Part shown: piece by piece, positions 1-64,000 of the stretch
Layout of the letters: each line of letters starts with the position of its first letter
Numbering within the stretch: the first letter of the stretch is position 1
Source: an uncultured Chloroflexia bacterium
Lineage (GTDB): Bacteria; Chloroflexota; Limnocylindria; Limnocylindrales; CSP1-4
Length of the DNA: 64,000 bases
Assembly (NCBI GenBank): GCA_963814315.1
Contig: CAWFCG010000001.1
Coordinates: 3,687 to 67,686 of the forward strand
Direction of reading: 5' to 3'
The notes under the pieces: model-generated
What the model was told of the DNA's origin: nothing
Database searches by the model: none
What the model saw: the letters and a program-made list of their open reading frames with translations, nothing else
Position numbers and translations under genes: made by a program

Positions 1-329
1 CGCTTGATATCTTCAAGCCGCACGGACGGCTCGCCCAACACCTCGTAATCAGGGTCCACGGCCTCGACACCGGTGAGATGGAGCATCGACCATAGCAGTG
101 CCGATGCATGTCCAGAAGAGAGCACGTAGCGATCGCGGTTGGGCCAGACCGGATCGGTGGGTTCATAGCGTAGGAAGTGCTGCCACAGGGCATAGATCAC
201 GGGCGCGATGCCGATGGGCGTACCGGGGTGCCCTGACTTCGCCGCCTGGATCATGTCGATCGACAGTGCTCGGATGGTGTCGATGCTGCGCTGGTCGAGA
301 TCAGTCTTGCGCGGCTCCGTGGATGTCAT
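1..329 (-). CDS. tkt: Transketolase, N-terminal part; the gene runs off the left edge of the window
   Basis: Reverse-strand translation from the ATG at 329: [87 protein letters not shown]. This contains the canonical transketolase TPP-binding motifs SGHPG and SxGH. An AGGAGG Shine-Dalgarno lies 7 nt upstream. Confidence 0.85.
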
Positions 330-755
330 CCTTCCTCCTGACTGGCGTGGATGCTATCGCACTCCCTGGTAGGCGACGCCGGGGTCGTCCTCCCAGTAGA
401 CCCTGCTACCCGAAACAAGCACGGCAGCGCCGGCGGCCCTTGGCGGCGTGGAGGCGTCTATGTGGACGCCGCCATCGACTTCGAGACCACCACCGCGTCG
501 GGCAGGCGGCGGCGCAGTGCTGCGATCTGATCAAGCGCCTGGAGCATGACTCCTGACCGGAAGCCTGGATGCTCATGCACAACACCACGCCAGCCGCATC
601 GACCGACGGCGCAACCACCGCATCTACCACCGACACCTCCCATCCCATCTCGTACCCTGCCTACGGAACAAGCTGTGTCCTGACGTGATGACACCGGCAA
701 CGACGTGGTGCGATGGCTATCCTAGCCTCAACGACATCCAATCGGAGGAGCATCA

Positions 756-1718
756 GTGGCGTCATCCCAGCTCACCGCTGGCGTGGACCTTGGCGGCACC
801 AAGATCCAGACGGTCGTGTTGCGGAGCGGCAAGGTCGTCGGCCAGTCACGGGTGCCCACCCCGCAGACCGGGCGCTCCGGCGACGTCATCGTGGCCATCG
901 CGGGCACCATCCGTGAGGCACTTGGCGAGGCCGGGCCGCGCATCAGGCTTCAACGCATCGGCATCGGCACGCCCGGAGAGATCGACGCCGCCGCCGGCGT
1001 CGTGTCACTGGCAGCCAACGTGCCCGGCTTCTCCGATCGCGTCAGCCTGGGTCCCGATCTGTCGAAGGCCATGGATGGTATCGAGGTCGTCATCGACAAC
1101 GACGTCCGCGTTGCTGTGCTAGGGGAACACTCCCGCGGCGCGGGTCGACCCTATAGGAACATGCTGGGGGTATGGGTCGGGACCGGAGTCGGGGGCGGTC
1201 TCGTGCTCGATGGCGAACTGCATGGCGGTAGAGGAGCCGCCGGCGAGATCGGCCATCTCATCGTGAAGCCTGGAGGCCGAACCTGTGGGTGCGGGCGGAA
1301 GGGCTGTCTGGAGGCATACGCCGGCCGGGCCCGGCTCGAAGCTCGGGCGCGTGGACTGGTCGCCAGGGGCCAGAAGACGACGTTGTTCGACATCATGAAG
1401 AAACAGGGCCGCGACCGGCTCAGCTCAGGCGTCTACGCCAGGGCGCTGGGGAAGGGCGACCCCATGGCTCGACAGCTTATCGCCGACGCCGCCTGGGCCC
1501 TGGGTATCGCCTTGGCCTCCGCACAGAACCTGCTCGACCTGGAAGCCATCGTCGTCGGCGGCGGGCTGGGAGACCGGCTTGGCCAGCCGTTCATCGACAC
1601 CATCGTGGCCGAGATGACGCCGCACCTGTTCACGCCCGACGAGCCTCCGGCGGTTCTGCCCACAGAGATGGGGGACCTGTCCGGCGCCGTCGGCGCCGCT
1701 GTCCTAGCAGGAGGCTGA
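756..1718 (+). CDS. ROK-family sugar kinase (glucokinase-like)
   Basis: N-terminal DLGGTKI ATPase motif and the ROK zinc motif GHLIVKPGGRTCGCGRKGCLEAY. GTG start preceded by GGAGGA. Adjacent to rpiA and tkt. Confidence 0.75.
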   Translation: MASSQLTAGVDLGGTKIQTVVLRSGKVVGQSRVPTPQTGRSGDVIVAIAGTIREALGEAGPRIRLQRIGIGTPGEIDAAAGVVSLAANVPGFSDRVSLGPDLSKAMDGIEVVIDNDVRVAVLGEHSRGAGRPYRNMLGVWVGTGVGGGLVLDGELHGGRGAAGEIGHLIVKPGGRTCGCGRKGCLEAYAGRARLEARARGLVARGQKTTLFDIMKKQGRDRLSSGVYARALGKGDPMARQLIADAAWALGIALASAQNLLDLEAIVVGGGLGDRLGQPFIDTIVAEMTPHLFTPDEPPAVLPTEMGDLSGAVGAAVLAGG

Positions 1719-1724
1719 GCCATC

Positions 1725-2393
1725 ATGGCGATCAGCACCGATGACGTGAGCACGGAGCGCGAGAAGGAGGTCGCGGCCATCGCCTCGGCTCAGCTCGTCG
1801 AGGACGGCATGGAGGTCGGCTTGGGCACGGGCTCGACAGTGGCGTACCTGCTGCCGGCGCTGGCCGCGCGGAAGCTGGACATCCACTGCGTAGCCACCTC
1901 GGTCGAAACGGCACGCGATGGTCGCAAGCTCGGCCTGCGAGTCGATGAGTTCAGCGGACCTGATGCTCCAGCGCGGCTGGACATCGCCATCGACGGAGCC
2001 GACGAGGTGACGCGTGATGGCTGGCTGGTCAAGGGGGGCGGCGCCGCGCACACGCGCGAGAAGGCCGTGGCCGCGGCGGCCGATCGCTTCGTCGTCATCG
2101 TCTCCTCGAACAAGCTCGTCGAGCGGTTGACACCACCGATCCCCGTGGAACTCCTTGCCTATGGCCTTCATGCCACCCTGCTGCGGCTCGGCCACGTCCA
2201 GCTTCGGGACGTGCCAGCGAGTCCGGACGGCGGCATCATCGCCGACTACAGCGGCGCCTTCGACGACCCTGCAGAGTTGGCAGTGCGGCTTTCGACCACC
2301 GTCGGAGTGGTCGAACATGGGCTCTTCCCCCCGAGCATGGTCAGCGAAGTCATCGTGGCGCGCGGCGAGACCGTGGAGCGCTTCAGGCCCTGA
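1725..2393 (+). CDS. rpiA: Ribose-5-phosphate isomerase A
   Basis: Motifs GLGTGSTV, DGADEV and KGGGAAHTREK; length 222 aa. Confidence 0.85.
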   Translation: MAISTDDVSTEREKEVAAIASAQLVEDGMEVGLGTGSTVAYLLPALAARKLDIHCVATSVETARDGRKLGLRVDEFSGPDAPARLDIAIDGADEVTRDGWLVKGGGAAHTREKAVAAAADRFVVIVSSNKLVERLTPPIPVELLAYGLHATLLRLGHVQLRDVPASPDGGIIADYSGAFDDPAELAVRLSTTVGVVEHGLFPPSMVSEVIVARGETVERFRP

Positions 2394-2568
2394 GTCACCG
2401 TCGCGACTGGTGCTGCGGCAGCTGATGCGCCGGCGAACCAGACCCGCTGCGTGGCTGCTTGAGTCAATCAGGCGCCGAGCGCCGGGGTGTGACGTTCCCG
2501 GTAGCGCAGACGTACGACGGAAGCTGTCGCACCGGTCCGCGACTGGCCGGCTGCGACGCCGTCGGCGC

Positions 2569-3375
2569 TCAACCAGCGACGGCTGCCCCCACGTTGTCTG
2601 TCGCGGACACCATCTCGCCCTCGATGAAGTCGAGGTCACCGGTGATGACTTTCTCGACTTCCTCGATGGTCGTGGTCTTGGGGTCGATGTCATCAGCCAC
2701 CACTTGACCCCGACGGAGCACCACGATGCGATCCACCACCTGGAAGACGTGGTGGATGTTGTGGGCGATGAAGATGCAGGAGTGGCCGGAGTCGCGCGCG
2801 TTGCGCACGAAGCGCAGCACACCCTGCGTTTCTGCCACGCCCAGGTTGTTGGTGGGCTCATCGAGGATGATCAGCTCACTGTCGAAGTGCATCGCGCGAG
2901 CGATGGCGACAGCTTGGCGCTCGCCACCGGACAGCGCGTTGATGGGCGTCTTGGGCGGGATGTTCTTGGTGATGCCGACCTCACCCAGCAGCTTGCCGGC
3001 CACGTCCTCCATGAGCGCCTTGTCCATGCGATTGAAGATCCGTGGACCCTTCAGCGGCTCACGACCCAGGAACAGATTGCGTGCGATCGACAGCTGGTTC
3101 ACCAGCGCCGAGTCCTGGTAGATGGTCTCGATGCCCATGCCGATGGCGTCGTTGGTGTCCTTGATCGACACCGGTTTGCCGTGCCAGTACAGCTGGCCGG
3201 TGGTCAGCGGCACGGCCCCGGAGATGATCTTGATGAGGGTCGACTTCCCGGCGCCGTTATCCCCCAGCAGGCCGACGATCTCATTGGTGCCAAAGCGGAG
3301 GTCGACACTCTCGAGCGCCTGCACGCGCCCGTAGTACTTGGAGATGGCTTCGAGGCGAAGCAGTTCGTCAGTCAT
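2569..3375 (-). CDS. Sugar ABC transporter ATP-binding protein (single NBD)
   Basis: Walker A GDNGAGKST, ABC signature LSGGERQ, Walker B ILDEP. Coupled to the downstream permease. Confidence 0.8.
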   Translation of the reverse strand: MTDELLRLEAISKYYGRVQALESVDLRFGTNEIVGLLGDNGAGKSTLIKIISGAVPLTTGQLYWHGKPVSIKDTNDAIGMGIETIYQDSALVNQLSIARNLFLGREPLKGPRIFNRMDKALMEDVAGKLLGEVGITKNIPPKTPINALSGGERQAVAIARAMHFDSELIILDEPTNNLGVAETQGVLRFVRNARDSGHSCIFIAHNIHHVFQVVDRIVVLRRGQVVADDIDPKTTTIEEVEKVITGDLDFIEGEMVSATDNVGAAVAG

Positions 3376-3379
3376 TTCG

Positions 3380-4420
3380 CTACATCGCTCGCTGTCGTCG
3401 TTGCATGTAGGAGTGCAACGCCATCATGCCCAGGATGATGGCCCCGATGAAGATCTTGTAGGCCAGCGCCGGCGCTCCTGCCATGACGATGCCGTTGCGC
3501 ATCACTCGGAGCAACAACACCCCGATGACCGTGCCGATGATGGTGCCCTTGCCGCCGGACAGCACCGTCCCGCCGATGACCACCATGGCGATGACCTCCA
3601 GCTCGTAGCCATCACCACTGTTGGGATTGGCCGAGCTGACGCGAATGGAACTGGTGACGCCAGAGTAAGCGGCCACGACAGCGGTGAGGATGAAGAGCGA
3701 GATCTTGGTGCGCGCCACGCGGACGCCACGTGCGGTGGCCGCCATCTGATTGCCTCCGGCTGCCTGGATCCAGTTGCCGTACTTGGCTGACATCAGCACG
3801 TAGCCGAGGAGCAACGCCAGCAATGCGAACCAGAAGAGCGAGGTGTACAGCTTGAGTTCGCCCCAGGGCGTGGCGAAGGCGTGCGCGCTCACGAGGATGT
3901 CAGCGAGGATCGAACCCTCTGACGCCCACGTTCGCTGCGGGAAGCCCTGCGTCAACCACAGTGCAGCTCCTCGAACCACGAGCAGCATGCCCAGCGTCAC
4001 GAGGAAGGAGGGGATGCCCAACTTGGTCACGAAGAGGCCGCTGGTGAGGCCGATGAGCACGGCCACGCACATGGTGATGAGGAACGCGACTTCCAACGAG
4101 AAGATGCCCTCGTTGAAGAAGAACCACATCAGCACAGCTGCGAAGCCGAAGACCGAACCGACCGAGAGGTCGAATTCGCCCGACGTCATCAGCAGCGTCA
4201 TAGCCAGTGCGATCATGCCAAGTTCCGGCGTGAACGCCAGCAGGTTGCCCACATTGAGCATGGAGGCGAAGGTGGCGTTCAGTAGGGTGAACGTGATGAT
4301 CGCCCCGACGAGCAGAGCGAATGGCCCAGCCTCAGGTTCGCGGAGCAGGCGGCGGGTCCGGCCTCCGACGCGTTTGGATAGGGATTGCTGGTCGGCTGTC
4401 GGTGCCGTTGCTTCGCTCAT
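3380..4420 (-). CDS. Sugar ABC transporter permease (ribose/xylose-type)
   Basis: Multi-TM hydrophobic protein of 346 aa with the architecture of RbsC/branched sugar permeases. Lies between the ATPase and the SBP in one operon. Confidence 0.7.
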   Translation of the reverse strand: MSEATAPTADQQSLSKRVGGRTRRLLREPEAGPFALLVGAIITFTLLNATFASMLNVGNLLAFTPELGMIALAMTLLMTSGEFDLSVGSVFGFAAVLMWFFFNEGIFSLEVAFLITMCVAVLIGLTSGLFVTKLGIPSFLVTLGMLLVVRGAALWLTQGFPQRTWASEGSILADILVSAHAFATPWGELKLYTSLFWFALLALLLGYVLMSAKYGNWIQAAGGNQMAATARGVRVARTKISLFILTAVVAAYSGVTSSIRVSSANPNSGDGYELEVIAMVVIGGTVLSGGKGTIIGTVIGVLLLRVMRNGIVMAGAPALAYKIFIGAIILGMMALHSYMQRRQRAM

Positions 4421-4571
4421 GACCCTCCGCGCCGTCTCAAGCTATCTGTCTGCCAGCTGGGTGCCGGCGGGGAAACGGGCGAGGCCAGCATGGGAATGCC
4501 GGCCTCCACCTTGTGCAGGGTGCGGCGCGACTGTGTTCGAAACACGTGCCGCACCGCACCGGTATGGATGA

Positions 4572-5519
4572 CTACTGGCTCAGGATGTCCAGGTAGCTCT
4601 GGGCTGTGTCGGCCTCGTAGAGGGCGCCGACGAGAACGTCGAAGCCGAGAGGGTAGCCGGCGGCCGCGGCAGCGGCCAGGCTCAGACCGACGTAGCTGGT
4701 CATCTGCGGGTCCTGCCACATGCCGGCAAGGACGTACCCGTCGATGATCTCCTGGGCGGTATCGACCGAGTTGCCCCAGCCGACCACGGGGATCTCACCG
4801 GGGGCCACGCCGACTTGGTCCCACACGCGGGCGACCGAGCCGGTCACGAGGTCACCGAGGCCGATCATGGCGTCGATGTTGTCCTTGTTGGCAGTCAGGT
4901 AGTTGACCATCTCGTCGATGACCGTGGCCTGCTCATAGGTCGCGTCGGTGACTTCCCAGGTGATGCCCAGGGGCTCGAAGACGCTGGCGATGCCGCGCTC
5001 TTCATCGGCACCGTAGGTGGCACCAGGGACCTCGACAGGCATCCACACGAAGTCGCCTTCGCTGACGTAGCCGCCGTCCACGAGGAACTGCGCCCAACGC
5101 TGTCCGACCACTTCGTTGTTGGTGCCGACGTAGGCGTCGAAGCTGGCCGTCGGGTCTGGGGTGTTGATGTTGATGATGGGGATGCCTGCGGCATTGGCCT
5201 CAGCCGTCAACTCGACCAGGCTGCCCGGGTCGGGGCTGGTGGTGACGATGCCGTCCGCACCGGCCGCGATAGCGGAGCGAACAGCTTCCTGCTGCAGCGC
5301 CACGTCATTGCTGTGGAACGAGGTGTTGACCTGTGCGCCGGTGTCCGCGGCCCACTGGTTGGCGCCATCGAGGAAGTAGGTCCAGACCGGGTCCGCGGGA
5401 TCGCCGTGGGAGATCCAGTAGAAGGTCTTGGCCTCGTCCTGCGCCGCAGCTGCCATCGGCAGTGAAGCGGCTAGAAGCAGGCTGCCGCCAAACGCCACGA
5501 GAGTGCTCTTCCTGATCAT
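4572..5519 (-). CDS. Sugar ABC transporter periplasmic substrate-binding protein
   Basis: Signal peptide MIRKSTLVAFGGSLLLAASLPMAAAAQ. 315 aa periplasmic-binding-protein-like composition. First gene of the transporter operon. Confidence 0.7.
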   Translation of the reverse strand: MIRKSTLVAFGGSLLLAASLPMAAAAQDEAKTFYWISHGDPADPVWTYFLDGANQWAADTGAQVNTSFHSNDVALQQEAVRSAIAAGADGIVTTSPDPGSLVELTAEANAAGIPIININTPDPTASFDAYVGTNNEVVGQRWAQFLVDGGYVSEGDFVWMPVEVPGATYGADEERGIASVFEPLGITWEVTDATYEQATVIDEMVNYLTANKDNIDAMIGLGDLVTGSVARVWDQVGVAPGEIPVVGWGNSVDTAQEIIDGYVLAGMWQDPQMTSYVGLSLAAAAAAGYPLGFDVLVGALYEADTAQSYLDILSQ

Positions 5520-5736
5520 CGAGATTGACTCCTCCGTCCTGTCTGTGTTGATGGATCGCGGATCCCCCTCAGGGCACCCTCAACAGGTCGGTCTGCGCTC
5601 GCTTCCTTTCGCCAAAGCGAGCCGCACGAACCTCCTCTGGTCAAGCTGACCTATCGATGCAGTCTACGCCCGCCTACATGGGCACGGACCGCTGAATCTC
5701 CCCACTCGTATAGGACAGGCACACGCCGTGCAGGCC

Positions 5737-6810
5737 TTACAGCGAGATCTCGTCAAGGCGCACGGTGCGCCGCTCGGCAGCCGAGAGGTACCCGGCTTCG
5801 ACGAGGCGCAAGGTTTCGAGGTTGTCACGCCCGGAGATAGAGGGTTCGCGCCCCTCCTCGACGGCCAGGAAGAGCTCACCCATGGTGGCGCCGAAGGCCT
5901 CCGGGAACCACTTGCGGGTGAAGGCCGGCTTGATCCATGTGTCGGGCCGATCAGCGGTAGTGAACTCAAGCGTGCTGAAGTCCCCCGTGGGCCAGCCGAC
6001 GGTGCCCCGGGCGATGGCATCCATGCCCTCGATGCGGTAATCCTCAGACCAATCGCGCGTCCAGGGGAAGCCGTCATCGAAGCCAGTGGCGAGCAACCCC
6101 GACGCGTAGCGCAGCACGTAGAGCGCGATGCTCTCACCGGCCCATGGCTGACCGGGGTAGCTGGCCAGGTGCGCCGTGATCTCCTGGGGCTCTCCGAAGA
6201 GGTAGCGAAACTGGTCCAGATGGTGGATGGACATGCCCAGCAGCATCAGACGGGGATAGTTGGCATCGTCCTTCCAGTACTCCTGCCACGGTTGGCGCGT
6301 GCGCATCTCGATCGACGCCGTGACGAGCTGGCCGAAGATGCCGCGGTCGAGCAGCTCACGGCAGGCGCGGATGGCCGGATCCCAGCGCCCGTTCTGGTTG
6401 ACCGCCAGCTTCACCCCGGCGCGTTCGGCCGCGGCCACGATGGCCACCGCGTCCTCCAGCGTGTTGGCCATGGGCTTCTGCAGCAGCACATGTTTGCCCG
6501 CCTCGATGGCCGCGATAGCCACCTCCCGATGCCGATGAGACGGCAGCGCGATGTCAACGACCTCCACGCTCGGGTCGTCGATGACGTCGCGAAAGTCGCT
6601 CGATGCCACCGCAATGCCGAACTCGTCCGCAGCGACCCGGGCCGACTCGGATGTCCGTGAGGCGATGCGCACGACCTCCCAGCCGGCCGCCCGATAAGCG
6701 GGTAGATGGCACTCGCGCACGATCTTGCCGGCACCGATGACGCCGATGCGATACGACCGTGTGCCTATCCGCGGTGCGATGTCGAGCACTGCTGGATCGA
6801 ACACGGCCAC
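5737..6810 (-). CDS. Gfo/Idh/MocA family NAD(P)-dependent oxidoreductase
   Basis: N-terminal Rossmann motif RIGVIGAGKIVRECHLPAY. 357 aa. Upstream of the sugar ABC operon on the same strand. Confidence 0.75.
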   Translation of the reverse strand: MAVFDPAVLDIAPRIGTRSYRIGVIGAGKIVRECHLPAYRAAGWEVVRIASRTSESARVAADEFGIAVASSDFRDVIDDPSVEVVDIALPSHRHREVAIAAIEAGKHVLLQKPMANTLEDAVAIVAAAERAGVKLAVNQNGRWDPAIRACRELLDRGIFGQLVTASIEMRTRQPWQEYWKDDANYPRLMLLGMSIHHLDQFRYLFGEPQEITAHLASYPGQPWAGESIALYVLRYASGLLATGFDDGFPWTRDWSEDYRIEGMDAIARGTVGWPTGDFSTLEFTTADRPDTWIKPAFTRKWFPEAFGATMGELFLAVEEGREPSISGRDNLETLRLVEAGYLSAAERRTVRLDEISL

Positions 6811-6884
6811 TCCCCTCCTCTGCTTTCGATCGGGTCGAACCTGACGCTACCACCTGCTCCACGCACACACCGTACAGTCAGCAC

Positions 6885-7859
6885 ATGCTGACACGAGTGA
6901 TGGTCATCGGGCGCCAAGGCGAAGAGCTTCCATTCGGACTGCCCGACTCACGGACCGGGGCCGAGTACGTGATGGCCGAGTCGATGCCCGACGTGCGCGC
7001 CCACCTCGCTGACTGTGACGTCGTCTTCCATTACGGCCGACCGCGCGACGCCCTGAGCGCCAACTGGGCGCTGACCGGTCGACTGCGCTGGGTGCACGTC
7101 GGCGGCGTCGGCGTCGACTGGACGCTCTTTCCGGAACTCGTCGAGAGCGATGTCGTACTGACCAACAGCCGCGGCGTCTTCGACACGACGCTGCCCGAGT
7201 ACCTGCTGTCGCTGATGCTGGCGCTGCTCAAGGACCTGCCGGGAACGATTCGAGCCCAGGCGCAGCACCAGTGGCGGCATCGGATGCTGGATCCACTCAG
7301 CGGTGGGCGCGCGGTCATCGTGGGCGCCGGCACGATCGCCCAAGCCGCCGCGCGTCTGCTGCGGGCCCTGGGCGTCTCGGTGACCCTGGTCGGTCGCCGC
7401 GAGCGTGACGGCGACCCTGACGAGGGACGCATCCGCGCGGTGGCGGACCTACCCGCGCTGCTGCCGAACGCCGACTGGCTCATCGTCCTCACTCCGCTGA
7501 CGCCCCAGACTCGGGGGCTCATCGGCGTCGCTGAGCTGGCATCGCTGCCGCTTGGCGCCCGAGTCGTCAACATCGGCCGCGGACCGGTGGTAGTGGAGGA
7601 GGCGCTCATCGGGGCGCTGCGCTCGGGGGCGCTGGCCGGTGCGGCGCTGGACGTCTTCGAGCACGAGCCACTCGACGCGGGCAGTCCCCTGTGGGACATG
7701 CCCAACGTCATCGTCTCGCCGCACATCGGTGGTGATGTGGCGGACACGCCACAGGCGTTCAGTCGGGCGTTCCTGGCCAACCTGGAGCGCTACATGGCGG
7801 GGGAGCCGCTCCAGAACGTGGTCGACAAGCATCTCGGCTTCGTCGCTACTCGCGGGTAG
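6885..7859 (+). CDS. D-isomer-specific 2-hydroxyacid dehydrogenase family protein
   Basis: NAD-binding motif VGAGTIAQAAARLLRALGVSVTLVGRR and a C-terminal catalytic region (SPHIGG). The start was chosen at the ATG at 6885 (MLTRVMVIG) rather than the longer ORF, which overlaps the divergent gene. Confidence 0.7.
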   Translation: MLTRVMVIGRQGEELPFGLPDSRTGAEYVMAESMPDVRAHLADCDVVFHYGRPRDALSANWALTGRLRWVHVGGVGVDWTLFPELVESDVVLTNSRGVFDTTLPEYLLSLMLALLKDLPGTIRAQAQHQWRHRMLDPLSGGRAVIVGAGTIAQAAARLLRALGVSVTLVGRRERDGDPDEGRIRAVADLPALLPNADWLIVLTPLTPQTRGLIGVAELASLPLGARVVNIGRGPVVVEEALIGALRSGALAGAALDVFEHEPLDAGSPLWDMPNVIVSPHIGGDVADTPQAFSRAFLANLERYMAGEPLQNVVDKHLGFVATRG

Positions 7860-9546
7860 TGTCCACCATCAGCAGCCAACGCCGGAACGTAGGCAGCACC
7901 CAACCGCCGCCCTCGGCGGACAGCGGCGCGGCCGCCCCCGCGTCGGTCCAGGGCGAAGCGGCGACCGGTGCCGTAAGGCCACTCCAGAAGAGACGCAGTC
8001 CCACCTGGTCGACGGACGGGGATTTCGGCGTATCCCAATAGGCGTCAGCCTGGCCGCGCAGATCGACCAGGTGGAGGACGCGCCGCCCATCGTTGGTGCG
8101 AGTGGCGCCCAGCCAGATGGCGCCTGCCTCTGGCCCCGATGAGCAGCGGACGTCGTGGCCGTCAGCATCGACGATGCACACAGCGGCCGCCTCGGCGCGC
8201 TCCAGATCTGGCGCCGACACCAGGTGCAGGTAGCGTGCGCTGAAGCGCCACAGCGCGCGCATCTCCATGGTCTCAGCATCCAGCAGCGGGACCGCGGCGG
8301 GGTAGTAGCCCTCGACCAGTAGCCGATCTCCGTCCGCGAGGGTGTGGTGATAGGCACCGCTGGCCATGATCACCGCGCCCTGCAACAGCGACGCTTCGAA
8401 CGCGGCCGCACGCTCATCACTGCCGCTGTCGTCGGCGACGCTCGCGCGCAGGGTGGCCGCGTAGGCCGCGATGACGACCTGCCGCCCGGCGGCCAGCGAT
8501 CGCGCCTGTTCGATCCAGCGAACGACATCGGCGAACTCGCGGTCCGGCGGCCACAACTCGAGATAGAGCGCCGCGGTCGCAGCCGGAGCCACCGTGTCGA
8601 GCGGGAAGCCATCGACGCAGTTGAAGAGCACCCGCGTGCCGGGCGCGATCGCTGCGACCCGTTCGGCCGCCTCATCGATGAGCGCCGGATAGAGCGCCGC
8701 GAAGTCGAGGGCCTCTCCGTCCGCACCGACGGCCGAGTGCGGCGGGCCATAGGTGTCCATGTGGATCCCGTCGAAGGCGAAGCCCTCGATGGCGGCTGCG
8801 TACTCGTCGAGCAATCGGGTGCGCCAGGCAGAGCCCGGCCGCAGATCGTTGATGTAGAACACTGCGCCAAGGCTGAGCGGCTCGCCGGCGGTATCGAACA
8901 CCCGCTCGTCGGGATGTCCCGCGACGTAGTCGGCTTCCGCGCCGTACACCGCCCCGTAGGCCAGCGACGCGATGCCACATTCGTGCCCCGAGATGACCGA
9001 GGCTCGCACCGCAGCGTGCGAGACGGTCCGTCCGAGCGCGTCGACGAAGGTGTCACCGCCGTCGGGTGGCTGATATCGGTAGTGGCGCCACATCCAGTCG
9101 TAGTGCTGCACCACATTGACGTGCCAGGCGGCGAGGTCGCGGGTCACGCGGACGGCACCAGGGGCATCTTCGTAGTCGGTCATGGCCGCGTGCCGAGGCG
9201 ATTGCCACCAACCCTCGATGGCCTCCACGGCCGAAGATGCCTCGATGATGGACGATCCATCGGTCACCCTGAGCCGCAGCCCATAGCCATGACGAGCCAT
9301 GGCGGGCACCCGCATGAGCCACCGATGAGTAGCGGTCCCCACCCCGAGGTCGGTCGATTCGCGGATGGTGGTGATCTCCTCAGCCACGTCCAACAGGCTC
9401 ACCTCGAGCCGGACGTGCACAGCCCGGTCGGCGACAAGCCCAGCTACGATCGCCAGCTCGCCTCCCGGGGTCACCCAATGGCGCGACGGCCCGAAGGCCA
9501 CGATGATGACCGAGTCGGCGGAGGTGGCGGGCTTGGCGTCTCTCAT
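7846..9546 (-). CDS. Putative glycoside hydrolase, TIM-barrel (GH66-like motif FDGIHMDTYG); family uncertain
   Basis: 567 aa. The internal motif FDGIHMDTYGPP resembles the nucleophile region of GH66 dextranases. Start ATG at 9546 overlaps the stop of the upstream GH15 gene (ATGA). Last gene of the carbohydrate-utilisation operon. Confidence 0.4.
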   Translation of the reverse strand: MRDAKPATSADSVIIVAFGPSRHWVTPGGELAIVAGLVADRAVHVRLEVSLLDVAEEITTIRESTDLGVGTATHRWLMRVPAMARHGYGLRLRVTDGSSIIEASSAVEAIEGWWQSPRHAAMTDYEDAPGAVRVTRDLAAWHVNVVQHYDWMWRHYRYQPPDGGDTFVDALGRTVSHAAVRASVISGHECGIASLAYGAVYGAEADYVAGHPDERVFDTAGEPLSLGAVFYINDLRPGSAWRTRLLDEYAAAIEGFAFDGIHMDTYGPPHSAVGADGEALDFAALYPALIDEAAERVAAIAPGTRVLFNCVDGFPLDTVAPAATAALYLELWPPDREFADVVRWIEQARSLAAGRQVVIAAYAATLRASVADDSGSDERAAAFEASLLQGAVIMASGAYHHTLADGDRLLVEGYYPAAVPLLDAETMEMRALWRFSARYLHLVSAPDLERAEAAAVCIVDADGHDVRCSSGPEAGAIWLGATRTNDGRRVLHLVDLRGQADAYWDTPKSPSVDQVGLRLFWSGLTAPVAASPWTDAGAAAPLSAEGGGWVLPTFRRWLLMVDTTRE

Positions 9547-10667
9547 GCCCGATCGCCCGTCAGGTCGACCCGTCGCTCCAACTCGCTGCGCAATGACAGG
9601 TACGCCGCGTGGGACCACAGCAGCGGTCGCGCCGACTCACCCCAGAGCTCGCGCCACTCATCGATGCGTCCCGGTGTCAGGGCGTGGTCGGCGACCTGCT
9701 CGGGTAGCTGGCCCCGCTCATCCGCCTGGGCCTCGATCCAGCGGAGTGCCCGGAGCGCACGCTCCATATCGCCCGGCCCATCGCGACGAAGCAGGACGCG
9801 ACCGTAGGCGGATGTCAGCACCGGCCAGGCCCCGCCACCGTAGTAGGTGTCGCTGGCGTAGCGGTGGACGCCAGGACCATCGGTGACGATCTCGCTCTCG
9901 ATGCGACGCAACGTGGCGGCGAACCGCGGCTCGGTCGCCAAGACCGACTCATAGGGTGCCGCCATCCAAAGCAGGCTGGCGTCGACCTCGGGATTGCCGA
10001 GCCACTTGGTATAGGCACCATCAAGGACAGACATGCGCTCCTCGAGCTCGTTCCGAAGCTGCCCGATGGCAGGCTCGGCCGCCAGCCGAGGGACCATCGA
10101 GATGGCCGCTTCCGTGCCCACGCGGATGGCCGCCAGGGTGCTGCTGTGGACGTGCTCGTCGAACTCTTCCCATGCGTCTGCACAGGGCCACGACCACAGG
10201 TCGCCAAGGTAGCGTGCGACGTGCTCCACGGCCAAGACCAGCCCGGCATCGAGTCGGCCTCCGTGCAGGACGTGATGAGCGAGGCTCCACAGCCAGATGC
10301 CAGGTCCGTCGAGCTGGAACGTGGGCCAGTCGGTGTCGGCGGGCAAGCCATCGGCCCCATAGCGGCAATGCAGGTAATCGGTCGCCGCGGGCGTGCGGCC
10401 AGCACGAGCCGCCTCACGCGCTCGCTCGATTCCGGGGGCACTCGATAGCACGACGCCGGCGACCCAATGGTGGAACCGCGCCGCCCACTCGATCTGGCCC
10501 ACGTTGTCGAGCGCCTCGGCGATGAAGGCGCCGTCGCGGAACCACGAGTAGCCGTATTGGCTGAACGTGGGGCCAGCCACGAAGGCACCGCTGGCGGCCT
10601 GTCCGGAGCCGATGATGGCGAGGCTGGATGCGACGAGGTCGGGAGCGGCAGGGCCGCGATCAGTCAT
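9543..10667 (-). CDS. Glycoside hydrolase family 15 catalytic-domain protein (glucoamylase/glucodextranase/trehalase-like)
   Basis: GH15 signatures YGYSWFRDGAF and the general-acid motif DAWEEF. 374 aa, (alpha/alpha)6-barrel size. Confidence 0.6.
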   Translation of the reverse strand: MTDRGPAAPDLVASSLAIIGSGQAASGAFVAGPTFSQYGYSWFRDGAFIAEALDNVGQIEWAARFHHWVAGVVLSSAPGIERAREAARAGRTPAATDYLHCRYGADGLPADTDWPTFQLDGPGIWLWSLAHHVLHGGRLDAGLVLAVEHVARYLGDLWSWPCADAWEEFDEHVHSSTLAAIRVGTEAAISMVPRLAAEPAIGQLRNELEERMSVLDGAYTKWLGNPEVDASLLWMAAPYESVLATEPRFAATLRRIESEIVTDGPGVHRYASDTYYGGGAWPVLTSAYGRVLLRRDGPGDMERALRALRWIEAQADERGQLPEQVADHALTPGRIDEWRELWGESARPLLWSHAAYLSLRSELERRVDLTGDRA

Positions 10668-10671
10668 GGCG

Positions 10672-11523
10672 TCACCCCTTGGTAGCTCCGACGAAGGCGC
10701 CGCTGACGAACTGCCGCTGCAGTGCCACGAAGAGGATCAGCACCGGCGCCAGGGCGATGAGCGAGGCCGCGAAGACGAGGCCCCATTCGGTCGACTGGGC
10801 TCGCTGCAGCATACGGATGCCGATGGGCAGCGTGTAGAGCTCCTTGTCGGCGAGGATGGTGATGGCCCAGGTGAACTCGTCCCAGGCGGCCAGCCAGCTG
10901 AAGATGGTGACCGTGGCGAGGCCAGGCTTCGAGAGTGGCAGCGCGATGGACCTGAACGCGCGCCAAGGCCCGGCCCCGTCCACCGCGGCCGCGTCGAACA
11001 GCTCCTGCGGCATGGCCGAGTAGAAGCCACGCAAGAGGAAGGTATTCAAACCCAGGTTCATCACCGAGTAGACCACGATGAGCCCCCACAGGCTGTTGAG
11101 CAGCCCCAGGTCGCGAGCCAGGATGAATTGCGGGATCAGCAGCAGCATGCCCGGCACCATCATGGTGAACAGCAGCAGCGCGAAGAGGATGCGCCGACCG
11201 GGGAAGCGGTACCGGGCAAAGGCGAAGCCGAGCATGGCCGAGAGCGACACGGAGATGGCCGTGCTGGTCGCGGTCACCACCACGCTGTTGACGAAGTACC
11301 GTGCGAAGTCGCCACTCGACCAGGCACGCGTGAAGTTGTCCAGCGTTGGCGCCTCGGGGATGAGCTGCGGCGGGATCTCAAGCACATAGGCGTGCGGCTT
11401 GAAGGCAGTGCTGACCATCAGGGCGAAGGGCGCGATCATGATGAGCCCGAAGGCCAGCGCCAAGCTGAACGAGATCCAGCGCTGGATCCTGACCCTTCGG
11501 TAGCCGCTGATCACGACCCGTCC
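10672..11523 (-). CDS. Carbohydrate ABC transporter permease (MalG-like)
   Basis: Six-TM profile with an EAA-like loop. Start placed at the internal GTG (VISGYRRV) next to the upstream permease stop. Confidence 0.7.
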   Translation of the reverse strand, partial: GRVVISGYRRVRIQRWISFSLALAFGLIMIAPFALMVSTAFKPHAYVLEIPPQLIPEAPTLDNFTRAWSSGDFARYFVNSVVVTATSTAISVSLSAMLGFAFARYRFPGRRILFALLLFTMMVPGMLLLIPQFILARDLGLLNSLWGLIVVYSVMNLGLNTFLLRGFYSAMPQELFDAAAVDGAGPWRAFRSIALPLSKPGLATVTIFSWLAAWDEFTWAITILADKELYTLPIGIRMLQRAQSTEWGLVFAASLIALAPVLILFVALQRQFVSGAFVGATKG

Positions 11524-12491
11524 TGCTGTCTCGCGAAACGGAACTCGATGACGCTGATGGCCGCGACGACGGCCGCGACCATGAACGACAGCGCCGCACC
11601 GTAGGCCAGGTCGATCTCCTGGAACGCCTGCTTCCACGTATAGGTGAGCACGACATCGGTGCTGTTGAGCGGCCCGCCAAGCTGGCCCACGGCCGCGGTG
11701 GACATGACGAAGATGCTGATGAAGGCCGAGAAGCCGCCGATGGTCAGGACGATGAGCAAGAACGTCGTCGTGGCGCGCAGGAACGGCAGCGTCACGTTGC
11801 GGAATCGCGCCCAGACACCGGCGCCGTCCATGGCGGCCGCCTCATGCAACTCCACCGGCACGCCCTGCAAACCCGCGAGGTAGACCACCATGGTCCAGCC
11901 GATGCCCTTCCAGACCCCGAGGATGGCGATGGCCCAGAGCGCGGTGGCCGGCTCTGCCAGCCAGGCGATGTTCTTGTCGATGATCCCCAGGACATCCTTG
12001 AGGAACCAGTTGAGCACGCCCGACTGGCCGTTGTAGAGCCAGACGAAGATGAGCGACACGATGACCCAGCTGCTGATGACGGGCAGGTAGTAGACGAGCC
12101 GGAAGACCGACCGACCATGGATCTTCTCGTTAAGCAGGAGCGCCGCGCCCAGACCCAGCACCAGCTGTCCGGCCACCGTCACGACCGTGTATCCCACGGT
12201 CGCGCCGAGCGAGCGCCAGAAGAGCGGATCACCCAGGGCCCGGGCGTAGTTGTCGAGCCCGACGAACGACGTCTCCCCGCGGAGCTTCCAGTCGGTGAAG
12301 CTCATGACGAAGGACTTCAGGATGGGGAAGGCGGCCCACATGGCGAACAGCAGCAGCCCCGGCAGGATGAGGCCATAGATGGGGAGCAGCCGCCGAAGGC
12401 GACTGCTCCAGGGTTCCACGAGCACGGTGCCCGCGGGCAGGGAATCGGGCCGCCGCCCGAATAGCGCGACGGTGCGGCGGCCCATCCCCAT
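11511..12491 (-). CDS. Carbohydrate ABC transporter permease (MalF-like)
   Basis: 326 aa multi-TM protein with the conserved permease segment AAMDGAGVWARFRNVTLPFL (EAA motif). Confidence 0.75.
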   Translation of the reverse strand: MGMGRRTVALFGRRPDSLPAGTVLVEPWSSRLRRLLPIYGLILPGLLLFAMWAAFPILKSFVMSFTDWKLRGETSFVGLDNYARALGDPLFWRSLGATVGYTVVTVAGQLVLGLGAALLLNEKIHGRSVFRLVYYLPVISSWVIVSLIFVWLYNGQSGVLNWFLKDVLGIIDKNIAWLAEPATALWAIAILGVWKGIGWTMVVYLAGLQGVPVELHEAAAMDGAGVWARFRNVTLPFLRATTTFLLIVLTIGGFSAFISIFVMSTAAVGQLGGPLNSTDVVLTYTWKQAFQEIDLAYGAALSFMVAAVVAAISVIEFRFARQQDGS

Positions 12492-12521
12492 GTCGTTCGA
12501 GAGGTTCCCGAGGCGGGGTGG

Positions 12522-13805
12522 CTACTGGGCCAGCAGGCCGTCGACGATGCCAGCAGCCTCGTCGAGCGCAGCCTGGACCTCCATGTCACCGCGCAACGCC
12601 TTCAGCACGGCGTTGCCGATGGCCTCATCGATCTTGGGCCAGGACGGCACCGGCGTTCGGGCATTGGCCGTCTGGAGCTGCTGCATGAAGGTGGGATAGT
12701 AGTCGGGCAGATCGGGGTTTCCGACCAAGCTCGACAAGACCGGCATCTGGCCGACCTTGCCCATGGCCAGCTGCGACTCCTCCGACAGCATGTGACGCAC
12801 GAAGGCGAGCGACGCGTCCTTGTTCTCGGTCGTGTTGAAGACGACGATGTCCTCGCCACCGACCACCGACTGGCTGCCGGCCGGACCGGCGGGCACAGGC
12901 GTGAAGCTGAAGCTGAGATCGGGGAACTGGTTGGCGAAGATGCCCGGCATCCATGGACCTTCGAGGACCGTGGCGGTCTGGCCGTTGCCGAACTGGTCGG
13001 AGGTGTTGGTGCCACCACCAAGGATGCTGGGAGACAGGTAGCCCTTGTCAAGCCAGTCCTTGAGCATCGTCACAGCCGCGACCGAGCCCTCACCGTTGAG
13101 ATAGCCGCTGGCGGTGGTCAGGCCCTCGTCGGTGACCGCGCCGCCCATGGACCAGATCCAGGGCAAGACGCTCCAGGCTCCGGTGCCCCCTTCGGCGTAG
13201 CCGTAGACGCCTTCACCCATCGTGTCCGAGACCTTGGCGAGCATGGCCTCGAAGTCTTCGACCGTTGCCGGAGCCTCACTGATGCCAGCGGCTTCAAGCA
13301 CCGCGTCATTCATGAAGATGATTCGGGTGTTGGTGTCGAGTGGGAGGCCGTAGTAGTGGTCGCCCCACTTGTTGGTCGAGAGAGGACCCGGGAAGACCCC
13401 AGCCGCCAGGTCGGCGAAATCAGGCATCTCCTCGTCGAGGGCCAGGAGGGCGTCCTGGTCGGCGAACTCGGGGACCCAGATGATGTCAGCGCGCAGCACG
13501 TCCGGCAGCACGCCGCCGGCGAGGCCGGTGATGAGCTTCTGCCGCAAGTCGTCGTAGGGGATCTCCTGCGTCTCCACCGTGACATTGGGATAGGCCGCCT
13601 GGAAGGCCGGCAGCACCTCATCACGGAACGTGGTGATCTCGCTGCCATCAGCGCCATACCCGTTCCAGAAGGTGACAGTGCCTGACACCGACTCGTCGGG
13701 TGCCATGGACTCATCCTGTGCGACTGCGACGCCGCTCAATGTCAGCGCCAGCGCGGCTGGCAACGCCACGGCGGCCGCGAGCCGCCTCCGATCGGTCAGA
13801 CCCAT
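12522..13805 (-). CDS. Extracellular solute-binding protein, family 1 (carbohydrate ABC SBP)
   Basis: Signal peptide MGLTDRRRLAAAVALPAALALTLSGVAVAQ. 427 aa. Upstream of two MalFG-like permeases. Confidence 0.75.
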   Translation of the reverse strand: MGLTDRRRLAAAVALPAALALTLSGVAVAQDESMAPDESVSGTVTFWNGYGADGSEITTFRDEVLPAFQAAYPNVTVETQEIPYDDLRQKLITGLAGGVLPDVLRADIIWVPEFADQDALLALDEEMPDFADLAAGVFPGPLSTNKWGDHYYGLPLDTNTRIIFMNDAVLEAAGISEAPATVEDFEAMLAKVSDTMGEGVYGYAEGGTGAWSVLPWIWSMGGAVTDEGLTTASGYLNGEGSVAAVTMLKDWLDKGYLSPSILGGGTNTSDQFGNGQTATVLEGPWMPGIFANQFPDLSFSFTPVPAGPAGSQSVVGGEDIVVFNTTENKDASLAFVRHMLSEESQLAMGKVGQMPVLSSLVGNPDLPDYYPTFMQQLQTANARTPVPSWPKIDEAIGNAVLKALRGDMEVQAALDEAAGIVDGLLAQ

Positions 13806-13824
13806 GATCGTGTTCCTCCTTGGC

Positions 13825-15066
13825 CTACGAGGCCCGTGCGGTTGAGGGTTCGCCCCTCAGCGTGGTCGACGTCCCGGCGGGATGTCGATCGTCACGCAGA
13901 TGAGCCGGAGTGAAGAGCTCACGCAGGACCAGGCTGGCCGCTCCGCGTGCCCATGCTTCGTCGCCCCAGGGCTCGAAGACGAGATCTGGCTCGGCATCAG
14001 GCATGAGGCTATGGAGGACTCCGTCACGGAGTCCGTCGAGGTAGTGGTGTCCCAGTCGTACGCCTTCACCGGAGACGACGACGCACTGGGGGTCGAACAG
14101 CGTGATGGCGGCGCCCACGGAGCGACCCACCAACCCGCCGGCAGCACGCAGGATTCGGGCGACGCGCTCATCATCCTCGGCAAGTCCTGCCACTTCAGCC
14201 GGTGAGACCAGGCGACCGATGACGGCCAGCACGTCGCGAACGATGGCCGGTTCCGCCGCTTCCGCTTCCAGGCAGCCGCGCTTGCCGCACCAGCACTCGC
14301 GACCATCGGGCACGGCTTCGGTATGGCCGATCTCGCCCAGCGCCCCCCGAGCGCCACGGACGATGGCGCCGTCGACGACCGCACCCATACCGATGCCACG
14401 GCCGACCGAGATGACAAGGAGATGGTCGAGGCCTCGCCCCGCACCGTAGAGGTGCTCGGCGACGGTCAGCGTATTCACATCGTTGTCGATGAGGACCGGA
14501 ACGCCCAGCCGTTCACCGAGCGTCCCCGCCAGGCCCGAGCCGATCCATTCGGGCAGCGGGGTTCGCACCACGTCGCCACTGGCGGGGTCGACCGCGCCCG
14601 GCATGCCGATGCCGATGCCCAGTGGCTCCTCCCCTGACAGGCCCGCCTGGGCGAGCAGCGTGTCGAGAGCGGATGTGAAGAGATCGGCGACCTCGTCGAG
14701 CGTGGCGTGGGCGCCATGTGGCAGCGTCACCATGCCCAGTGGCTCGGCATCGAGGTCGGTGACGGTCACGGTGAGCGACTCGGGGGCCAGCTTCACACCA
14801 ACCACATGGCGAGCCGCTGGGTCGACGCGCAAGCGAGTCGCCGGGCGGCCCACGATACCGCTGCGATCGCGACCCCTCGCCTCCGGGCCCTCCTCTACCA
14901 GCAGCGCATCGGCAAGCAACGCGCCAGTGATGGAGGTGACTGTCGATGGGCTCAGCCCGGTGATCCGCGCGATGTCAGCGCGTGAGATGGCGCGGCGCTC
15001 GCGAACAAGGTTCAACACGAGGGCTCGATTGAGGTCGCGGATCAGCCCACCGCCTCCTGTCCTCAT
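13825..15066 (-). CDS. ROK-family transcriptional regulator
   Basis: N-terminal wHTH (LNRALVLNLVRERRAISRADIARITGLSPSTV) followed by a ROK sugar-kinase-like domain with zinc motif HTEAVPDGRECWCGKRGCLEAEA. Confidence 0.8.
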   Translation of the reverse strand: MRTGGGGLIRDLNRALVLNLVRERRAISRADIARITGLSPSTVTSITGALLADALLVEEGPEARGRDRSGIVGRPATRLRVDPAARHVVGVKLAPESLTVTVTDLDAEPLGMVTLPHGAHATLDEVADLFTSALDTLLAQAGLSGEEPLGIGIGMPGAVDPASGDVVRTPLPEWIGSGLAGTLGERLGVPVLIDNDVNTLTVAEHLYGAGRGLDHLLVISVGRGIGMGAVVDGAIVRGARGALGEIGHTEAVPDGRECWCGKRGCLEAEAAEPAIVRDVLAVIGRLVSPAEVAGLAEDDERVARILRAAGGLVGRSVGAAITLFDPQCVVVSGEGVRLGHHYLDGLRDGVLHSLMPDAEPDLVFEPWGDEAWARGAASLVLRELFTPAHLRDDRHPAGTSTTLRGEPSTARAS

Positions 15067-15202
15067 CAGTCGTGCGCTCCCTCCGCCTTCATTCGCTCGC
15101 CGAACGAACTAACCATAGCAGACTCGGCAAGCGGGCACCATGGCGTTCTTCCGTTGGCGTCTTCCGTTGACGTCGGCGCCGGCCGGGGTAGACTCACGCG
15201 GC

Positions 15203-16150
15203 ATGTCTCTCGTCGCCCTCGACGGCCTCACCAAGCGGTATCCCGGAGTCACCGCTCTCGACGGTCTCACGCTGACCATCGAGCCCGGCATCATCGGCCT
15301 CGTGGGCGCCAACGGTGCCGGCAAGTCCACGCTCATCAAGATCCTGCTGGGGCTGCTCGATGCCAGTGGCGGCAGAGCCAGCGTGCTCGATCTCGACATC
15401 AAGACCCAGGGCCTGGCCATCCGTCAGCTGGTCGGCTACATGCCCGAGCATGACTGCCTGCCGGGCGACATCAGCGCCAGCGACTTCGTCAACCACATGG
15501 CACGCATGAGCGGCCTGCCGCGGGCATCGGCTCGTGAGCGCACCGCGGAGGTGCTGCGGCATGTGGGCCTGTTCGAAGAGCGCTACCGACCCATGGGCGG
15601 CTACTCCACAGGCATGAAGCAACGCGTGAAGCTGGCCCAGGCGCTGGTGCATGACCCTCGCCTGCTGCTGCTGGACGAGCCCACCAACGGCCTCGATCCG
15701 GCGGGCCGAGAGGAGATGCTCGACCTCATCGAACGGACCGGGACGGTCTTCGGCATCGCCATCATCATGGCCAGCCACCTGTTGGGCGAAATCGAACGTG
15801 TCTCCGACTACCTGGTGGCCATCGATGGCGGCAAGCTGCTGCAGGCAGCGGCACTCGGCACCTTCACGCAGCACACCGGCACCCTCGTAGTGGAGGTGGA
15901 CGAACGGCCCGCCGACCTGGCCGCGCGCCTCCATGCTGCGGGTTACGTGGTTCGCGTGGACGGTTCCTTGGTCCTGGTGGTGATCCGTGGCGATGACACC
16001 TACGACCACGTCCGAGACAGCGTGGCCGACCTGGGCCTGGCACTCATCCGCGTGGAGCCGCGACGGGCCAGCCTGGAGGACCTCTTCCGCGACGAGTCGC
16101 CGATAGCGGAGTCGCCCGTCGCGCCGTCGCCCGCAGGGACGGAGTCATGA
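15203..16150 (+). CDS. ABC transporter ATP-binding protein
   Basis: Walker A GANGAGKST, signature YSTGMKQR, Walker B LLLDEPTNGLD. ATG at 15203 chosen (MSLVALDGLTKRY). Confidence 0.8.
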   Translation: MSLVALDGLTKRYPGVTALDGLTLTIEPGIIGLVGANGAGKSTLIKILLGLLDASGGRASVLDLDIKTQGLAIRQLVGYMPEHDCLPGDISASDFVNHMARMSGLPRASARERTAEVLRHVGLFEERYRPMGGYSTGMKQRVKLAQALVHDPRLLLLDEPTNGLDPAGREEMLDLIERTGTVFGIAIIMASHLLGEIERVSDYLVAIDGGKLLQAAALGTFTQHTGTLVVEVDERPADLAARLHAAGYVVRVDGSLVLVVIRGDDTYDHVRDSVADLGLALIRVEPRRASLEDLFRDESPIAESPVAPSPAGTES

Positions 16151-17088
16151 CCAGCGCACCGACGGGCAGCCGCCAGGGCGCTGACCGCGGCGGCTCGATC
16201 TACGACCTGGGCTACCGCGGATATGAGGGGCCGCGGCTGGGCCGGCGCGCCGCAGTCACGGCATTGCTGACCCACACCTTGCGCACCGCCTACGGCCTGG
16301 GTCGCAATGCCCGCTCCAAGATCATGCCGGTGGGCCTGGTGCTGCTGGCGACCCTGCCAGCGCTGCTGGCGGTCGGCGTCATCGTGCTCTTCGCGCAGTT
16401 CGCCCCTGGTGGCGAGGCGTCGGGCGCCGTAGATGCCCTCTCGCCGGTGCGCTACTCGACACTCTTCCCCTTCACCGCCGTGCTGGTCTTCCTCTTCAGC
16501 GCCTCCCAGGCCCCCGAACTGTTCGGGCGCGACCAGTTGGCGGGCGTGCTGCCGCTGTACTTCTCGCGCGCCATCTCACGGTCCGACTACGCGTTGGCAC
16601 GGATGCTGGGCCTGCTCATCGCCCTGCTGGTGCTGGTGCTAGCACCCCAGCTGATCCTGTTCATCGGCCGGGTGCTGGTGGCGCCAGACGTGATGACCGG
16701 CTTGGGCGAGGAACTGCCGCAGGTGCCCACGGCGCTCGCCGTTGGACTCATCATCGCGCTGCTGGTGGGCTCACTGTCAGCTGCCATCGCCGCCATGACG
16801 CCGCGGCGCGCCTATGCGACGGTGGCCATCATCGCGGTCTTCCTCGTCCCCAACGTCTTCGCCGCGCTCCTGGTAGCACTGCGGAGCGAGCTATTGGGTC
16901 CGGCAGCCCTGCTCAGCCCGTCCGATGTGCTCGATGGCGTCAATGCCTTCCTCTTCGACGTGTCGGGCGACAACGTGACCGTCCAGCAGGCGGGTCTCGA
17001 GGGCTGGGTGTACCTCGTGGCCGCGGCTGCATGGATCATCGGCTCCCTGGCAGTCCTGCTGCGCCGTTACCAGAGGCTGGCGACGTGA
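16147..17088 (+). CDS. ABC-2 family transporter permease
   Basis: 313 aa with six predicted TM segments. ATGA overlap with the upstream ATPase. Confidence 0.65.
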   Translation: MTSAPTGSRQGADRGGSIYDLGYRGYEGPRLGRRAAVTALLTHTLRTAYGLGRNARSKIMPVGLVLLATLPALLAVGVIVLFAQFAPGGEASGAVDALSPVRYSTLFPFTAVLVFLFSASQAPELFGRDQLAGVLPLYFSRAISRSDYALARMLGLLIALLVLVLAPQLILFIGRVLVAPDVMTGLGEELPQVPTALAVGLIIALLVGSLSAAIAAMTPRRAYATVAIIAVFLVPNVFAALLVALRSELLGPAALLSPSDVLDGVNAFLFDVSGDNVTVQQAGLEGWVYLVAAAAWIIGSLAVLLRRYQRLAT

Positions 17089-18749
17089 CCGCGCAGTCGC
17101 GCGCCGAGACGGCAGCGCCGGCCATCGCCGTCGAGCATGTCTCGCGCTGGTACGGCAACGTCGTGGCCGTCAACGACATCAGCTTCGAGGTAGCACCTGG
17201 CGTAACCGGGCTACTGGGGCCCAACGGTGCCGGCAAGACGACGCTGCTGCACATGATCGCGGGGCTGCTGGCACCGTCCGCCGGACAGGTGCTCGTCGAG
17301 GGGCGATCCGCCTGGGGCCACCCCGAGATGTACCGACACGTGGGCCTGGTGCCGGAGCGCGAGATGGTCTATCCGTTCCTGACCGGCCGCGAGTTCGCCA
17401 TCGCCAACGCCCGCATGCAGGGTCTGGCCGATGCCGATGCGGCAGCCGAGCGAGCCATCGCCCTGGTCGATCTGGCCGACGCTGCCGACCGCCGCGTGGG
17501 CACCTACTCCAAGGGCATGCGCCAACGGATCAAGGTGGCCGCGGCGCTGGTCCACGACCCGCCCATCCTCATCCTCGACGAGCCCTTCAACGGCATGGAT
17601 CCCCGCCAACGCCTGCACATGTTCGAGCTGCTACGGCGCATGGCGGACCAGGGACGCACCGTGCTGCTGTCATCGCACATCCTCGAAGAGGTCGAGCGCA
17701 TGGCCGAGTCGGTCCTGGTCATCTACGCCGGGCGCCTCGCCGCGTCAGGCGACTTCCGCTCCATCCGCCGACTGATGACCGACCGACCACATGTCTTCCA
17801 CGTGCGATCGACCGATGACCGACGGCTGGCATCGGAGCTGTTGCGCCTCGATTGCGTCTTCGGCGTCGAGCTCGACGGCAAGGGTGCCACCGTACGCACC
17901 TCCGACCTGGGGGAGTTCACGCGTCGATTGCCACATATCGCACGTGGCAGCGGCATCTCGCTGCGCGAGCTGCGACCGACCGATGACTCGCTCGAAATCG
18001 GTCTTCGCCTACCTGGTGGGCCGATGATCCGCGGCATGCCGGTGGCGGCCATCACCCTGCGCAGCCTGCTCGACCGGCGGCGCTTCTGGTTGATGCTGCT
18101 GCTGGCCGCCGCGCCTGTGCTCATCACCCTGCTCGGTCGCACGTTGGGCGACGTCGGCTTCGGCCGACAGGTGTTCGACCGGCTCATCATCCAAGCGGTG
18201 CTTCCGCTCGTCGCGCTCGTCTTTGGCACTGGGGCGTTGGGCTCGGAGCTCGAAGACGGCACCATCGTCTACTTGCTGGCGAAGCCCGGTCGGCGCGCTC
18301 GGATCATGTTGGCCAAAGGCGTCGTGGCGGCCGGCCTCACCGCTTTGCTGGTGGTGCCTGCGACCCTATTGACCGGCCTCATCGTAGCCACCTATCGCGA
18401 TGACTTCATCGTCCCGACGTTTGCCTACGCGGCCGCCGTGGCAGTCGGTGGCACGGCCTACGCCCTGGGCTTCATGACGCTCAGCAGCATCACCTCGCGG
18501 GCACTATCGATCGGTCTCGGCTATGTGCTGCTGTGGGAAGGCGTGTTGGCAGGCCTGCTGCCGGGTACCCAGGCATTCTCCATCCGGCAGGCCACACTGG
18601 GCTTGGCCGATGCGCTCCAGGGTGATGATGGTGGAGGCGCGGCGCTCGACCCGACGACCTCGGTCATGGTCCTGGGGGTGGTGATCGTGGGTTCGTGGCT
18701 GCTGGGGAGCTGGCGACTTTCGCGCTACCAGCTTCGCGGCGGCGATTGA
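17085..18749 (+). CDS. Fused ABC transporter ATP-binding domain plus ABC-2 permease domain
   Basis: GTG start overlapping the upstream stop (GTGA). N-terminal half carries Walker A GPNGAGKTT, signature YSKGMRQR and Walker B ILILDEP. C-terminal ~250 aa is multi-TM. Confidence 0.75.
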   Translation: MTAQSRAETAAPAIAVEHVSRWYGNVVAVNDISFEVAPGVTGLLGPNGAGKTTLLHMIAGLLAPSAGQVLVEGRSAWGHPEMYRHVGLVPEREMVYPFLTGREFAIANARMQGLADADAAAERAIALVDLADAADRRVGTYSKGMRQRIKVAAALVHDPPILILDEPFNGMDPRQRLHMFELLRRMADQGRTVLLSSHILEEVERMAESVLVIYAGRLAASGDFRSIRRLMTDRPHVFHVRSTDDRRLASELLRLDCVFGVELDGKGATVRTSDLGEFTRRLPHIARGSGISLRELRPTDDSLEIGLRLPGGPMIRGMPVAAITLRSLLDRRRFWLMLLLAAAPVLITLLGRTLGDVGFGRQVFDRLIIQAVLPLVALVFGTGALGSELEDGTIVYLLAKPGRRARIMLAKGVVAAGLTALLVVPATLLTGLIVATYRDDFIVPTFAYAAAVAVGGTAYALGFMTLSSITSRALSIGLGYVLLWEGVLAGLLPGTQAFSIRQATLGLADALQGDDGGGAALDPTTSVMVLGVVIVGSWLLGSWRLSRYQLRGGD

Positions 18750-18806
18750 GCAGTCGGCGACACGGACGGCGGCTGGGCGGACGGAACGGCATAATCTGAA
18801 GTCACC

Positions 18807-19277
18807 ATGACCCAGACGGATCCGACCCCCGCTGCTGCTGCATCCGCCGGCCCAGTGTCGATGCTCACCTGCGCTGCCTGCGGCAAGAAGAACAAGATCC
18901 GGCCGGCCGAACGAGGGGCTCCGCATTGTGGCTCCTGTGGGGCAGCGTTGCCGTGGCTGGTCAACGCGACCGATGCCACGTTCGTCTATGAGGCGCGCTC
19001 CTCGGTAGCCATCCTGGTCGACCTGTGGGCACCATGGTGCGGGCCTTGTCGCGTCATCGGGCCGATGCTGGAGAACCTCTCGAAGGAATATGCCGGCCGC
19101 ATCAAGGTGGTCAAGGTCAACGTGGATGAGAACCCGGCGCTGGCGCAGCAGTTCGGAGCCAGCAGCATCCCCACCATGATCGTCATCAAGGGCGACCGCG
19201 TGGTCGACCGCATCGTGGGTGCGCTGCCGATGAACGACCTGAAGATGCGGCTCTTCCCGTACCTGATGAAGACCTAG
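18807..19277 (+). CDS. trxC: Thioredoxin with N-terminal zinc-finger extension (Trx2/TrxC-type)
   Basis: Active site WAPWCGPCR; N-terminal CAACGKK...HCGSCG double CxxC zinc finger. Confidence 0.8.
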   Translation: MTQTDPTPAAAASAGPVSMLTCAACGKKNKIRPAERGAPHCGSCGAALPWLVNATDATFVYEARSSVAILVDLWAPWCGPCRVIGPMLENLSKEYAGRIKVVKVNVDENPALAQQFGASSIPTMIVIKGDRVVDRIVGALPMNDLKMRLFPYLMKT

Positions 19278-19390
19278 GCTCAGCTGGCCCCAGGACACGG
19301 ACCGGCCTCCTCAGGCCCGGTGCTGCGGCGGCCAGGCCTGCCATTCCCGCGTGGCGGGACAACGCGACCGGTCGCACGCCGATCGAGCTG

Positions 19391-19415
19391 CTTCCTCCCG
19401 TACTTCGGGAGGAAG
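19391..19415. terminator. Perfect 10-bp stem / 5-nt loop hairpin between convergent genes (bidirectional terminator candidate)
   Basis: CTTCCTCCCG-tactt-CGGGAGGAAG, read directly from the sequence. Lies 114 nt after the trx stop. No U-tract. Confidence 0.45.
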
Positions 19416-19542
19416 TGTCACCGGCGCCCGTGACGCGGGAAGGGCCTGCGGATCGGCCGTCGGGCAGGTCAGGCTGTCCCGCGCAACGGGAACGTGCCAG
19501 CCAGCGCCATGGGAAGGCGCCAGGGCATCGCTGGCCCGATGA

Positions 19543-20970
19543 TCACGGATCGGCCGACTGGTCATCGGCTGCGTCGGTCTCGTCAGCGGGCGCGGGCGTG
19601 TCGGTGTCAGCCGGCTGGGCCGTGTCGGTGTCAGCCGGCTGGGCCGTGTCGGTGCCCGGGATCTCGGAGTCAGCGATCACGCAGGAGAGGTCACCAGCCA
19701 CGAAACCATCCAGTCCGGGACCGGTGCGCAGGCCAGCCGCACCCGTCAATGAGGTGTGGTCGATGATGGCCTCACCGGCGGGTGTCGTCAGCTCCGCACC
19801 GTCGGCCAAGGCAAAGGTCCACTGTCCAGCAGGTGCCTCGAACGTCAGCGAAACGGCGTTCTGCGCGGGTGCCACGGCCAGGTCAGCGTCGACCACGATG
19901 GGCGCCGCGTCGGCCTCCGCCCCGACCGCGGTGAGCGCCACCGGGATGCTGCCCATCGCGTCGATGGCAGGCTGCAGCAGCGTCGCGATCTGCTCGGCAT
20001 CCCCAGCTCGGTCCATGCCGGCGGTGTAGCGGATGAGCGTCCCCTCCGGGTCGGCCATCTGGAGCCCGGCGGCCTCAGCCCCAGCCGCGCTGTAGGTCTC
20101 CAGCGAACGGCATTCCAGGGTTGGCAAGCCGGCCTTCTTGTCCCAGCCAGAGGCCGGGTCGGCGAAGTCGATGAAGTGACCGCCAGCGGGCAGCTCAAGA
20201 CGGTCGATGACCTCTCCGGCGTCGGTGCTGCTGCGAACACTGACCACGACCGAGTCGGTGTCCTTCTGGCGCGGGACCACGAGGTACCAGGTCGAAGTCT
20301 TGGTCTGGTAGAAGCCAAAGACGCCCGACTCGGTGTTGTAGTACTCGATTGCATCACCGGGCTGCCGACCGCTGACGTCGGTCGTGCCGGTGGCGAAGGC
20401 GCCGTTGTTGAAGACGCCGCTCAGGCTAAAACGTTCGACGCCGGCGCGCGGATCTGTCTCGGAGTCGGCGCCCATCGCGGTCGCGCCGGAGCCGCCGATG
20501 CCGACCTCGACCTGCTGCCCCTGGACTTCACGCGGCAGGCGATCAGCCATCTTCACCGCCACGAAGACGCCGGGATCACCCTTCTGCCAGTCGGCCTGGG
20601 CGCCGTAGAACGCGCCCAGGGTCCCGACAGGGAAGTCACTCGCCATGGTGCTGAGCAACTTCGCCGGCATCTGGCTCGGCGCCATGGTCACGGCTTCGAT
20701 GTCGGTCCAGGCGGGAGCATCGGGGGCGGGCGAGCCATCGGCTAGAGCCTGGTCGCCGCCGCCATCAGCGATGCGAGTCAATCGTCCGGCCATGCTGGTG
20801 TTGGCCATCCGATCCTGACGCCCGGCGAGAACGACGATGGGCGGGGGCGGACCCTCAGGCTCGGTCGGCTTCGACTTCTTGGCTCCCAGAACGGGGGTGG
20901 TCGAGACCACACTGACAAGCATCGTCGTCGACAAGAAGCTCAGGGCGATCCGGGTCGAGCGGCTGGACAT
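19543..20970 (-). CDS. Secreted/lipoprotein-like hypothetical protein with C-terminal acidic TDTAQPAD repeats
   Basis: Start chosen at MSSRSTRIALSFLSTTMLVSVVSTTPVLG (signal peptide). The C-terminus is encoded by a 24-nt tandem repeat at 19598..19660. No recognisable catalytic motifs. Confidence 0.5.
   Translation of the reverse strand: MSSRSTRIALSFLSTTMLVSVVSTTPVLGAKKSKPTEPEGPPPPIVVLAGRQDRMANTSMAGRLTRIADGGGDQALADGSPAPDAPAWTDIEAVTMAPSQMPAKLLSTMASDFPVGTLGAFYGAQADWQKGDPGVFVAVKMADRLPREVQGQQVEVGIGGSGATAMGADSETDPRAGVERFSLSGVFNNGAFATGTTDVSGRQPGDAIEYYNTESGVFGFYQTKTSTWYLVVPRQKDTDSVVVSVRSSTDAGEVIDRLELPAGGHFIDFADPASGWDKKAGLPTLECRSLETYSAAGAEAAGLQMADPEGTLIRYTAGMDRAGDAEQIATLLQPAIDAMGSIPVALTAVGAEADAAPIVVDADLAVAPAQNAVSLTFEAPAGQWTFALADGAELTTPAGEAIIDHTSLTGAAGLRTGPGLDGFVAGDLSCVIADSEIPGTDTAQPADTDTAQPADTDTPAPADETDAADDQSADP
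19598..19660. repeat. 24-nt tandem repeat x2.6 (gtgtcggtgtcagccggctgggcc) encoding TDTAQPAD units
   Basis: Direct read of the sequence. Confidence 0.8.
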
Positions 20971-21135
20971 GGGTGCTGGTCTCCCTGCGCAGTAGGTGTC
21001 CCCGATGGTACCCCGAGGCTGCCAGGCTGCCGGCAGCAGGCTGCAATCTGCTGCAGGTGCGCAATCACGCCAGCGTGGCTGGGACACTAGGATGGAGCGA
21101 CACTGCACGATCTGGACGGACGGAGGACGGGGCCG

Positions 21136-22371
21136 ATGGCCAGGAAGCCCGATATCGCGACGGCTGACCCGTGGGAAGCCTTGTTCGACCGGCTACGTGC
21201 GGTCAAGGCGTCCGTGGTCGAGGCCACCGCGCGTGACACCGGCATCGACCCGATCCACATCGAACCGGCATTCGACGAGGTCCTGGATCTCGTCGCCGAG
21301 CCGGTCCCCAACACCGAGCAGATCGCCCGCTGGCGTGACGAGGGCATGCGGCTGGCACGGGCGGGTGCCCCCACCGAGCGGGTCCTCGATGGCTATCTCT
21401 CCCTCAACTGGGTCATCTGGCAAGCGGTGATGCGGGAGAAGGACATCGATCACGCGGTGGTGCTGGAGTTCGCATTTCGTCTGCTGCGGGGACTCGACGA
21501 CGCCGTCGCCGCCATCTCGGAGGGCTATGTCCGTGTGGAGGTCGAGCTGGCGGCAGCCCACTCGCATGAGCGCCGAGCCGTGCTCGATGAGCTGCTGGGG
21601 GCCCCGCGTGCCACCCCAGAGGATCGCGCCCGCATCCGGCGTCTCGGCGAACGGCATGGCCTGCCGCCACAGGCAGCCTATCGACTCATCCTCATCCACG
21701 CGGCGGACTCGACCGACGAGACCATCGATGCGGCCGTGGACGTCCTGCAGAAACGCATCGATGCGTCGAGGTCAAACCACCATGACCAGCCCGGCATCCG
21801 CCTGCCTGTCGTGCTGTCCTGGCGCGGTCGGGCCCTCATCTTCGCCACCGGCGCGTGGCCCGGCGAGCAGCGCCTTCGTGATGCTCTGCCGTTGGTCATG
21901 GGTGAGGGTGTGGTGGCGGTCGATGCCGGACCGATCGAAGGCTGCGAGGCATTGGCCGAGGCGCTTGAAGCCGCCAACTACTGCATGAGTGTGGCCACGG
22001 CCATCGGGCAGCGCGGCTGGATCAGCGACCCCAGCCAGCTCGCGCTGGAATCAACCTTCCTGCTCGATGCCGACCTGGTGCGGTCGGCAGTGGAGCGGGA
22101 ACTGGGCCCCTTGCTGAAGGACGCCCGCATGGGTGAGGAGCTCATCGAGACGCTGGAGGTCTACCTCGGCTCACGCCAGAACGCTCGTGAGGCTGCGCGC
22201 CGCCTGCACTTGGCCCCCCGGACGGTGGCCTATCGGCTGGAGCGCATCGAGAGCCTGTTGGGCGTCGCGCTCGATGGCGAGGTCACCATGCGACTGGGTG
22301 CAGCCCTGCTGGCGCTGCGGGTGAGCCGCCAGTCGAGCCGCAGTACGGGGCCGTCGGCCGCGGGGTCCTGA
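21136..22371 (+). CDS. PucR/CdaR-family transcriptional regulator
   Basis: C-terminal PucR HTH: TLEVYLGSRQNAREAARRLHLAPRTVAYRLERIESLLGV. 411 aa. Confidence 0.7.
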   Translation: MARKPDIATADPWEALFDRLRAVKASVVEATARDTGIDPIHIEPAFDEVLDLVAEPVPNTEQIARWRDEGMRLARAGAPTERVLDGYLSLNWVIWQAVMREKDIDHAVVLEFAFRLLRGLDDAVAAISEGYVRVEVELAAAHSHERRAVLDELLGAPRATPEDRARIRRLGERHGLPPQAAYRLILIHAADSTDETIDAAVDVLQKRIDASRSNHHDQPGIRLPVVLSWRGRALIFATGAWPGEQRLRDALPLVMGEGVVAVDAGPIEGCEALAEALEAANYCMSVATAIGQRGWISDPSQLALESTFLLDADLVRSAVERELGPLLKDARMGEELIETLEVYLGSRQNAREAARRLHLAPRTVAYRLERIESLLGVALDGEVTMRLGAALLALRVSRQSSRSTGPSAAGS

Positions 22372-22403
22372 CCGCGTGTTCGAGCTGCTTGGCGCCGCCC
22401 TAT

Positions 22404-23057
22404 TCAGTCGAGATCGGCGAGCGCTTCGATCAGCTCATGCAGCGAGGCGATGCGGGCGTCGGCGAGGCTCAGCACCTCGGGGCCTGGATCGGTGCTCGGG
22501 TTGGGGATGGCCACCACCTTGGCGCCGGCTGCCTTGCCGGCCTTGATGCCGGCTCCGGAGTCCTCGACGACTGCGGTGGTCGCCGGGTCCAGGCCCATAC
22601 GTCCGATGAGCTCAAGGTAGACATCGGGAGCCGGCTTGCCATGTTGGACCTCGTCGCTCGAGATGAGCGTCTCGAAGTAGGGGCGCCACCGAGCACCCTT
22701 CAGGCAGGCGTCGATCAAGGATTGGGTCGAGCCTGACGCCAAGCCCACACGAAATCGGTCCGCGCAGGCGGGCAGCGCTTCGTCTGCTCCGGGCAGGATC
22801 GGCACCTCGCCAGCCTCGTAGTAGCCGACCATCCGGCTCACGATCCCGTCGAGCACCTGTTGGCGACTCCGCTGCCCGTCGAGCTTGTCGTAGAGCGTGT
22901 CGACCCAGACGCCAGTGTGGACGCCGGCCATGGCGATCTGGTCGGTCTCGGTCCAGATCTTCCCGTGCTGAGCGGCCAGATCGACTCGGGCTCGATACCA
23001 GGCCGGCTCGCTGTCGACCAGCAGGCCGTCCATATCGAAGATGACGGCTTTGATCAT
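22404..23057 (-). CDS. HAD-superfamily hydrolase (beta-phosphoglucomutase/phosphatase-like subfamily IA)
   Basis: Motif I VIFDMDGLLVDSE; typical HAD-IA length of 217 aa. Confidence 0.75.
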   Translation of the reverse strand: MIKAVIFDMDGLLVDSEPAWYRARVDLAAQHGKIWTETDQIAMAGVHTGVWVDTLYDKLDGQRSRQQVLDGIVSRMVGYYEAGEVPILPGADEALPACADRFRVGLASGSTQSLIDACLKGARWRPYFETLISSDEVQHGKPAPDVYLELIGRMGLDPATTAVVEDSGAGIKAGKAAGAKVVAIPNPSTDPGPEVLSLADARIASLHELIEALADLD

Positions 23058-23160
23058 CTGGGGTTCCTACTTCTGGTGCTGTGGCAAATCCATGATACCG
23101 ACGTCACGCTCAGCGGTGACAGGAGGCCAGGGTCACGAGGCCAAGGAGCCGCGTCGCTGC

Positions 23161-24147
23161 CTACTCGAGCGGGAGTCTCCAGACAGCGCTGATGTCGTGG
23201 GCAGTGATCCACGCCGCCTCATCGTCAGCGGCGACGCTCCCGCTGCCGGCGTGAGGTCCGTAGCGGGCAACGACCTCGTTCGTGACGAGATCGACGCGAG
23301 CCACGAGGACGTCACTGACCCGCGCCCAGACGGACCCGCCGCCGACGGCGATGTCGCCACCCTCCACTGGCGCCGGCGAGACGAGGATGGTGGCGGTCAC
23401 GGTGTCGGTGACAGGATCGATACGGGACACGGTGCCATCGCCTTCGTTCATGGCCCAGACAGAGCCCTCACCGACAGCGAGGAAGCGCGGCCGCTTGCCG
23501 ACGGCGATGTCGCCGACGACATGCCCGTCAGAGGGATCGACGTGCAAGACGCGATCGCTGCCAGTGTCCGCGATCCACACCCCGCCGTATCCCGCTCGCA
23601 CACCCGAGAGCAAGCTTCCCTCGATCAGGAACTGGCCGACCACGGTATCCGACGCGGGATCGATCTTGAGTAGGGTCTGCGCGCCAAATCCATAGGAGAC
23701 GAGCCACACGGCTCCTTCCCCGGCAGCCACCGAACTCTCTGCCTGGATGTTCCTCACAGGCAGGGCTATGGTCGCCACGATGCTGGCCGTGACGGGATCG
23801 ATGCGAACGAGCGACGGCGAGGTGGACGCGCAGGCCCCGATCCAGACGGCATCGAAGCCGACGTCCATGGCCTGACACGTTTCACCCGGGATCGGCAACG
23901 TGGCGAGGACGGTGCCGTCGTCTTCAAGCTGTTGGACGGCTGCGCCGACCGCGACCCAGGCGGAGCCATCGGCCATGACCACCCAGTCCGCGGGGGGTGC
24001 GACACCGAAGTGCGACGCCCCGGCGTCGCTGAGGGACTGCTCCTCGACCAACGCAGGAGGCGCTGATCCGTCCTGTCCGAGACCACTCGTTGGGAACATG
24101 ACGGCAGTCGCGAAGAGCGCGGTCGCGACCAGGATCGGTTGACGCAT
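23161..24147 (-). CDS. Secreted beta-propeller repeat protein (YVTN/NHL-like)
   Basis: Signal peptide MRQPILVATALFATAVMFP. Repeated DGxV/GxxVWxxxxGxxxVxRIDP blades. Confidence 0.55.
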   Translation of the reverse strand: MRQPILVATALFATAVMFPTSGLGQDGSAPPALVEEQSLSDAGASHFGVAPPADWVVMADGSAWVAVGAAVQQLEDDGTVLATLPIPGETCQAMDVGFDAVWIGACASTSPSLVRIDPVTASIVATIALPVRNIQAESSVAAGEGAVWLVSYGFGAQTLLKIDPASDTVVGQFLIEGSLLSGVRAGYGGVWIADTGSDRVLHVDPSDGHVVGDIAVGKRPRFLAVGEGSVWAMNEGDGTVSRIDPVTDTVTATILVSPAPVEGGDIAVGGGSVWARVSDVLVARVDLVTNEVVARYGPHAGSGSVAADDEAAWITAHDISAVWRLPLE

Positions 24148-24361
24148 CGAAGCCACCTCCAGCCCCCTGAGGCCGGCGGCCTCCACAGCCATGGAAGGCG
24201 TCAGCGCCACCTCAACGAAGCGAGAGCATGCACCCCGCACCAGACCCGGTCAACAGGGAGACGTGCCTGCTTCTCGGACGCCGAAGTTAGCGAATTCCGG
24301 GCGTATGGTTCCCACATGTCTGGCATGGGGGCCGAGGCCAGGACCACCTCGCTCCAGGTGA

Positions 24362-24702
<341 letters not shown>

Positions 24703-24812
24703 GGCATCGGCAGGATAGCAGCGGCTCGACGTGGGCAGCGGAGCCGAGCGGAGCAGCGCCCGCCGGCACGATCGAGAGCAAGAACGGCCGTGGGCGCTAT
24801 GCTCGGCGCGCC

Positions 24813-25982
24813 GTGAACCACGTCTCACTGTCTCGGGCCTTCGTCGCTGCCCTCACCACGACCATGCTGATCGTGGCCATGGCAGGCCCCGCGACGGCGG
24901 GCGCGCCAGCCGTCGACCCTGAGCTCGCCGCCAAGCTGCAGGTCCGGCTGGACCAGTGGCGCGTCAGTCACCGCGCGCCCGGCGTCGCGGCCGCAGTTCG
25001 CCTGCCCGATGGCAGCCGCTGGCTGGGCACGTCCGGCAGCCGCACCACCGGCAAGAGCGCAAAGTCGGTCAAGCCCGGCACGCCCTTCGCCATCGCCTCA
25101 CTCACCAAGACGTTCATGGCCGCCCTGATCCTGCAGCTGCGCGAGGAGGGCAAACTCGGGCTTGGTGCCAAGCTCTCGACCTGGCTGCCCGACTACCCCA
25201 AGGCGAACAAGATCAGCATCAAGATGCTTCTGGGCCACCGCAGCGGCATCTTCGACTACTTCGCCAACCCCCAGTACGAATCGCGTGTGTTCGGACGGCC
25301 CAAGCACCACTGGCGAACGGGCGAGATCCTTAAGCTCACGGGTCCCCGCTACTGCTCGCCGGGCACCTGCTACCGCTATTCCAACACCAACTACGTGCTG
25401 CTGGGCATCATCGTGCGCAAGGTCACCGGCAAGACGCCTGCACAGAACATCCGCCAACGCTTCCTTGAGCCGCTTGGCCTGACCGAGACGTACTTCCAGG
25501 GCGAGGAGCCCATCGGCCGTGAGCCGGCCAAGGGCTACTGGGCGATCGGTAGGAGCTGGATCGGATTTGCTGATGGCTCGCGATACCGCCCCAACACCTC
25601 CGGAGCCACGGTCGCCGATGCGGCTGGCGCCATAGTCTCCTCCGTCCGAGACGTCTCGGATTGGCAGGAGGCGCTCCTTGGCGGCGACGTGCTGGAACCG
25701 GAGTCCCTGGCATTGATGCTGCGGTTCCACCCCAGGAGCGGCTATGGCTTGGGGATGCGCTACGCGGTCCTGGATGGCCGACTCGCCATCGGCCATGGTG
25801 GCTCGCTGCGGGGTTACGTGTCGCTCATGTACCGACTCCCGGTGGACGACCTGGACGTGGTCGTCCTCACCAACTTGGGCCGCTCCAACATCCAGGTCCT
25901 CGCCGACAAGCTCACGCGGACCACACTGAAGCACCTTGAGCCCGACCCCGAGCCTTTGCCGACCTCTACTCCGACCCCCTGA
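24813..25982 (+). CDS. Serine hydrolase, beta-lactamase/transpeptidase-like (class C-related, secreted)
   Basis: Signal peptide, then the SxxK motif FAIASLTKTF, and YxN (YSNTNY). The GTG at 24813 was chosen as start because the longer ORF overlaps the tRNA. Confidence 0.7.
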   Translation: MNHVSLSRAFVAALTTTMLIVAMAGPATAGAPAVDPELAAKLQVRLDQWRVSHRAPGVAAAVRLPDGSRWLGTSGSRTTGKSAKSVKPGTPFAIASLTKTFMAALILQLREEGKLGLGAKLSTWLPDYPKANKISIKMLLGHRSGIFDYFANPQYESRVFGRPKHHWRTGEILKLTGPRYCSPGTCYRYSNTNYVLLGIIVRKVTGKTPAQNIRQRFLEPLGLTETYFQGEEPIGREPAKGYWAIGRSWIGFADGSRYRPNTSGATVADAAGAIVSSVRDVSDWQEALLGGDVLEPESLALMLRFHPRSGYGLGMRYAVLDGRLAIGHGGSLRGYVSLMYRLPVDDLDVVVLTNLGRSNIQVLADKLTRTTLKHLEPDPEPLPTSTPTP

Positions 25983-26103
25983 CCCAAAGCGGCACACGTT
26001 CATCGATCGTAGGCATCTGCACCGCCGGGCAACAACCCATCGATGCCATGTCGAACCCGGACTCAAGCTCCGCAAGTGCCTCGACTCGCGCCTGCTCGTA
26101 GTC

Positions 26104-26124
26104 ATTTGACCCGCCCGGCGGGTG
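26104..26124. repeat. Palindromic motif TTGACCCG-N5-CGGGTGAA (copy 1 of a dispersed 8-5-8 inverted repeat)
   Basis: Direct read; one mismatch relative to the perfect palindrome. Confidence 0.6.
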
Positions 26125-26166
26125 AAGCGACGGAGCAGCGCCACTGAGACCCGCCTGCGGCGTCGA

Positions 26167-26187
26167 TTCACCCGTGGGGCAGGGGAA
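26167..26187. repeat. Palindromic motif TTCACCCG-tgggg-CAGGGGAA (copy 2), with flanks matching the copy at 39055
   Basis: 27 of 29 nt identical to 39053..39081. Confidence 0.6.
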
Positions 26188-26360
26188 ACGTCCCAAACAA
26201 CGTCAGGAAATGGGTCATTCGACCCGTCCAGCGGTTGAGACGACCGGAAACAACCCTCATGGTCGTGGTTGCTCCGTCCGATGACCCATGGGGCGGGCAG
26301 CCATTGGCGTTGGCCGCGGCGTTGGGGAGCAGCGCACGTGCACGACGCACCACCTCAGAC

Positions 26361-27677
26361 TCAACTGGCGGAGATGCGCTCTCCCAAGCGTGCCTGCAGC
26401 ACCTCCGGCACCGCCATCGACCCGTCAGGCTGCTGGTAGACCTCCAGGATGGCGGCGACGACACGCGGCAGCGCCAAACCGGAACCATTCAGAGTGTGCA
26501 GGATCTCCGGCTTGGCGCCCTTCTCCGGCCGCCAGCGGATGGCCATGCGACGCGCCTGGTAGTCGCGGAAGTTGGAGACGGAACTCACTTCCAGCCAATC
26601 CTCGACGCCCGGCGCCCATACTTCCAGGTCGTACTTCTTGGCCTGGGTGAAACCCATGTCGCCGGTCGCCATCAGCTTGACCCGATAAGGCAGGCCCAGC
26701 CGCTGCAAGCAGACCTCCGCACGCTCGACCATCCACTCCAACGTGGCATCCGAATCGGCCGGCTTCTCGAAGGCCACCATCTCCACCTTGTCGAACTGGT
26801 GCACGCGCAGGACGCCGCGCGTCTTGGCACCGGCCGCCCCTGCCTCGCGACGGAAGCAGGGCGAGTAGGCCACATAGCGGATAGGCAGATCTTCAGCCTC
26901 GATGATCTCGTCGCGGTGGATGTTGGTGACGGGCACCTCCGCGGTCGGCACCAAGTACAGGTCGTCACGCGTGACGACGTACATCTGGTCTTCCTTGTCA
27001 GGGATCTGACCGGTCCCGCGAGCCGAGTCCTCGTTGACCACGGCTGGCGGCCACACCTCAGTCATGCCGTGCTCACTGGTATGTAGATCGAGGAAGAAGT
27101 CGATCAGCGTACGCTGGAGTTTGGAGCCAGCGCCCTTGTAGAGCGGCCAGCCCGAACCGGTGATCTTGGCACCGGCCGCCAGGTCGATCATGCCCAGCGG
27201 CTCGGCGACCTCCCAGTGCGGCTTGCGAACCCAAGCCTCCGAGTCACCGTCCTGCTCAACGGCGTGTGCCGCAGGCTCTCCCCAGCTGCGCACGATCTGG
27301 CTGGCGTCCTCGCCACCGACCGGTACGCCCGCGTCGGGCGGATTGGGGATACGCAGCAGCATGTCATCCAGCCGAGCGCTCACCTCGGCCAGCTGGGCAT
27401 CCAGACCACCCAGCTCGGCGCCGATCCAGTTCGACTGCTCCTTCAGCTGCGTGACCCTGGGACCGTTGGGCTGCTCGCCGCTCTTGATGGCGATGCCGAT
27501 GGACTCGGAGATCTGCTTCTTTTGTGCGCGTAGCGAATCGGCTTTGCCCAGCAGCTCTCGCCGCTGGATATCAACCACCAGCGCCCGGTCCACCAGTGCA
27601 GGGTCCTCACCTTTGACGATACAGCCCGCCCGGATGATGTCAGTCTCTTCCCGCAGCCGGGTCGACCCCACGCTCAT
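26361..27677 (-). CDS. serS: Serine--tRNA ligase
   Basis: N-terminal coiled-coil arm, class II core (FRREAGAAGAKTRGVLRVHQFDKVE) and C-terminal motif 3 region. ATGA overlap with the upstream lysS. Confidence 0.85.
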   Translation of the reverse strand: MSVGSTRLREETDIIRAGCIVKGEDPALVDRALVVDIQRRELLGKADSLRAQKKQISESIGIAIKSGEQPNGPRVTQLKEQSNWIGAELGGLDAQLAEVSARLDDMLLRIPNPPDAGVPVGGEDASQIVRSWGEPAAHAVEQDGDSEAWVRKPHWEVAEPLGMIDLAAGAKITGSGWPLYKGAGSKLQRTLIDFFLDLHTSEHGMTEVWPPAVVNEDSARGTGQIPDKEDQMYVVTRDDLYLVPTAEVPVTNIHRDEIIEAEDLPIRYVAYSPCFRREAGAAGAKTRGVLRVHQFDKVEMVAFEKPADSDATLEWMVERAEVCLQRLGLPYRVKLMATGDMGFTQAKKYDLEVWAPGVEDWLEVSSVSNFRDYQARRMAIRWRPEKGAKPEILHTLNGSGLALPRVVAAILEVYQQPDGSMAVPEVLQARLGERISAS

Positions 27678-29365
27678 GCGTCCTGCTCCTCCGCGCTGGG
27701 CTGCTCCTCCGCGCTGGGCTGCTCCTCCGCGCTGGGCGGTTCCTCCTCGCTGAGCGGTTCCTCCGGCGCTTCGGGCTGTCCAGCTGCCTCCGTGGCGGCT
27801 CCGACACGCTCGACCACGAACGACTCGTCAAGGCTGGCCAGCAGCCAGCCCGCACGCGGGCCATTGGTGCGCCCCAGGAATGCAGCGTAGACGGCCGAGA
27901 ATGCATCGCGCGATGACACGCCGCGCGCCTGGCTGCTGCGGTAGATGAGATCCTGCCAGGCATCGCCACCGGCCGGATGCTCGGACGCCGCGCCAGTCCC
28001 GAGGTCAGCCAGGAACAGCACCTGCACTTCGGTCAGACCCTTGACCTCTTCGGGCAGATCCTCGCGCACGCTCACCTGGTAGCGATCTGGGGCCCAGCCG
28101 TCGAGCCAGGTCCGTGCCACCGTGACGCGCTCGGCCAGGATGGCCTTCTCGGCCTCGTCGAGCGGAGCGCCCTTCTCAGCCGCGACGCGCGCCTCCACGT
28201 CCACCCCGGGCACCTGGACCAGCATGGTCAGATGCCGGAAGGCCGGCCGGAAGCGCTGCGCCTCAGCCACCGGGTCGGCTTGCGAGTCGACCAGGCTGAG
28301 TCGGAAGATGCGCTCGTGATCGGCCGGCAACTCACCCCGGTAGGGCAATCCGGCAGTGGCGGCGGCCAATCGGTCGAACTCGTCGAAGAGCCCTGGGATG
28401 GCGTCACCGCCGGGGTCGAAGTCAAGCGCCTTCTTGGGCTTGTGGCGAAGGAAGAGGAAGCGGATGAGCTCCGGTGGCAGCAGGTCGGCCATCTCATGCG
28501 CAGCGGCACCAGATCCCGCAGACGTGCTCATCTTGCGACCACCCACGTTGAGGAACTCGTAGTGCACGTTGAGCGGCGGCTCGCGGTCAAAGACCCGGAG
28601 GCTGACCGCGTTGCTGCGATCGCGGCTGCCGCCCTTGGTGCCCAGATCCTTGCCGCAACCCTCGATGGTGATGCCGAAGTGGCTCCACTTGGCGGCCCAG
28701 TCCACGTTGAACGGCAGCTTGGCCGCCCCACCGAACGGCGACACACGTCCACTGTGGCCGCAACCGCGGGCCCAGGCCACGTAGTCGGGCTGGCACTCGT
28801 AGGCCACCGTCTGGCCGTCCCAATCGGTGGCCAGGGTGGTGCCGATGCGACCGCAGCTCTGGCAGATGACCGAGACCGGCAGCCAGCCGGGAGCACGCTC
28901 CACATTGCTGACTCGCAGGTAGATATCCCGGATGACAGCCGCGCGATCGAGCGCGGCACGGATGAAGCGGTCCATGGAGCCGTCCCCATAGAGCTGGCTC
29001 ATCCAGTAGACCTCCGGGCTCACGCCCAGGCCTGCGAAGGTGCCCATGAAGAGCTCACCCACGAAGTAGCGCGCGTAGCTCTCAGCATCGCTGCCCGCAG
29101 GTGCGGGCACGTGGGCAAGCGGCACGCCCATGAAGCGCTCGACCGCGTCTGGTGTCAGCAGCGCCTGCGAATCCATGGGGTCAAGATCATCGACGCCGTA
29201 GAGGAAGCGACTGGGCACGTCAGCCTGGAGGAGGGCGCGGTGGATGACATCGTGCAGGACGACTCCCCGCAGCGAGCCGATGTGCACGGTTCCCGACGGC
29301 GTCTTGGAATCGTTGACGACCTGCGGTCCATCGAAGCGGGCAGCGAGTTCGTCAGCCCAAAACAT
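27674..29365 (-). CDS. lysS: Lysine--tRNA ligase, class I (archaeal-type LysRS-I) with a C-terminal acidic PSAEEQ repeat tail
   Basis: N-terminus FWADELAARF...KTPSGTVHIGSLRGVV matches LysRS-I (HWAD...TPSGxxHIGNxRE). KMSKS-like loop GGRKMSTSAGSG present. Good AGGAGA Shine-Dalgarno before the ATG at 29365. Confidence 0.65.
   Translation of the reverse strand: MFWADELAARFDGPQVVNDSKTPSGTVHIGSLRGVVLHDVIHRALLQADVPSRFLYGVDDLDPMDSQALLTPDAVERFMGVPLAHVPAPAGSDAESYARYFVGELFMGTFAGLGVSPEVYWMSQLYGDGSMDRFIRAALDRAAVIRDIYLRVSNVERAPGWLPVSVICQSCGRIGTTLATDWDGQTVAYECQPDYVAWARGCGHSGRVSPFGGAAKLPFNVDWAAKWSHFGITIEGCGKDLGTKGGSRDRSNAVSLRVFDREPPLNVHYEFLNVGGRKMSTSAGSGAAAHEMADLLPPELIRFLFLRHKPKKALDFDPGGDAIPGLFDEFDRLAAATAGLPYRGELPADHERIFRLSLVDSQADPVAEAQRFRPAFRHLTMLVQVPGVDVEARVAAEKGAPLDEAEKAILAERVTVARTWLDGWAPDRYQVSVREDLPEEVKGLTEVQVLFLADLGTGAASEHPAGGDAWQDLIYRSSQARGVSSRDAFSAVYAAFLGRTNGPRAGWLLASLDESFVVERVGAATEAAGQPEAPEEPLSEEEPPSAEEQPSAEEQPSAEEQDA
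27685..27774. repeat. 18-nt tandem repeat x5 (degenerating) encoding the PSAEEQ tail of LysRS
   Basis: Direct read: gctcctccgcgctgggct units. Confidence 0.75.
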
Positions 29366-29391
29366 GTGCGGTCCCCTCTCCTATGCCAAGT

Positions 29392-29446
29392 GGGCCGGGC
29401 GTCCAGGGCGGGCCGGGCGTCCAGGGCGAGCCGGGCGTCCCGGCGG
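29392..29446. repeat. 18-19-nt tandem repeat x3 (gggccgggcgtccagggcg) in the lysS 5' leader / greA 3' region
   Basis: Direct read. Located 27-80 nt upstream of the lysS start codon on the coding strand. Confidence 0.7.
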
Positions 29447-29475
29447 ACCGGCCGTCGAATGGGGCCAGGACGCTC

Positions 29476-29946
29476 CTAGCGGATGTTGACGATGGTGTAG
29501 GTGGAGTCTCCGTTGGGGACGCTGACGGTGATGGCCTCACCCTTCTTCTTGCCCAGGAGCGCGCGACCGACAGGCGACTCGTTGGAGATACGACCCTGGT
29601 CGGGCGCGGCCTCGGCAGCCCCCACGATGGTGTACTTCTCCTTGCCCTGGTCGCCGTCGATGGTCACCGTGGAACCGATCTGCACGTAGGTGCGCGAGTG
29701 CTTCTCATCGATGATGACCGCGTTCTTGATGATGGCGGTCAACGACTGGATGCGACCCTCCACGAACGCCTGCTCGTTCTTGGCGTCCTCGTATTCAGCG
29801 TTCTCCGTGACGTCACCGTATTCCTTGGCGTCGTGGATACGCTGCGCGACCTCCGGTCGCGTGACGTTCGTGAGTTCGGTCAGCTCTGCCTTGAGCTTCT
29901 CGAGTCCCTCGGCCGAGAGGTATTCAGGCTTGTTCGCGTTCACCAT
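29476..29946 (-). CDS. greA: Transcription elongation factor GreA
   Basis: MVNANKPEYLSAEGLEKLKAELTELTNVTRPEVAQRIHDAKEYGDVTENAEYEDAKNEQAFVEGRIQSL is a canonical GreA N-terminal coiled coil plus FKBP-like C-terminal domain. Internal ATG chosen as start. Confidence 0.85.
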   Translation of the reverse strand: MVNANKPEYLSAEGLEKLKAELTELTNVTRPEVAQRIHDAKEYGDVTENAEYEDAKNEQAFVEGRIQSLTAIIKNAVIIDEKHSRTYVQIGSTVTIDGDQGKEKYTIVGAAEAAPDQGRISNESPVGRALLGKKKGEAITVSVPNGDSTYTIVNIR

Positions 29947-30133
29947 GGGTCCTCGTGATGCGTCCACCGTCGGGGTCGCGTGGGGCACAGGTCATAGCAG
30001 CTTGTCAGGGTAGGGGCCCGACGGTCAGCCGCTTTCACACCGGCAGAACAGGCGGATCGGCGCCGTTCAGACCCCGTATTCTACACCGTCAGAGCGCCGG
30101 TTGGACCCAGGCTGTCGGACCCAGGCCATCCGG

Positions 30134-31393
30134 TCAGGCGAGCCTACCCACCAGATCCTTTGCCACGCTCCCGTCCTTGATGACCACCTCGACGTTGTCC
30201 GGTTCGGCCAGCAGGCTGATGTCATCAAGCGGCTGGCCCTTGACCAGCACCAGATCGGCCCGCTTGCCGACCTCCACCGTGCCGATCTCCCCATCCAGGC
30301 CGAAGAGCTCAGCGTTGATGCGGGTGGCGCTCATGATGGCCTCGTGCGCACCGAGGACGCGGGCCTTATACATCAACTCCTCCCCGCGGCGACCCTGCCA
30401 GGGGCCGACCACGTCCGAGCCGGAACCGAGCTTGACGCCGGCGTCCCGGGCAATGCCGACGCTTTGATAGGCGCGCGCGGCGATGCTCTGCGCTTTGGCG
30501 AGCTTCTCGGGGGGCAGGTCCATCAGGTCGGGATGACCCAGGAAGAACTCCACCGTCTGGAGCGTGGGCACCATGTAGGCGCCTTCGGCCGCCATGCGCG
30601 CTGCCGTCTCGGGTTCCAGCAGCGAACCGTGCTCGATGGAACGAACACCCGCATCGAGCGCCATCTCCACCGACGGGCTGGTGTGGCAGTGCGCCATGAC
30701 ATAGGTGCCCCAGCCGCGCGCCACCTCGACCGCGGCCGCGATCTCCGCCACCGAGAGCTGCAGCGAATTGAAGGGGTCGGTGGGGCTGATGATGCCGCCT
30801 GAGGCCATCAGCTTGATCTGCGTCGCGCCGCGGCGAAGCTGTTCACGCGCCGCTTTGCGGACTTCATCGGCACCATCAGCCACGACCATGCCCGCCACCA
30901 AGCCGGGGATGGTCTCGCCGGCATGGATAGCCTCATGCCGCTGGCGATCGTCGGCGTGTCCGCCGGTCTGTGAGATGGGCGAAGCGGAGGGCAGGATGCG
31001 CGGACCGCGCAAGGCACCCGACGCCACCGCGTCGGCCCAGGTCGGCTCCAGGCCCCCGGCATCGCGCACGGTGGTGAAGCCCTCCTGCAGCGCCGCTTCG
31101 ATGAACCGCGAGACCGCCAGCACGTGCATGATCAGGGCGTCGCTGCCGTGATCGCCCTTCTGGCCGATGAGGCCGAAATGCACATGCGCGTCGGTCAGGC
31201 CGGGCAGGAGCGTGCAGCCGGCGCCGTCGATGGTGGCCACGTCCGCGGTCGCGCGCAGGGAGCCAAGGCGGCCGATGGCCTTGATGCGGCCGTCCTCGAT
31301 GAGGAGATCGTGGCGGCCATCTGGCTCGGCGCCCGTGGCATCGATGATGGCGACGTCACCGATGACGATGCGCTGGAGGTGTGGATCGTGCAT
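30134..31393 (-). CDS. Amidohydrolase-family metal-dependent hydrolase
   Basis: TIM-barrel amidohydrolase signatures (HVHFGL; later H/D metal ligands). 419 aa. Confidence 0.65.
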   Translation of the reverse strand: MHDPHLQRIVIGDVAIIDATGAEPDGRHDLLIEDGRIKAIGRLGSLRATADVATIDGAGCTLLPGLTDAHVHFGLIGQKGDHGSDALIMHVLAVSRFIEAALQEGFTTVRDAGGLEPTWADAVASGALRGPRILPSASPISQTGGHADDRQRHEAIHAGETIPGLVAGMVVADGADEVRKAAREQLRRGATQIKLMASGGIISPTDPFNSLQLSVAEIAAAVEVARGWGTYVMAHCHTSPSVEMALDAGVRSIEHGSLLEPETAARMAAEGAYMVPTLQTVEFFLGHPDLMDLPPEKLAKAQSIAARAYQSVGIARDAGVKLGSGSDVVGPWQGRRGEELMYKARVLGAHEAIMSATRINAELFGLDGEIGTVEVGKRADLVLVKGQPLDDISLLAEPDNVEVVIKDGSVAKDLVGRLA

Positions 31394-31716
31394 CAGTCTG
31401 TGTGGAATACCTCTTCGATGTCATGCCACCACTCGCCCTCGGCACGCGTCTGGAGCGGCTGCTGCAGGGGCATCATCTGATCCCACCAACGCTGGGTCTC
31501 GGGATCTGCCGCCATCTTGTCCATGTCCGCCCCGTAGTCGTCGCCGATGTACTCGAAGTAGGCGAACAGCAGGCCGTCGTGGTGGAAGATCGAGTAGTTG
31601 CGGATGTTGCACGCGTGGATCATCGCCAGCACGCCCGGCCACACCCCCGCGTGTGCCTTGGCGTACTCCTCGAAGTGCTCGGGCTTCAGCCCGATGACCT
31701 GTGCGTAACGTTGCAT
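31393..31716 (-). CDS. L-rhamnose mutarotase family protein (RhaM/YiiL-like)
   Basis: 107 aa. Alignable with E. coli YiiL: conserved HxxYxxxHxxxWP...NYSI...LFA..E motifs and WW pair. Confidence 0.65.
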   Translation of the reverse strand: MQRYAQVIGLKPEHFEEYAKAHAGVWPGVLAMIHACNIRNYSIFHHDGLLFAYFEYIGDDYGADMDKMAADPETQRWWDQMMPLQQPLQTRAEGEWWHDIEEVFHTD

Positions 31717-31764
31717 GTGGACCCTCCCCTTCCCTGGCTCCCGAGCAGTCAGCCCGCTGCTCGC

Positions 31765-32247
31765 TCAATGACCCAAGCGTAGTAGTCGCTTGCGCACGCG
31801 TTCGGCGGCGGCTGCATCGACACAAGCGACGAAGAGCGTGTCATCGCCAGCGATGGTGCCGAGCACGTCCTCCCAGTGTGCGCGGTCAAGAGCCGCAGCG
31901 ATGGCGTGTGCCGTGCCGGGCACCGCCCGGATGACCAACATGGTGCCCGAACCACGCACGTCGATGGGCAGATCCAGCAGTAGACCTCGCAGGCGTTGCT
32001 CGCCGCTCTGCTCGATGGCCACCTCCGCCGAGGGCAAGGCATAGACCTGTGCGCCATCGATGCGTACCTTGACCAGTCCCATCTCCGAGATATCACGGCT
32101 AACGGTCGCTTGCGTGACCAGGAAGCCCTTGTCGTGTAGCGCCGCCACCAGCTCACGCTGCGTGCGCGGACGACGGTCATGCACCACGTCTGCGATGGCC
32201 TGCTGCCGAGCCCGCTTGAGCACCTCTGAGGTGCCGCTGTTAGCCAT
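31765..32247 (-). CDS. argR: Arginine repressor
   Basis: N-terminal wHTH (RQQAIADVVHDRRPRTQRELVAALHDKGFLVTQATVSRDI) and C-terminal oligomerisation/arginine-binding domain (GDDTLFV). 160 aa. Confidence 0.8.
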   Translation of the reverse strand: MANSGTSEVLKRARQQAIADVVHDRRPRTQRELVAALHDKGFLVTQATVSRDISEMGLVKVRIDGAQVYALPSAEVAIEQSGEQRLRGLLLDLPIDVRGSGTMLVIRAVPGTAHAIAAALDRAHWEDVLGTIAGDDTLFVACVDAAAAERVRKRLLRLGH

Positions 32248-33070
32248 TCAGCAGGAGCAGCACGAGGAAGACGGCGGCGGCCACCAGTCGGTAGGCGATG
32301 AAGATACCGGTGCTGTGGCTGCGCAGGTAGCGGAGCAGGATCCCGATGGCCAGCCAGCCGGACACGGCCGCGGCGATGACGCCCGCGGCCAACGCCGCGA
32401 CATCGAGGTCGCCGACCTCGCCGGTCACGAAGTGGCGGGCCTTCCAGAGCCCGGCGCCGGCGATGATGGGGATGCCCATGAGGAACGCGAATTGCGCTGC
32501 GGATTCCCGCTCCAGGCCGCGAAACAGGCCGGCCGCCAGGGTGATGCCGGAGCGGCTGATACCGGGGAAGAGCGCCAGTGCCTGGGCTCCACCGATGAGC
32601 GCAGCGTCCGCCCACTCGACGCGATCGAGGTCGCGGTCCCGAGTCCCGAGCCGTTCAGCCAGCCACAGGAGGGCGGCGCCGATGACCAGCGTCAGCGGGA
32701 TGACGATCATCGATTCACGGAAGAACGAATCGATGAAACCCTCGAGGAGCACGCCCATCAGGGCGGCCGGGATGATCGTGAGCAGGAGCACCACGGCCAG
32801 CTTGCGCCTGGGGTCGCCGGCCAGCGATCGCTCGCGCAGCGCGGCCCAACCGGCCGAGATGAGCTCGAGCACATCACGCCAGAAATAGAGCAGCAGCGCC
32901 GCGAGCGTGCCCATGTGCAGCATGACCACGAACTCGGCGCTGTTGATGAAAGCGTCATCCCAACCCAGCACCTCCGGCAGCAGGATGAGATGCGCCGAGG
33001 ATGAGATGGGCAGGAATTCGGTTAGCCCCTGGACCACCCCGATGATGATGGCCTGGACGATCTGATCCAA
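32240..33070 (-). CDS. uppP: Undecaprenyl-diphosphate phosphatase
   Basis: BacA/UppP motif GVVQGLTEFLPISSSAHL; 276 aa multi-TM protein. Confidence 0.85.
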   Translation of the reverse strand: MDQIVQAIIIGVVQGLTEFLPISSSAHLILLPEVLGWDDAFINSAEFVVMLHMGTLAALLLYFWRDVLELISAGWAALRERSLAGDPRRKLAVVLLLTIIPAALMGVLLEGFIDSFFRESMIVIPLTLVIGAALLWLAERLGTRDRDLDRVEWADAALIGGAQALALFPGISRSGITLAAGLFRGLERESAAQFAFLMGIPIIAGAGLWKARHFVTGEVGDLDVAALAAGVIAAAVSGWLAIGILLRYLRSHSTGIFIAYRLVAAAVFLVLLLLNG

Positions 33071-33127
33071 TCGGACCTCCGGTTGACCGGCGAGTCAGCG
33101 CCCGCCGGTCGGAGGTCGGGAGCTGGG

Positions 33128-35344
33128 TTAGCGGATGAAGAGCGGCGCGAAGACCAGGGTCAGCGTGGCAAGCAGCTTCACCAGGACGTGCAGCGAAGGT
33201 CCGGCGGTGTCCTTGAAGGGATCGCCGACGGTGTCGCCGACGACGGCCGCAGCGTGGGCATCGGAACCTTTGCCCAGGACATTGCCGTCGTCATCGGTGA
33301 GGTTACCTGCTTCGATGAATTTCTTGGCGTTGTCCCAGGCGCCGCCGCTGTTGTTGAGATAGGTCGCCAGCAGCACGCCGGAGATGGTCCCGACCATGAG
33401 CAGGCCGGCTACGGCCTCGTAACCCAGGATGATGCCGACCGCCAACGGGGTGGCGATGGCAACCACGCCCGGCGGGATCATCTGGCGCAGGGCCGACTTG
33501 GTGGTGATGTCCACCACGCGGGAGTAGTCCGGCCGCTGGGTGTAGTCCATGATGCCGGGCATCTCACGGAACTGGCGACGCACCTCGACGATGATGTCGC
33601 CGGCCGTGTTGCCCACGGCGCGGATGGCCAGGGCGCTGAAGACGTACACCAGCATGGCCGCGATGAAGGCTGCCACGAAGACTGACACGTTGGCCAGGTT
33701 CACGGTGTCCATCAGGGGCATGCCACGAGCGAAGAGCGCGACGTTGACCTTGTCGATGTAGGCCTGGAACAGCAGGAAGGCGGCAAGGCTGGCGGAAGCG
33801 ATGGCGAAGCCCTTGGTCAGGGCCTTGGTGGTGTTGCCGACCGCATCGAGCTTGTCGGTGATCTCACGCGCGGAGCCTTCGGCCTTGGAGAACTCGGCGA
33901 TGCCACCGGCGTTGTCCGTGATGGGACCGAAGGTGTCCATGGCCAGGATGTAGGCGGTGGTCATGAGCATGCCCATGGTGGCCACGGCGGTGCCGAATAC
34001 GCCACCGACGTTGCGACCATCCTCGGGGTTGACGATGCCGGCCTGGTCGCCCAGCCAGAAGCTGGCGATGAGTGCGATACCGATGACCAGCGCGGTCACG
34101 AAGGTCGTCTCAAAGCCCACTGCGGTACCGGCGATGATGTTGGTCGCGGGGCCGGTCTTGGAGGCCTTGGCGATGTCCTTGACTGGTCGCCACTTGCCGG
34201 CGGTGTAGTACTGCGTGATATAGACGAAGGCGACGCTGGTGGCCAGGCCGACCACGCCGCAGAGGAAGAACCAGACCCAGGTGGGGATGTCGTAGTTGCC
34301 TGTGAAGGTGCCCGTATCGAGCAGCAGGATGCTGACGATCAAGATGCCCACGACCGACAGCAGTGTGGTCGCCCAATAGCCGCGGTTGAGTATCTTCATG
34401 GGGTCTTCGTCCTCGCTGCCGCGGACGAAGTACATGGCCACCATCGTGGCCAGCAGGCCAAAGGCGCGCACCACGAGCGGGAAGAAGATCCACGCTTCAG
34501 GATTGGGCCAGCCGGACGAGACAGCGATGAGGTAGATGGCCGTGCCCAGGATCATGGCACCGATGTTCTCGGCGGCGGTCGACTCGAAGAGGTCGGCACC
34601 GCGGCCGGCGCAGTCACCGACGTTGTCGCCGACCAGGTCGGCGATGACCGCAGCGTTGCGGGGGTCATCCTCAGGGATGCCCTTCTCCACCTTGCCCACG
34701 AGGTCGGCGCCGACGTCCGCCGCCTTGGTGTAGATACCACCGCCCAGCTGGGCGAACAGCGCCACGAACGAGGCACCGAAGCCAAAGCCGACGATGATGA
34801 ACGGCGCGATGGCGTACGAGACCTCCTCGAAGAGGATCTCGTAGACCGTGAAGATGCCCCACACGCCGAGCAGCGAGAGTGCCACCACGAGGAAGCCCGA
34901 GACGGCGCCGCCACGCATGGCGACCTGGACGGCCGCGACGAGGCTGGTGCGGGCGGCAGCCGCGGTGGGAACGTTGGCGCGGACGCTGACCGACATGCCG
35001 ATGATCCCGGCCGCCATCGAGGCGATGGCACCGACCAGGAATGCGATGCCCGTCAGGATACCCAGCTCGAGGCCGAAGATGGGCGTCTCAGCGACCTCCT
35101 CGGTATCGACGAGGGCGATGATGGCCGCGACCACGAACGTGCCTACGATGGCGAGGATGGCGATCGTCGAGTACTGCCGCTTGATGAAGGCATTGGCGCC
35201 CTCAAGGATGGTGCCGCCGACCTCCTGCATCGCTTCTGGTCCCTTGTCGCGCGACAGGACGTCCCGCGCTAACCAGATGGCGAAGATGACGGCGGCTATC
35301 CCGGCTATCGGGATGATCCAGTACACGATGTCAGTCAAGTTCAC
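33128..35344 (-). CDS. hppA: Membrane-bound proton/sodium-translocating pyrophosphatase
   Basis: 738 aa with 15-16 TM helices. Conserved H+-PPase motifs GGIYTKAADVGADLVGKVE and DNVGDCAGRGADLFES. Confidence 0.9.
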   Translation of the reverse strand: MNLTDIVYWIIPIAGIAAVIFAIWLARDVLSRDKGPEAMQEVGGTILEGANAFIKRQYSTIAILAIVGTFVVAAIIALVDTEEVAETPIFGLELGILTGIAFLVGAIASMAAGIIGMSVSVRANVPTAAAARTSLVAAVQVAMRGGAVSGFLVVALSLLGVWGIFTVYEILFEEVSYAIAPFIIVGFGFGASFVALFAQLGGGIYTKAADVGADLVGKVEKGIPEDDPRNAAVIADLVGDNVGDCAGRGADLFESTAAENIGAMILGTAIYLIAVSSGWPNPEAWIFFPLVVRAFGLLATMVAMYFVRGSEDEDPMKILNRGYWATTLLSVVGILIVSILLLDTGTFTGNYDIPTWVWFFLCGVVGLATSVAFVYITQYYTAGKWRPVKDIAKASKTGPATNIIAGTAVGFETTFVTALVIGIALIASFWLGDQAGIVNPEDGRNVGGVFGTAVATMGMLMTTAYILAMDTFGPITDNAGGIAEFSKAEGSAREITDKLDAVGNTTKALTKGFAIASASLAAFLLFQAYIDKVNVALFARGMPLMDTVNLANVSVFVAAFIAAMLVYVFSALAIRAVGNTAGDIIVEVRRQFREMPGIMDYTQRPDYSRVVDITTKSALRQMIPPGVVAIATPLAVGIILGYEAVAGLLMVGTISGVLLATYLNNSGGAWDNAKKFIEAGNLTDDDGNVLGKGSDAHAAAVVGDTVGDPFKDTAGPSLHVLVKLLATLTLVFAPLFIR

Positions 35345-35602
35345 ACCCTTTCCATGAGTACGAGCGATGCACGGTTGCGCTGCACGGATCCCAGCACAGG
35401 AGCCTGTAGGCGCCCATAGGCGCGCAACGGCGCGCTACGAATCGGCACAAGTATGGGTTTCTCCTGGGCTGCGCGACGCGTGCTTACAAGCACGTCGGTC
35501 GATGCCATCGGTCACGATCGAGCAGTCCGAACGGTCCCCGCCGGGGTGGATGGCGGCGGGTGGCGACCCGGCGGGCGGCGAGCGTTCGGGGTCACACGGT
35601 CT

Positions 35603-36057
35603 CTACGACTCGACGATCCAGGCGTCGACATCGCGCCGGTAGTCGAGGAGCTCCGGTTCCTTGAACCAGAGGGCCAGCTCCGTGGCGGCGTTCTCAGGGC
35701 TGTCGGAGGCGTGCACGATGTTCATGCCGGTCTCCAGGGCAAGGTCACCCCGGATCGAGCCGGGCGCAGCCTCGTTGGGACGGGTAGCGCCATTGATGGC
35801 ACGGCAGACCTCGATGGCCTTGGGGCCTTCCACCGCCATTGCCACCAGCGGTCCCGAGGTGATGAACTCGATCAAGCCGGCGAAGAACGGCTTGTCCGAG
35901 TGGACGGCATAGTGGCGCTCGGCAAGAGAGCGATCGGACTGCATGAGCTTGAGACCGGCGATGCGCAGGCCACGTGACTCGTAGCGGTCGATGACGCGGC
36001 CGACGAGCTGGCGCTGGACGCCATCGGGCTTGATCAGGATGAGGGTGCGCTCGCTCA
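35603..36057 (-). CDS. ndk: Nucleoside-diphosphate kinase
   Basis: ERTLILIKPDGVQRQLVG...NIVHASDS (active-site His). GTG start overlapping the stop of the upstream Pro-rich gene (GTGA). Confidence 0.85.
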
Positions 36058-37584
36058 CATGGGCTCCTTCGATGACGGCCCCGCCGAGAGGGCCTGGTGG
36101 GCTTGCTGGTAGGCTGCGGCGGCCTCGATGTCCCGACCGAGCAACCGGTAGGCATCGCCCCGGACCAAGTGGATGGCCGTGAGGTCGCCACTTCCCGGCG
36201 CGGCAGCAGATGCGGCTCGGTCGGCCGCGGACAAGATGATAGGGGCCAGTGCAGGGTCCAGGCGGAGAAGCACAGCCAGGCGTCCTGACGCCGCGGCAGT
36301 GGCGCCCGCGGCGACTTCGCGATCTACCGCCTCGAGCTCCTCGCCCGCGAGTCGGCCACTGACCACCACCGCGCTGGTGCTGGTCGCACCGCCGGGCAGT
36401 CCCAGGCCACCACGGCCGAGCGGAGCGGCGATGATCTGGTCGGCTGTCGCGAAGGTGATCGGCGCCAGCTTCCACGTGTCGCGGGTGGCGGCGGCAACCT
36501 CGCTGCCACCGACGAGCAGGCCCCAGCGGCCGGGGGCAGGGGCGTCGACGTCCATCCAGCCGTCGTTGGCGGGCGTCCAGATGGGGGCGCGCAGTTCCAG
36601 GGCGAAGAGCATGTCGATGGCGTCGCCGATGCGCTCCTGCACAGACCGTGCCACTTCATCCGCGTCGGCAGCAGCACCCGACGCAGCAAGGGCCTCGGCG
36701 ATGATCAGCGCGGCCAGCGGCTCATCCCCTCCGGACGCCTGGTGTGCCCGCGCGGCGTCGGCGGCACCCTCCAGATCGCCGCTGCGCCAACGCGCTTCTG
36801 CGAGATCCGCCATAGCGTCGCGATCGAGCGTGCCGGAACCGGCCATCTGCTCGAGTGTGGCGCGCGCCAGCGTGAGCAACCCGCCACGGAGATGCAACCG
36901 CGCCAACCGTGCATCGGGGGAGCGCCCGACGGCTGCTGATTGATCGTCCGTCGGTCCGGGGACGGGCACATCAGAGGTCGCCGTGGGTATCGCGATGGGC
37001 ACCGAGCCACCCGGGCGAGGACGCGGCGTGGCCGGCACGGGCGGAGATGGTGCTGCCGGTGGCACGGATGGTTGGGGTGGTGGGGCGTAGCTTGGCGCAG
37101 TCCGCGGTGGCGCCAACGGCACGGGGCCAGATGCCAGGGGCGCCATCTGGCGAGGTCCGGGTCGAGGCGGAGGCACGGGGGATCCCGGTGGCGGGGGCAT
37201 GCCGCGCGGTGCGCCCTGGGGACCTGAAGGAGGGTACGGACGTGGACCCTGGAGCGGCCACGCGCCTTGCGGAGGCGGGGGCGAGGGCGAGGGCTGCGGG
37301 GGTTGCGCGTGCAGGGGCTGCGCCTGCGGGGGCGGAGGTTGCGCACGCGGCGGAGGCGAGCCCTGGGGGAGCGGAGTCGGGCCCTGGGGCGGCATCGATG
37401 CCTGCGGGGCTGCTGGCGCCTCTTGGGTTCGGTACGGCTCTGGCCCCGAGGGCGACTCCGGGGGTCCATGCGGCGTGGGGCCCTGGTCGGGCATGGGACC
37501 TTGACTGGGCACCGGACCCTGGTTGGGCGTGGGGCTCTGGATCGGCACCGGACCCTGGCTCGGCGCGCGCCCGTCTTCGCTCAT
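36055..37584 (-). CDS. Proline-rich protein with a C-terminal Ala-rich, possibly TPR-like, helical domain; function unknown
   Basis: About 230 aa of PxxP/QGP low complexity, then ~270 aa of Ala/Leu-rich helices. The start ATG (MSEDG) overlaps the M16 stop (ATGA) and the stop overlaps the ndk start. Confidence 0.5.
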   Translation of the reverse strand: MSEDGRAPSQGPVPIQSPTPNQGPVPSQGPMPDQGPTPHGPPESPSGPEPYRTQEAPAAPQASMPPQGPTPLPQGSPPPRAQPPPPQAQPLHAQPPQPSPSPPPPQGAWPLQGPRPYPPSGPQGAPRGMPPPPGSPVPPPRPGPRQMAPLASGPVPLAPPRTAPSYAPPPQPSVPPAAPSPPVPATPRPRPGGSVPIAIPTATSDVPVPGPTDDQSAAVGRSPDARLARLHLRGGLLTLARATLEQMAGSGTLDRDAMADLAEARWRSGDLEGAADAARAHQASGGDEPLAALIIAEALAASGAAADADEVARSVQERIGDAIDMLFALELRAPIWTPANDGWMDVDAPAPGRWGLLVGGSEVAAATRDTWKLAPITFATADQIIAAPLGRGGLGLPGGATSTSAVVVSGRLAGEELEAVDREVAAGATAAASGRLAVLLRLDPALAPIILSAADRAASAAAPGSGDLTAIHLVRGDAYRLLGRDIEAAAAYQQAHQALSAGPSSKEPM

Positions 37585-38843
37585 GGCAGTCGCAGTGCCG
37601 CTTCGAGGCGACCGGAGTCGAGGTCCGGCCCGATGACGGCCCCACACAGCAGCTGGTCGTGGAACAATCGGCCAGCCAACGCCTGGATGTCGTCCGCCGT
37701 CACGGCTCGCAAGGCCTCGATCACCTCGTCCATCGTCATCACTCGGTCGTGCATCGCCTCCTGGCTACCCAGGAATGATGCCATCGCGCGGGTTTCTTCC
37801 AACCGTAACTCGAGACGTCCCATGGCGTAATTGCGAGCCCGCTCCAATTCGGCCGAGGGGACCGGCTCATCGCGCAGGCGAGATAGCTCCGCGAGAACGC
37901 CGCGCATGGCGGGGAGCACATCGTCGGCATCGACGCCCATGTACACCTGGAGGGTGCCGGTATCGGTGTAGTCGGTCTGGAAGGAGTGGACGTCGTAGGC
38001 CAGGCCATCCTCCTCGCGGATCTTCATGAACAGGCGTGATGATGATCCGTCACCGAGTACGGTGTTCAGCAGATCGAGCGTCCATTGGTCGACATGGTCG
38101 CGCGGTAGACCTGGCAGCCCAAGGCTGACATGGGCCTGCGCCGTGGGCCGATCATCCAGGCGCATCCGCTCGACCGGACCGTGTGGTGCCGGCAGGTACG
38201 GCTGGGCGACGCCGCTGCCACGGCCGAACGAGCGGTCCACAAGCTCGACCGCATCCTGGTGGTCGATATCACCAGCGACTGCTACCACCATATTCGAGGG
38301 CTGGTAGGCGGCGGACCAGAAATCGCGAATGTCGTTGTCGGTCAGCCCGCGTACCGACGCCTCATCGCCGGCGATCTCCCATCCCAGGGGTGCATCGCCG
38401 AAGAAGGCCTCGTCCCAGACATTGAAGATGTACTGGCCGGGATCGTCGCGGTAGGAGCGGATCTCGTCGATGATGATCTCGCGTTCGTGGGCGATGTCGG
38501 CGCTGCGGAGGCGTGGCCGCAGAGTCAGCTCAGCGAGCACGTGAATGCCGAGCTGTGCCTGACGCACCGGCAACCGCACCCAGTAGATGGTGGTCTCACG
38601 GTCCGTGGCCGCGTTGCTGCTGCCGCCGACGCCCTCGATGGCATCGGAGACGTCGCGGGTGGTGGCCAGATCGCGGGTGCCCTTGAAGGTGATGTGCTCC
38701 ATGAAGTGCGCCAGACCCGACTTCTCACGGATCTCGCCACGCGAACCAGCCATGACATAGACAGCCGCCGACAGCGAGCGCATGCCGGGCAGACGAGCGG
38801 AGATGACGCGCGGCCCATCAGGCAGCGCCGTACGTTCGAACAT
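37581..38843 (-). CDS. M16-family (pitrilysin/insulinase-like) zinc metallopeptidase
   Basis: Inverted zincin motif HFMEHITFKGT with a downstream E; 421 aa. Start chosen at MFERTALPDG. Confidence 0.75.
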   Translation of the reverse strand: MFERTALPDGPRVISARLPGMRSLSAAVYVMAGSRGEIREKSGLAHFMEHITFKGTRDLATTRDVSDAIEGVGGSSNAATDRETTIYWVRLPVRQAQLGIHVLAELTLRPRLRSADIAHEREIIIDEIRSYRDDPGQYIFNVWDEAFFGDAPLGWEIAGDEASVRGLTDNDIRDFWSAAYQPSNMVVAVAGDIDHQDAVELVDRSFGRGSGVAQPYLPAPHGPVERMRLDDRPTAQAHVSLGLPGLPRDHVDQWTLDLLNTVLGDGSSSRLFMKIREEDGLAYDVHSFQTDYTDTGTLQVYMGVDADDVLPAMRGVLAELSRLRDEPVPSAELERARNYAMGRLELRLEETRAMASFLGSQEAMHDRVMTMDEVIEALRAVTADDIQALAGRLFHDQLLCGAVIGPDLDSGRLEAALRLP

Positions 38844-39054
38844 CGGGGAGCCATCGTACACGGGCTGCGCGTGCGAGCCTCTGCGAGCCGGCACGATCCC
38901 GCCGGTGCCTGCGTGAGACGGCTTGTGTCCGTCGCTTGGCCCGTGGGGTGGGCGAACACTTGGTACCGGCGCCCGGCCGCCTGGTTGCCTGCGCGCTACC
39001 CGCCCCATGGGTCATCCAGCGGAGCGGGTGGTTGGACCAGGGAGCTTCAACGCG

Positions 39055-39075
39055 ATTTCACCCGTGGGGCGGGTG
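39055..39075. repeat. Perfect palindrome TTCACCCG-tgggg-CGGGTGAA (copy 3 of the dispersed motif); a GGGTGAAAC half-site recurs at 39103..39111
   Basis: Direct read. Confidence 0.65.
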
Positions 39076-39220
39076 AAACGGCAGCTATGCCGTCGGATGA
39101 TGCGCCTGATGGGTGAAACAGCCGGTCCAGCGGGGGGTGATCCTCACATCGGGCGGCGTACTCCGTCGCCTCACCCGCCGGGAGGGTAGCTGGCCCCCGG
39201 CGCCCAGGCGAACTCCCCGG

Positions 39221-39553
39221 CTATCCCTCGGCGCCGGCGTCCTCAGCTGGATCAGCTGCCGAAGGGCCTTCACCCTCAGCCATCGCATCCGATCCACCGA
39301 ACGCACCAAGTTCCATCTGGATGTAGCCGGGCGTCATCTGGAACGGCAGCTGCTCCTGGACGTTGTCATCCACTCCACCGCCGGGCGGTGGCACGAACTC
39401 CAGCACCACTCGCTCGTCACCCTGGACCAGCGTGTAGGTGATGAGCTGATCGGGTCGCGTCTCGAACTCAAGATGCTCCCAGGACGCCACCGAGAGGCAG
39501 ATCGACAGCGGCGTGAAGAACGATGAGACGTCAGGCCGGTCGGCCACGATGCG
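39221..39553 (-). CDS. Small acidic hypothetical protein (~110 aa)
   Basis: The ORF segment VERIVADRPDVSSFFTPLSICLSVASWEHLEFETRPDQLITYTLVQGDERVVLEFVPPPGG...AEDAGAEG has protein-like composition. The start is uncertain (GTG). No motif recognised. Confidence 0.3.
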   Translation of the reverse strand, partial: RIVADRPDVSSFFTPLSICLSVASWEHLEFETRPDQLITYTLVQGDERVVLEFVPPPGGGVDDNVQEQLPFQMTPGYIQMELGAFGGSDAMAEGEGPSAADPAEDAGAEG

Positions 39554-39845
39554 TTCGACCCAGCCGGTGCCGTGGGAGATCGATCTCCCGCCCCCGCAGA
39601 TAGCGATACGCCACGGTCTGTCGCAACAGCGGGCGCAGCAGGTGATAGATGTCCACGGGGTTCGAAGCCAGACCGGCGTTGACGAAGAACTTCGCCGGTG
39701 GCTCGCTCGACACACACCCTCCCGTAGCACTCGGCCCCATCCGCCAACGGGCCGCCCAAGACGACGATGTTGATGGTATCGCAGCACCGCGGCCTGGATG
39801 TGCCAGCACCGCAGCCGACCGATCCGGTGGCCCTATCATCGCAAC

Positions 39846-40670
39846 GTGATCCTGGCAGTCGATATCGGCAACAGCGCCGCCAAGGCCGCGATCGTCGAGG
39901 GCAGTGCGGTCCTTGAGTCGGGCCGCCTTGACACGTCGGGTGCGGGCAGCGATGACCTGCTCGACGGTTTGCGCGTGCTGGCCGGCACACTCGACCTTGC
40001 GCCGGCCGGCATCATCGCGGTGAGCGTGGTCGATCGTTGGACCGAACGGCTGGAGCGGGCCGCCGATGCGCTGGGCCTGCCGCTCACCGTGGTCGCCGCC
40101 AGCCATATCCCCATCAGCACCGCGCTCGTGCGGCCCGATACCACCGGTACCGATCGACTGCTCGCCGCCTGGGCTGCCTCGACCCTCTACGGCTCACCGG
40201 TGATCGTGGTCGACCTGGGCACGGCCACCACGGTCGATGCGGTCGATGCTGACGGCTTCTTCCAGGGTGGCGCTATCCTGCCCGGCCTGGCCCTCGCCGC
40301 CGACGCGCTCGCCGAAGGGACTTCGCGCCTGCCGCGCGTGGAACTGGGTCTGCCGCGCGACGCCATCGGCGCCGACACCACCACGGCGGTCCAGAGCGGC
40401 ATCGTCATCGGCCACATCGGTGCCGTGCGCGAACTGGCGATGCGGATGGACGCGCGCGTGAACCCGCACGACCCCCGCACGAGACCCACGCGCGTCATCG
40501 TCTGTGGCGGCCATTCCGCTGCTCCCTGGGCAGAGGCCGCGTGGCGCACGGCCGCCTCACCCTCGCTGCCCGTGATCGCCGACGCACTTGAGCCCGACCT
40601 CGTGCTCAAAGGGCTGGGTATGCTCGCCGAGCACATGGGCGCCCGACTGACCACAGGAGCCTCACGATGA
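39846..40670 (+). CDS. coaX: Type III pantothenate kinase
   Basis: N-terminal ILAVDIGNSAAKAA (ASKHA fold PHOSPHATE-1). GTG start. 275 aa. First gene of the CoA/pantothenate cluster. Confidence 0.8.
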   Translation: MILAVDIGNSAAKAAIVEGSAVLESGRLDTSGAGSDDLLDGLRVLAGTLDLAPAGIIAVSVVDRWTERLERAADALGLPLTVVAASHIPISTALVRPDTTGTDRLLAAWAASTLYGSPVIVVDLGTATTVDAVDADGFFQGGAILPGLALAADALAEGTSRLPRVELGLPRDAIGADTTTAVQSGIVIGHIGAVRELAMRMDARVNPHDPRTRPTRVIVCGGHSAAPWAEAAWRTAASPSLPVIADALEPDLVLKGLGMLAEHMGARLTTGASR

Positions 40671-42007
40671 CCGACGAGCTCAAGCTGCCCGATCAGGCCA
40701 CGTTGCCCGACCAGGCCAACGACCGACCGCTTGAAGGTCGCCTGATCCTGCTCGGCGTCACCGGATCCATCGCCGCCTACAAGGCCGCCGAGCTGCTGCG
40801 CGAGCTGATCCGCGCCGGGGCTGAGGTTCAGGTGATGATGAGCGACGCTGCCACGCGTTTCATCGGTGTGCTCACGATGGAGGCGCTGTCCGGTCGTGCC
40901 GTGATGCTCGACCCATTGGAGCTGCAGTCCGACCACCGCATCGGCCACATCGTGGCAGCTGACTTGGCCGATGCCATCCTCATCGCACCGGCCACCGCTC
41001 ACTGGCTGGGCGCCATGGCCCATGGGCTCGCAGGCGACATCCTCACCGCCACCTGCCTGGCCTCGAGCGCGCCGGTCGTGATCGCGCCGGCCATGGATGG
41101 CGACATGTACGCGCATCCAGCGACCGCGGCCAACATCGCCAGGCTTCGTGGCTTCGGCTACACCGTGGTCGATCCGGACAGCGGCTCGCTCGCGTCGGGC
41201 CAGGTCGGCGTCGGTCGACTGGTGGAACTACCCTTGCTGGTGGACGCGGTGGCCCAGGTCGTCGCGGGTCGCCCCGTCCGCCAGCCTGATGCTGAGCAGC
41301 GACCAGCTCGAGTGGAGCCGCAGGTGCATGACCTTGCCGACTGGCACATCGTGGTCAGCGCCGGTGGCACCGCCGAACCCATCGACCCCGTGCGCTACCT
41401 GGGCAACCGCTCCAGCGGCAAGATGGGCATGGCCATCGCCCGAGCCGCCCTGGCGCGCGGCGCGCGCGTGACGCTCATCAAGGGCACCACCACGGTGGAC
41501 CCGCCCGAGGGCGCCAGCGTCATCGGGGCGGAGACCGCCGCGGAGATGCACGATGCCGTGCTCAGCATCCTCGCCACTGCCGACGTGCTCATCATGGCCG
41601 CCGCGGTGGCCGATTTCCGTCCGCTCGCCGCTGCCGAAACCAAGATCTCGCGGACCACGGGCTTGAACCTGCGCCTTGAGCCGACCGACGACATCCTCGC
41701 CGCAGCCGTCCTCCTGACCCGTGCTGCCGGCGACGACCCCGGGCGTCGGCCACTCATCGTGGGCTTCGCTGCCGAGACCGGCTCGCTCGCTCGCGCCCCC
41801 GCGAAGGCCGCCCGCAAGGGCGTTGACTTGCTCGTCGCCAATGATGTCGCCGAGTCCGGGTCGGGTTTCGGCAGTGACAGCAACCGCGTCACCATCATCG
41901 TGCCCGGAGCCGCGCCGGAACCCTGGCCGCAGCTGTCCAAGGATGAGGTCGCCGAGCGCCTGCTGGACCGCATCCTGCGACTGCGGGGCGCGACTGGCGC
42001 AGAATGA
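40667..42007 (+). CDS. coaBC: Bifunctional phosphopantothenoylcysteine decarboxylase / phosphopantothenate--cysteine ligase
   Basis: N-terminal flavoprotein motif LILLGVTGSIAAYKAAELLREL and C-terminal CoaB domain. ATGA overlap with coaX. Confidence 0.85.
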   Translation: MTDELKLPDQATLPDQANDRPLEGRLILLGVTGSIAAYKAAELLRELIRAGAEVQVMMSDAATRFIGVLTMEALSGRAVMLDPLELQSDHRIGHIVAADLADAILIAPATAHWLGAMAHGLAGDILTATCLASSAPVVIAPAMDGDMYAHPATAANIARLRGFGYTVVDPDSGSLASGQVGVGRLVELPLLVDAVAQVVAGRPVRQPDAEQRPARVEPQVHDLADWHIVVSAGGTAEPIDPVRYLGNRSSGKMGMAIARAALARGARVTLIKGTTTVDPPEGASVIGAETAAEMHDAVLSILATADVLIMAAAVADFRPLAAAETKISRTTGLNLRLEPTDDILAAAVLLTRAAGDDPGRRPLIVGFAAETGSLARAPAKAARKGVDLLVANDVAESGSGFGSDSNRVTIIVPGAAPEPWPQLSKDEVAERLLDRILRLRGATGAE

Positions 42008-42011
42008 CCAG

Positions 42012-42920
42012 ATGAGTGCCGCCACTCCGGCTCGCCGGATCACCATCGCTGACATCGCCCGCATGTACGAGGATGGCGAGCGCTTCGCCACCATCACCGC
42101 GTACGACTACCCCACGGCGCGCATCGTCGATGACGCTGGTATCCCGCTCATCCTGGTGGGCGACTCGCTGGGCATGGTCATGCTCGGCTACGACACCACC
42201 GTCCGCGTCAGCATCGACGAGATGCTCCACCACACCCGCGCCGTGGCTCGCGGCGCCAAGCGTGCGCTGGTGGTGGGTGACATGCCCTTCCTCTCCTATG
42301 GGGTCTCACACGAGGTCTCGGTCGAGCACGCGGGTCGGTTCCTATCGGAAGCGTACGCCCAGGCGGTCAAGGTCGAGGGTGGCGTCCGCTCGGCGCGCAC
42401 CATCGAATCCATCGTCAGCAGCGGCATCCCGGTCATGGGGCACATCGGCTTGACGCCACAGGCTGTGAACCAGCTGGGTGGCTTCCGCGTGCAGGGTCGA
42501 ACGAAGGAGTCCGCTCGCAAGCTCATCGCCGACGCGCTGGCGGTGCAGGAATCTGGCGCGTTCGCAGTGGTGCTGGAGCTGGTGCCCGCGGAGCTTGCCC
42601 GCGCCATCACCGAGCGGCTGTCCATCCCCACCATCGGCATCGGTGCCGGTCCGCACACCTCGGCTGAGATCCAGGTGATCACCGATGTGGTGGGCTTGAC
42701 ACAGGGCTTCACGCCACGGCACGCACGTCGCTTCGGCGAGGTCGGCGAGGCCTTCGCGGCCGCGGTGCGCGCCTATCAGGACGCCGTGCTGGGGGGCGAC
42801 TTTCCCGGCGAACCCGAGTCCAGCAGCATGGACCAGGCGATCCTCGACGAGGTGCTGGGACGCAGCCCCCTTGACCGAGCCAGGCCCTCGATGGCCATCC
42901 CGCTCGACCATGACCTGTGA
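42012..42920 (+). CDS. panB: 3-methyl-2-oxobutanoate hydroxymethyltransferase
   Basis: TAYDYPTARIVDDAGIPLILVGDSLGMV and GDMPFLSY motifs. Confidence 0.85.
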   Translation: MSAATPARRITIADIARMYEDGERFATITAYDYPTARIVDDAGIPLILVGDSLGMVMLGYDTTVRVSIDEMLHHTRAVARGAKRALVVGDMPFLSYGVSHEVSVEHAGRFLSEAYAQAVKVEGGVRSARTIESIVSSGIPVMGHIGLTPQAVNQLGGFRVQGRTKESARKLIADALAVQESGAFAVVLELVPAELARAITERLSIPTIGIGAGPHTSAEIQVITDVVGLTQGFTPRHARRFGEVGEAFAAAVRAYQDAVLGGDFPGEPESSSMDQAILDEVLGRSPLDRARPSMAIPLDHDL

Positions 42921-43007
42921 TCGGCCGCTGCGCCGGCCATGATCCCATCGGGCCATCCCGCATGACCAAGCGATGGTGTCAGGCGTGATCCGACCAGCCC
43001 CGTCTGC

Positions 43008-43853
43008 ATGACCCGCGTGCTACACACGCGTGCCGAGTTGCGCGCAGCCATCGCCGACGCGCCCCGACCCATCGGCCTGGTGCCCACGATGGGTTGGCTA
43101 CACGAAGGCCATCGGGCATTGATGCGGCGGGCGCGCAACGAGAACGCTCTGAACGTGGTCACCGTCTTCGTCAACCCACGACAGTTCGACGACGCCTCCG
43201 ACTACACGCAGTACCCGCGCGACACGGAGGCGGACATCGCCATCTGCGCGGCCGAGGGTGTCGACATCGCCTGGATCCCCAGCGTGGACGAGGTCTACCC
43301 GCCGGGGTTCGACACCACCGTCAGCGTCGGCTCCGTGGCGGCACCACTGGAGGGCGCCGCCCGGCCCGGGCATTTCGACGGGGTGGCGACGGTCGTGGCG
43401 ACGCTCTTCGCGCTGGTCGGCGCTGATCGGGCCTATTTCGGCCAGAAGGATGCGCAACAGGTCATGGTCATCACGCGCATGGCCAGCGACCTCGCCTTGC
43501 CCACCCGCGTCATCCCCTGCCCCACCGTACGCGAAGCCGACGGGCTGGCTCTGTCGTCACGCAACGTGCACCTCGCGGACGAGGAGCGAGCGGCGGCACC
43601 GGTCCTCCATCGTGCGCTGCGTGCGGCGCGTGACGCCTATGACGACGGCGAGCGCGAGGGTGAGGTCTTGCGAACCCTGATGACGGAGATCCTGGCCACC
43701 GAGCCGCTGGCGCAGGTGGAGTATGTCTCATGCGCGGATGCCCAGACATTGGCTGAGGTACGACGCATCGGGGGCCCGGTGCTGTTGTCACTCGCCGTCG
43801 CGCTGGGGACGACGAGACTGATCGACAACGAGCTGCTGGGAACGGAGGACTAG
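43008..43853 (+). CDS. panC: Pantoate--beta-alanine ligase
   Basis: LVPTMGWLHEGHRALM (HIGH-like) and FGQKDAQQ motifs. Confidence 0.85.
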   Translation: MTRVLHTRAELRAAIADAPRPIGLVPTMGWLHEGHRALMRRARNENALNVVTVFVNPRQFDDASDYTQYPRDTEADIAICAAEGVDIAWIPSVDEVYPPGFDTTVSVGSVAAPLEGAARPGHFDGVATVVATLFALVGADRAYFGQKDAQQVMVITRMASDLALPTRVIPCPTVREADGLALSSRNVHLADEERAAAPVLHRALRAARDAYDDGEREGEVLRTLMTEILATEPLAQVEYVSCADAQTLAEVRRIGGPVLLSLAVALGTTRLIDNELLGTED

Positions 43854-43855
43854 CC

Positions 43856-44815
43856 ATGCGCATCGCGGCCGCCCAGGTCCACCAGGCATGGGGGCGACCC
43901 GACAGGGGCGCTCAGCGTGTCTGCGAGGTCATCGAACAGGCGGCTGGGGAGAGCGTCGACTTGCTGGCGTTCGGCGAGACGCACCTGGGTGGCTATCCGT
44001 TCTGGATCAGCATGACCGATGGCGCCAGATTCGATGCCGACGACCAGAAGCAGGCCTATGCCTACTACCTCGATGCCGCCGTGGAGCTGGACGGCCCGCA
44101 GTTGCGACTCATCTGCGAGGCGGCCGCCGACCAACACGTCTTCGTCTACCTTGGGATCGCTGAGCGGCGCTCGGATACCGCTCGCGGCAGCGTCTATGCC
44201 ACGCTCGTGGCTATCGATCCCACGCTTGGCATCGTCTCAGCCCACCGCAAGGTGCAGCCGACATACGAGGAACGGCTGGCCTGGGCTGCCGGAGACGGCC
44301 ACGGCTTGCGGGTGCACTCGGTGACGGGGCGCGACGGCGACGTGATGCGCGTCGGTGGGCTCAACTGCTGGGAGAACTGGCTGCCCCAGGCGCGCCTGGC
44401 GATGTATGCCGGTGGCGAGGACATCCACGTCAGTTCGTGGCCGGGAGCCGCGAGCCTGACGAGGGATATCACCCGCTTCATCGGCCGCGAGGGCCGCGTC
44501 TTCTCGCTGGCGGCCGGCAGCCTCATCTCGCGTCGTGACGTGCCAGACGACTTCCCGCTCGCGGCACGACTCGAAGAAGGCGACTGGACCGACGGTGGCG
44601 GTGCCATCGCTGGACCCGATGGCGAGTGGCTGCATGCGCCATCGACCACCGAAGGCCTGGTCATCGCCGATATCGATCCCAGCCGCGTCCGGGAGGAACG
44701 CCAGAACTTCGACCCGACTGGCCACTACGGGCGCCCGGACATCTTCCGCTTGAGCGTAGATCGTCGTCGTCAGGCCGTAGCCAGCTTCAGAGACGATCCT
44801 CAGGTTCGCGACTAG
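43856..44815 (+). CDS. Carbon-nitrogen hydrolase family protein (nitrilase/amidase-like)
   Basis: Catalytic-triad context LLAFGETHLGGYPFW (Glu), ...K..., and GGLNCWENW (Cys). 319 aa. Immediately follows panC. Confidence 0.7.
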   Translation: MRIAAAQVHQAWGRPDRGAQRVCEVIEQAAGESVDLLAFGETHLGGYPFWISMTDGARFDADDQKQAYAYYLDAAVELDGPQLRLICEAAADQHVFVYLGIAERRSDTARGSVYATLVAIDPTLGIVSAHRKVQPTYEERLAWAAGDGHGLRVHSVTGRDGDVMRVGGLNCWENWLPQARLAMYAGGEDIHVSSWPGAASLTRDITRFIGREGRVFSLAAGSLISRRDVPDDFPLAARLEEGDWTDGGGAIAGPDGEWLHAPSTTEGLVIADIDPSRVREERQNFDPTGHYGRPDIFRLSVDRRRQAVASFRDDPQVRD

Positions 44816-46163
44816 CGCCACGCAGGCGCGCTGCGCTGTCGGAGATCTTCGCGAAGCCACGGCGCACCAGTTGCCGCGAGCCGGCCGATCCGGCAGGTGG
44901 CATACCCGCGCTTCCCAGGGGCGCGACGCCGTCGGCGATCTTCAGCAAGCCGCGGCGCATCAGGTGATAGGGTCCGACCGTCGCGTCGGACACAACGGGT
45001 CGATCGAGCCGTTCCAGCAACGCGTCCACGTCGAAGTGCTCGGCCACGACGTGCTTGATGATCTCGATCTTGGAACGGTCCTGCACGTGCGTCTTGACCA
45101 GCAGCCCGTGGATCTGGCTGGCCACGGGATAGATCTCATCGGGCACCAGGAGCGCGAAGATGCCAGCATCCTGCAGCGCGGTGATGTCACCATCGGAGGG
45201 CCAACGACCGTTGGTGAACACGATCCCGGCCAGCAGCAGGGCCTCGGGGTCGTCAGGGACACGTCCGAAACGCGCCCGATTGCGCAGCCGGTCCAGCACC
45301 CCGGGCTCCTGGTTGAGCTGCTTCTGTGTCTCATTGGCCGAGATGATGGTGTGGATGATGTCCTGGCGGTCACCCTGAACGATGAGCAGTGATCCGGGGC
45401 CGACCTTCTCCAGCACGTGGCGTGCCTGACCCGAACCGATGGCGACGTGCTCGATCATCCGGTCCATGTCCTCGCCGTGCGACAACAGCTCGCCCTGCAT
45501 CTGCTCGATCAACATGGTCAGGGTGGGATGACCCAATACCAGTCGATAGGGCAGCACGCCAAGCAGGTCGACGCCGTGGAAGGCGAGGCCTTTGCGCAGT
45601 ACGTCTGGCAGCTCGGGATCGGCATCGACATCGACCTTGTTGATGACGGCACCCACGACGGGCACGCCGTGGCTCGCAAAGAGCGCCTGGTTGAGCACGA
45701 TCTCATCGATGGGCCGGCCGACGCCGCCTTCGCTGATGATGACCACCGGCGCCCCCAGGCGGGCCGCCACATCCGCGTTGGAGAGGCCTATGACCGCTCC
45801 GACGCCAGCGTGGCCGGTGCCCTCGATGATGAGCACGTCGTGGCTCTGGACCAGGTGGGCATGTGCGACATCGATGCGCGACGCCAGGTCCTCGACGACC
45901 TCGCCACGGATGAACCTCTTGGTGAAGCCGCGGGGGATATGCACCGGGCTCATGTCCTGGAGTGCGTCCTCCAGCCCGAAGAGCTCGCGCATGAGGATGG
46001 CGTCTTCGTCGGCCGGGATGTCGTCGACGAGGGCGTAGCGCTGCCCGACGGGCTTGGCGAAGGCGGTCGAGTAGCCGCGGTCGATCAACTCCGCCACGAG
46101 TCCCAGCGCGAATGTCGTCTTGCCGTGGTTTCGGCCGGTGGCCGCGAGGTAGACCTGTCGCAT
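44787..46163 (-). CDS. P-loop NTPase / DRTGG-domain protein (BioD-like, phosphotransacetylase-N-terminal-like) with a tandem C-terminal RRG-KI-D motif
   Basis: Walker A-like GRNHGKTT; central GDRQDII (DRTGG-like). The C-terminus has two 12-aa repeats (LMRRGLLKIADG / LVRRGFAKISDS) encoded by a ~35-nt direct repeat at 44826..44960. Confidence 0.45.
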   Translation of the reverse strand: MRQVYLAATGRNHGKTTFALGLVAELIDRGYSTAFAKPVGQRYALVDDIPADEDAILMRELFGLEDALQDMSPVHIPRGFTKRFIRGEVVEDLASRIDVAHAHLVQSHDVLIIEGTGHAGVGAVIGLSNADVAARLGAPVVIISEGGVGRPIDEIVLNQALFASHGVPVVGAVINKVDVDADPELPDVLRKGLAFHGVDLLGVLPYRLVLGHPTLTMLIEQMQGELLSHGEDMDRMIEHVAIGSGQARHVLEKVGPGSLLIVQGDRQDIIHTIISANETQKQLNQEPGVLDRLRNRARFGRVPDDPEALLLAGIVFTNGRWPSDGDITALQDAGIFALLVPDEIYPVASQIHGLLVKTHVQDRSKIEIIKHVVAEHFDVDALLERLDRPVVSDATVGPYHLMRRGLLKIADGVAPLGSAGMPPAGSAGSRQLVRRGFAKISDSAARLRGASREPEDRL

Positions 46164-46202
46164 GGCACAAGGGTACGGCGCCCGAACGGGTAGCATCGGG
46201 GC

Positions 46203-46826
46203 GTGAATACCGTCGTCTTCGATCTGGGCGGGGTCCTGGTGGACTGGAACCCCCGCTACCTATTACGCAAGGTCATGCCCGGCCGCGAGGCTGAGATGGA
46301 GTCCATCCTGGCCGATGTCCTCAACCACGAGTGGAACCTGCAACGTGATACCGGGGATTCCTGGCCGGATGCCATCGATCGGGCCAAGGCTGAGCACCCG
46401 CAGTGGGCAGACATCTTCGATGCCTACGATCAACGCTGGGCGGAGACGTTGGCTGGTTCACACGAGGACACCGTCGCCATCCTGCACGAGCTCAAGGAAC
46501 GTGAGGTTCCGCTGCTGGCCCTGAGCAACTGGTCAGGCGCGAAGTTCCACCATGCCGAGGAGAAGTTCGACTGGCTGCAGGACTTCGACGGTGTCGTCGT
46601 CTCCGGCCGAGTCGGCCTCATCAAGCCGAACCGCGACATCTTCGAATACCTGATGGAGGCTCACAGCCTCCAAGCAGGAGACATCTTCTTCGTCGATGAC
46701 CACGAGCCCAACATCGTGGCGGCACGCTCCTACGGCATCCATAGCCACCACTTCACCGACGCGCCGTCCTTGCGCGCCGAGCTGGTGGCCGAGGGCCTCC
46801 TGGACGAGGTCGAATCGAGCGCCTGA
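46203..46826 (+). CDS. HAD-superfamily hydrolase, subfamily IA
   Basis: Motif I VVFDLGGVLVDW; motif IV FFVDDHEPNI. Confidence 0.7.
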   Translation: MNTVVFDLGGVLVDWNPRYLLRKVMPGREAEMESILADVLNHEWNLQRDTGDSWPDAIDRAKAEHPQWADIFDAYDQRWAETLAGSHEDTVAILHELKEREVPLLALSNWSGAKFHHAEEKFDWLQDFDGVVVSGRVGLIKPNRDIFEYLMEAHSLQAGDIFFVDDHEPNIVAARSYGIHSHHFTDAPSLRAELVAEGLLDEVESSA

Positions 46827-46928
46827 CCCTACTGCTCATCAGTGGTGGTGGTCGATCACACAGTGCGCCGGTTCTGGTTTCTCCCAGCGTCGTGACCCCC
46901 GCGACGCGTCAGGCAGGGAGAAGCAGGT

Positions 46929-47439
46929 ATGCACAAGCTTCGCAGGACCATCGTCGTCGCCTCGCTGACGGCAATGGCGATCAGCGCGCTGGCGGCGCCA
47001 TCGTCGGCGCTCGTCGGCAAGGGCACCATCGGCGTCGTCAACGGGATTCCCGGGCAGCGGGTCGACATCTGTATCAACGGCAAGGAGATCCGCGGCAACG
47101 TCGACTACGGCGGTCGCACCTCCAAGACGATCAACTCGGGCATCAAGAGCATCAAGGTCTACAAGGCCGACCCGCGCAAGTGCAAGGGCGTGAAGGTGGC
47201 GCAGACGGTCATCGACCTGGGTGCCTTGGCGGTTCCGCTATCGGTTCTGGACAGCGAGCCCGGAAACGCCGGTCGGGCACGCGGCGAACCCGCTCTGGCA
47301 GGAGGGGAACGAAGTGTTTGCCATCAAGAAGGTCTCCCTCAAGGAGAGCCGACGCTACGAGTGGTACCTGCTGGGCACCAAGGCCAAGAACGCCAAGCTC
47401 GTCGTCTGGGAACGCCCAGTCACAGTACCCGAGCTGTAA
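46929..47439 (+). pseudogene. Decayed paralog of the downstream secreted protein: intact signal peptide and first ~100 codons, then two internal deletions and a frame change
   Basis: Nt 46847..47232 are near-identical to 47617..48002. The 3' end (47221..47439, a different frame) encodes ...ETPVGHAANPLWQEGN...AIKKVSLKESRRYEWYLLGTKAKNAKLVVWER, matching the C-terminus of the 47699..48418 product. Confidence 0.6.
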
Positions 47440-47698
47440 CGATCCCCAATTCCGTTGCTCGGAGGACAGGGTCGAAGGGACCGGTCCTTCGTGACGGCTC
47501 CGGATGGGTGTTCCAGGGTAAAGGGGGCGATCGGCCACTCGCCACTGACGACCGGACCCAATCTGTCGCCGGCGTCGACGGACTCGTCGGCTATATGCCT
47601 GGTAGCCGATGGTGGGGGTGGTCGATCACACAGTGCGCCGGTTATGGTTTCTCCCAGCGTCGTGACCCCCGCGACGCGTCAGGCAGGGAGAAGCAGGT

Positions 47699-48418
47699 AT
47701 GCACAAGCTTCGCAGGACCATCGTCGTCGCCTCGCTGACGGCAATGGCGATCAGCGCGCTGGCGGCGCCATCGTCGGCGCTCGTCGGCAAGGGCACCATC
47801 GGCGTCGTCAACGGGATTCCCGGGCAGCGGGTCGACATCTGTATCAACGGCAAGGAGATCCGCGGCAACGTCGACTACGGCGGTCGCACCTCCAAGACGA
47901 TCAACTCGGGCATCAAGAGCATCAAGGTCTACAAGGCCGACCCGCGCAAGTGCAAGGGCGTGAAGGTGGCGCAGACGGTCATCGACCTGGGTGCCTTGGC
48001 GGACTGGACGCTGGTCGTCAACAAGCAGGCACCCAAGGTCGTCAAGTTCGACAACGTCGGGATGGGTACGATCCCACCGGATGGGCTGCCCCTTCCCATC
48101 GCCTACTTCATGTGGCGCCATGCAGCGGACCTGGGCGCGGTGAACTTCCACTACCGCGCCTGGATGGCCACCCCGGAGACGCCGGTCGGACCTGCCGCGA
48201 ACCCGCTCTGGCAGGAAGGGAACCAGATCGGATCGGCCTCAGGGCCAGGTAGCATCTGGCAACTTCGCATCACCCGACCGGACCAAGCCAAGACGCTGGC
48301 CATCAAGAAGGTCACCTTCAAGGAAAGCCGACGCTACGAGTGGTACCTGCTGGGCACCACGGCCAAGAACGCGAAGCTCGTGGTCTGGGAGCGCCGCATC
48401 TCGCAGCCGGTTCCGTAG
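47699..48418 (+). CDS. Secreted hypothetical protein (239 aa), intact copy of a tandem paralog pair
   Basis: Signal peptide MHKLRRTIVVASLTAMAISALAAPSSA. No known catalytic motif. Confidence 0.6.
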   Translation: MHKLRRTIVVASLTAMAISALAAPSSALVGKGTIGVVNGIPGQRVDICINGKEIRGNVDYGGRTSKTINSGIKSIKVYKADPRKCKGVKVAQTVIDLGALADWTLVVNKQAPKVVKFDNVGMGTIPPDGLPLPIAYFMWRHAADLGAVNFHYRAWMATPETPVGPAANPLWQEGNQIGSASGPGSIWQLRITRPDQAKTLAIKKVTFKESRRYEWYLLGTTAKNAKLVVWERRISQPVP

Positions 48419-48422
48419 CGGC

Positions 48423-49040
48423 CTAGCGGCCGCGTGAGGCCAGCTGGCGCTCCAATCGATCGAGACCCTCGCGTAGCCGCGCGAGGGTCTCCTCGTCGAT
48501 AGTGTCCTCCGATGTGTGCGGGCCCAACTGCTCAAGGATGTCAGCGATGAGCCCGTAGAAGACGTGCGCATCGGCCAGGAAGAACTGCGGCTCATTGTTG
48601 TAGCGAACCAGCGTTAGACGGCCCTGCAGCACACGCCGTTCGTCCATGTTGGCGATCTGGGTGGCGAAGTCGTGGCCCTGGATGCCGTCGGGGTTGTTGA
48701 GGAAGTTGAGGGCGTTGTCGATGGCCAACCCAAAACGCGCGCGCCAGGCTCGTAGCCGCTCCAGCGCATCGGGTGCCACGCGCACCTCCGCCACCTGGTC
48801 GAAGACCTCCGGGCTGACCGTGAGCAGACCCACCAGCGTGGTGCCGGGTCGGGCACCCAGCATCACTTGTAGCGAACGCTCCAGGGTGAACACCTCGGAA
48901 TCGAAGCGCGGGCTGGTGATGACGTCGGTCAAAAGGTCCTCCACGTTGTCGAGCGCACCCGGCTCAGCCAGCGCCTCGGCCAATTGGAGGACTTCCTCCT
49001 TGAAGAGGAACTGCTCCTCGTGATCGAGCTGGTCGGTCAT
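48423..49040 (-). CDS. Acidic hypothetical protein (205 aa) immediately downstream of gdh
   Basis: Uninterrupted ORF with high coding-like third-position GC. No recognisable family. Confidence 0.45.
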   Translation of the reverse strand: MTDQLDHEEQFLFKEEVLQLAEALAEPGALDNVEDLLTDVITSPRFDSEVFTLERSLQVMLGARPGTTLVGLLTVSPEVFDQVAEVRVAPDALERLRAWRARFGLAIDNALNFLNNPDGIQGHDFATQIANMDERRVLQGRLTLVRYNNEPQFFLADAHVFYGLIADILEQLGPHTSEDTIDEETLARLREGLDRLERQLASRGR

Positions 49041-49070
49041 CTGCGATCTTCCTTCGGGTTGAGGACCTGG

Positions 49071-50336
49071 CTAGGGGTAGAGACCACGCAGGGCGGTGGC
49101 CTTGGCGACGCGATCGACCGCCAGCAGGTAGGCGGCGGTGCGCATGTCGGTCTCTTCGCGCTCGGCCATGGCGAGCACCTCGGCGAAGGAGCGCACCATG
49201 ATGGCGGTGAGCTTGCTGTTGACGATCTCTTCTGACCACTGGTCGCGATTGAGGTCCTGCACCCACTCGAAGTAGGACACCGTCACACCACCGGCATTGC
49301 ACAGGATGTCAGGGATGAGGAAGACGCCCTTCCGCACGAGGACCTCGTCGGCGTCAGGGGTGGTGGGGCCGTTGGCCGCCTCGGCCACGATGCGTGCCTT
49401 GATGCGCTCGGCGTTGTCGATGGTGATCTGGTTCTCGAGGGCGGCGGGGATGAGCACGTCCACCTCCAGCTCGAGCAGCTCGGCGTTGCTGATGGGCGCG
49501 GCACCGGGGAAGCCGACGACCGTGCCGTGCTCGGCGAGCCAGGCGCGGACGGCACCGATGTCAAGACCATCGTCGTGGTAGATGGCGCCGAAGACGTCCG
49601 AGACCGCCACCACCTTCGAGCCGATGGCATGGAGGAGCGATGCGGCCACCGAGCCCACGTTGCCGAAGCCCTGCACCGCGATGCGGGCACCGATGATGTC
49701 GAGCCCCGTGTGGCGGGCAGCCTCGCTGATGGCCACCACGACGCCGCGCCCGGTGGCTTCCACGCGGCCTTCGGAGCCACCCAGGCTGATGGGCTTGCCG
49801 GTGACGACACCGGGCACGGTGTAGCCCACGTGCATGGAGTAGGTGTCCATGATCCAGGCCATCGTCTGGGCGTTGGTGTTGACGTCCGGTGCGGGGATGT
49901 CCTTCTCGGGCCCGATGAGGACGCTGATGTTGGTGGCGTAGCGGCGGGTCAGGCCCTCGAGCTCGCGCATCGAGAGCTTCGTGGGGTCGACGCACACGCC
50001 GCCCTTGCCACCGCCGTAGGGGATGCCCACCACGGCGCACTTCCAGGTCATCCACATGGCCAGGGCACGCACCTCGTTGAGCGTCACATCCTGGTGGTAG
50101 CGCAGGCCACCCTTCGACGGCCCGCGGCCCAGGTTGTGCTGGACCCGGTAGCCGGTGAATACCTTGACGCTGCCGTCGTCCATGCGCACCGGGATCGAGA
50201 CGATGAGCTCGCGCTCAGCTTCGCGCAGCACCGCGCGTAAGCCCGGTTCCAGGTCGAGCCGGTCGGCGGCGATGTCGAACTGGCGCTGGGCGACGGCCCA
50301 GGCATCGAGCACGGGCGTGAGCTGCGGAGCGGTCAT
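49071..50336 (-). CDS. gdh: Glu/Leu/Phe/Val-family (glutamate) dehydrogenase
   Basis: Motif KGGLRYHQDVTLNEVRALAMWMTWKCAVVGIPYGGGKGG (catalytic Lys region) plus a C-terminal NAD(P) Rossmann GFGNVG. Confidence 0.85.
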   Translation of the reverse strand: MTAPQLTPVLDAWAVAQRQFDIAADRLDLEPGLRAVLREAERELIVSIPVRMDDGSVKVFTGYRVQHNLGRGPSKGGLRYHQDVTLNEVRALAMWMTWKCAVVGIPYGGGKGGVCVDPTKLSMRELEGLTRRYATNISVLIGPEKDIPAPDVNTNAQTMAWIMDTYSMHVGYTVPGVVTGKPISLGGSEGRVEATGRGVVVAISEAARHTGLDIIGARIAVQGFGNVGSVAASLLHAIGSKVVAVSDVFGAIYHDDGLDIGAVRAWLAEHGTVVGFPGAAPISNAELLELEVDVLIPAALENQITIDNAERIKARIVAEAANGPTTPDADEVLVRKGVFLIPDILCNAGGVTVSYFEWVQDLNRDQWSEEIVNSKLTAIMVRSFAEVLAMAEREETDMRTAAYLLAVDRVAKATALRGLYP

Positions 50337-50519
50337 CAGAAGGACTCCACCTCCAGACGCGAGCGCCGGGCCCCTTTGGGTCAGGCGGGCGGGCTCGCAT
50401 GCACATCGGATCGGCGCGAGTGTACTCTGCGGCCGGGCGCGCCCAAAGGGCCATTCGGCCGAGTCCAGACGGGCGAGATGCGACGTTCGGCAGGCAGGAC
50501 GTGGCGTCAGGAGGCGAGG

Positions 50520-51365
50520 TCAGGAAGCTTTGACGCGGGTGATGCCCATCATGCCGGGGCCGACATGGGCACCCGCCACCGGACCGGTCAGGCTGACCTC
50601 GACCTGCTCGACCTCGACTCCGGCGGCAGCCGCCACCTGCGCTCGGAACCTCGCAACTTCGTCGGCGCCAGTGTGCAGTACTGCGACCTGCTCCAGCGAT
50701 CGCTCGCCGGCCATCTCCACCAGGCGTGCCAGAGCCTTGGCGGTGGTACGCAGCTTATCGGCTGAGGCCACCACACCGTCCTCCACGGTCAGGATGGGCT
50801 TGATCGAGAGCACGGTGCCCAGTAGCGCGGAGGCGCGACCGATGCGGCCGCCCTTCTGCAAGTACTCCAGGGTGTGCACCGTGAAGTGCAGGTCCATACG
50901 GCCCACGAGGTCGAGCACACGGTCGAGCACCTCCGCCTTCCCGGCGCCCGTCCGGGCAAGCTCTGCGGCGCGTTTGACGATGAGGCCCAGCGGTTGGGCC
51001 ACCGTCAGCGAGTCCACCACGTCCACCAGACCGGGCTCGAAGGCTCCCGCCGCCTGGGCCGCCGACGAATACGTCGCCGACAGCTTGGAGCTGAGCGTCA
51101 CACACACGACACCGTCCGCGCCGCTGTCGAACGCGTCCCGGTAGGCGGCCTCGAACTGGGCGGGGTTGGGGGCGGCGGTCCTGGGGAACGGCGCACCAGG
51201 CGCCGTGAGTCGTCGATAGAACTCCTCGTTGGAGATCTCGGTTACGGCCGCGAACGACTCGTCGCCGAAGCTCACCGTGAGCGGTACCAGTCGCACCGAG
51301 GTCGCCGCCGCTTCTTCGAGGGTCAGGTCAGATGACGTGTCGGTCACGATCGCGATGTTGGCCAT
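50520..51365 (-). CDS. DegV-family fatty-acid-binding protein
   Basis: IAIVTDTSSDL N-terminus and the conserved TLS/SxxxS core; 281 aa. Confidence 0.75.
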   Translation of the reverse strand: MANIAIVTDTSSDLTLEEAAATSVRLVPLTVSFGDESFAAVTEISNEEFYRRLTAPGAPFPRTAAPNPAQFEAAYRDAFDSGADGVVCVTLSSKLSATYSSAAQAAGAFEPGLVDVVDSLTVAQPLGLIVKRAAELARTGAGKAEVLDRVLDLVGRMDLHFTVHTLEYLQKGGRIGRASALLGTVLSIKPILTVEDGVVASADKLRTTAKALARLVEMAGERSLEQVAVLHTGADEVARFRAQVAAAAGVEVEQVEVSLTGPVAGAHVGPGMMGITRVKAS

Positions 51366-51481
51366 GGCTCATCGTAGGCCAATTCGTGGCGCTCGAGCAG
51401 CCTTCTCCCGCAGACACCACCCGGACCTCGGCGTCGCACCCTCGCGACGGACCTCGGCGACGGGCGGGTACGATGCGGGGC

Positions 51482-52231
51482 ATGAGCGAACGCGACCCTC
51501 GACGCTGCCTGGTCACGGGCGGCTCCTCTGGTATCGGCTATGCCACCGCTGCCCGACTGGCCGGTGACGGCTGGACGGTGACCTCGCTATCCCGGCGAAG
51601 GCAGGCGCCCGATGGCGTGAAGGCCATGGCCGGCGACGCCGCGGAGGTGGCTGACCTGGAGCGGGCGCTGGCGGTGGCAGCTGGCCCGGACGGCCGCCTT
51701 GATGGGCTGGTCTGCGCCGCAGGCGTGCCGCCGAGCGGACCTTGGGACGATGCTGCGCACTGGGAGCAGGTGCTCCGCGTCGATCTGACCGCTGCCTGGC
51801 AAGCCGTTCGCCTGGCGTGGCCGCTGCTGCGGGCGGCTAGAGGCTCGGTAGTGTTGCTCGGCAGTATCGTCGGCAGCGGCGAGGGTTCGTTCCGGTCGCC
51901 AGCCTATGCCGCAGCCAAGGCCGGCCTGGAAGGCCTGGGTCGTTCGATGGCGCTCATCGGGGCCAGGGAGGGGATCCGCGTCAACGTGCTGGCGCCCGGT
52001 GCCTTCGACACACCCTTCGACGAACTGCTCTTCCCGCCTTCCGCGCGCCCCGACGTGCCGCTCGGCCGCATGGGCACGCCAGGTGAGGCCGCCGGCATCG
52101 TCGCGTTCCTGCTGTCGGATGAGGCCGCGTACGTGAGCGGCTCGGTTTGGCGAGTGGACGGCGGGCGCAGCGTGCTCTCGCCAGCATCTTCGGCAGGTCG
52201 CGCCGCGCCCGAGGAGCACACCAAATCTTGA
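51482..52231 (+). CDS. SDR-family short-chain dehydrogenase/reductase
   Basis: TGGSSGIGYATA cofactor motif and YAAAK catalytic motif; internal ATG start chosen. Confidence 0.75.
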   Translation: MSERDPRRCLVTGGSSGIGYATAARLAGDGWTVTSLSRRRQAPDGVKAMAGDAAEVADLERALAVAAGPDGRLDGLVCAAGVPPSGPWDDAAHWEQVLRVDLTAAWQAVRLAWPLLRAARGSVVLLGSIVGSGEGSFRSPAYAAAKAGLEGLGRSMALIGAREGIRVNVLAPGAFDTPFDELLFPPSARPDVPLGRMGTPGEAAGIVAFLLSDEAAYVSGSVWRVDGGRSVLSPASSAGRAAPEEHTKS

Positions 52232-52839
52232 AGCTGCGTCGAGTGACCCCGGAGGCAGCGGGTTGGGGCCAGACCAAGGTCGGGCCGTGGACTCGCCACG
52301 AGCGGCGTCTCGGCTATCGAAACCCCTGGATCACCGTCTGGCATGACGATGTCACCCGGCCCGATGGCGAGCCGGGGATCTACGGCGTCGTCCACTTCGA
52401 GAACAGCGCTGTCGGCGTCGTTGCTATCGACGAGCAGGACCACGTCGTCCTGGTGGGCCAGCATCGCTACGCCTTCGATGAGCTGTCATGGGAGATCCCC
52501 GAGGGTGGCTCGCCGACGGGTGAGGATTCGCTCGCTGGTGCCAAACGGGAACTGCTCGAGGAGACCGGCATCACGGCGCGGTCGTGGCGTGAGATCGGCC
52601 GCTGGCAACTCTCCAACTCAGTCACTGACGAGGCCGCGGTGACGTATCTCGCCACCGACCTGCAGCAAGGCGAGGCGCAGCCGGAGGGTTCAGAGGAGCT
52701 GGCAGTCAGGTGGTTACCGTTCGACGAAGCCATGGAGATGGTGCGCCTGGGCGAGATGACCGACGCCCTGTCGGTGTTGACACTGCAGACATTGGCGCTG
52801 GAACGCGCGCGCGGCGGCGAACGCGCGGGCGGCAGCTGA
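52228..52839 (+). CDS. NUDIX hydrolase (ADP-ribose pyrophosphatase-like)
   Basis: Nudix box GGSPTGEDSLAGAKRELLEETGI; overlaps the SDR stop (TTGA). Confidence 0.7.
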   Translation: MKLRRVTPEAAGWGQTKVGPWTRHERRLGYRNPWITVWHDDVTRPDGEPGIYGVVHFENSAVGVVAIDEQDHVVLVGQHRYAFDELSWEIPEGGSPTGEDSLAGAKRELLEETGITARSWREIGRWQLSNSVTDEAAVTYLATDLQQGEAQPEGSEELAVRWLPFDEAMEMVRLGEMTDALSVLTLQTLALERARGGERAGGS

Positions 52840-53284
52840 GGACGCTGGCAGGCATCGCGCCTCGCAGGCACCACGAAAATCTGACCTGGCTGGCGCGCCG
52901 ACTGAGGACGCTAGGCAGGCACTTGACCTCGCCGGGCCGGCAAGTGTCCGGAATCCCGGATAGAGCGAGCAGATCCGACGCGTGGGACCGGACCGGCGGC
53001 GCTCACGACCGAGCCTTGCCGCCCAGCGGGGTCGGAATCGACCATTTCGTGCCGACGCGGGCCGACTACTCACCAATACTCCTGGCTCGATCGCCCAATT
53101 CCTGGCCGGATCGATCATCGTCTGGCTCGACCCTCGATGCACGGACGATCCTGTTCGCCCCATGTGGGAATCCGGCACGTTGGGCGCTGCCTCACGGGAC
53201 GGCCTCATGGAGAAGCCGAGGGCCGGAAGCACACAAGGCCTGCGCCGGGACATCAGTCGACCCGACACAGGCCGGAACCTCGGT

Positions 53285-53313
53285 TTGACAGTGCTGTCGG
53301 CGGCCGCTACTGT
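53285..53313 (+). promoter_or_regulatory. Sigma-70-like promoter (TTGACA - 17 nt - TACTGT) driving the aromatic leader and superoperon
   Basis: Consensus -35 at 53285..53290 and a TAnnnT -10 at 53308..53313, read from the sequence. The predicted TSS is ~3-5 nt before the leader ATG. Confidence 0.4.
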
Positions 53314-53323
53314 CCGAAGCCAC

Positions 53324-53350
53324 ATGACACGTTACTGGTACTTTAGCTAG
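53324..53350 (+). CDS. Aromatic-amino-acid leader peptide MTRYWYFS (8 codons, Tyr-Trp-Tyr-Phe)
   Basis: ATG ACA CGT TAC TGG TAC TTT AGC TAG, located 145 nt upstream of the DAHP synthase start and followed by an intrinsic terminator. Confidence 0.5.
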   Translation: MTRYWYFS

Positions 53351-53404
53351 CGGACACGAGGCGGCCGGGGGAGATCCCGGCGGCAGAGGCACTCGTGCCC
53401 GCGA

Positions 53405-53437
53405 CGCAGGACCCTCAGGGGCCTGCGTTTTTTCTTT
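53405..53437 (+). terminator. Rho-independent terminator / attenuator hairpin (CGCAGGACCC-tca-GGGGCCTGCG followed by TTTTTTCTTT)
   Basis: 9-bp GC-rich stem with one bulge, then a 6-U tract. Lies 58 nt upstream of the DAHPS ATG. Confidence 0.6.
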
Positions 53438-53494
53438 GCCTCATACGACACGAACGACCGAAGCAAGACACGACTGGATAAGGGTGGTAGCGAG

Positions 53495-54868
53495 ATGATC
53501 ATCGTGATGCGCACCGGAGCGGCGCAGGAAGAGATCGACGAAGTCAAGCAGGCCGTCGCGGCGGAGGGCCTGGAGACCTACGTGATGGTGGGCGAGGAGC
53601 GCATCGTCATGGGCGTCGTCGGTGTCGGCGTGGAGCGTGTGCAGCACGTCGAGCTGCTGCCCGGCGTGGAGCAGGTCATCCGCGTCAGCAAGCCCTACAA
53701 GCTCGCCTCGGTCGAGCACCACCCCGGCCGATCGAGGGTCCGGGTCGGCCCCGTCGAGATCGGGGCGGGCGCACCGGTGGTAGTCATCGCGGGGCCTTGT
53801 GCGGTCGAATCACGCGAACAGGTGTTGGCCACCGCGCGCTGGGTCAAGCGCGAGGGTGCCACCATCATGCGCGGCGGCGCCTTCAAGCCACGCTCCTCAC
53901 CGTACGCCTTCCAGGGACTCGGAGTCGAGGGTCTCAAGCTGTTGGCCGAAGCGCGCGAGGCCACGGGGCTACCCGTGGTCAGCGAGATCACCGACCCGGC
54001 CGATGTGCCGGTCTTCGATGAGTACGTCGACATGCTGCAGGTCGGCGCCCGCAACATGGCCAACTTCGTGCTCCTGAAGGCCGTGGGCCGGTCGAAGAAG
54101 CCGGTGTTGCTGAAGCGGGGCCTCTCGGCCACCATCGATGAGCTGCTGATGGCGGCTGAGTACATCTTAAGCTCCGGCAACCCCAACGTCATCCTTTGCG
54201 AGCGGGGCATCCGCACCTTCGAGACCGCCACCCGCAACACGCTTGACCTCTCCGCCGTGCCGGTCGTCCAGCAGCGCACGCATCTGCCCATCATCGTCGA
54301 TCCGTCACACGGCACCGGACAACGCGCCCTGGTGCGTCCGCTGGCCGTGGCCGGGGCCGCCGTGGGTGCCGATGGCATCATCATCGAGGTCCATCCCGAT
54401 CCGCCGAGCGCGCGTTCCGACTCCGAGCAGTCGCTCTCCTTCCCCGAGTTCGGTGACCTCATGGACGACCTGCGTCGCCACGAGTACCTGCGTCAGCCGA
54501 CCGCGCCGCATGTGCAGATCCACATCGAGCCACCGGCCGAGCGCAGACGGTTGCGGTCTCGTATCGATGATGTCGATTCACGCATCGCATCCTTGCTCGA
54601 AGAGCGGGCCGAGCTGTCGGTGGCCGTGCAGCAGACGCGAGATCCTGGCGACCACGGGCACGACGTGGGCCGTGAACGCGAGCTTATCGAGCGCGCCTCG
54701 CACGGCGGCGAGGGCGTGCTCACACCGGACGAGGTCGAGATGGTGTTCGGCGCCATCCTGCGCGTCTCACGCTCCGCCCAGCGTCGCAACGCCGCGGTCG
54801 ATGCTGCGGTCGCGGGTGGCGCCAGTCCGGACGCCGCGGCCGTCACGGGCAATGGTCTCGGCCAGTGA
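53495..54868 (+). CDS. Tri-domain type I-beta DAHP synthase: N-terminal ferredoxin-like (FL/ACT-like) regulatory domain + catalytic barrel + C-terminal AroQ-class chorismate mutase
   Basis: Residues 1-340 align closely with Thermotoga maritima DAHPS including its FL domain ([19 protein letters not shown]..., [35 protein letters not shown]). The C-terminal [28 protein letters not shown]...RERELIERA matches the chorismate mutase type II signature. Confidence 0.8.
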
Positions 54869-56226
54869 GCGACGAGCCTTCGACGCACGAGCGAAACGAA
54901 CGGGAAGAGGGGGACGGATTGGTCCGCGCGGCGCCGGCGCTGCTGGGTTCGTTGCGCCTGCCGGCCGACAAGTCGGTCGGGCACCGCGCTCTGCTCTTCA
55001 GTGCCATGGGCAGCGGCGCGGCTGAGATCCGCCTCGACCGGCCCGGTGAGGACATCCTCTCGATGGCCGGTGTGCTGCAGAGGCTGGGCGCGGTGCGCTC
55101 CGTCGAGACCGACGCTGCCGGCGTGGTGCGCGTCATCATCGATGGTGGCGGCTCGCCCAAGGCCGCCCGCCTGCCCGGGCGCGGTGGTGAGACGCTCGAC
55201 TGTGGCAATGCCGGCACCGCTATGCGGCTGCTCACGGGGGCGCTCGCGGGACGCCCCGCCGTGGCTACGCTGACGGGCGACTCGTCACTCTCGAGCCGAC
55301 CCATGGAGCGGGTGGCCGAACCACTGCGGATGGTTGGTGCAGAAGTGACCACGACGGGAGGCCATGCGCCCGTGGTCGTGGTCGGCCGGCGCCCGCTGCA
55401 GGCAGTCGATCACACGTTGTCGGTCGCCAGCGCCCAGGTCATCGGCTGCCTGACGCTGGCCGCCCTGGCGGCCGAGGGCACCACTACCATCACCGTTCCC
55501 GGTCCCACCCGCGACCACACCGAGCGCATGCTGGCCTGGTTGGGGGCACCGGTTCGACGCGAAGGGCAGCTCACCACCATCGAAGGCCCGGTCGGCTTCG
55601 ACAACCGTGACATCGCAGTCCCCGGTGACATCTCGTCGGCGGCCGCCTGGCTCGTGGCGGGCGCCCTCCATCCCGATGCCCACATCATCATCGAAGACGT
55701 GGGCCTGAACCCATCGCGCACCGGCATCATCGACGTGCTGCGCGACATGGGGGCGGAGATCAAGGTCGCTTCGGAAGGGCCGACCCACGACTGCCCCGAG
55801 CCGGTCGGCACCATCACCGTCGACGGCGGCCACCCGCTGCATGCCATCGATCTCGCCGGTGACCGCGTCGCCGACATCATCGATGAGCTACCGCTCATCG
55901 CGGTGGCCATGGCGGCGGCGGACGGGGTGAGCACCCTGCGCCATGCCGCCGAGCTGCACTTCAAGGAATCGGACCGCATCAAGCTGGTGGTCGAGAACCT
56001 GCGGGCCGTCGGCGCACACGCCGAGGAGCGTGAGGATGGTTGGGTAGTGTCCCGTGGCGTGCCCCGCGATGCGGCCATCCGTACCCTGGCCGACCATCGC
56101 ATCGCCATATCGTTCGCCATCGCCGCTCTGGCCGGCGTGGCCGGTACCGTTGACATCGACGATCCCGCCTGCGCGGCCGTCTCCTATCCCACCTTCTGGA
56201 CGGACATGGAGCAGCTCATCCCATGA
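54865..56226 (+). CDS. aroA: 3-phosphoshikimate 1-carboxyvinyltransferase (EPSP synthase)
   Basis: [26 protein letters not shown]-terminal motif. GTG start overlaps the DAHPS stop (GTGA). Confidence 0.85.
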
Positions 56227-57518
56227 CCCTGCGACGCCTTCGACTCCTCACTGCCGGCGAGTCCCACGGACCAGGCTTGTCCGGAATCCTCGAGGGCCTC
56301 CCGGCCGACCTTCGCGTCTCCACAGCCAAGGTTGACAAGGAGCTGGCTCGACGGCAGCACGGCTACGGCAGCGGGCGACGTATGACCATCGAACGTGACC
56401 GCGTGGCGTGGACGGCGGGCCTTCGCTTCGGTCGCACGCTGGGTTCTCCCCTCGCCTTCAGTATTGCCAACCTCGACTGGACCAACTGGGAAGAGCGCAT
56501 GTCAGTCGAGCCGACCGCCGCATCGCGCCGGCCCAAGCCCATCACCCTGGCGCGCCCGGGACACGCCGACCTCGCAGGCGCGATCAAATACGACACCGGC
56601 GACATCCGCAACGTGCTCGAGCGCGCCTCCGCTCGCTCCACGGCTCCTCGTGTCACCGCCGGCGCGGTCTGCCGCCAACTGCTGGAGGTGTGCGGCGTGC
56701 GCATCTGGTCCTTCGTCGACCAGCTGGGGCCAGTGCAGGCGTACGGAGGCGTCGATGAGCCGGCAACCCTGGTGCCGGCAGATTGGGTCGGACAGGACCG
56801 GCGCCATCCCACGCCACTGCGATGCCCTGATCCCGAGGCTGAGGCGGCCATGATGACCGAGGTAGACGCAGCCATCGCGGCCGGGGATTCGGTCGGCGGC
56901 TCATTCGTCGTAGTCGCGCAGGGCATGCCCGTGGGCATCGGCTCGAGCGCCGAGTGGGACACGCGTATCGACACCGCCATCGCCGCGGCACTGATGGGCA
57001 TCCAGGCCGTGAAGGGCGTGGAGATCGGCCTGGGATTCGGGACGGTGGCACGACGTGGCTCGCAGATCCACGACGAGGTGAAGCCAGGAGCGCCCGACTG
57101 GGAGCGCAAGACCAATCGTGCCGGCGGCACGGAGGGCGGCATGAGCAACGGCGCTGACATCGTGGCTCGGGTGGCCGTCAAACCGGTCTCTACGCTTCGC
57201 AAGCCGCTCGACTCGGTCGATCTGGAGACGGGCGAGGTGCGGCGCGCGCACATCGAGCGCAGCGACGTGGCCATCACCCCGCGCGCGGCGGTGGTGGGCG
57301 AAGCCATGCTGGCGCTGGCCCTGGCCGACGCCCTGCTGGCCGACCTCGGTGGCGACACCATCGCTGACGTGCGGGCGGCCGTACGGCGTCGCCGCTCGCG
57401 CTCCAGAGGTCCACGCGGCGGGACCGCGGCATCGGGCCTGATCGATGCGCTGCCGGACAACGCCGCCGAAGAGGCCACGGCTGTCGAGGGCAGCGTGGTC
57501 GAAGGCGCCGACGCCTGA
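56223..57518 (+). CDS. aroC: Chorismate synthase
   Basis: LRLLTAGESHGPGL signature; ATGA overlap. Confidence 0.85.
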   Translation: MTLRRLRLLTAGESHGPGLSGILEGLPADLRVSTAKVDKELARRQHGYGSGRRMTIERDRVAWTAGLRFGRTLGSPLAFSIANLDWTNWEERMSVEPTAASRRPKPITLARPGHADLAGAIKYDTGDIRNVLERASARSTAPRVTAGAVCRQLLEVCGVRIWSFVDQLGPVQAYGGVDEPATLVPADWVGQDRRHPTPLRCPDPEAEAAMMTEVDAAIAAGDSVGGSFVVVAQGMPVGIGSSAEWDTRIDTAIAAALMGIQAVKGVEIGLGFGTVARRGSQIHDEVKPGAPDWERKTNRAGGTEGGMSNGADIVARVAVKPVSTLRKPLDSVDLETGEVRRAHIERSDVAITPRAAVVGEAMLALALADALLADLGGDTIADVRAAVRRRRSRSRGPRGGTAASGLIDALPDNAAEEATAVEGSVVEGADA

Positions 57519-58303
57519 TGGCAGTGGCGCTGTCGTTCCAGCTGCTCGGTCACGGCATCGCCTACTCGGCGTCACCAGCCATGATGTCCGCCGCCTTCGC
57601 GGCCCTGCATCTGCCGCATCGATACATGCTGGCCGATGTCCCGGCAGCCGAGGTTGCCACTGCCGTGTCGCGGCTGAGGGAACGAGACTCGGGCGGAGCC
57701 AACGTCACCGTGCCCCACAAGACCACCGTGGCGGCGCTGATGGATGATGTCTCCGACGTGGCGCGTGCCGCCGGTGCGGTCAACACCGTGGTCCGCGAGG
57801 GTGATCGGCTCATCGGGCACAACACGGACATGCCGGCCACGGTCGAAGCCATCGAGCGGCTTTGTCCTGATGGTGTGGGCCACGCACTCATCCTCGGCGC
57901 CGGCGGCGCAAGCCGCGCCGTGCAGCTGGCGCTGGCGGAGGTCGCCGTTGGGCGCGTGACGGTCTTGCGCCGCTCTGACGGCTCGCTGGAACACCTGGCC
58001 GACGCCATCATCAGCGCCGATCTACTGGTCAACGCCACGCCGGTGGGGACCGGCTCCGACGAGAGCCTGGTGCCGATGGAGCTGCTGCGCCCGGGCCTGG
58101 CCGTCCTCGACCTGGTGTATCGGCCCAGCCCGACGTGCCTGGTTCGTGATGCCCGAGCCGTCGGCGCCAGCGCCGAATTGGGTGCCGCCATCCTGCTGGG
58201 CCAAGCTTGGCGTTCGCTGGAGCTGTGGCTTGGGACGCCAGCGCCGATCGACGTGATGCGCGCGGCATTGGATGCGGAGCTCGGCGGTCACGCTGGTGTC
58301 TGA
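57518..58303 (+). CDS. aroE: Shikimate dehydrogenase
   Basis: GIAYSASPAM and NVTVPHK motifs plus the NAD(P) motif GAGGASRAV; TGATG overlap with aroC. Confidence 0.8.
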   Translation: MAVALSFQLLGHGIAYSASPAMMSAAFAALHLPHRYMLADVPAAEVATAVSRLRERDSGGANVTVPHKTTVAALMDDVSDVARAAGAVNTVVREGDRLIGHNTDMPATVEAIERLCPDGVGHALILGAGGASRAVQLALAEVAVGRVTVLRRSDGSLEHLADAIISADLLVNATPVGTGSDESLVPMELLRPGLAVLDLVYRPSPTCLVRDARAVGASAELGAAILLGQAWRSLELWLGTPAPIDVMRAALDAELGGHAGV

Positions 58304-59903
58304 CGCCATCGTCCTGGTGGGCCTGTCAGGCAGCGGCAAGTCCACCGTGGCGACCCTCGTCGCAGCACGCTTGGGGCGACCCCTGGTCGACCTCGACCGC
58401 GAGATCGAGTCGCGCGAGGGCGCCCATCCTGCCGAGCTCATCAACACTCGCGGTGAGGCAGCCTTCCGGGCCATCGAGTCGGCCGCGGTCGAGCGCGCCT
58501 GCGGCATCGGCGGCGCGGTCATCGCCACCGGTGGCGGCGCGGTCGTCGATCCCCTGAACCGTTGGGCGCTGTGGCACGCGGGTGTCGTGGTCTGGCTTGA
58601 TCTGCCCGACGAGGTGCTCAGCGGCCGGCTGGAAGGTCACGCCGAGGAGCGACCCATGCTGGCCGGCAACACGCTGGCGCAGTTGGTGGCCATGCGCGCG
58701 GCCCGGACCCGCTTCTACCGAGCCGCGGATGTTCGCGTCGATGCCACCGGCCCTGCCGATGCCGTGGCGCGTCGCGTCATCGAGGTCGCCGCCGAGGGGC
58801 GCCCAGCGTCTCGACGGCTCTTCGACGGCCTGGTCCGTCGCGACCACCGCATGGGGCCGGACACGGCGCGCGTGGTACTGGGCAACCAGTTCGACCGGGC
58901 CACGCTTGATGACATCCTGGCCCCCAGCAGCAGCGGCACCCCGGTCATCTTCGCGGACCGTCGTGCAGCTGCCGCACTGCCCGAGCTGATGGCGTCACTA
59001 CCCACTGAGCGGCAGATCCGCATCGCGACCGGAGAACGGCAGAAGCGCCTGCGCACGGTGGAGAAGCTGCTGGAAGCCGCCAGTGCCATAGGCGCCGAAC
59101 GCGGCGATGCCTGGGTCGGTGTCGGCGGCGGCACCGCGACCGACATGATCGGCACGGCCGCTGCGCTCTACCTGCGCGGTGTGAGCTTCGTGGCCGTGGC
59201 CACGACCTGGCTGGGCATGACCGACGCCGCCATCGGTGGCAAGGTCGCGGTCGACCTCTCAGCCGCCAAGAATGCTGCCGGGGCCTTCTGGCCGCCGGTC
59301 GCCATCATCGGAGACGTGGCCACGCAACGGTCACTGACTCGAGCGCGCCGCCTCGATGGCATGGCCGAATTGCTCAAGAGCGGCCTCATCGGCGACCCCT
59401 CGCTGTGGGCCCTGGTCGAACGTCGCGGCAAGGCCGCGCTGCATGACGACGAGGCGGCACGCTACGCCATCATCGACCGATCGGTGCAGCTCAAGCTCGA
59501 TATCGTCGATCGCGACCCCTTCGAGCGGGGAGTTCGTCGTTCGCTGAACCTGGGACACACGTTGGGACATGCGCTGGAGATCGAGAGTGGCTACCGATTG
59601 CCCCATGGCATGGCCGTCGTGCTGGGCCTGCGTGCGGTCGCCCATATCGCGCAGGGTCGCGGTGCGCAGGCCGGTCTGGCCCAGCACATCGATGAGGTCG
59701 CAGGCAACCTCGGCTACCAGCTCCACCGCGACTTCGATCCCGTCGTCGTCAAGCAAGCGCTCACACGTGACAAGAAGCGCATCAAGGGCCAGCAGCGTTG
59801 GATCCTGCCGGTGGCTGTCGGCGAGGTGATCGACGTGGCCGATGTGACCGAAGCGGAGATCGACGCCGGCATCCGCGCCATCAGCTCGGCGGCTGCGCGA
59901 TGA
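58272..59903 (+). CDS. aroK/aroB: Shikimate kinase fused in-frame to 3-dehydroquinate synthase (AroK-AroB bifunctional protein; aroB would otherwise begin at the internal Met near 58860)
   Basis: N-terminal GLSGSGKST Walker A plus RGEAAFR (the AroK lid). From about residue 200 it is AroB: GERQK, AIGGGTATDMIGTAAALYLRGVSFVAVATT, LNLGHTLGHALE. There is no stop codon between the two domains in this frame. Confidence 0.7.
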   Translation: MRSSAVTLVSDAIVLVGLSGSGKSTVATLVAARLGRPLVDLDREIESREGAHPAELINTRGEAAFRAIESAAVERACGIGGAVIATGGGAVVDPLNRWALWHAGVVVWLDLPDEVLSGRLEGHAEERPMLAGNTLAQLVAMRAARTRFYRAADVRVDATGPADAVARRVIEVAAEGRPASRRLFDGLVRRDHRMGPDTARVVLGNQFDRATLDDILAPSSSGTPVIFADRRAAAALPELMASLPTERQIRIATGERQKRLRTVEKLLEAASAIGAERGDAWVGVGGGTATDMIGTAAALYLRGVSFVAVATTWLGMTDAAIGGKVAVDLSAAKNAAGAFWPPVAIIGDVATQRSLTRARRLDGMAELLKSGLIGDPSLWALVERRGKAALHDDEAARYAIIDRSVQLKLDIVDRDPFERGVRRSLNLGHTLGHALEIESGYRLPHGMAVVLGLRAVAHIAQGRGAQAGLAQHIDEVAGNLGYQLHRDFDPVVVKQALTRDKKRIKGQQRWILPVAVGEVIDVADVTEAEIDAGIRAISSAAAR

Positions 59904-60343
59904 GGATCCTGCTGCTCAACGGGCCCAACCTGGGTCGCCTCGGCCAGCGCCAACCGGAAGTGTACGGCTCGACGACGCTGGCTGAGGTCGAGGAGGCCGC
60001 AGCCAGCCACGCCAAGAGCCTGGGTCACCAGGTCACGACGTTTCAGTCGAACCACGAAGGGGCGCTCATCGACCGCATCGAGCGACGGGATTACGACGCC
60101 ATCGTCATCAACCCGGGCGCTCTGACGCACTACGCCTGGTCGCTCCACGACGCTCTGCTGGGTGCCGAGTGCCCCGTCGTGGAGGTCCACCTCAGCGACA
60201 TCATGGCGCGGGAGGCATGGCGGCACGTGTCGGTCATCGAACCGGTCGTGAGCCACCGCGTCCTGGGACATGGCTGGCGCGGGTATCTCGAGGCCATCGA
60301 CTACCTGCATGAGCACGCCGCAGACCGCGGCCAGCCCTCCTGA
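59900..60343 (+). CDS. aroQ: Type II 3-dehydroquinate dehydratase
   Basis: ILLLNGPNLGRLGQRQPEVYGSTTL...HEGALID...NPGALTHY matches the type II DHQase signature. ATGA overlap. Confidence 0.85.
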   Translation: MRILLLNGPNLGRLGQRQPEVYGSTTLAEVEEAAASHAKSLGHQVTTFQSNHEGALIDRIERRDYDAIVINPGALTHYAWSLHDALLGAECPVVEVHLSDIMAREAWRHVSVIEPVVSHRVLGHGWRGYLEAIDYLHEHAADRGQPS

Positions 60344-60360
60344 TACCCAGAGGACCCAGC

Positions 60361-61805
60361 ATGACACCCCAACTCCCGCGCCCCGGCCTTGCCGGTGTTG
60401 CCGCTGTCGAGATCAGCGCCGACACCATCTCGCCGGTCACCGCCGCGCTGCGCCTGCACGACCAGCAGCGCCTCGCCTTCATCCTCGAATTGGTCGAGGG
60501 CGGCGCCCGCTACGGCCGCTACTCGATGGTCGGCGTGCGCGGCCGCTACCTCAGCTACGACGATGGCGTGGCCACCATCCACAGCTACGACTACGCCGAA
60601 GTCGATCGCTTCGACGAGGCGGACCCGCTGGAGGCGCTGCGCCGGTTCCTGCCCGAGGTTCCCGTGCAGGGACCGCTGCCGGTGTCGCTGGCATCCGGCG
60701 TCGGCTATCTCGCCTATGAGGCTGCCGCGCACTGGGAGAGACTGCCGGTTCCCGAGGCTGACCCCGTCGGCCTGCCCGAAGCGCTGTTCCACTTGCCGGA
60801 CGTGCTGATCGTCTTCGACCACTTGGGCCAGACGGCCACGCTGGCCACCATCGACGGAGCCGGCGCCGGGGAGCGTTTGGCCGATGCCGCCGCCATGCTG
60901 GCGCGACCTTCGGCCATCGAGGCGGCCGTGCCGATCCCGTCCGGATCCACGCGTCCCCAGCCACCCGCCGCCGATGCGCGCTACGAAGCCGGCGTCGCCA
61001 GCCTGGTCCGTGACATCCACGCCGGCGAGATGCTCCAGACGGTGCTGGCCCGCCGCTTCAGCCTGCCCTGCACGGTGGGGCCGCTGGAGGTCTACCGCTC
61101 ATTGCGTCGCATCAATCCCTCGCCGCACTTGTTCGCCATCGACTGCGGGCCTCACCGCTCGGTGCTGGGTGCTTCGCCGGAGTTGCTGGTGCGGGTGCGC
61201 GACGGCGTCGTTGCCACGCGGCCCATCGCCGGCACGCGACCCCGGTCGGCCGACCCCATCATCGATGCTGAGCTGGAGGCCGACCTGCTGGCCGACGAGA
61301 AGGAGCTGGCGGAGCACGCCATGCTCGTTGACCTCGCCCGCAACGACGTCGGACGCGTGGCCACGCCGGGCAGCGTGCGGGTGCCCTCGCTGCACGCCAT
61401 CGAGCGCTACTCACATGTGATGCACATCGTCAGCGAGGTCGAAGGCGAGCTGGCGGCCGGTCGGGACGCCTTCGATGCGGTCCGCTCGGTGTTCCCGGCG
61501 GGCACGTTGTCCGGCGCGCCCAAGGTGCGTGCCATGCAGGCCATCGCCGAGCTGGAACAGGAGCAGCGCGGTCCCTACGGCGGGGCCATCGGGTTCTTCG
61601 CGCCCGACGACGTGGAGGTCGCCATCACCATCCGCTCGATGGTGCTGAAGGACGGCACCGCCTACGTCCACGCCGGGGCTGGCATCGTGGCTGACTCGGT
61701 GCCGGCCCGCGAATCGGCGGAGGTGGCAGCCAAGGCGGGTGCCATCCTTGCCGCCCTCGCTGATGCCGAAGCCATCTATGGGACCGACCGACCGGAGACC
61801 GACCG

Positions 61806-61809
<4 letters not shown>
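60361..61809 (+). CDS. trpE: Anthranilate synthase component I (TrpE; PabB-type aminodeoxychorismate synthase not excluded)
   Basis: Chorismate-binding family motifs: the LLES-like element ILELVEGGARYGRYSMVG, plus GTLSGAPKVRAMQ and GGAIGFF. Confidence 0.75.
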
Positions 61810-62426
<617 letters not shown>

Positions 62427-62444
62427 CCCGCGCACCGAAGAGAC

Positions 62445-62834
62445 TCAGGAGGGCGCGATGACCTCGATGCCGTTGGCTCCGGCAGCGGCAGCCAGCGTGG
62501 CGTCGTAGGTCACGAATCCCTCCAACTCATCACCGAGCTCCATGGCCGCTGCGAGATGCAATGCGTCGAGGCTGCGAAGCACGCTCGGCTCCAGGCTGGC
62601 GGCACGCTCGCAAACCCTGGTCGACAGACCCAAGAGCAACAATCCCTCCAGGACGGCTCGAGCCCGCTCCCTTCGGTTCGGGGTGACCCTTCGAGTCGCT
62701 CGCATCAACTCAGTCCGAAGCAGGTCACTGCCGATGATCCGCTCCGCGCGAGGTTCGATCCACTCCTCCATGGCCCGCGAGTCGACTTCAGCTACGACGA
62801 GCTTCATGGCGGCTGACGTGTCGATATAGAACAC
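62445..62834 (-). CDS. vapC: Type II toxin, PIN-domain VapC family
   Basis: PIN acidic residues in MFYIDTSA (D5) ...E...D...D context. 129 aa. Immediately downstream of the antitoxin gene. Confidence 0.75.
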   Translation of the reverse strand: MFYIDTSAAMKLVVAEVDSRAMEEWIEPRAERIIGSDLLRTELMRATRRVTPNRRERARAVLEGLLLLGLSTRVCERAASLEPSVLRSLDALHLAAAMELGDELEGFVTYDATLAAAAGANGIEVIAPS

Positions 62835-62837
62835 GCG

Positions 62838-63113
62838 TCAGTACCGTTCCACGTTTCGCATCCGGATGAGCTCCTCAGACAGTGAGGATTCGCCCGGGCC
62901 CAATGGCATGGCTGGCGGCAGATCACGCAAGCTGCGGAGGGCCGGGCGAGCCAGTCCAGCCGCGATGAGCTCCTCCACTCGGCTGGACTGGATGGGCACC
63001 AACATGGCCACCGGACGACCGCGATCGGTGATGGTCACGTAGTCGCCGTTGGCTGCTTCTGCCACGACAGCCGACGCGTTCTGCTTGAGTTCCCGGATTC
63101 CGACTTGTCGCAT
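62838..63113 (-). CDS. Type II antitoxin, Phd/YefM family
   Basis: MRQVGIRELKQNASAVVAEAANGDYVTITDRGRPVAMLVP matches the YefM/Phd N-terminal fold consensus. 91 aa. Confidence 0.75.
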   Translation of the reverse strand: MRQVGIRELKQNASAVVAEAANGDYVTITDRGRPVAMLVPIQSSRVEELIAAGLARPALRSLRDLPPAMPLGPGESSLSEELIRMRNVERY

Positions 63114-63290
63114 GTGCTACACGGTAGTACAGCGGCGACCACACTTCTATAGGGTCTCGACCGATCGGTCGGCAGCGGCGGTCTTGCTGGCTAGGACCAG
63201 AGACGGTTTGGACTCGACGGGCCACTCCCCCCGCCCGATAATGGACGAGCATCCGGGACCTTCCCGGATCGATCAACGGAGGAGTTCAAC

Positions 63291-64000
63291 GTGACCACAC
63301 GACCAGCCACCAGCCCAGGCAGGCGCATCCTGGCGCTAGGCTCGAGCGCCGTGCTCCTCGCGGCACTGAGTGCGGCGGCCGCAGCGCCGGTAGCGGCGCA
63401 AGACGCAGTCCAGACCAGCGGTTGGGACGGACTCGGCGACGTCACCTTGAGAGTCGCCGCCGAGAATGCCTCGGTCGACTCCCTGACGGCCCTTGCCGAT
63501 GCCTTCATGGCCGAGTACCCCAACGTCACCGTCGAGCTTGACTTCAAGGATTTCGATAGCTACATGGCGACGGTCCTGAACGTGGCGGATCTGCCCGATG
63601 CCCCCGACATCCTGCTGGGCAACCAGGGTTATGTCACCGACGGCGCGCTCGTGGGTGCCGGTCTCATCCGCAGCCTTGACCCCTACTACGAGGCGTACGG
63701 CTGGGACGACTGGTACGGCGCAGGTGCCATGGACCAGTTCCGCTTCACCGAGGACGGCCTGACGTTCGGCCAGGGGCCCCGCTGGGGCATCTCCGAGTCC
63801 GCTGACTTCGTGGGCGTGTTCTACAACGTGAGCAAGCTGGCCGCTCTCGGACTGGAGCCCCCGACGAACTTCTCCGAGCTGGAGAGCGCCATGGCCGCGG
63901 CGGCTTCGGCAGGCGAGCTGCCGGTCAAGCTGGGCAACCTGCAGGGCTGGCCCGGCACGCACACGGCCGGAATCGCGCAGGGTGCGCTCTGGCCGGCCGC
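63291..64000 (+). CDS. Extracellular solute-binding protein (carbohydrate ABC SBP), N-terminal part; runs off the right edge of the window
   Basis: GTG start; signal peptide RRILALGSSAVLLAALSAAAAAPVAAQ; SBP family-1-like N-terminal lobe. Confidence 0.6.
   Translation, partial: MTTRPATSPGRRILALGSSAVLLAALSAAAAAPVAAQDAVQTSGWDGLGDVTLRVAAENASVDSLTALADAFMAEYPNVTVELDFKDFDSYMATVLNVADLPDAPDILLGNQGYVTDGALVGAGLIRSLDPYYEAYGWDDWYGAGAMDQFRFTEDGLTFGQGPRWGISESADFVGVFYNVSKLAALGLEPPTNFSELESAMAAAASAGELPVKLGNLQGWPGTHTAGIAQGALWPA

Follow-up and report, generated by a model that had tools for sequence, protein, structure and literature searches.

The DNA analyzed here, a stretch of 64,000 nucleotides that we call the window, belongs to a member of the Chloroflexota, class Candidatus Limnocylindria (Candidatus Limnocylindrales), which corrects the actinobacterial context assumed in an earlier note on this DNA. 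Pfam scans identify on its plus strand an operon that opens with a gene for a DAHP synthase carrying ferredoxin-like and chorismate mutase domains and ends with trpG (Table 1). Neighboring genes in this operon overlap or abut, and no further ORF follows on the plus strand 3′ of trpG. The operon had been taken to encode the whole aromatic pathway; it comprises the common pathway together with chorismate mutase, trpE and trpG only. Ahead of it lie, in order, a predicted promoter, a micro-ORF rich in aromatic codons, a long stem (stem A, with basal helix P1 and apical helix P2) and an intrinsic terminator (T). The genes upstream of this element encode an SDR and a NUDIX protein.

Table 1 Features of the leader region and of the operon that follows it, in window coordinates
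Feature	Position	Strand	Basis or remark
Predicted promoter: –35 TTGACA (53285–53290), 17-nt spacer, –10 TACTGT (53308–53313)	53285–53313	+	Direct reading of the sequence
Leader micro-ORF, ATG ACA CGT TAC TGG TAC TTT AGC TAG (MTRYWYFS*), stop 53348–53350	53324–53350	+	Direct reading
Putative sensor codons Tyr-Trp-Tyr-Phe (TAC TGG TAC TTT)	53333–53344	+	Aromatic cluster permuted among lineages
Spacer codon AGC and stop TAG; P1 pairing starts with the G of TAG (53350)	53345–53350	+	Conserved geometry
Stem A, 53 nt	53350–53402	+	Minimum free energy (MFE) fold and covariation
P1, basal helix, one A·C mismatch (53354/53398)	53350–53360 with 53392–53402	+	MFE
P2, apical helix	53361–53370 with 53375–53384	+	MFE
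Apical loop of stem A	53371–53374	+	MFE
3′ bulge of stem A, 7 nt, AGAGGCA	53385–53391	+	MFE
Linker between stem A and T, 1 nt	53403	+	1–4 nt in relatives
Intrinsic terminator T: hairpin 53404–53428, U6 53428–53433	53404–53433	+	Fold and own scan
T stem pairs; bulged A 53411; loop 53415–53418	53404–53410/53422–53428 and 53412–53414/53419–53421	+	Fold
Variable spacer with SD-like AAGGGTGG (53480–53487) before the DAHP synthase ATG (53495)	53434–53494	+	25–138 nt in relatives
Putatively regulated operon, whole	53495–62426	+	Pfam scans
DAHP synthase with ferredoxin-like and chorismate mutase domains	53495–54868	+	Pfam scan
aroA	54865–56226	+	Pfam scan
aroC	56223–57518	+	Pfam scan
aroE	57518–58303	+	Pfam scan
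aroK–aroB fusion	58272–59903	+	Pfam scan
aroQ	59900–60343	+	Pfam scan
trpE	60361–61809	+	Pfam scan
trpG	61806–62426	+	Pfam scan

The promoter had been described as near-consensus, a description that suits the –35 hexamer only, because the –10 hexamer matches TATAAT at three of six positions, though it fits TAnnnT. The pattern TTGAC(A/G), a spacer of 16–19 nt (mostly 17–18) and TAnnnT recurs in nearly all relatives for which upstream DNA is available, and the distance from the –10 hexamer to the ATG of the micro-ORF is conserved at 8–11 nt (10 nt in the window). Within the whole window, the layout TTGACA-N16–19-TAnnnT-N5–12-ATG occurs only twice. The short distance to the ATG and the lack of a conserved Shine–Dalgarno sequence predict a 5′ UTR of 0–5 nt; transcription would start a few nucleotides 5′ of the ATG at 53324, and the micro-ORF is probably leaderless or nearly so. 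A simple promoter and terminator scanner that we ran called neither feature. Its rules demand at least four of six –10 matches and an unbulged terminator stem with a loop of 3–8 nt, so its blank result is explained by these rules and does not argue against either feature.

All parts of the module are found together 5′ of the DAHP synthase–chorismate mutase gene in 85 related loci, across which identity of the synthase falls from 96% to ~58%. Forty-seven genome loci with the module were located through protein homology alone. The synthase gene follows the module in 37 metagenome loci wherever the contig extends far enough, and the module is also present in L201, L203 and L204. Among the loci searched, we found the element nowhere but ahead of the DAHP synthase operon; DAHP synthase loci of Chloroflexaceae, Dehalococcoidia and Bacteroidota contain neither the element nor an aromatic micro-ORF.

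The 8-codon ORF with Tyr-Trp-Tyr-Phe at residues 4–7, described in the earlier note, can be read directly in the window, and the suggestion that similar micro-ORFs might precede DAHP synthase genes in relatives is borne out overwhelmingly (85 loci, 45 peptides). The 80 loci with a readable micro-ORF encode these 45 distinct peptides of 8–10 residues, every one of which contains three to five clustered Phe, Trp or Tyr residues, arranged as YWYF, YWSF, FWFY, FFWYY, WFY, FEFY and other variants. All three aromatic amino acids are present in 37 peptides, and the remaining 8 lack Trp or Phe. Residues 2–4 vary without constraint, and synonymous codons are used freely in the 59 distinct ORF sequences (68 TAC and 22 TAT; 51 TTT and 30 TTC). 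Only L044, with a 1-nt change in an AAA run, has a disrupted reading frame; one micro-ORF starts with GTG (L099), and one is truncated by the contig end (L142). What does not vary is the geometry: the last aromatic codon is followed by one spacer codon and then by UAG, whose G opens stem A. The penultimate residue is thus the last aromatic one in 45 of 45 peptides, the stop codon is UAG at every locus, and the spacer codon, which encodes S, A, T, G, D, P, I or R, nearly always has C as its third base. The permuted order of the aromatic residues, the synonymous changes and the freedom of residues 2–4 indicate selection on codon identity rather than on RNA sequence or peptide structure, and the micro-ORF behaves like genuine coding sequence under selection for its aromatic codons.

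We also compared the Trp codon of the leader with the trp genes of the operon. The window has a leader Trp codon and, in the operon, trpE and trpG; in L204 and L205 the leader (MTRSWFYG) likewise has Trp, the trp genes form an operon of their own that is divergent and has a T-box in front, and pheA lies 3′ of aroQ. The two features show no simple correlation, given L204 and L205, and the contigs with a Trp-free leader (FEFYA) are too short to decide.

Across 80 sequences, stem A spans 51–53 nt with a folding energy of –30 to –39 kcal/mol, and T has a hairpin energy of –16 to –21 kcal/mol and a U run of 4–6. They are separated in 80 of 80 sequences by a linker of 1–4 nt without sequence conservation; the linker measures 1–3 nt in the 48 loci that protein homology yielded, for which no search pattern set a length limit. 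For stem A, 98.7% and 98.4% of alignment cells are paired and 10–11 pairs change on both sides, values that none of 500 shuffles equaled. P2 covaries at five of eight pairs and T shows compensatory changes at three to four pairs, and P1 is near-invariant. The G–C pair at alignment columns 37/91, which brings the G of the stop codon into P1, is invariant, and conservation of P1, of the outer T stem and of the stop-codon overlap goes far beyond what pairing alone requires. The bulge occurs as AGAGGCA, GCAGGCA, AAGACAC or AGGAUGA. A T-box-like reading of this bulge was rejected, as it has no UGGN and lies on the 3′ side of the stem. Folding of 53320–53440 gives –54.6 kcal/mol (z = –3.2; none of 200 shuffles as good). 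Two upstream sequences had been proposed to form alternative hairpins; they are both parts of the single covarying stem of 51–53 nt, with GCCGGG...CCCGGC forming P2 and GGCACtcGTGCC corresponding to the bulge and the 3′ strand of P1.

A strong GC hairpin with a U6 tract between the micro-ORF and the DAHP synthase gene is read directly, as reported earlier, with distances that need correction: it begins 53 nt after the stop codon (not 55 nt), and the synthase start codon lies 61 nt (not 58 nt) past the U tract. When we scanned the 64 kb on both strands, this hairpin (ACGCAGG-A-CCC/UCAG/GGG-CCUGCGU) was the only one of –12 kcal/mol or lower with T5 or more behind it. Between T and the synthase gene, relatives have a spacer of 25 to 138 nt that is not conserved in sequence. 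At 25 nt, as in L021 and L023, it leaves no room for a separate promoter, and the operon can therefore only be transcribed through T.

The recurrence of the module, the clustered yet varied aromatic codons and the compensatory changes in its stems together lend strong support to a leader-peptide attenuator. We consider it very likely that the element is an attenuator sensing aromatic codons, and we put at roughly 0.75 the probability that it is a ribosome-mediated transcription attenuator for the aro–trp operon of this Limnocylindria-class Chloroflexota bacterium. From the sequence we infer where transcription starts, that the ORF is translated and that T terminates transcription. A ribosome would translate the 8-codon ORF, for which codons 4–7 would require Tyr-, Trp- and Phe-tRNA; the polymerase would next meet a strong intrinsic terminator ~80 nt past the stop codon, and the operon would be transcribed by read-through only.

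Folding reveals no set of mutually exclusive 1:2, 2:3 and 3:4 structures such as textbook attenuation would predict, and T forms in every modeled ribosome state. In 11 diverse sequences, the MFE fold contains T in each of three situations (ribosome absent, ribosome halted on the final aromatic codon, ribosome on the stop codon), and suboptimal folds within 6 kcal/mol of the optimum contain no productive upstream pairing of the T 5′ arm. With T forbidden, the consensus (alifold) fold has an energy of –27.4 versus –40.6 kcal/mol. Enumeration, in 75 distinct sequences, of all helices of at least 5 bp that the arms of T could form with upstream RNA, together with alifold, yields only the weak helices GCGGG:CCUGC and CUCGU:ACG-AG; the sole conserved competitor of T is the 5-bp GCGGG:CCUGC, possible in 72 of the 75. 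A hairpin between the bulge and the P1 3′ strand (GGCAGAG:CUC-G-UGCC), seen when region 1 is masked, was dropped because variants with the bulge AAGACAC or AGGAUGA do not conserve it. Between the ORF region and downstream RNA there is no conserved pairing, the apparent matches being wobble helices between U runs and G runs. Moreover, the regulatory codons (53333–53344) lie outside region 1, as P1 begins at 53350, and the textbook logic is not transferable because the aromatic codons are upstream of the stem rather than within region 1. The proposed trp/phe/his-type attenuation therefore holds for the selected aromatic micro-ORF, the promoter and the terminator before the aro operon, and fails for the antiterminator and for the position of the codons.

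These results bear directly on a classical trp-type mechanism, in which a stalled ribosome would free the P1 3′ strand (CUCGUG, 53392–53397) to pair as a 2:3 helix with the T 5′ arm (ACGCAG, 53404–53409). The P1 5′ strand (ACGAGG) resembles the T 5′ arm (ACGCAGG) and the P1 3′ strand resembles the T 3′ arm, likenesses that would be expected if one strand had to pair with two partners. Forbidding T leads alifold to CU-CGU:ACG-C-AG plus GCGGG:CCUGC, the latter being available in nearly all sequences, as noted above, and the near-invariance of P1 and outer T would suit a dual constraint. The 2:3 helix is nevertheless just 5 bp with a bulge, and the alternative fold is 13 kcal/mol worse and absent from constrained minimum-energy folds. 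The CUCAUG variant of the L020 group breaks the 2:3 pairing while P1 is compensated. The aromatic codons lie 8–17 nt upstream of P1, such that a stalled ribosome would leave region 1 unmasked, and a ribosome at the stop codon would mask region 1 and so cause read-through when amino acids are plentiful, which is the wrong direction. We regard this mechanism as unlikely.

We also weighed whether the terminated transcript of ~110 nt is itself an sRNA or micro-peptide gene, with the operon living on constitutive leakage and the aromatic codons serving as no starvation sensor. The predicted formation of T in all states and the high sequence conservation of P1 and T would fit, and there is precedent in Sinorhizobium, where rnTrpL and peTrpL, an attenuator-derived RNA and a leader peptide, are reported to act in trans (PMC6614838 and PMC7298713). 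Such a function is very improbable here, given that the aromatic residues are permuted and partly substituted, which ill suits a structured 8-residue peptide, that the element occurs only before the DAHP synthase operon and that the codon composition exactly matches the pathway end products.

For the leader-peptide attenuator that we favor, the switch would depend not on a classical 2:3 antiterminator but on P1 of stem A, which either stays closed or is opened by the ribosome. Takyar, Hickerson and Noller are said to have placed the ribosomal helicase site, in 2005, at about +11, a rule derived from Escherichia coli ribosomes. For a ribosome that runs short of charged tRNA at the last aromatic codon, P1 would lie at +12 counted from the P-site, by this rule just outside the helicase site, and starvation for Phe, Trp or Tyr would leave stem A closed. 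A ribosome that reaches the UAG would unzip the five G–C pairs GCGGG/CCCGC. For a biosynthetic operon such as this one, read-through must be favored by closed P1 and termination by opened P1, so that the direction required of the switch would be the reverse of the trp paradigm. As we found no stable antiterminator, it is this geometry and the expected direction of regulation that link ribosome position with termination in our model.

Our preferred physical explanation, which we hold tentatively, is that a rigid closed stem A, only 1–4 nt away, would block formation of the lowest T base pairs in the polymerase exit channel. This block would act with or without a stalled ribosome held against the stem; opening of the clamp would create a flexible tether of 6–9 nt, on which the terminator hairpin could be completed. 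We know of no documented case of an abutting helix that sterically blocks an intrinsic terminator. A ribosome positioned a few base pairs from a terminator is known to repress that terminator (PMC4824070). It is possible, if doubtful, that the element represents an antiterminator-free form of attenuation in which the ribosome serves as a helicase ‘key’, with the UAG set in the base of the stem and a 5-bp G+C clamp abutting T. Plentiful charged Phe-, Trp- and Tyr-tRNAs would then bring the ribosome to the UAG, where it would open the clamp and permit termination, and a starved ribosome would park one helicase-length short, so that the closed stem and the ribosome would sterically block T.

The same correct logic, in which a closed stem leads to read-through, would follow if stem A were a site for a trans-acting antitermination factor, either a protein or, as for phage HK022 put RNA, the polymerase itself, and the ribosome controlled only the folding of this site. 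Sequence conservation of P1, of the purine-rich 7-nt bulge and of the outer T stem goes well beyond the needs of pairing while P2 covaries freely, as might be expected of a binding site. The bulge sequence, however, differs among the four variants given above, a put-like element would not need strict 1–4-nt adjacency to T, no conserved candidate gene for an RNA-binding protein adjoins the element (the upstream genes being those for the SDR and NUDIX proteins) and Rfam returns no match save one that is below threshold and not common to the homologs. We judge a trans-acting factor to be quite improbable, and we retain the ribosome-operated stem as the preferred reading.

To our knowledge, nearly all characterized leader-peptide attenuators follow the 1:2/2:3/3:4 scheme and belong to Proteobacteria, Actinomycetota or Bacillota, and sensor ORFs of 8–10 codons are among the shortest of this kind. 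A full-text literature search gave no paper on a leader-peptide attenuator in Chloroflexota among the matches listed, and as far as these go the element would be the first for this phylum. The sensor would be both small and broad, with most variants reading all three aromatic amino acids and controlling the entry enzyme and the common pathway. The module might offer a compact and possibly portable part for amino-acid-responsive control, and our covariance model (R1) shows where the aromatic operon begins in metagenome-assembled Limnocylindria genomes.

In the enterobacterial trpL, pheL and hisL leaders, as described by the Yanofsky model, region 1 contains the regulatory codons and 3:4 faces competition from a stable 2:3 antiterminator. 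The element described here shares with them the order of promoter, short ORF with end-product codons, intrinsic terminator and biosynthetic genes, but its codons precede the stem, stem A and T are independent of each other in thermodynamic terms and the switch would have to work the opposite way round; this strictly conserved geometry without an antiterminator may indicate a different switching principle. Neither Trp_leader, Phe_leader and His_leader nor other leaders or the T-box of Rfam match at E ≤ 10 (52500–54000) or at E ≤ 1 (53250–53520). One Rfam family of Rhizobiales sRNAs, RF02502 (Atu_C8), aligns over its full length at 53319–53443 with 33.6 bits against a gathering score of 50. It has a similar layout, with an unstructured 5′ part, a long stem that encloses a hairpin, and a terminator directly adjoining it, and its consensus start, AUG AUU AUU CUU GUG GUG, looks like a possible Ile/Leu/Val leader ORF. 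Five homologs (L019, L020, L037, L107 and L204) do not match Atu_C8 at E ≤ 0.01, and we rejected membership in this family on the basis of the sub-threshold score, unshared by these homologs, leaving a resemblance of layout only.

The closest known case is the aroR–aroF attenuator of Corynebacterium glutamicum, in which the aroR leader (Phe-Tyr-Phe) precedes the DAHP synthase gene aroF and stalling raises transcription of the operon (Neshat et al. 2014, as described in PMC11802643 and PMC4046766). In both systems a DAHP synthase gene is immediately preceded by a short ORF in which aromatic codons cluster, one in the Actinomycetota and the other in the Chloroflexota. The aroR leader has no Trp codon and is reported to respond to Phe only (PMC11802643, PMC4046766), whereas 37 of our 45 peptides contain Phe, Trp and Tyr. 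Compared with aroR as described in print, our element has an ORF of 8–10 codons, a stop codon that overlaps the first pair of a conserved stem and no evident antiterminator. Common descent of the two leaders seems unlikely, because they belong to different phyla and their ORFs differ in length. A further parallel is offered by the leaderless polycysteine short ORFs of mycobacteria, which form the first cistron of a biosynthetic operon and in which stalling at end-product codons raises expression (bioRxiv 10.1101/834739). The Limnocylindria micro-ORF is predicted to resemble them in being leaderless or near-leaderless, and it too lies ahead of biosynthetic genes; in the Limnocylindria element, in contrast, the conserved output is a canonical intrinsic terminator, and it is the spacer to the next gene that varies.

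Every part that the earlier note had listed ahead of the DAHP synthase gene (promoter, micro-ORF, hairpin with U6 and synthase start) was present on reading 52900-53700. A simple consensus scanner called neither a promoter nor a terminator at the leader, a limit of its rules because the −10 matches TATAAT at only three of six positions and the terminator stem carries a bulged A. The 121-nt leader folds at −54.6 kcal/mol (z = −3.2), and its terminator is the sole hairpin of −12 kcal/mol or below with at least five T after it on either strand of the 64 kb. Canonical intrinsic terminators appear to be rare in this genome, also after trpG, beyond which no + strand ORF continues.

Leader elements and the operon that follows them
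Feature	Position	Description
−35	53285-53290	TTGACA; 17-nt spacer to −10
−10	53308-53313	TACTGT
Micro-ORF	53324-53350	MTRYWYFS*; ATG ACA CGT TAC TGG TAC TTT AGC TAG; 10 nt past −10
Stem A	53350-53402	Single long stem; 1 nt from terminator in predicted fold
Terminator	53404-53433	GC-rich hairpin, then six U
DAHP synthase ORF	start 53495	457 aa; N-terminal ferredoxin-like and C-terminal chorismate mutase domains (Pfam)
Downstream genes		aroA, aroC, aroE, aroK-aroB fusion, aroQ, trpE, trpG, in this order, overlapping or abutting (Pfam)

The attenuator element is present in a single copy in the window, and its promoter-to-ATG arrangement recurs only once, at 15164-15205 (TTGACG-17-TAGACT, 8 nt from the ATG of an ABC-transporter ATPase gene starting at 15203). 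The transcript of that gene is a second candidate near-leaderless mRNA, which suggests that such mRNAs are in use in this organism. The nearest synthase homologues and their genome records are metagenome-assembled Chloroflexota, and the genomes with finer classification are Candidatus Limnocylindrales or Limnocylindria; the Actinobacteria assumed in the earlier note are therefore the wrong phylum, despite which its idea of a leaderless ORF may hold. Elsewhere in the window, consecutive ORFs at 46929-47738 and 47699-48418 share an identical first ~100 residues (MHKLRRTIVVASLTAMAISALAAPSSALVGKG... in the ORF translations) and therefore point to a tandem duplication of ~770 bp.

Protein-level scanning, limited to a single genome per species, identified 47 loci that encode a synthase-mutase orthologue (identity 66-96%) and have upstream DNA that could be used, and the module lies upstream of the orthologue in all 47. 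In relatives, an 8-10-codon ORF is followed by TAG, stem A, a linker (1-3 nt in these loci) and the terminator, with a variable spacer of 25-138 nt to the synthase. Nearly all loci having upstream DNA carry TTGAC(A/G), a 16-19-nt spacer (mostly 17-18 nt) and TAnnnT, and the micro-ORF ATG falls 8-11 nt past the −10. Scanning metagenome contigs for a DNA pattern and filtering the matches by a covariance model of the element (R1), built from the first alignment, added 37 loci; a synthase gene is downstream in 23 of the 23 with a tblastn match, some at only 58-60% identity, and the remaining contigs end too near the element to include it. Examination of contigs gave three extra loci. The element is absent from Chloroflexaceae, Dehalococcoidia and the other more distant loci. 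One related locus, L075, holds two copies (402-530 and 2834-2960) separated by ~2.4 kb of unrelated ORFs. Its upstream copy keeps the promoter, an ORF (MKSLFWFYA), the 5' strand of the basal helix and the apical helix, beyond which it has diverged, and the synthase-adjacent copy (MFVTHYWFYA) has no TTGACA promoter; a rearrangement or insertion may explain this, as may an artefact of assembly.

The aromatic micro-ORF is kept upstream of DAHP synthase in relatives, as 45 distinct peptides across 80 loci with a readable frame, among them MTRYWYFS, MVRYWSFS, MHAYWFFS, MTQQFWFYA, MNTFFWYYT, MSQMWFYG, MQHPCWWYA and MRHEFEFYA. Residues 2-4 vary freely, and the aromatic block, permuted in order, invariably spans 3-5 residues, the last of which is the penultimate residue of the peptide (45/45). 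F, W and Y are all present in 37 of the 45 (W is missing from four, F from another four), and codons vary synonymously among 59 distinct ORF sequences (TAC 68/TAT 22, TTT 51/TTC 30). Such a pattern is what codon-level sensing predicts. It fits neither a functional 8-residue peptide nor a constraint at the RNA level only. At locus L044 (2802-2832), the frame is off by 1 nt within an AAA run (ATGCCAGTTCGCAAACTGG...), where AA would give MPVRNWYYA; the assembly probably carries a sequencing error in this homopolymer.

In the homology-derived alignment, 98.7% of cells are paired and ten pairs have changes in both partners; no shuffle of the columns (0/500) matched the observed paired cells, both-side-changed pairs or cells, or covariation score, and slid registers paired only 33-42%. 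The 86-sequence model alignment gave the same picture. Covariation involves five of eight pairs in P2, the apical helix of stem A, and 3-4 terminator pairs. Hardly any variation is seen in P1, the basal helix (consensus GCGGGUACGAG / CUCGUGCCCGC), or in the outer stem of the terminator (ACGCAGG/CCUGCGU). Stem A in relatives measures 51-53 nt (−30 to −39 kcal/mol) and is joined by a 1-4-nt linker to a terminator of −16 to −21 kcal/mol with U4-6. The upstream alternative hairpins proposed in the earlier note correspond to P2 and to the bulge plus P1 3' strand, both inside the single stem A.

Comparative evidence thus supports well the reading of an aromatic leader-peptide attenuator before the DAHP synthase operon. 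The textbook mechanism attached to it is not supported: suboptimal, consensus, ribosome-state and competitor-helix analyses found no mutually exclusive structures. No suboptimal fold within 6 kcal/mol of the optimum productively engages the terminator 5' arm, excluding the terminator costs the consensus fold 13 kcal/mol at best, and the minimum-energy folds of 11 diverse sequences include the terminator whether the ribosome is absent, stalled on the last aromatic codon or at the stop codon. A weak classical 2:3 (antiterminator) switch is a rival explanation; among competitor helices, only the 5-bp pairing of GCGGG with CCUGC can form in most sequences (72/75). A 2:3 candidate, CUCGU:ACG-C-AG (5 bp plus a bulge), is broken in the L020 group of loci, where P1 is compensated.

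Without exception, a single spacer codon separates the last aromatic codon from UAG, the G of which is the first base of P1. In E. coli, the ribosomal helicase site is at about +11 counted from the first P-site nucleotide. A ribosome awaiting Phe-, Tyr- or Trp-tRNA at any sensor codon would leave P1 closed, because P1 begins at +12 for the last sensor codon, whereas one with UAG in its A site would open exactly the five G-C pairs that clamp the P1 base (GCGGG/CCCGC). In the trp paradigm, region 1 is masked by ribosome stalling; the geometry here implies, in contrast, that it would be spared on stalling and masked once translation completes. With spacers as short as 25 nt (L021 and L023), polymerase has to pass the terminator to transcribe the operon, and, the genes being biosynthetic, closed P1 would have to favour read-through.

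Our preferred explanation, to which we give only about three chances in ten, is a steric block of the terminator by closed stem A. A rigid 20-bp stem that has a ribosome parked at its base and is linked by 1-4 nt to the bottom of the terminator hairpin would be unable to enter the polymerase exit channel behind the hairpin, so that the lowest terminator pairs would fail to form; clamp opening would release a 6-9-nt tether. Folded stem A would also place the ribosome close to the terminator in space, and an E. coli terminator is repressed by a ribosome a few base pairs away (PMC4824070). A factor binding stem A is the other rival to this steric block.

Different aromatic leader ORFs, 24-29 aa long (for example MNRMGNGNSYYFSYYYFDAPVCPALRMT and MERLELRNFSLWFSYYYFYGQVCPSLRRT), lie ~195-230 nt 5' of the DAHP synthase start in Syntrophales/Thermodesulfobacteriota (L057, L061, L064, L066, L072, L077 and L078), followed by two tandem GCCAUGG...CCAUGGC hairpins and, after most, a U run. 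These leaders, upstream of type I-beta DAHP synthase, seem to form a separate attenuator family of more classical design. Some Limnocylindria have a divergent trp operon (trpE, trpG, trpD, fused trpC-trpF-trpB, trpA) separate from the aro operon, which in these lineages ends in pheA, not trpE and trpG. A T-box leader precedes it in L204 (8789-9047, − strand; full-length RF00230, 59.9 bits against a gathering score of 93, E = 1e-10), with similar sequence in L201 at about 8750-9110. At the end of this predicted T-box-controlled operon in L201, between trpA and hisG, is a 98-aa gene matching Trp_repressor (PF01371; 1706-2002, − strand).

An Rfam search of the leader region matched no leader family and no T-box; a match to Atu_C8, full-length yet sub-threshold, was rejected as not common to homologues. 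The consensus of that family (RF02502, 'Rhizobiales sRNA Atu_C8') begins AUG AUU AUU CUU GUG GUG (M-I-I-L-V-V) and has a stem and terminator at its end. Judged by the consensus alone, the family resembles a leader-peptide attenuator for branched-chain amino acids more than a plain sRNA. A full-text literature search combining Chloroflexi with leader-peptide and attenuation terms gave no paper with a mention of Chloroflexi among the matches listed. The element deserves attention for how small it is, for the sensing of three amino acids and for a geometry that appears to be inverted and to do without an antiterminator. Its nearest functional relative is the C. glutamicum aroR leader (Phe-Tyr-Phe), which, according to PMC11802643 and PMC4046766, precedes aroF and responds to Phe limitation. 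The leaderless polycysteine ORFs of mycobacteria (10.1101/834739) are analogous sensors, though their effect is on translation.

Follow-up and report, generated by a model that had tools for sequence, protein, structure and literature searches.

The gene at the head of a shikimate operon in the analysed stretch of DNA (64,000 nucleotides, hereafter the window) encodes a protein in which an FL regulatory domain, a type I-beta DAHP synthase barrel and a C-terminal chorismate mutase (CM) domain of the AroQ class are joined on a single chain. The open reading frame starts with ATG, spans positions 53495..54868 of the + strand, on which all features described here are located, and specifies 457 amino acids. 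The first-pass annotation had proposed this combination, and it is confirmed by a comparison with Pfam, in which all three domains scored above their cut-offs. We find it fairly probable that the whole explanation holds, i.e. that the protein is a three-domain, FL-regulated DAHPS-CM in which both modules feed back and whose operon is led by an attenuator.

Domain layout and the DAHP synthase barrel

Pfam annotation of the 457-residue product placed DAHP_snth_FXD at residues 1-66, DAHP_synth_1 at residues 86-320 and CM_2 at residues 353-429, each above the curated cut-off. More specifically, the FL (ACT-like) domain (residues 1-66, 53495..53692) is followed by a connector that forms the N-terminal beta-hairpin of the barrel (residues 67-85, 53693..53749, aligned to Thermotoga maritima residues 67-85; strands 81-84 and 87-90 in the AF2 model) and by the (beta/alpha)8 barrel of the type I-beta DAHP synthase (residues 86-328, 53750..54478; PF00793, PRK08673). 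An interdomain linker (residues 329-352, 54479..54550) then leads to the CM domain (residues 353-431, 54551..54787; PF01817). Within the linker the start HEYLRQP (329-335) is conserved, residues 336-346 are variable and P347 is invariant. The chain ends in an Ala-rich and poorly conserved tail (residues 432-457, with the stop codon 54788..54868) that overlaps the start of aroA and has a mean pairwise identity of 37%. The AF2 monomer consists of the FL fold, the barrel and three helices (pTM 0.62, at which the docking of the domains is unreliable), and the pLDDT drops below 50 at linker residues 340-346 and at residues 441-457.

The barrel scored 272.8 bits against DAHP_synth_1 (cut-off 25.5), and the scores for the NCBIfam models PRK08673 (residues 1-330; 474.5 bits versus a cut-off of 335) and TIGR01361 (385.6 bits versus 267.75) were similarly clear. 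The top match in both Foldseek and HMMER was the FL-DAH7PS of T. maritima. Residues 1-328 matched that enzyme (1rzm) with an HMMER E-value of 1e-100, and the Foldseek superposition covered 333 columns at about 50% identity. The alignment of residues 1-328 is free of large gaps. The T. maritima enzyme (1rzm, 3pg9) has the same N-terminal FL domain and type I-beta barrel, collinear over residues 1-328, the same substrate-binding motifs and the same FL core G-x-E-R-x-V-x-G-x-x-G. However, it ends at the barrel, whereas the protein described here adds a 25-residue linker and the CM domain.

Conservation was counted over 114 aligned family members. Residues C102, H272, E298 and D309 are invariant among them and identical at the aligned positions of the T. 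maritima enzyme, where we take them to be the metal ligands. The PEP/E4P-binding motifs KPR[ST]SPY, GARN and LKRG are all present and invariant in the family, and so are KPRSSPY at 131-137, R186 and K207-R208. Judged by its residues, the domain is a type I-beta DAHP synthase barrel with the catalytic set intact.

The chorismate mutase domain

The CM domain matched CM_2 with 44.2 bits (cut-off 27) over model positions 1-79 of 80, so that the earlier assignment of the C-terminal stretch of some 100 residues to this model passed its threshold. In the AF2 model it forms helices at 348-381, 391-402 and 411-440 with a pLDDT of 57-77. We aligned the domain with HMMER to EcCM, MtCM, CgCM and the Geobacillus CM, and compared it to the EcCM active-site set Arg11', Arg28, Asp48, Arg51, Glu52, Ser84 and Gln88 (PMC5526877), supplemented with the catalytic Lys39. 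Seven of these eight residues are kept. In EcCM order the equivalents are R354, R371, D390, R393, E394, S425 and Q429, the first five of which are invariant in the family, while S425 is Ser in 97 of the 114 members and Q429 is found in 113. The eighth position, that of EcCM Lys39 and MtCM Arg46, corresponds to Arg382 (codon 54638..54640), on which three independent alignments agree; it is Arg in 113/114 members and Lys in one, and the catalytic lysine is thus replaced. The domain has a further peculiarity in the H1-H2 loop, where the motif D-H-G-H-D-V (residues 386-391, 54650..54667) is invariant from H387 to V391 and nearly so at D386. Its residue D390 aligns with EcCM Asp48, and the motif was not found in the other DAHPS-CM fusions compared.

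The domain does not fall within the curated CM subfamilies. All 26 representatives scored below the cut-off of every NCBIfam CM equivalog model: the best one, TIGR01807, gave 29.7-33.5 bits versus a cut-off of 69.55, the delta model TIGR01808 gave 22.9-27.4 bits versus 52.15, and PRK07857 was likewise below cut-off. Against the PDB the CM profile scored 30.2 bits for EcCM, 30.2 for the Geobacillus CM (5j6f, among the top two hits in the structural database), 27.0 for CgCM and 26.3 for MtCM. On these profiles the domain is an atypical AroQ, outside every curated CM subfamily.

The AroQ-delta enzymes deserve a separate comparison. Arg at the Lys39 position has otherwise been reported only for this group, whose members need DAHP synthase for activity. 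In these enzymes Arg46 replaces an 'otherwise absolutely conserved lysine' and is catalytically competent, and DAHP synthase activates them more than 100-fold (PMC7762937). Both the Arg for Lys and the association with DAHP synthase are thus features that the AroQ-delta CMs (M. tuberculosis Rv0948c and the C. glutamicum CM) have in common with the domain described here (PMC7762937). Nevertheless, they are free-standing and associate with a type II DAHP synthase through non-covalent contacts, whereas the present domain is covalently linked to a type I-beta enzyme. In addition, they have a short C-terminus without an equivalent of Gln88, whereas the present domain keeps the equivalents of Asp48, Ser84 and Gln88. 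We have rejected a classification as AroQ-delta on the basis of the Gln88 equivalent, the full third helix, the profile, which is no nearer to delta than to alpha, and the scores below the cut-offs of the delta models.

Two other types of fusion provide a reference. The DAH7PS-CM enzymes of Prevotella nigrescens and Porphyromonas gingivalis likewise carry an AroQ CM behind the barrel in a single polypeptide, but they are without an N-terminal regulatory domain, where the present protein has FL at residues 1-66. For such C-terminal CM-linked enzymes, interdependent activities and inhibition by prephenate have been described (PMC8408635, PMC12202928). As proxies for this type we used the FL-less C-terminal CM fusions P0154, P0173, P0257, P0200 and P0263; Pfam indeed reported no FL domain in P0154, P0173 and P0257. 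The proxies keep the catalytic Lys, in contrast to the Arg found here, and the CM_2 scores of P0154, P0173 and P0257 are 68-71 bits versus 44 bits here. A derivation from a Prevotella-type DAH7PS-CM by acquisition of an FL domain is unsupported, as the present CM stands apart through its Arg and its DHGHDV loop and reaches about 35% identity, which is no more than with EcCM, and the barrel of the family groups with CM-less FL-DAHPS and not with the FL-less C-terminal CM fusions; the latter evidence is weak because the tree was made by neighbour-joining without bootstrap. In the second type, the DAH7PS of Bacillus, Listeria and Geobacillus (5j6f, 3nvt), an AroQ domain is also fused to a type I-beta barrel, which is regulated by ligands of the CM site. 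There, however, the CM is N-terminal, in the place that is held by FL here, and has Lys and not Arg.

The Lys-to-Arg swap could equally mark a weak or a purely sensory CM. In the sensory case the domain would essentially bind prephenate or chorismate and transmit inhibition to the barrel, by analogy with the CM-like domain at the N-terminus of the enzymes from Bacillus, Listeria and Geobacillus, and a separate enzyme would make prephenate. The replaced Lys39 equivalent and the failure to reach any curated subfamily cut-off are in line with such a role, yet we regard it as unlikely. The remaining active-site residues, including the equivalents of Glu52 and Gln88, are invariant or nearly so in the 114 sequences, and the CM domain has the same dN/dS as the catalytic barrel. 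Moreover, a search of the six-frame ORFs of the 64-kb window with an AroQ HMM and with AroH (phmmer) for a second CM recovered the domain itself alone. The literature points in the same direction, since Arg at the Lys39 position supports catalysis in AroQ-delta (PMC7762937) and a C-terminal CM-linked DAH7PS is often the only CM of the organism (PMC8408635).

The FL domain and the spread of the architecture

The FL domain scored 51.1 bits against PF18152 (cut-off 27), and the scores obtained range from 51 to 70 bits. In the AF2 model it adopts a beta-alpha-beta-beta-alpha-beta fold with a pLDDT of about 90 (strands at 2-5, 27-32, 37-42 and 58-62, helices at 11-23 and 46-54), and it aligns to the FL domain of T. 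maritima, where this domain has Phe or Tyr as ligand and limits the access of substrate (PMC5526877). Its core shows no variation across the family at G33, R36, V38 and G43 and hardly any at E35 and G40. The putative effector site is less constant. The residues at positions 29 and 31, which are His and Ser in T. maritima and presumably contact the tyrosine hydroxyl there, are Tyr29 and Met31 in the protein described here, with Tyr in 105 and Met in 85 of the 114 members.

This difference raises the question whether the FL domain has lost the ability to bind an effector and persists as a structural remnant, such that regulation would proceed solely via the CM domain and the attenuator. Apart from the two substituted positions, a dN/dS that is twice that of the barrel (FL 0.34, barrel 0.17) could be taken as a sign of decay, and the FL domain is below the Pfam threshold in P0190 and in a second, rarer lineage (P0281, 437 aa; P0282, 443 aa). 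The members of this lineage have the same three-part order and are collinear with the family profile over the whole chain, beginning at residue 1 (hhalign: 429 columns, 50% identity, probability 100), but differ in their decayed FL domain (12.7 bits in P0281, no match in P0282) and in their canonical CM, which scores 64-71 bits and has kept the Lys. The P0282 gene adjoins a prephenate dehydratase gene amid transposases, and there is no shikimate operon at that site. However, the Pfam scores are well over the cut-off, the core shared with T. maritima is conserved in the family and the dN/dS is clearly below that of the linker (0.52) and the tail (0.60). In addition, 25 other FL-DAHPS representatives differ strongly from one another at positions 29 and 31, a variability that fits differing effector specificity and not loss; on their own, the Tyr and Met found here are evidence neither for nor against effector binding. 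Overall, we consider an FL domain without effector binding to be unlikely.

With a dN/dS of 0.17 for the CM domain, the values given above show that purifying selection acts on all three domains. The layout is in fact widespread. It was found in more than 120 protein clusters, and the best 120 of these, which were checked, all have an identical, continuous three-domain layout; an uninterrupted three-domain protein is also encoded in about 47 species-representative genomes. In the ORF at 53495..54868 itself neither an in-frame stop nor a frameshift was present between barrel and CM, and the possibility of such an interruption, raised by the first-pass annotation, can be laid aside. The uninterrupted ORF in the 120 best clusters, which stem from independent projects, and in the roughly 47 genomes therefore excludes a sequencing artefact: we attach next to no probability to a joining of adjacent genes for an FL-DAHPS and a small aroQ-type CM by a sequencing or assembly error, against which the conserved linker residues HEYLRQP and P347 speak as well, and for which nothing pleads except that the linker is partly variable and predicted to be disordered.

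Nearly all carriers of the three-domain protein are labelled Chloroflexota or Candidatus Limnocylindrales. The three-domain form is the standard DAHP synthase of a Chloroflexota clade from soil and freshwater (Candidatus Limnocylindria and relatives) and no one-off. The NCBI label on the relatives already reads "bifunctional DAHPS/CM", and no paper describing the combination of FL, DAHPS and CM was found in the literature searched.

Leader, operon and regulatory reading

The three-domain gene is followed on the + strand by aroA (54865..56226), aroC (56223..57518), aroE (57518..58303), an aroK-aroB fusion (58272..59903), aroQ (type II dehydroquinase, 59900..60343), trpE (60361..61809) and trpG (61806..62426), all assigned with Pfam; together, this downstream part spans 54865..62426. 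The stop codon of the three-domain gene overlaps the GTG start of aroA (GTGA, 54865-54868). The gene order was kept in every tri-domain locus with enough flanking sequence. The operon encodes all seven steps of the shikimate pathway plus the anthranilate synthase.

Upstream of the three-domain gene lies an ORF for a leader peptide, MTRYWYFS* (53324..53350), with a run of Tyr-Trp-Tyr-Phe directly before the stop codon. Each of the 46 tri-domain loci checked has a comparable short ORF with 3-5 aromatic codons at a distance of 140-250 nt before the gene, and none was found upstream of six FL-DAHPS-only outgroup loci. The leader RNA that follows (53350..53402) folds into a stem P1 and a hairpin P2 according to the RNAalifold consensus of 35 loci, with which the single-sequence fold agrees. 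P1 (53350-53357 / 53395-53402) begins with the final base of the stop codon of the leader ORF and encloses P2 (53361-53370 / 53376-53384), in which compensatory changes were observed, for instance GC, AU and CG at one pair in 16 sequences. It is succeeded by the hairpin of an intrinsic terminator, GACGCAGGACCC / GGGGCCUGCG (53403..53433), with a U-run at 53428-53433. Over the 35 loci compensatory changes maintain the terminator stem, and the T-run hardly varies. A consensus promoter/terminator scan of 52800-55000 returned no match even though the terminator is evident in the folds, probably because of a bulged A. In Rfam no known leader was matched at gathering thresholds, and a permissive search gave a sub-threshold match to Atu_C8 alone.

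Of the upstream attenuator that had been postulated at first, the leader peptide and the terminator stand, in 46 of the 46 loci checked, whereas an antiterminator was not found in the leader. Minimum-energy folds constrained by three ribosome footprints (masked at the Trp codon, at the last aromatic codon or at the stop codon) kept the terminator in 9/9 sequences, and no antiterminator was seen by eye. A precedent is formed by the aroR leader (Phe-Tyr-Phe) upstream of C. glutamicum aroF (PMC11802643). There, a short peptide with consecutive aromatic codons controls an operon that begins with a DAHP synthase gene (PMC11802643). Unlike aroR, the present leader combines codons for Tyr, Trp and Phe and stands before a complete shikimate plus trpEG operon.

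These data allow a regulatory scheme to be outlined, in which we infer dual allostery, CM activity, the status of the domain as sole CM and three-layer control. Other type I-beta enzymes that are decorated with FL or with an N-terminal CM are homotetramers, and the scheme presumes by analogy that the present enzyme would be one as well. On binding of an aromatic amino acid the FL domains would pair across the tetramer and occlude the active site of the barrel, as in T. maritima. [quoted passage not shown] The CM activity probably depends on an intramolecular contact with the barrel, possibly via the DHGHDV loop and the HEYLRQP linker, because an AroQ of the Arg type is weak alone and is switched on by contact with DAHP synthase. 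Finally, stalling of the ribosome at the Tyr, Trp and Phe codons of the leader would additionally tune the transcription of the whole operon.

A more far-reaching interpretation, which we put forward tentatively and hold to be somewhat doubtful, is that the protein unites in one covalent chain what is a complex of CM and DAHP synthase in mycobacteria, and is equipped with two different allosteric modules. The DHGHDV loop and the HEYLRQP linker would then mediate a contact with the barrel that activates the CM, and CM and barrel would be switched off jointly once an aromatic amino acid is bound by the FL domains. If this is true, one chain would integrate an end-product signal (via FL) and the signal of a branch-point intermediate (via the CM site), to which the leader RNA would add a signal for the supply of aromatic aminoacyl-tRNA. 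Two distinct regulatory add-ons would also have been shown for the first time on a natural DAHP synthase, and the link between an Arg-type AroQ and DAHP synthase would be known from a second, independent case.

DAHP synthase is a textbook case of allostery, in which modules have been bolted onto a conserved barrel. The versions with FL, with an N-terminal CM and with a C-terminal CM have been dissected separately, and engineered chimeras have shown that the modules are transferable. A natural two-module enzyme in a widespread clade provides a direct system to study how two allosteric inputs are combined on one barrel. It also makes it possible to address whether an oligomer can host FL pairing and CM dimerisation together, and whether the Lys-to-Arg change in AroQ accompanies a dependence on DAHP synthase. 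The CM domain furthermore affects the metabolic reconstruction of Limnocylindria genomes: if it is the only CM, these organisms would be misjudged as auxotrophic for Phe and Tyr by pipelines that expect the CM to be encoded by a gene of its own.

Architecture and distribution of the three-domain protein

The open reading frame at 53495..54868 (+), with an ATG start, specifies a chain of 457 residues on which Pfam finds three domains, each above its curated cut-off: DAHP_snth_FXD (residues 1-66, 51.1 bits against 27), DAHP_synth_1 (residues 86-320, 272.8 bits against 25.5) and CM_2 (residues 353-429, 44.2 bits against 27, model positions 1-79 of 80). The first-pass annotation had described a DAHP synthase of the Thermotoga type that carries an N-terminal ferredoxin-like (FL) domain and a C-terminal chorismate mutase (CM), and this description was correct on every point. 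T. maritima DAH7PS (1rzm) aligns to residues 1-328 with hardly a gap (E=1e-100), and PRK08673, the NCBIfam model of the FL-type subfamily, scores 474.5 bits over residues 1-330 (cut-off 335). The junction between barrel and CM in the window contains 0 stops and 0 frameshifts, and the stop codon of the ORF overlaps the GTG start of aroA. A Foldseek structure search yielded no solved structure spanning more than FL domain and barrel.

The layout constitutes a true protein family and is not an artefact. In a search of 5.8 billion clustered proteins, all of the best 120 matches had the same three domains (70-95% identity, lengths about 445-470), and the few named members among them are MAG proteins of Chloroflexota or Candidatus Limnocylindr*. 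With one genome per GTDB species, the full-length protein is encoded at about 47 loci, almost all of them under the label Chloroflexota, Chloroflexia or Candidatus Limnocylindrales. Next, at 55-59% identity, come loci that end at residue about 328; they hold FL-DAHPS genes of the usual kind, from Chloroflexaceae, Bacteroidota, Syntrophales and other taxa. Among 1.84 billion representatives clustered at 50% identity and searched exhaustively with HMMER, a single clean full-length member was recovered (P0121, 66% identity); the family is thus abundant but phylogenetically compact.

Two observations concern the assemblies. MAG CAVQJC01 (MFD09779.bin.2.210) carries the leader, the three-domain gene and the shikimate operon twice, on two long contigs (loci L011 and L046, 87% and 82% identical to the query); a bin that mixes two related genomes is a likelier cause than real duplication. 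In a few loci from long-read-derived MAGs (L039, L046, L047) the best tblastn segment begins 300-500 nt past the expected start, which suggests local assembly frameshifts, not real truncations.

The three domains differ in conservation, as judged from mean pairwise identity over 114 family members and Nei-Gojobori dN/dS over 37 genomic coding sequences, the latter values being approximate because the pairs are non-independent and the genomes GC-rich. Identity and dN/dS were 71% and 0.34 for the FL domain (residues 1-66), 85% and 0.17 for the barrel (86-328), 53% and 0.52 for the interdomain linker (329-352), 77% and 0.17 for the CM domain (353-431), and 37% and 0.60 for the Ala-rich tail (432-457). 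These values indicate that selection maintains all three domains, where the constraint on the CM domain equals that on the catalytic barrel and that on the FL domain is clearly tighter than that on the spacer regions.

Active sites and the position of the chorismate mutase

The DAHP synthase residue set is intact. C102, H272, E298 and D309, which we take to be the metal ligands of the barrel, are shared position for position with T. maritima and are invariant in the family, and so are, within the family, KPRSSPY (131-137), R186 in GARN and K207-R208. The AF2 model of the barrel has pLDDT > 90, with the DAH7PS enzymes of T. maritima, A. pernix and P. furiosus as top Foldseek matches. There is no reason to doubt the predicted DAHP synthase activity.

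The FL domain is modelled as a beta-alpha-beta-beta-alpha-beta fold (pLDDT about 90), and its core motif G33-x-E35-R36-x-V38-x-G40-x-x-G43 is conserved in the family and common to T. maritima. The T. maritima residues His29 and Ser31, which presumably contact the tyrosine hydroxyl, are replaced by Tyr and Met in the three-domain protein; within the family Tyr29 occurs in 105/114 and Met31 in 85/114 members. These positions show many combinations, including H/I, H/S and F/S, in 25 other FL-DAHPS representatives. We read this spread as variable effector specificity, such that the sequence cannot name the ligand here.

For the CM domain, equivalences were derived from HMMER alignments to the E. 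coli (EcCM), M. tuberculosis (MtCM), C. glutamicum (CgCM) and Geobacillus N-terminal enzymes and from MAFFT, which agreed; the EcCM active-site set was taken from PMC5526877 and conservation was counted over 114 members. The set is nearly complete. Arg11', Arg28, Asp48, Arg51 and Glu52 of EcCM correspond to the invariant R354, R371, D390, R393 and E394, Ser84 to S425 (Ser in 97/114) and Gln88 to Q429 (113/114). The position of Lys39 is taken by R382, with Arg in 113/114 members and Lys in 1/114. Only the AroQ-delta enzymes, the subclass of MtCM and CgCM, are reported to have Arg (Arg46) in place of this "otherwise absolutely conserved lysine"; they are without the Gln88 equivalent, are poor catalysts alone and are activated > 100-fold by binding of DAHP synthase (PMC7762937).

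Despite the shared Arg, the domain does not belong to AroQ-delta. Unlike those enzymes it keeps the Gln88 equivalent, and it also has the Asp48 equivalent and, in the AF2 model, a full third helix. The family profile lies equally far from alpha and delta enzymes (EcCM and Geobacillus CM 30.2 bits each, CgCM 27.0, MtCM 26.3), and in none of the 26 representatives scanned did an NCBIfam CM model come near its cut-off. The H1-H2 loop, the element that positions Arg46 in AroQ-delta (PMC7762937), carries the motif D386-H387-G388-H389-D390-V391, in which H387-V391 is invariant and D386 nearly so. The other DAHPS-CM fusions compared all have Lys and are without this DHGHDV motif. Because of the Arg together with the kept Asp48 and Gln88 equivalents, the equidistance, the NCBIfam shortfall and the loop, we treat the domain as an unclassified lineage of AroQ enzymes whose catalytic Arg resembles that of the delta subclass.

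Related architectures and origin

Barrel identity to proteins outside the family is 60-66% for every architecture. In a neighbour-joining barrel tree, calculated without bootstrap, the family lies beside the CM-less FL-DAHPS P0127, P0137 and P0145 and not beside the DAHPS-CM fusions, a weak hint that its barrel may be nearer to the former.

A second collinear lineage was found via P0190 and consists of P0281 (437 aa) and P0282 (443 aa); therefore the three-part order is not unique to Limnocylindria. With hhalign, P0281 is collinear with the family profile over its whole length, starting at residue 1 (probability 100, 429 columns, 50% identity). Both members have a decayed FL domain, which scores 12.7 bits in P0281 and gives no match in P0282, but a canonical CM with Lys (64-71 bits). 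The layout of P0190, P0272 and P0273 seems to be the same, except that a decayed remnant is left of the CM. A canonical FL domain paired with an Arg-type CM is a feature specific to the Limnocylindria clade. The P0282 gene (8001-9332 in L081; loci L081-L083) overlaps the prephenate dehydratase gene that comes next and lies among transposase and integrase genes on contigs of 5.8-6.3 Mb; the arrangement resembles a Phe-branch module of mobile or accessory nature.

Further fusions were encountered. P0153 (385 aa) combines a barrel without FL domain with a C-terminal CM of the AroH class (Bacillus subtilis type; 45% identity to BsAroH over 118 residues), a different CM fold at the same fusion position, and we know of no description of such a fusion. 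FL-type DAHP synthases are fused C-terminally to prephenate dehydrogenase and ACT in P0128 (714 aa) and to EPSP synthase in P0147 (770 aa). P0129 (629 aa) joins an FL-type DAHP synthase to prephenate dehydratase and ACT; here Pfam misses the FXD domain, but the query aligns from residue 2. The barrel C-terminus seems a hotspot for fusion to downstream pathway enzymes.

Genomic context, regulation and implications

The gene is the first of an operon that comprises all seven shikimate steps, the CM and anthranilate synthase, all on the forward strand: aroA (54865..56226), aroC (56223..57518), aroE (57518..58303), an aroK-aroB fusion (58272..59903; 543 aa, SKI + DHQ_synthase + DHQS_C, kept in related loci), aroQ for a type II dehydroquinase (59900..60343), trpE (60361..61809) and trpG (61806..62426). 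Wherever the flank of a related locus is long enough, the gene order is identical. Downstream (62430-64000, +) the operon ends without trpD, and therefore the remaining trp genes must be elsewhere; after a gap of about 900 nt follows a gene reaching the window end, which by eye resembles one for a secreted solute-binding protein.

The attenuator proposed earlier upstream of the gene stands as to its aromatic leader ORF and its terminator, which are conserved. The leader ORF (53324..53350, +) translates to MTRYWYFS, with a mix of Tyr, Trp and Phe codons. According to a consensus of 35 aligned leaders, helix P1 starts on the last base of its stop codon and encloses hairpin P2 (53350-53402, +), followed by a terminator hairpin with U-run (53403-53433, +); 9 of the 26 consensus pairs show compensatory changes. 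In the survey (L001-L047, L059, L075), an equivalent leader (YWYF, FWFY, FFWYY or YWSF) with a T-run about 100 nt downstream preceded the gene in 46/46 related loci, and both were absent 5' of 6/6 FL-DAHPS-only outgroup loci. Folds constrained by a ribosome footprint, placed at three sites, retained the terminator in every case and revealed no antiterminator pairing. C. glutamicum aroR offers a precedent, being an aromatic leader 5' of a DAHPS gene (PMC11802643).

The closest Rfam family, RF02502 Atu_C8, matches the leader (53319-53443, +) over its full length, albeit at 33.6 bits versus a threshold of 50 (E=2e-5). It is listed as a Rhizobiales "sRNA", yet its consensus opens with AUG AUU AUU CUU GUG GUG, which in translation resembles a leader peptide rich in Ile, Leu and Val, and the family may be an attenuator of the same architecture. 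The only Rfam match in the window above its gathering score is a tRNA gene (24616-24702, -, 64.1 bits).

Characterised relatives suggest how the enzyme might be controlled. In T. maritima, binding of Phe or Tyr to the FL domain restricts substrate access (PMC5526877), and by analogy the FL domains would pair upon aromatic amino acid binding and gate the active site. The CM domains would dimerise, as in characterised relatives, to form the active sites that yield prephenate. Occupancy of these sites could in turn act on the barrel by feedback, as known from the enzymes of Prevotella and Geobacillus (PMC8408635), and CM activity may depend on the barrel, as in the Prevotella/Porphyromonas fusions (PMC8408635, PMC12202928) and AroQ-delta (PMC7762937). 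The AF2 monomer model (pTM 0.62, CM pLDDT 57-77) is too weak to test domain docking.

In reviews and primary papers through 2025, the only DAH7PS decorations named are FL, N-terminal CM and C-terminal CM (PMC8408635, PMC12202928, PMC5526877), and our literature search found no paper describing an FL + DAH7PS + CM protein. Hundreds of such proteins are already present in the sequence databases, some labelled bifunctional by the NCBI pipeline. All modules are of known kinds, and the three-domain protein is real, conserved and unstudied. It is of experimental interest in that it unites two regulatory add-ons on one enzyme and links an Arg-type CM to a DAHP synthase.
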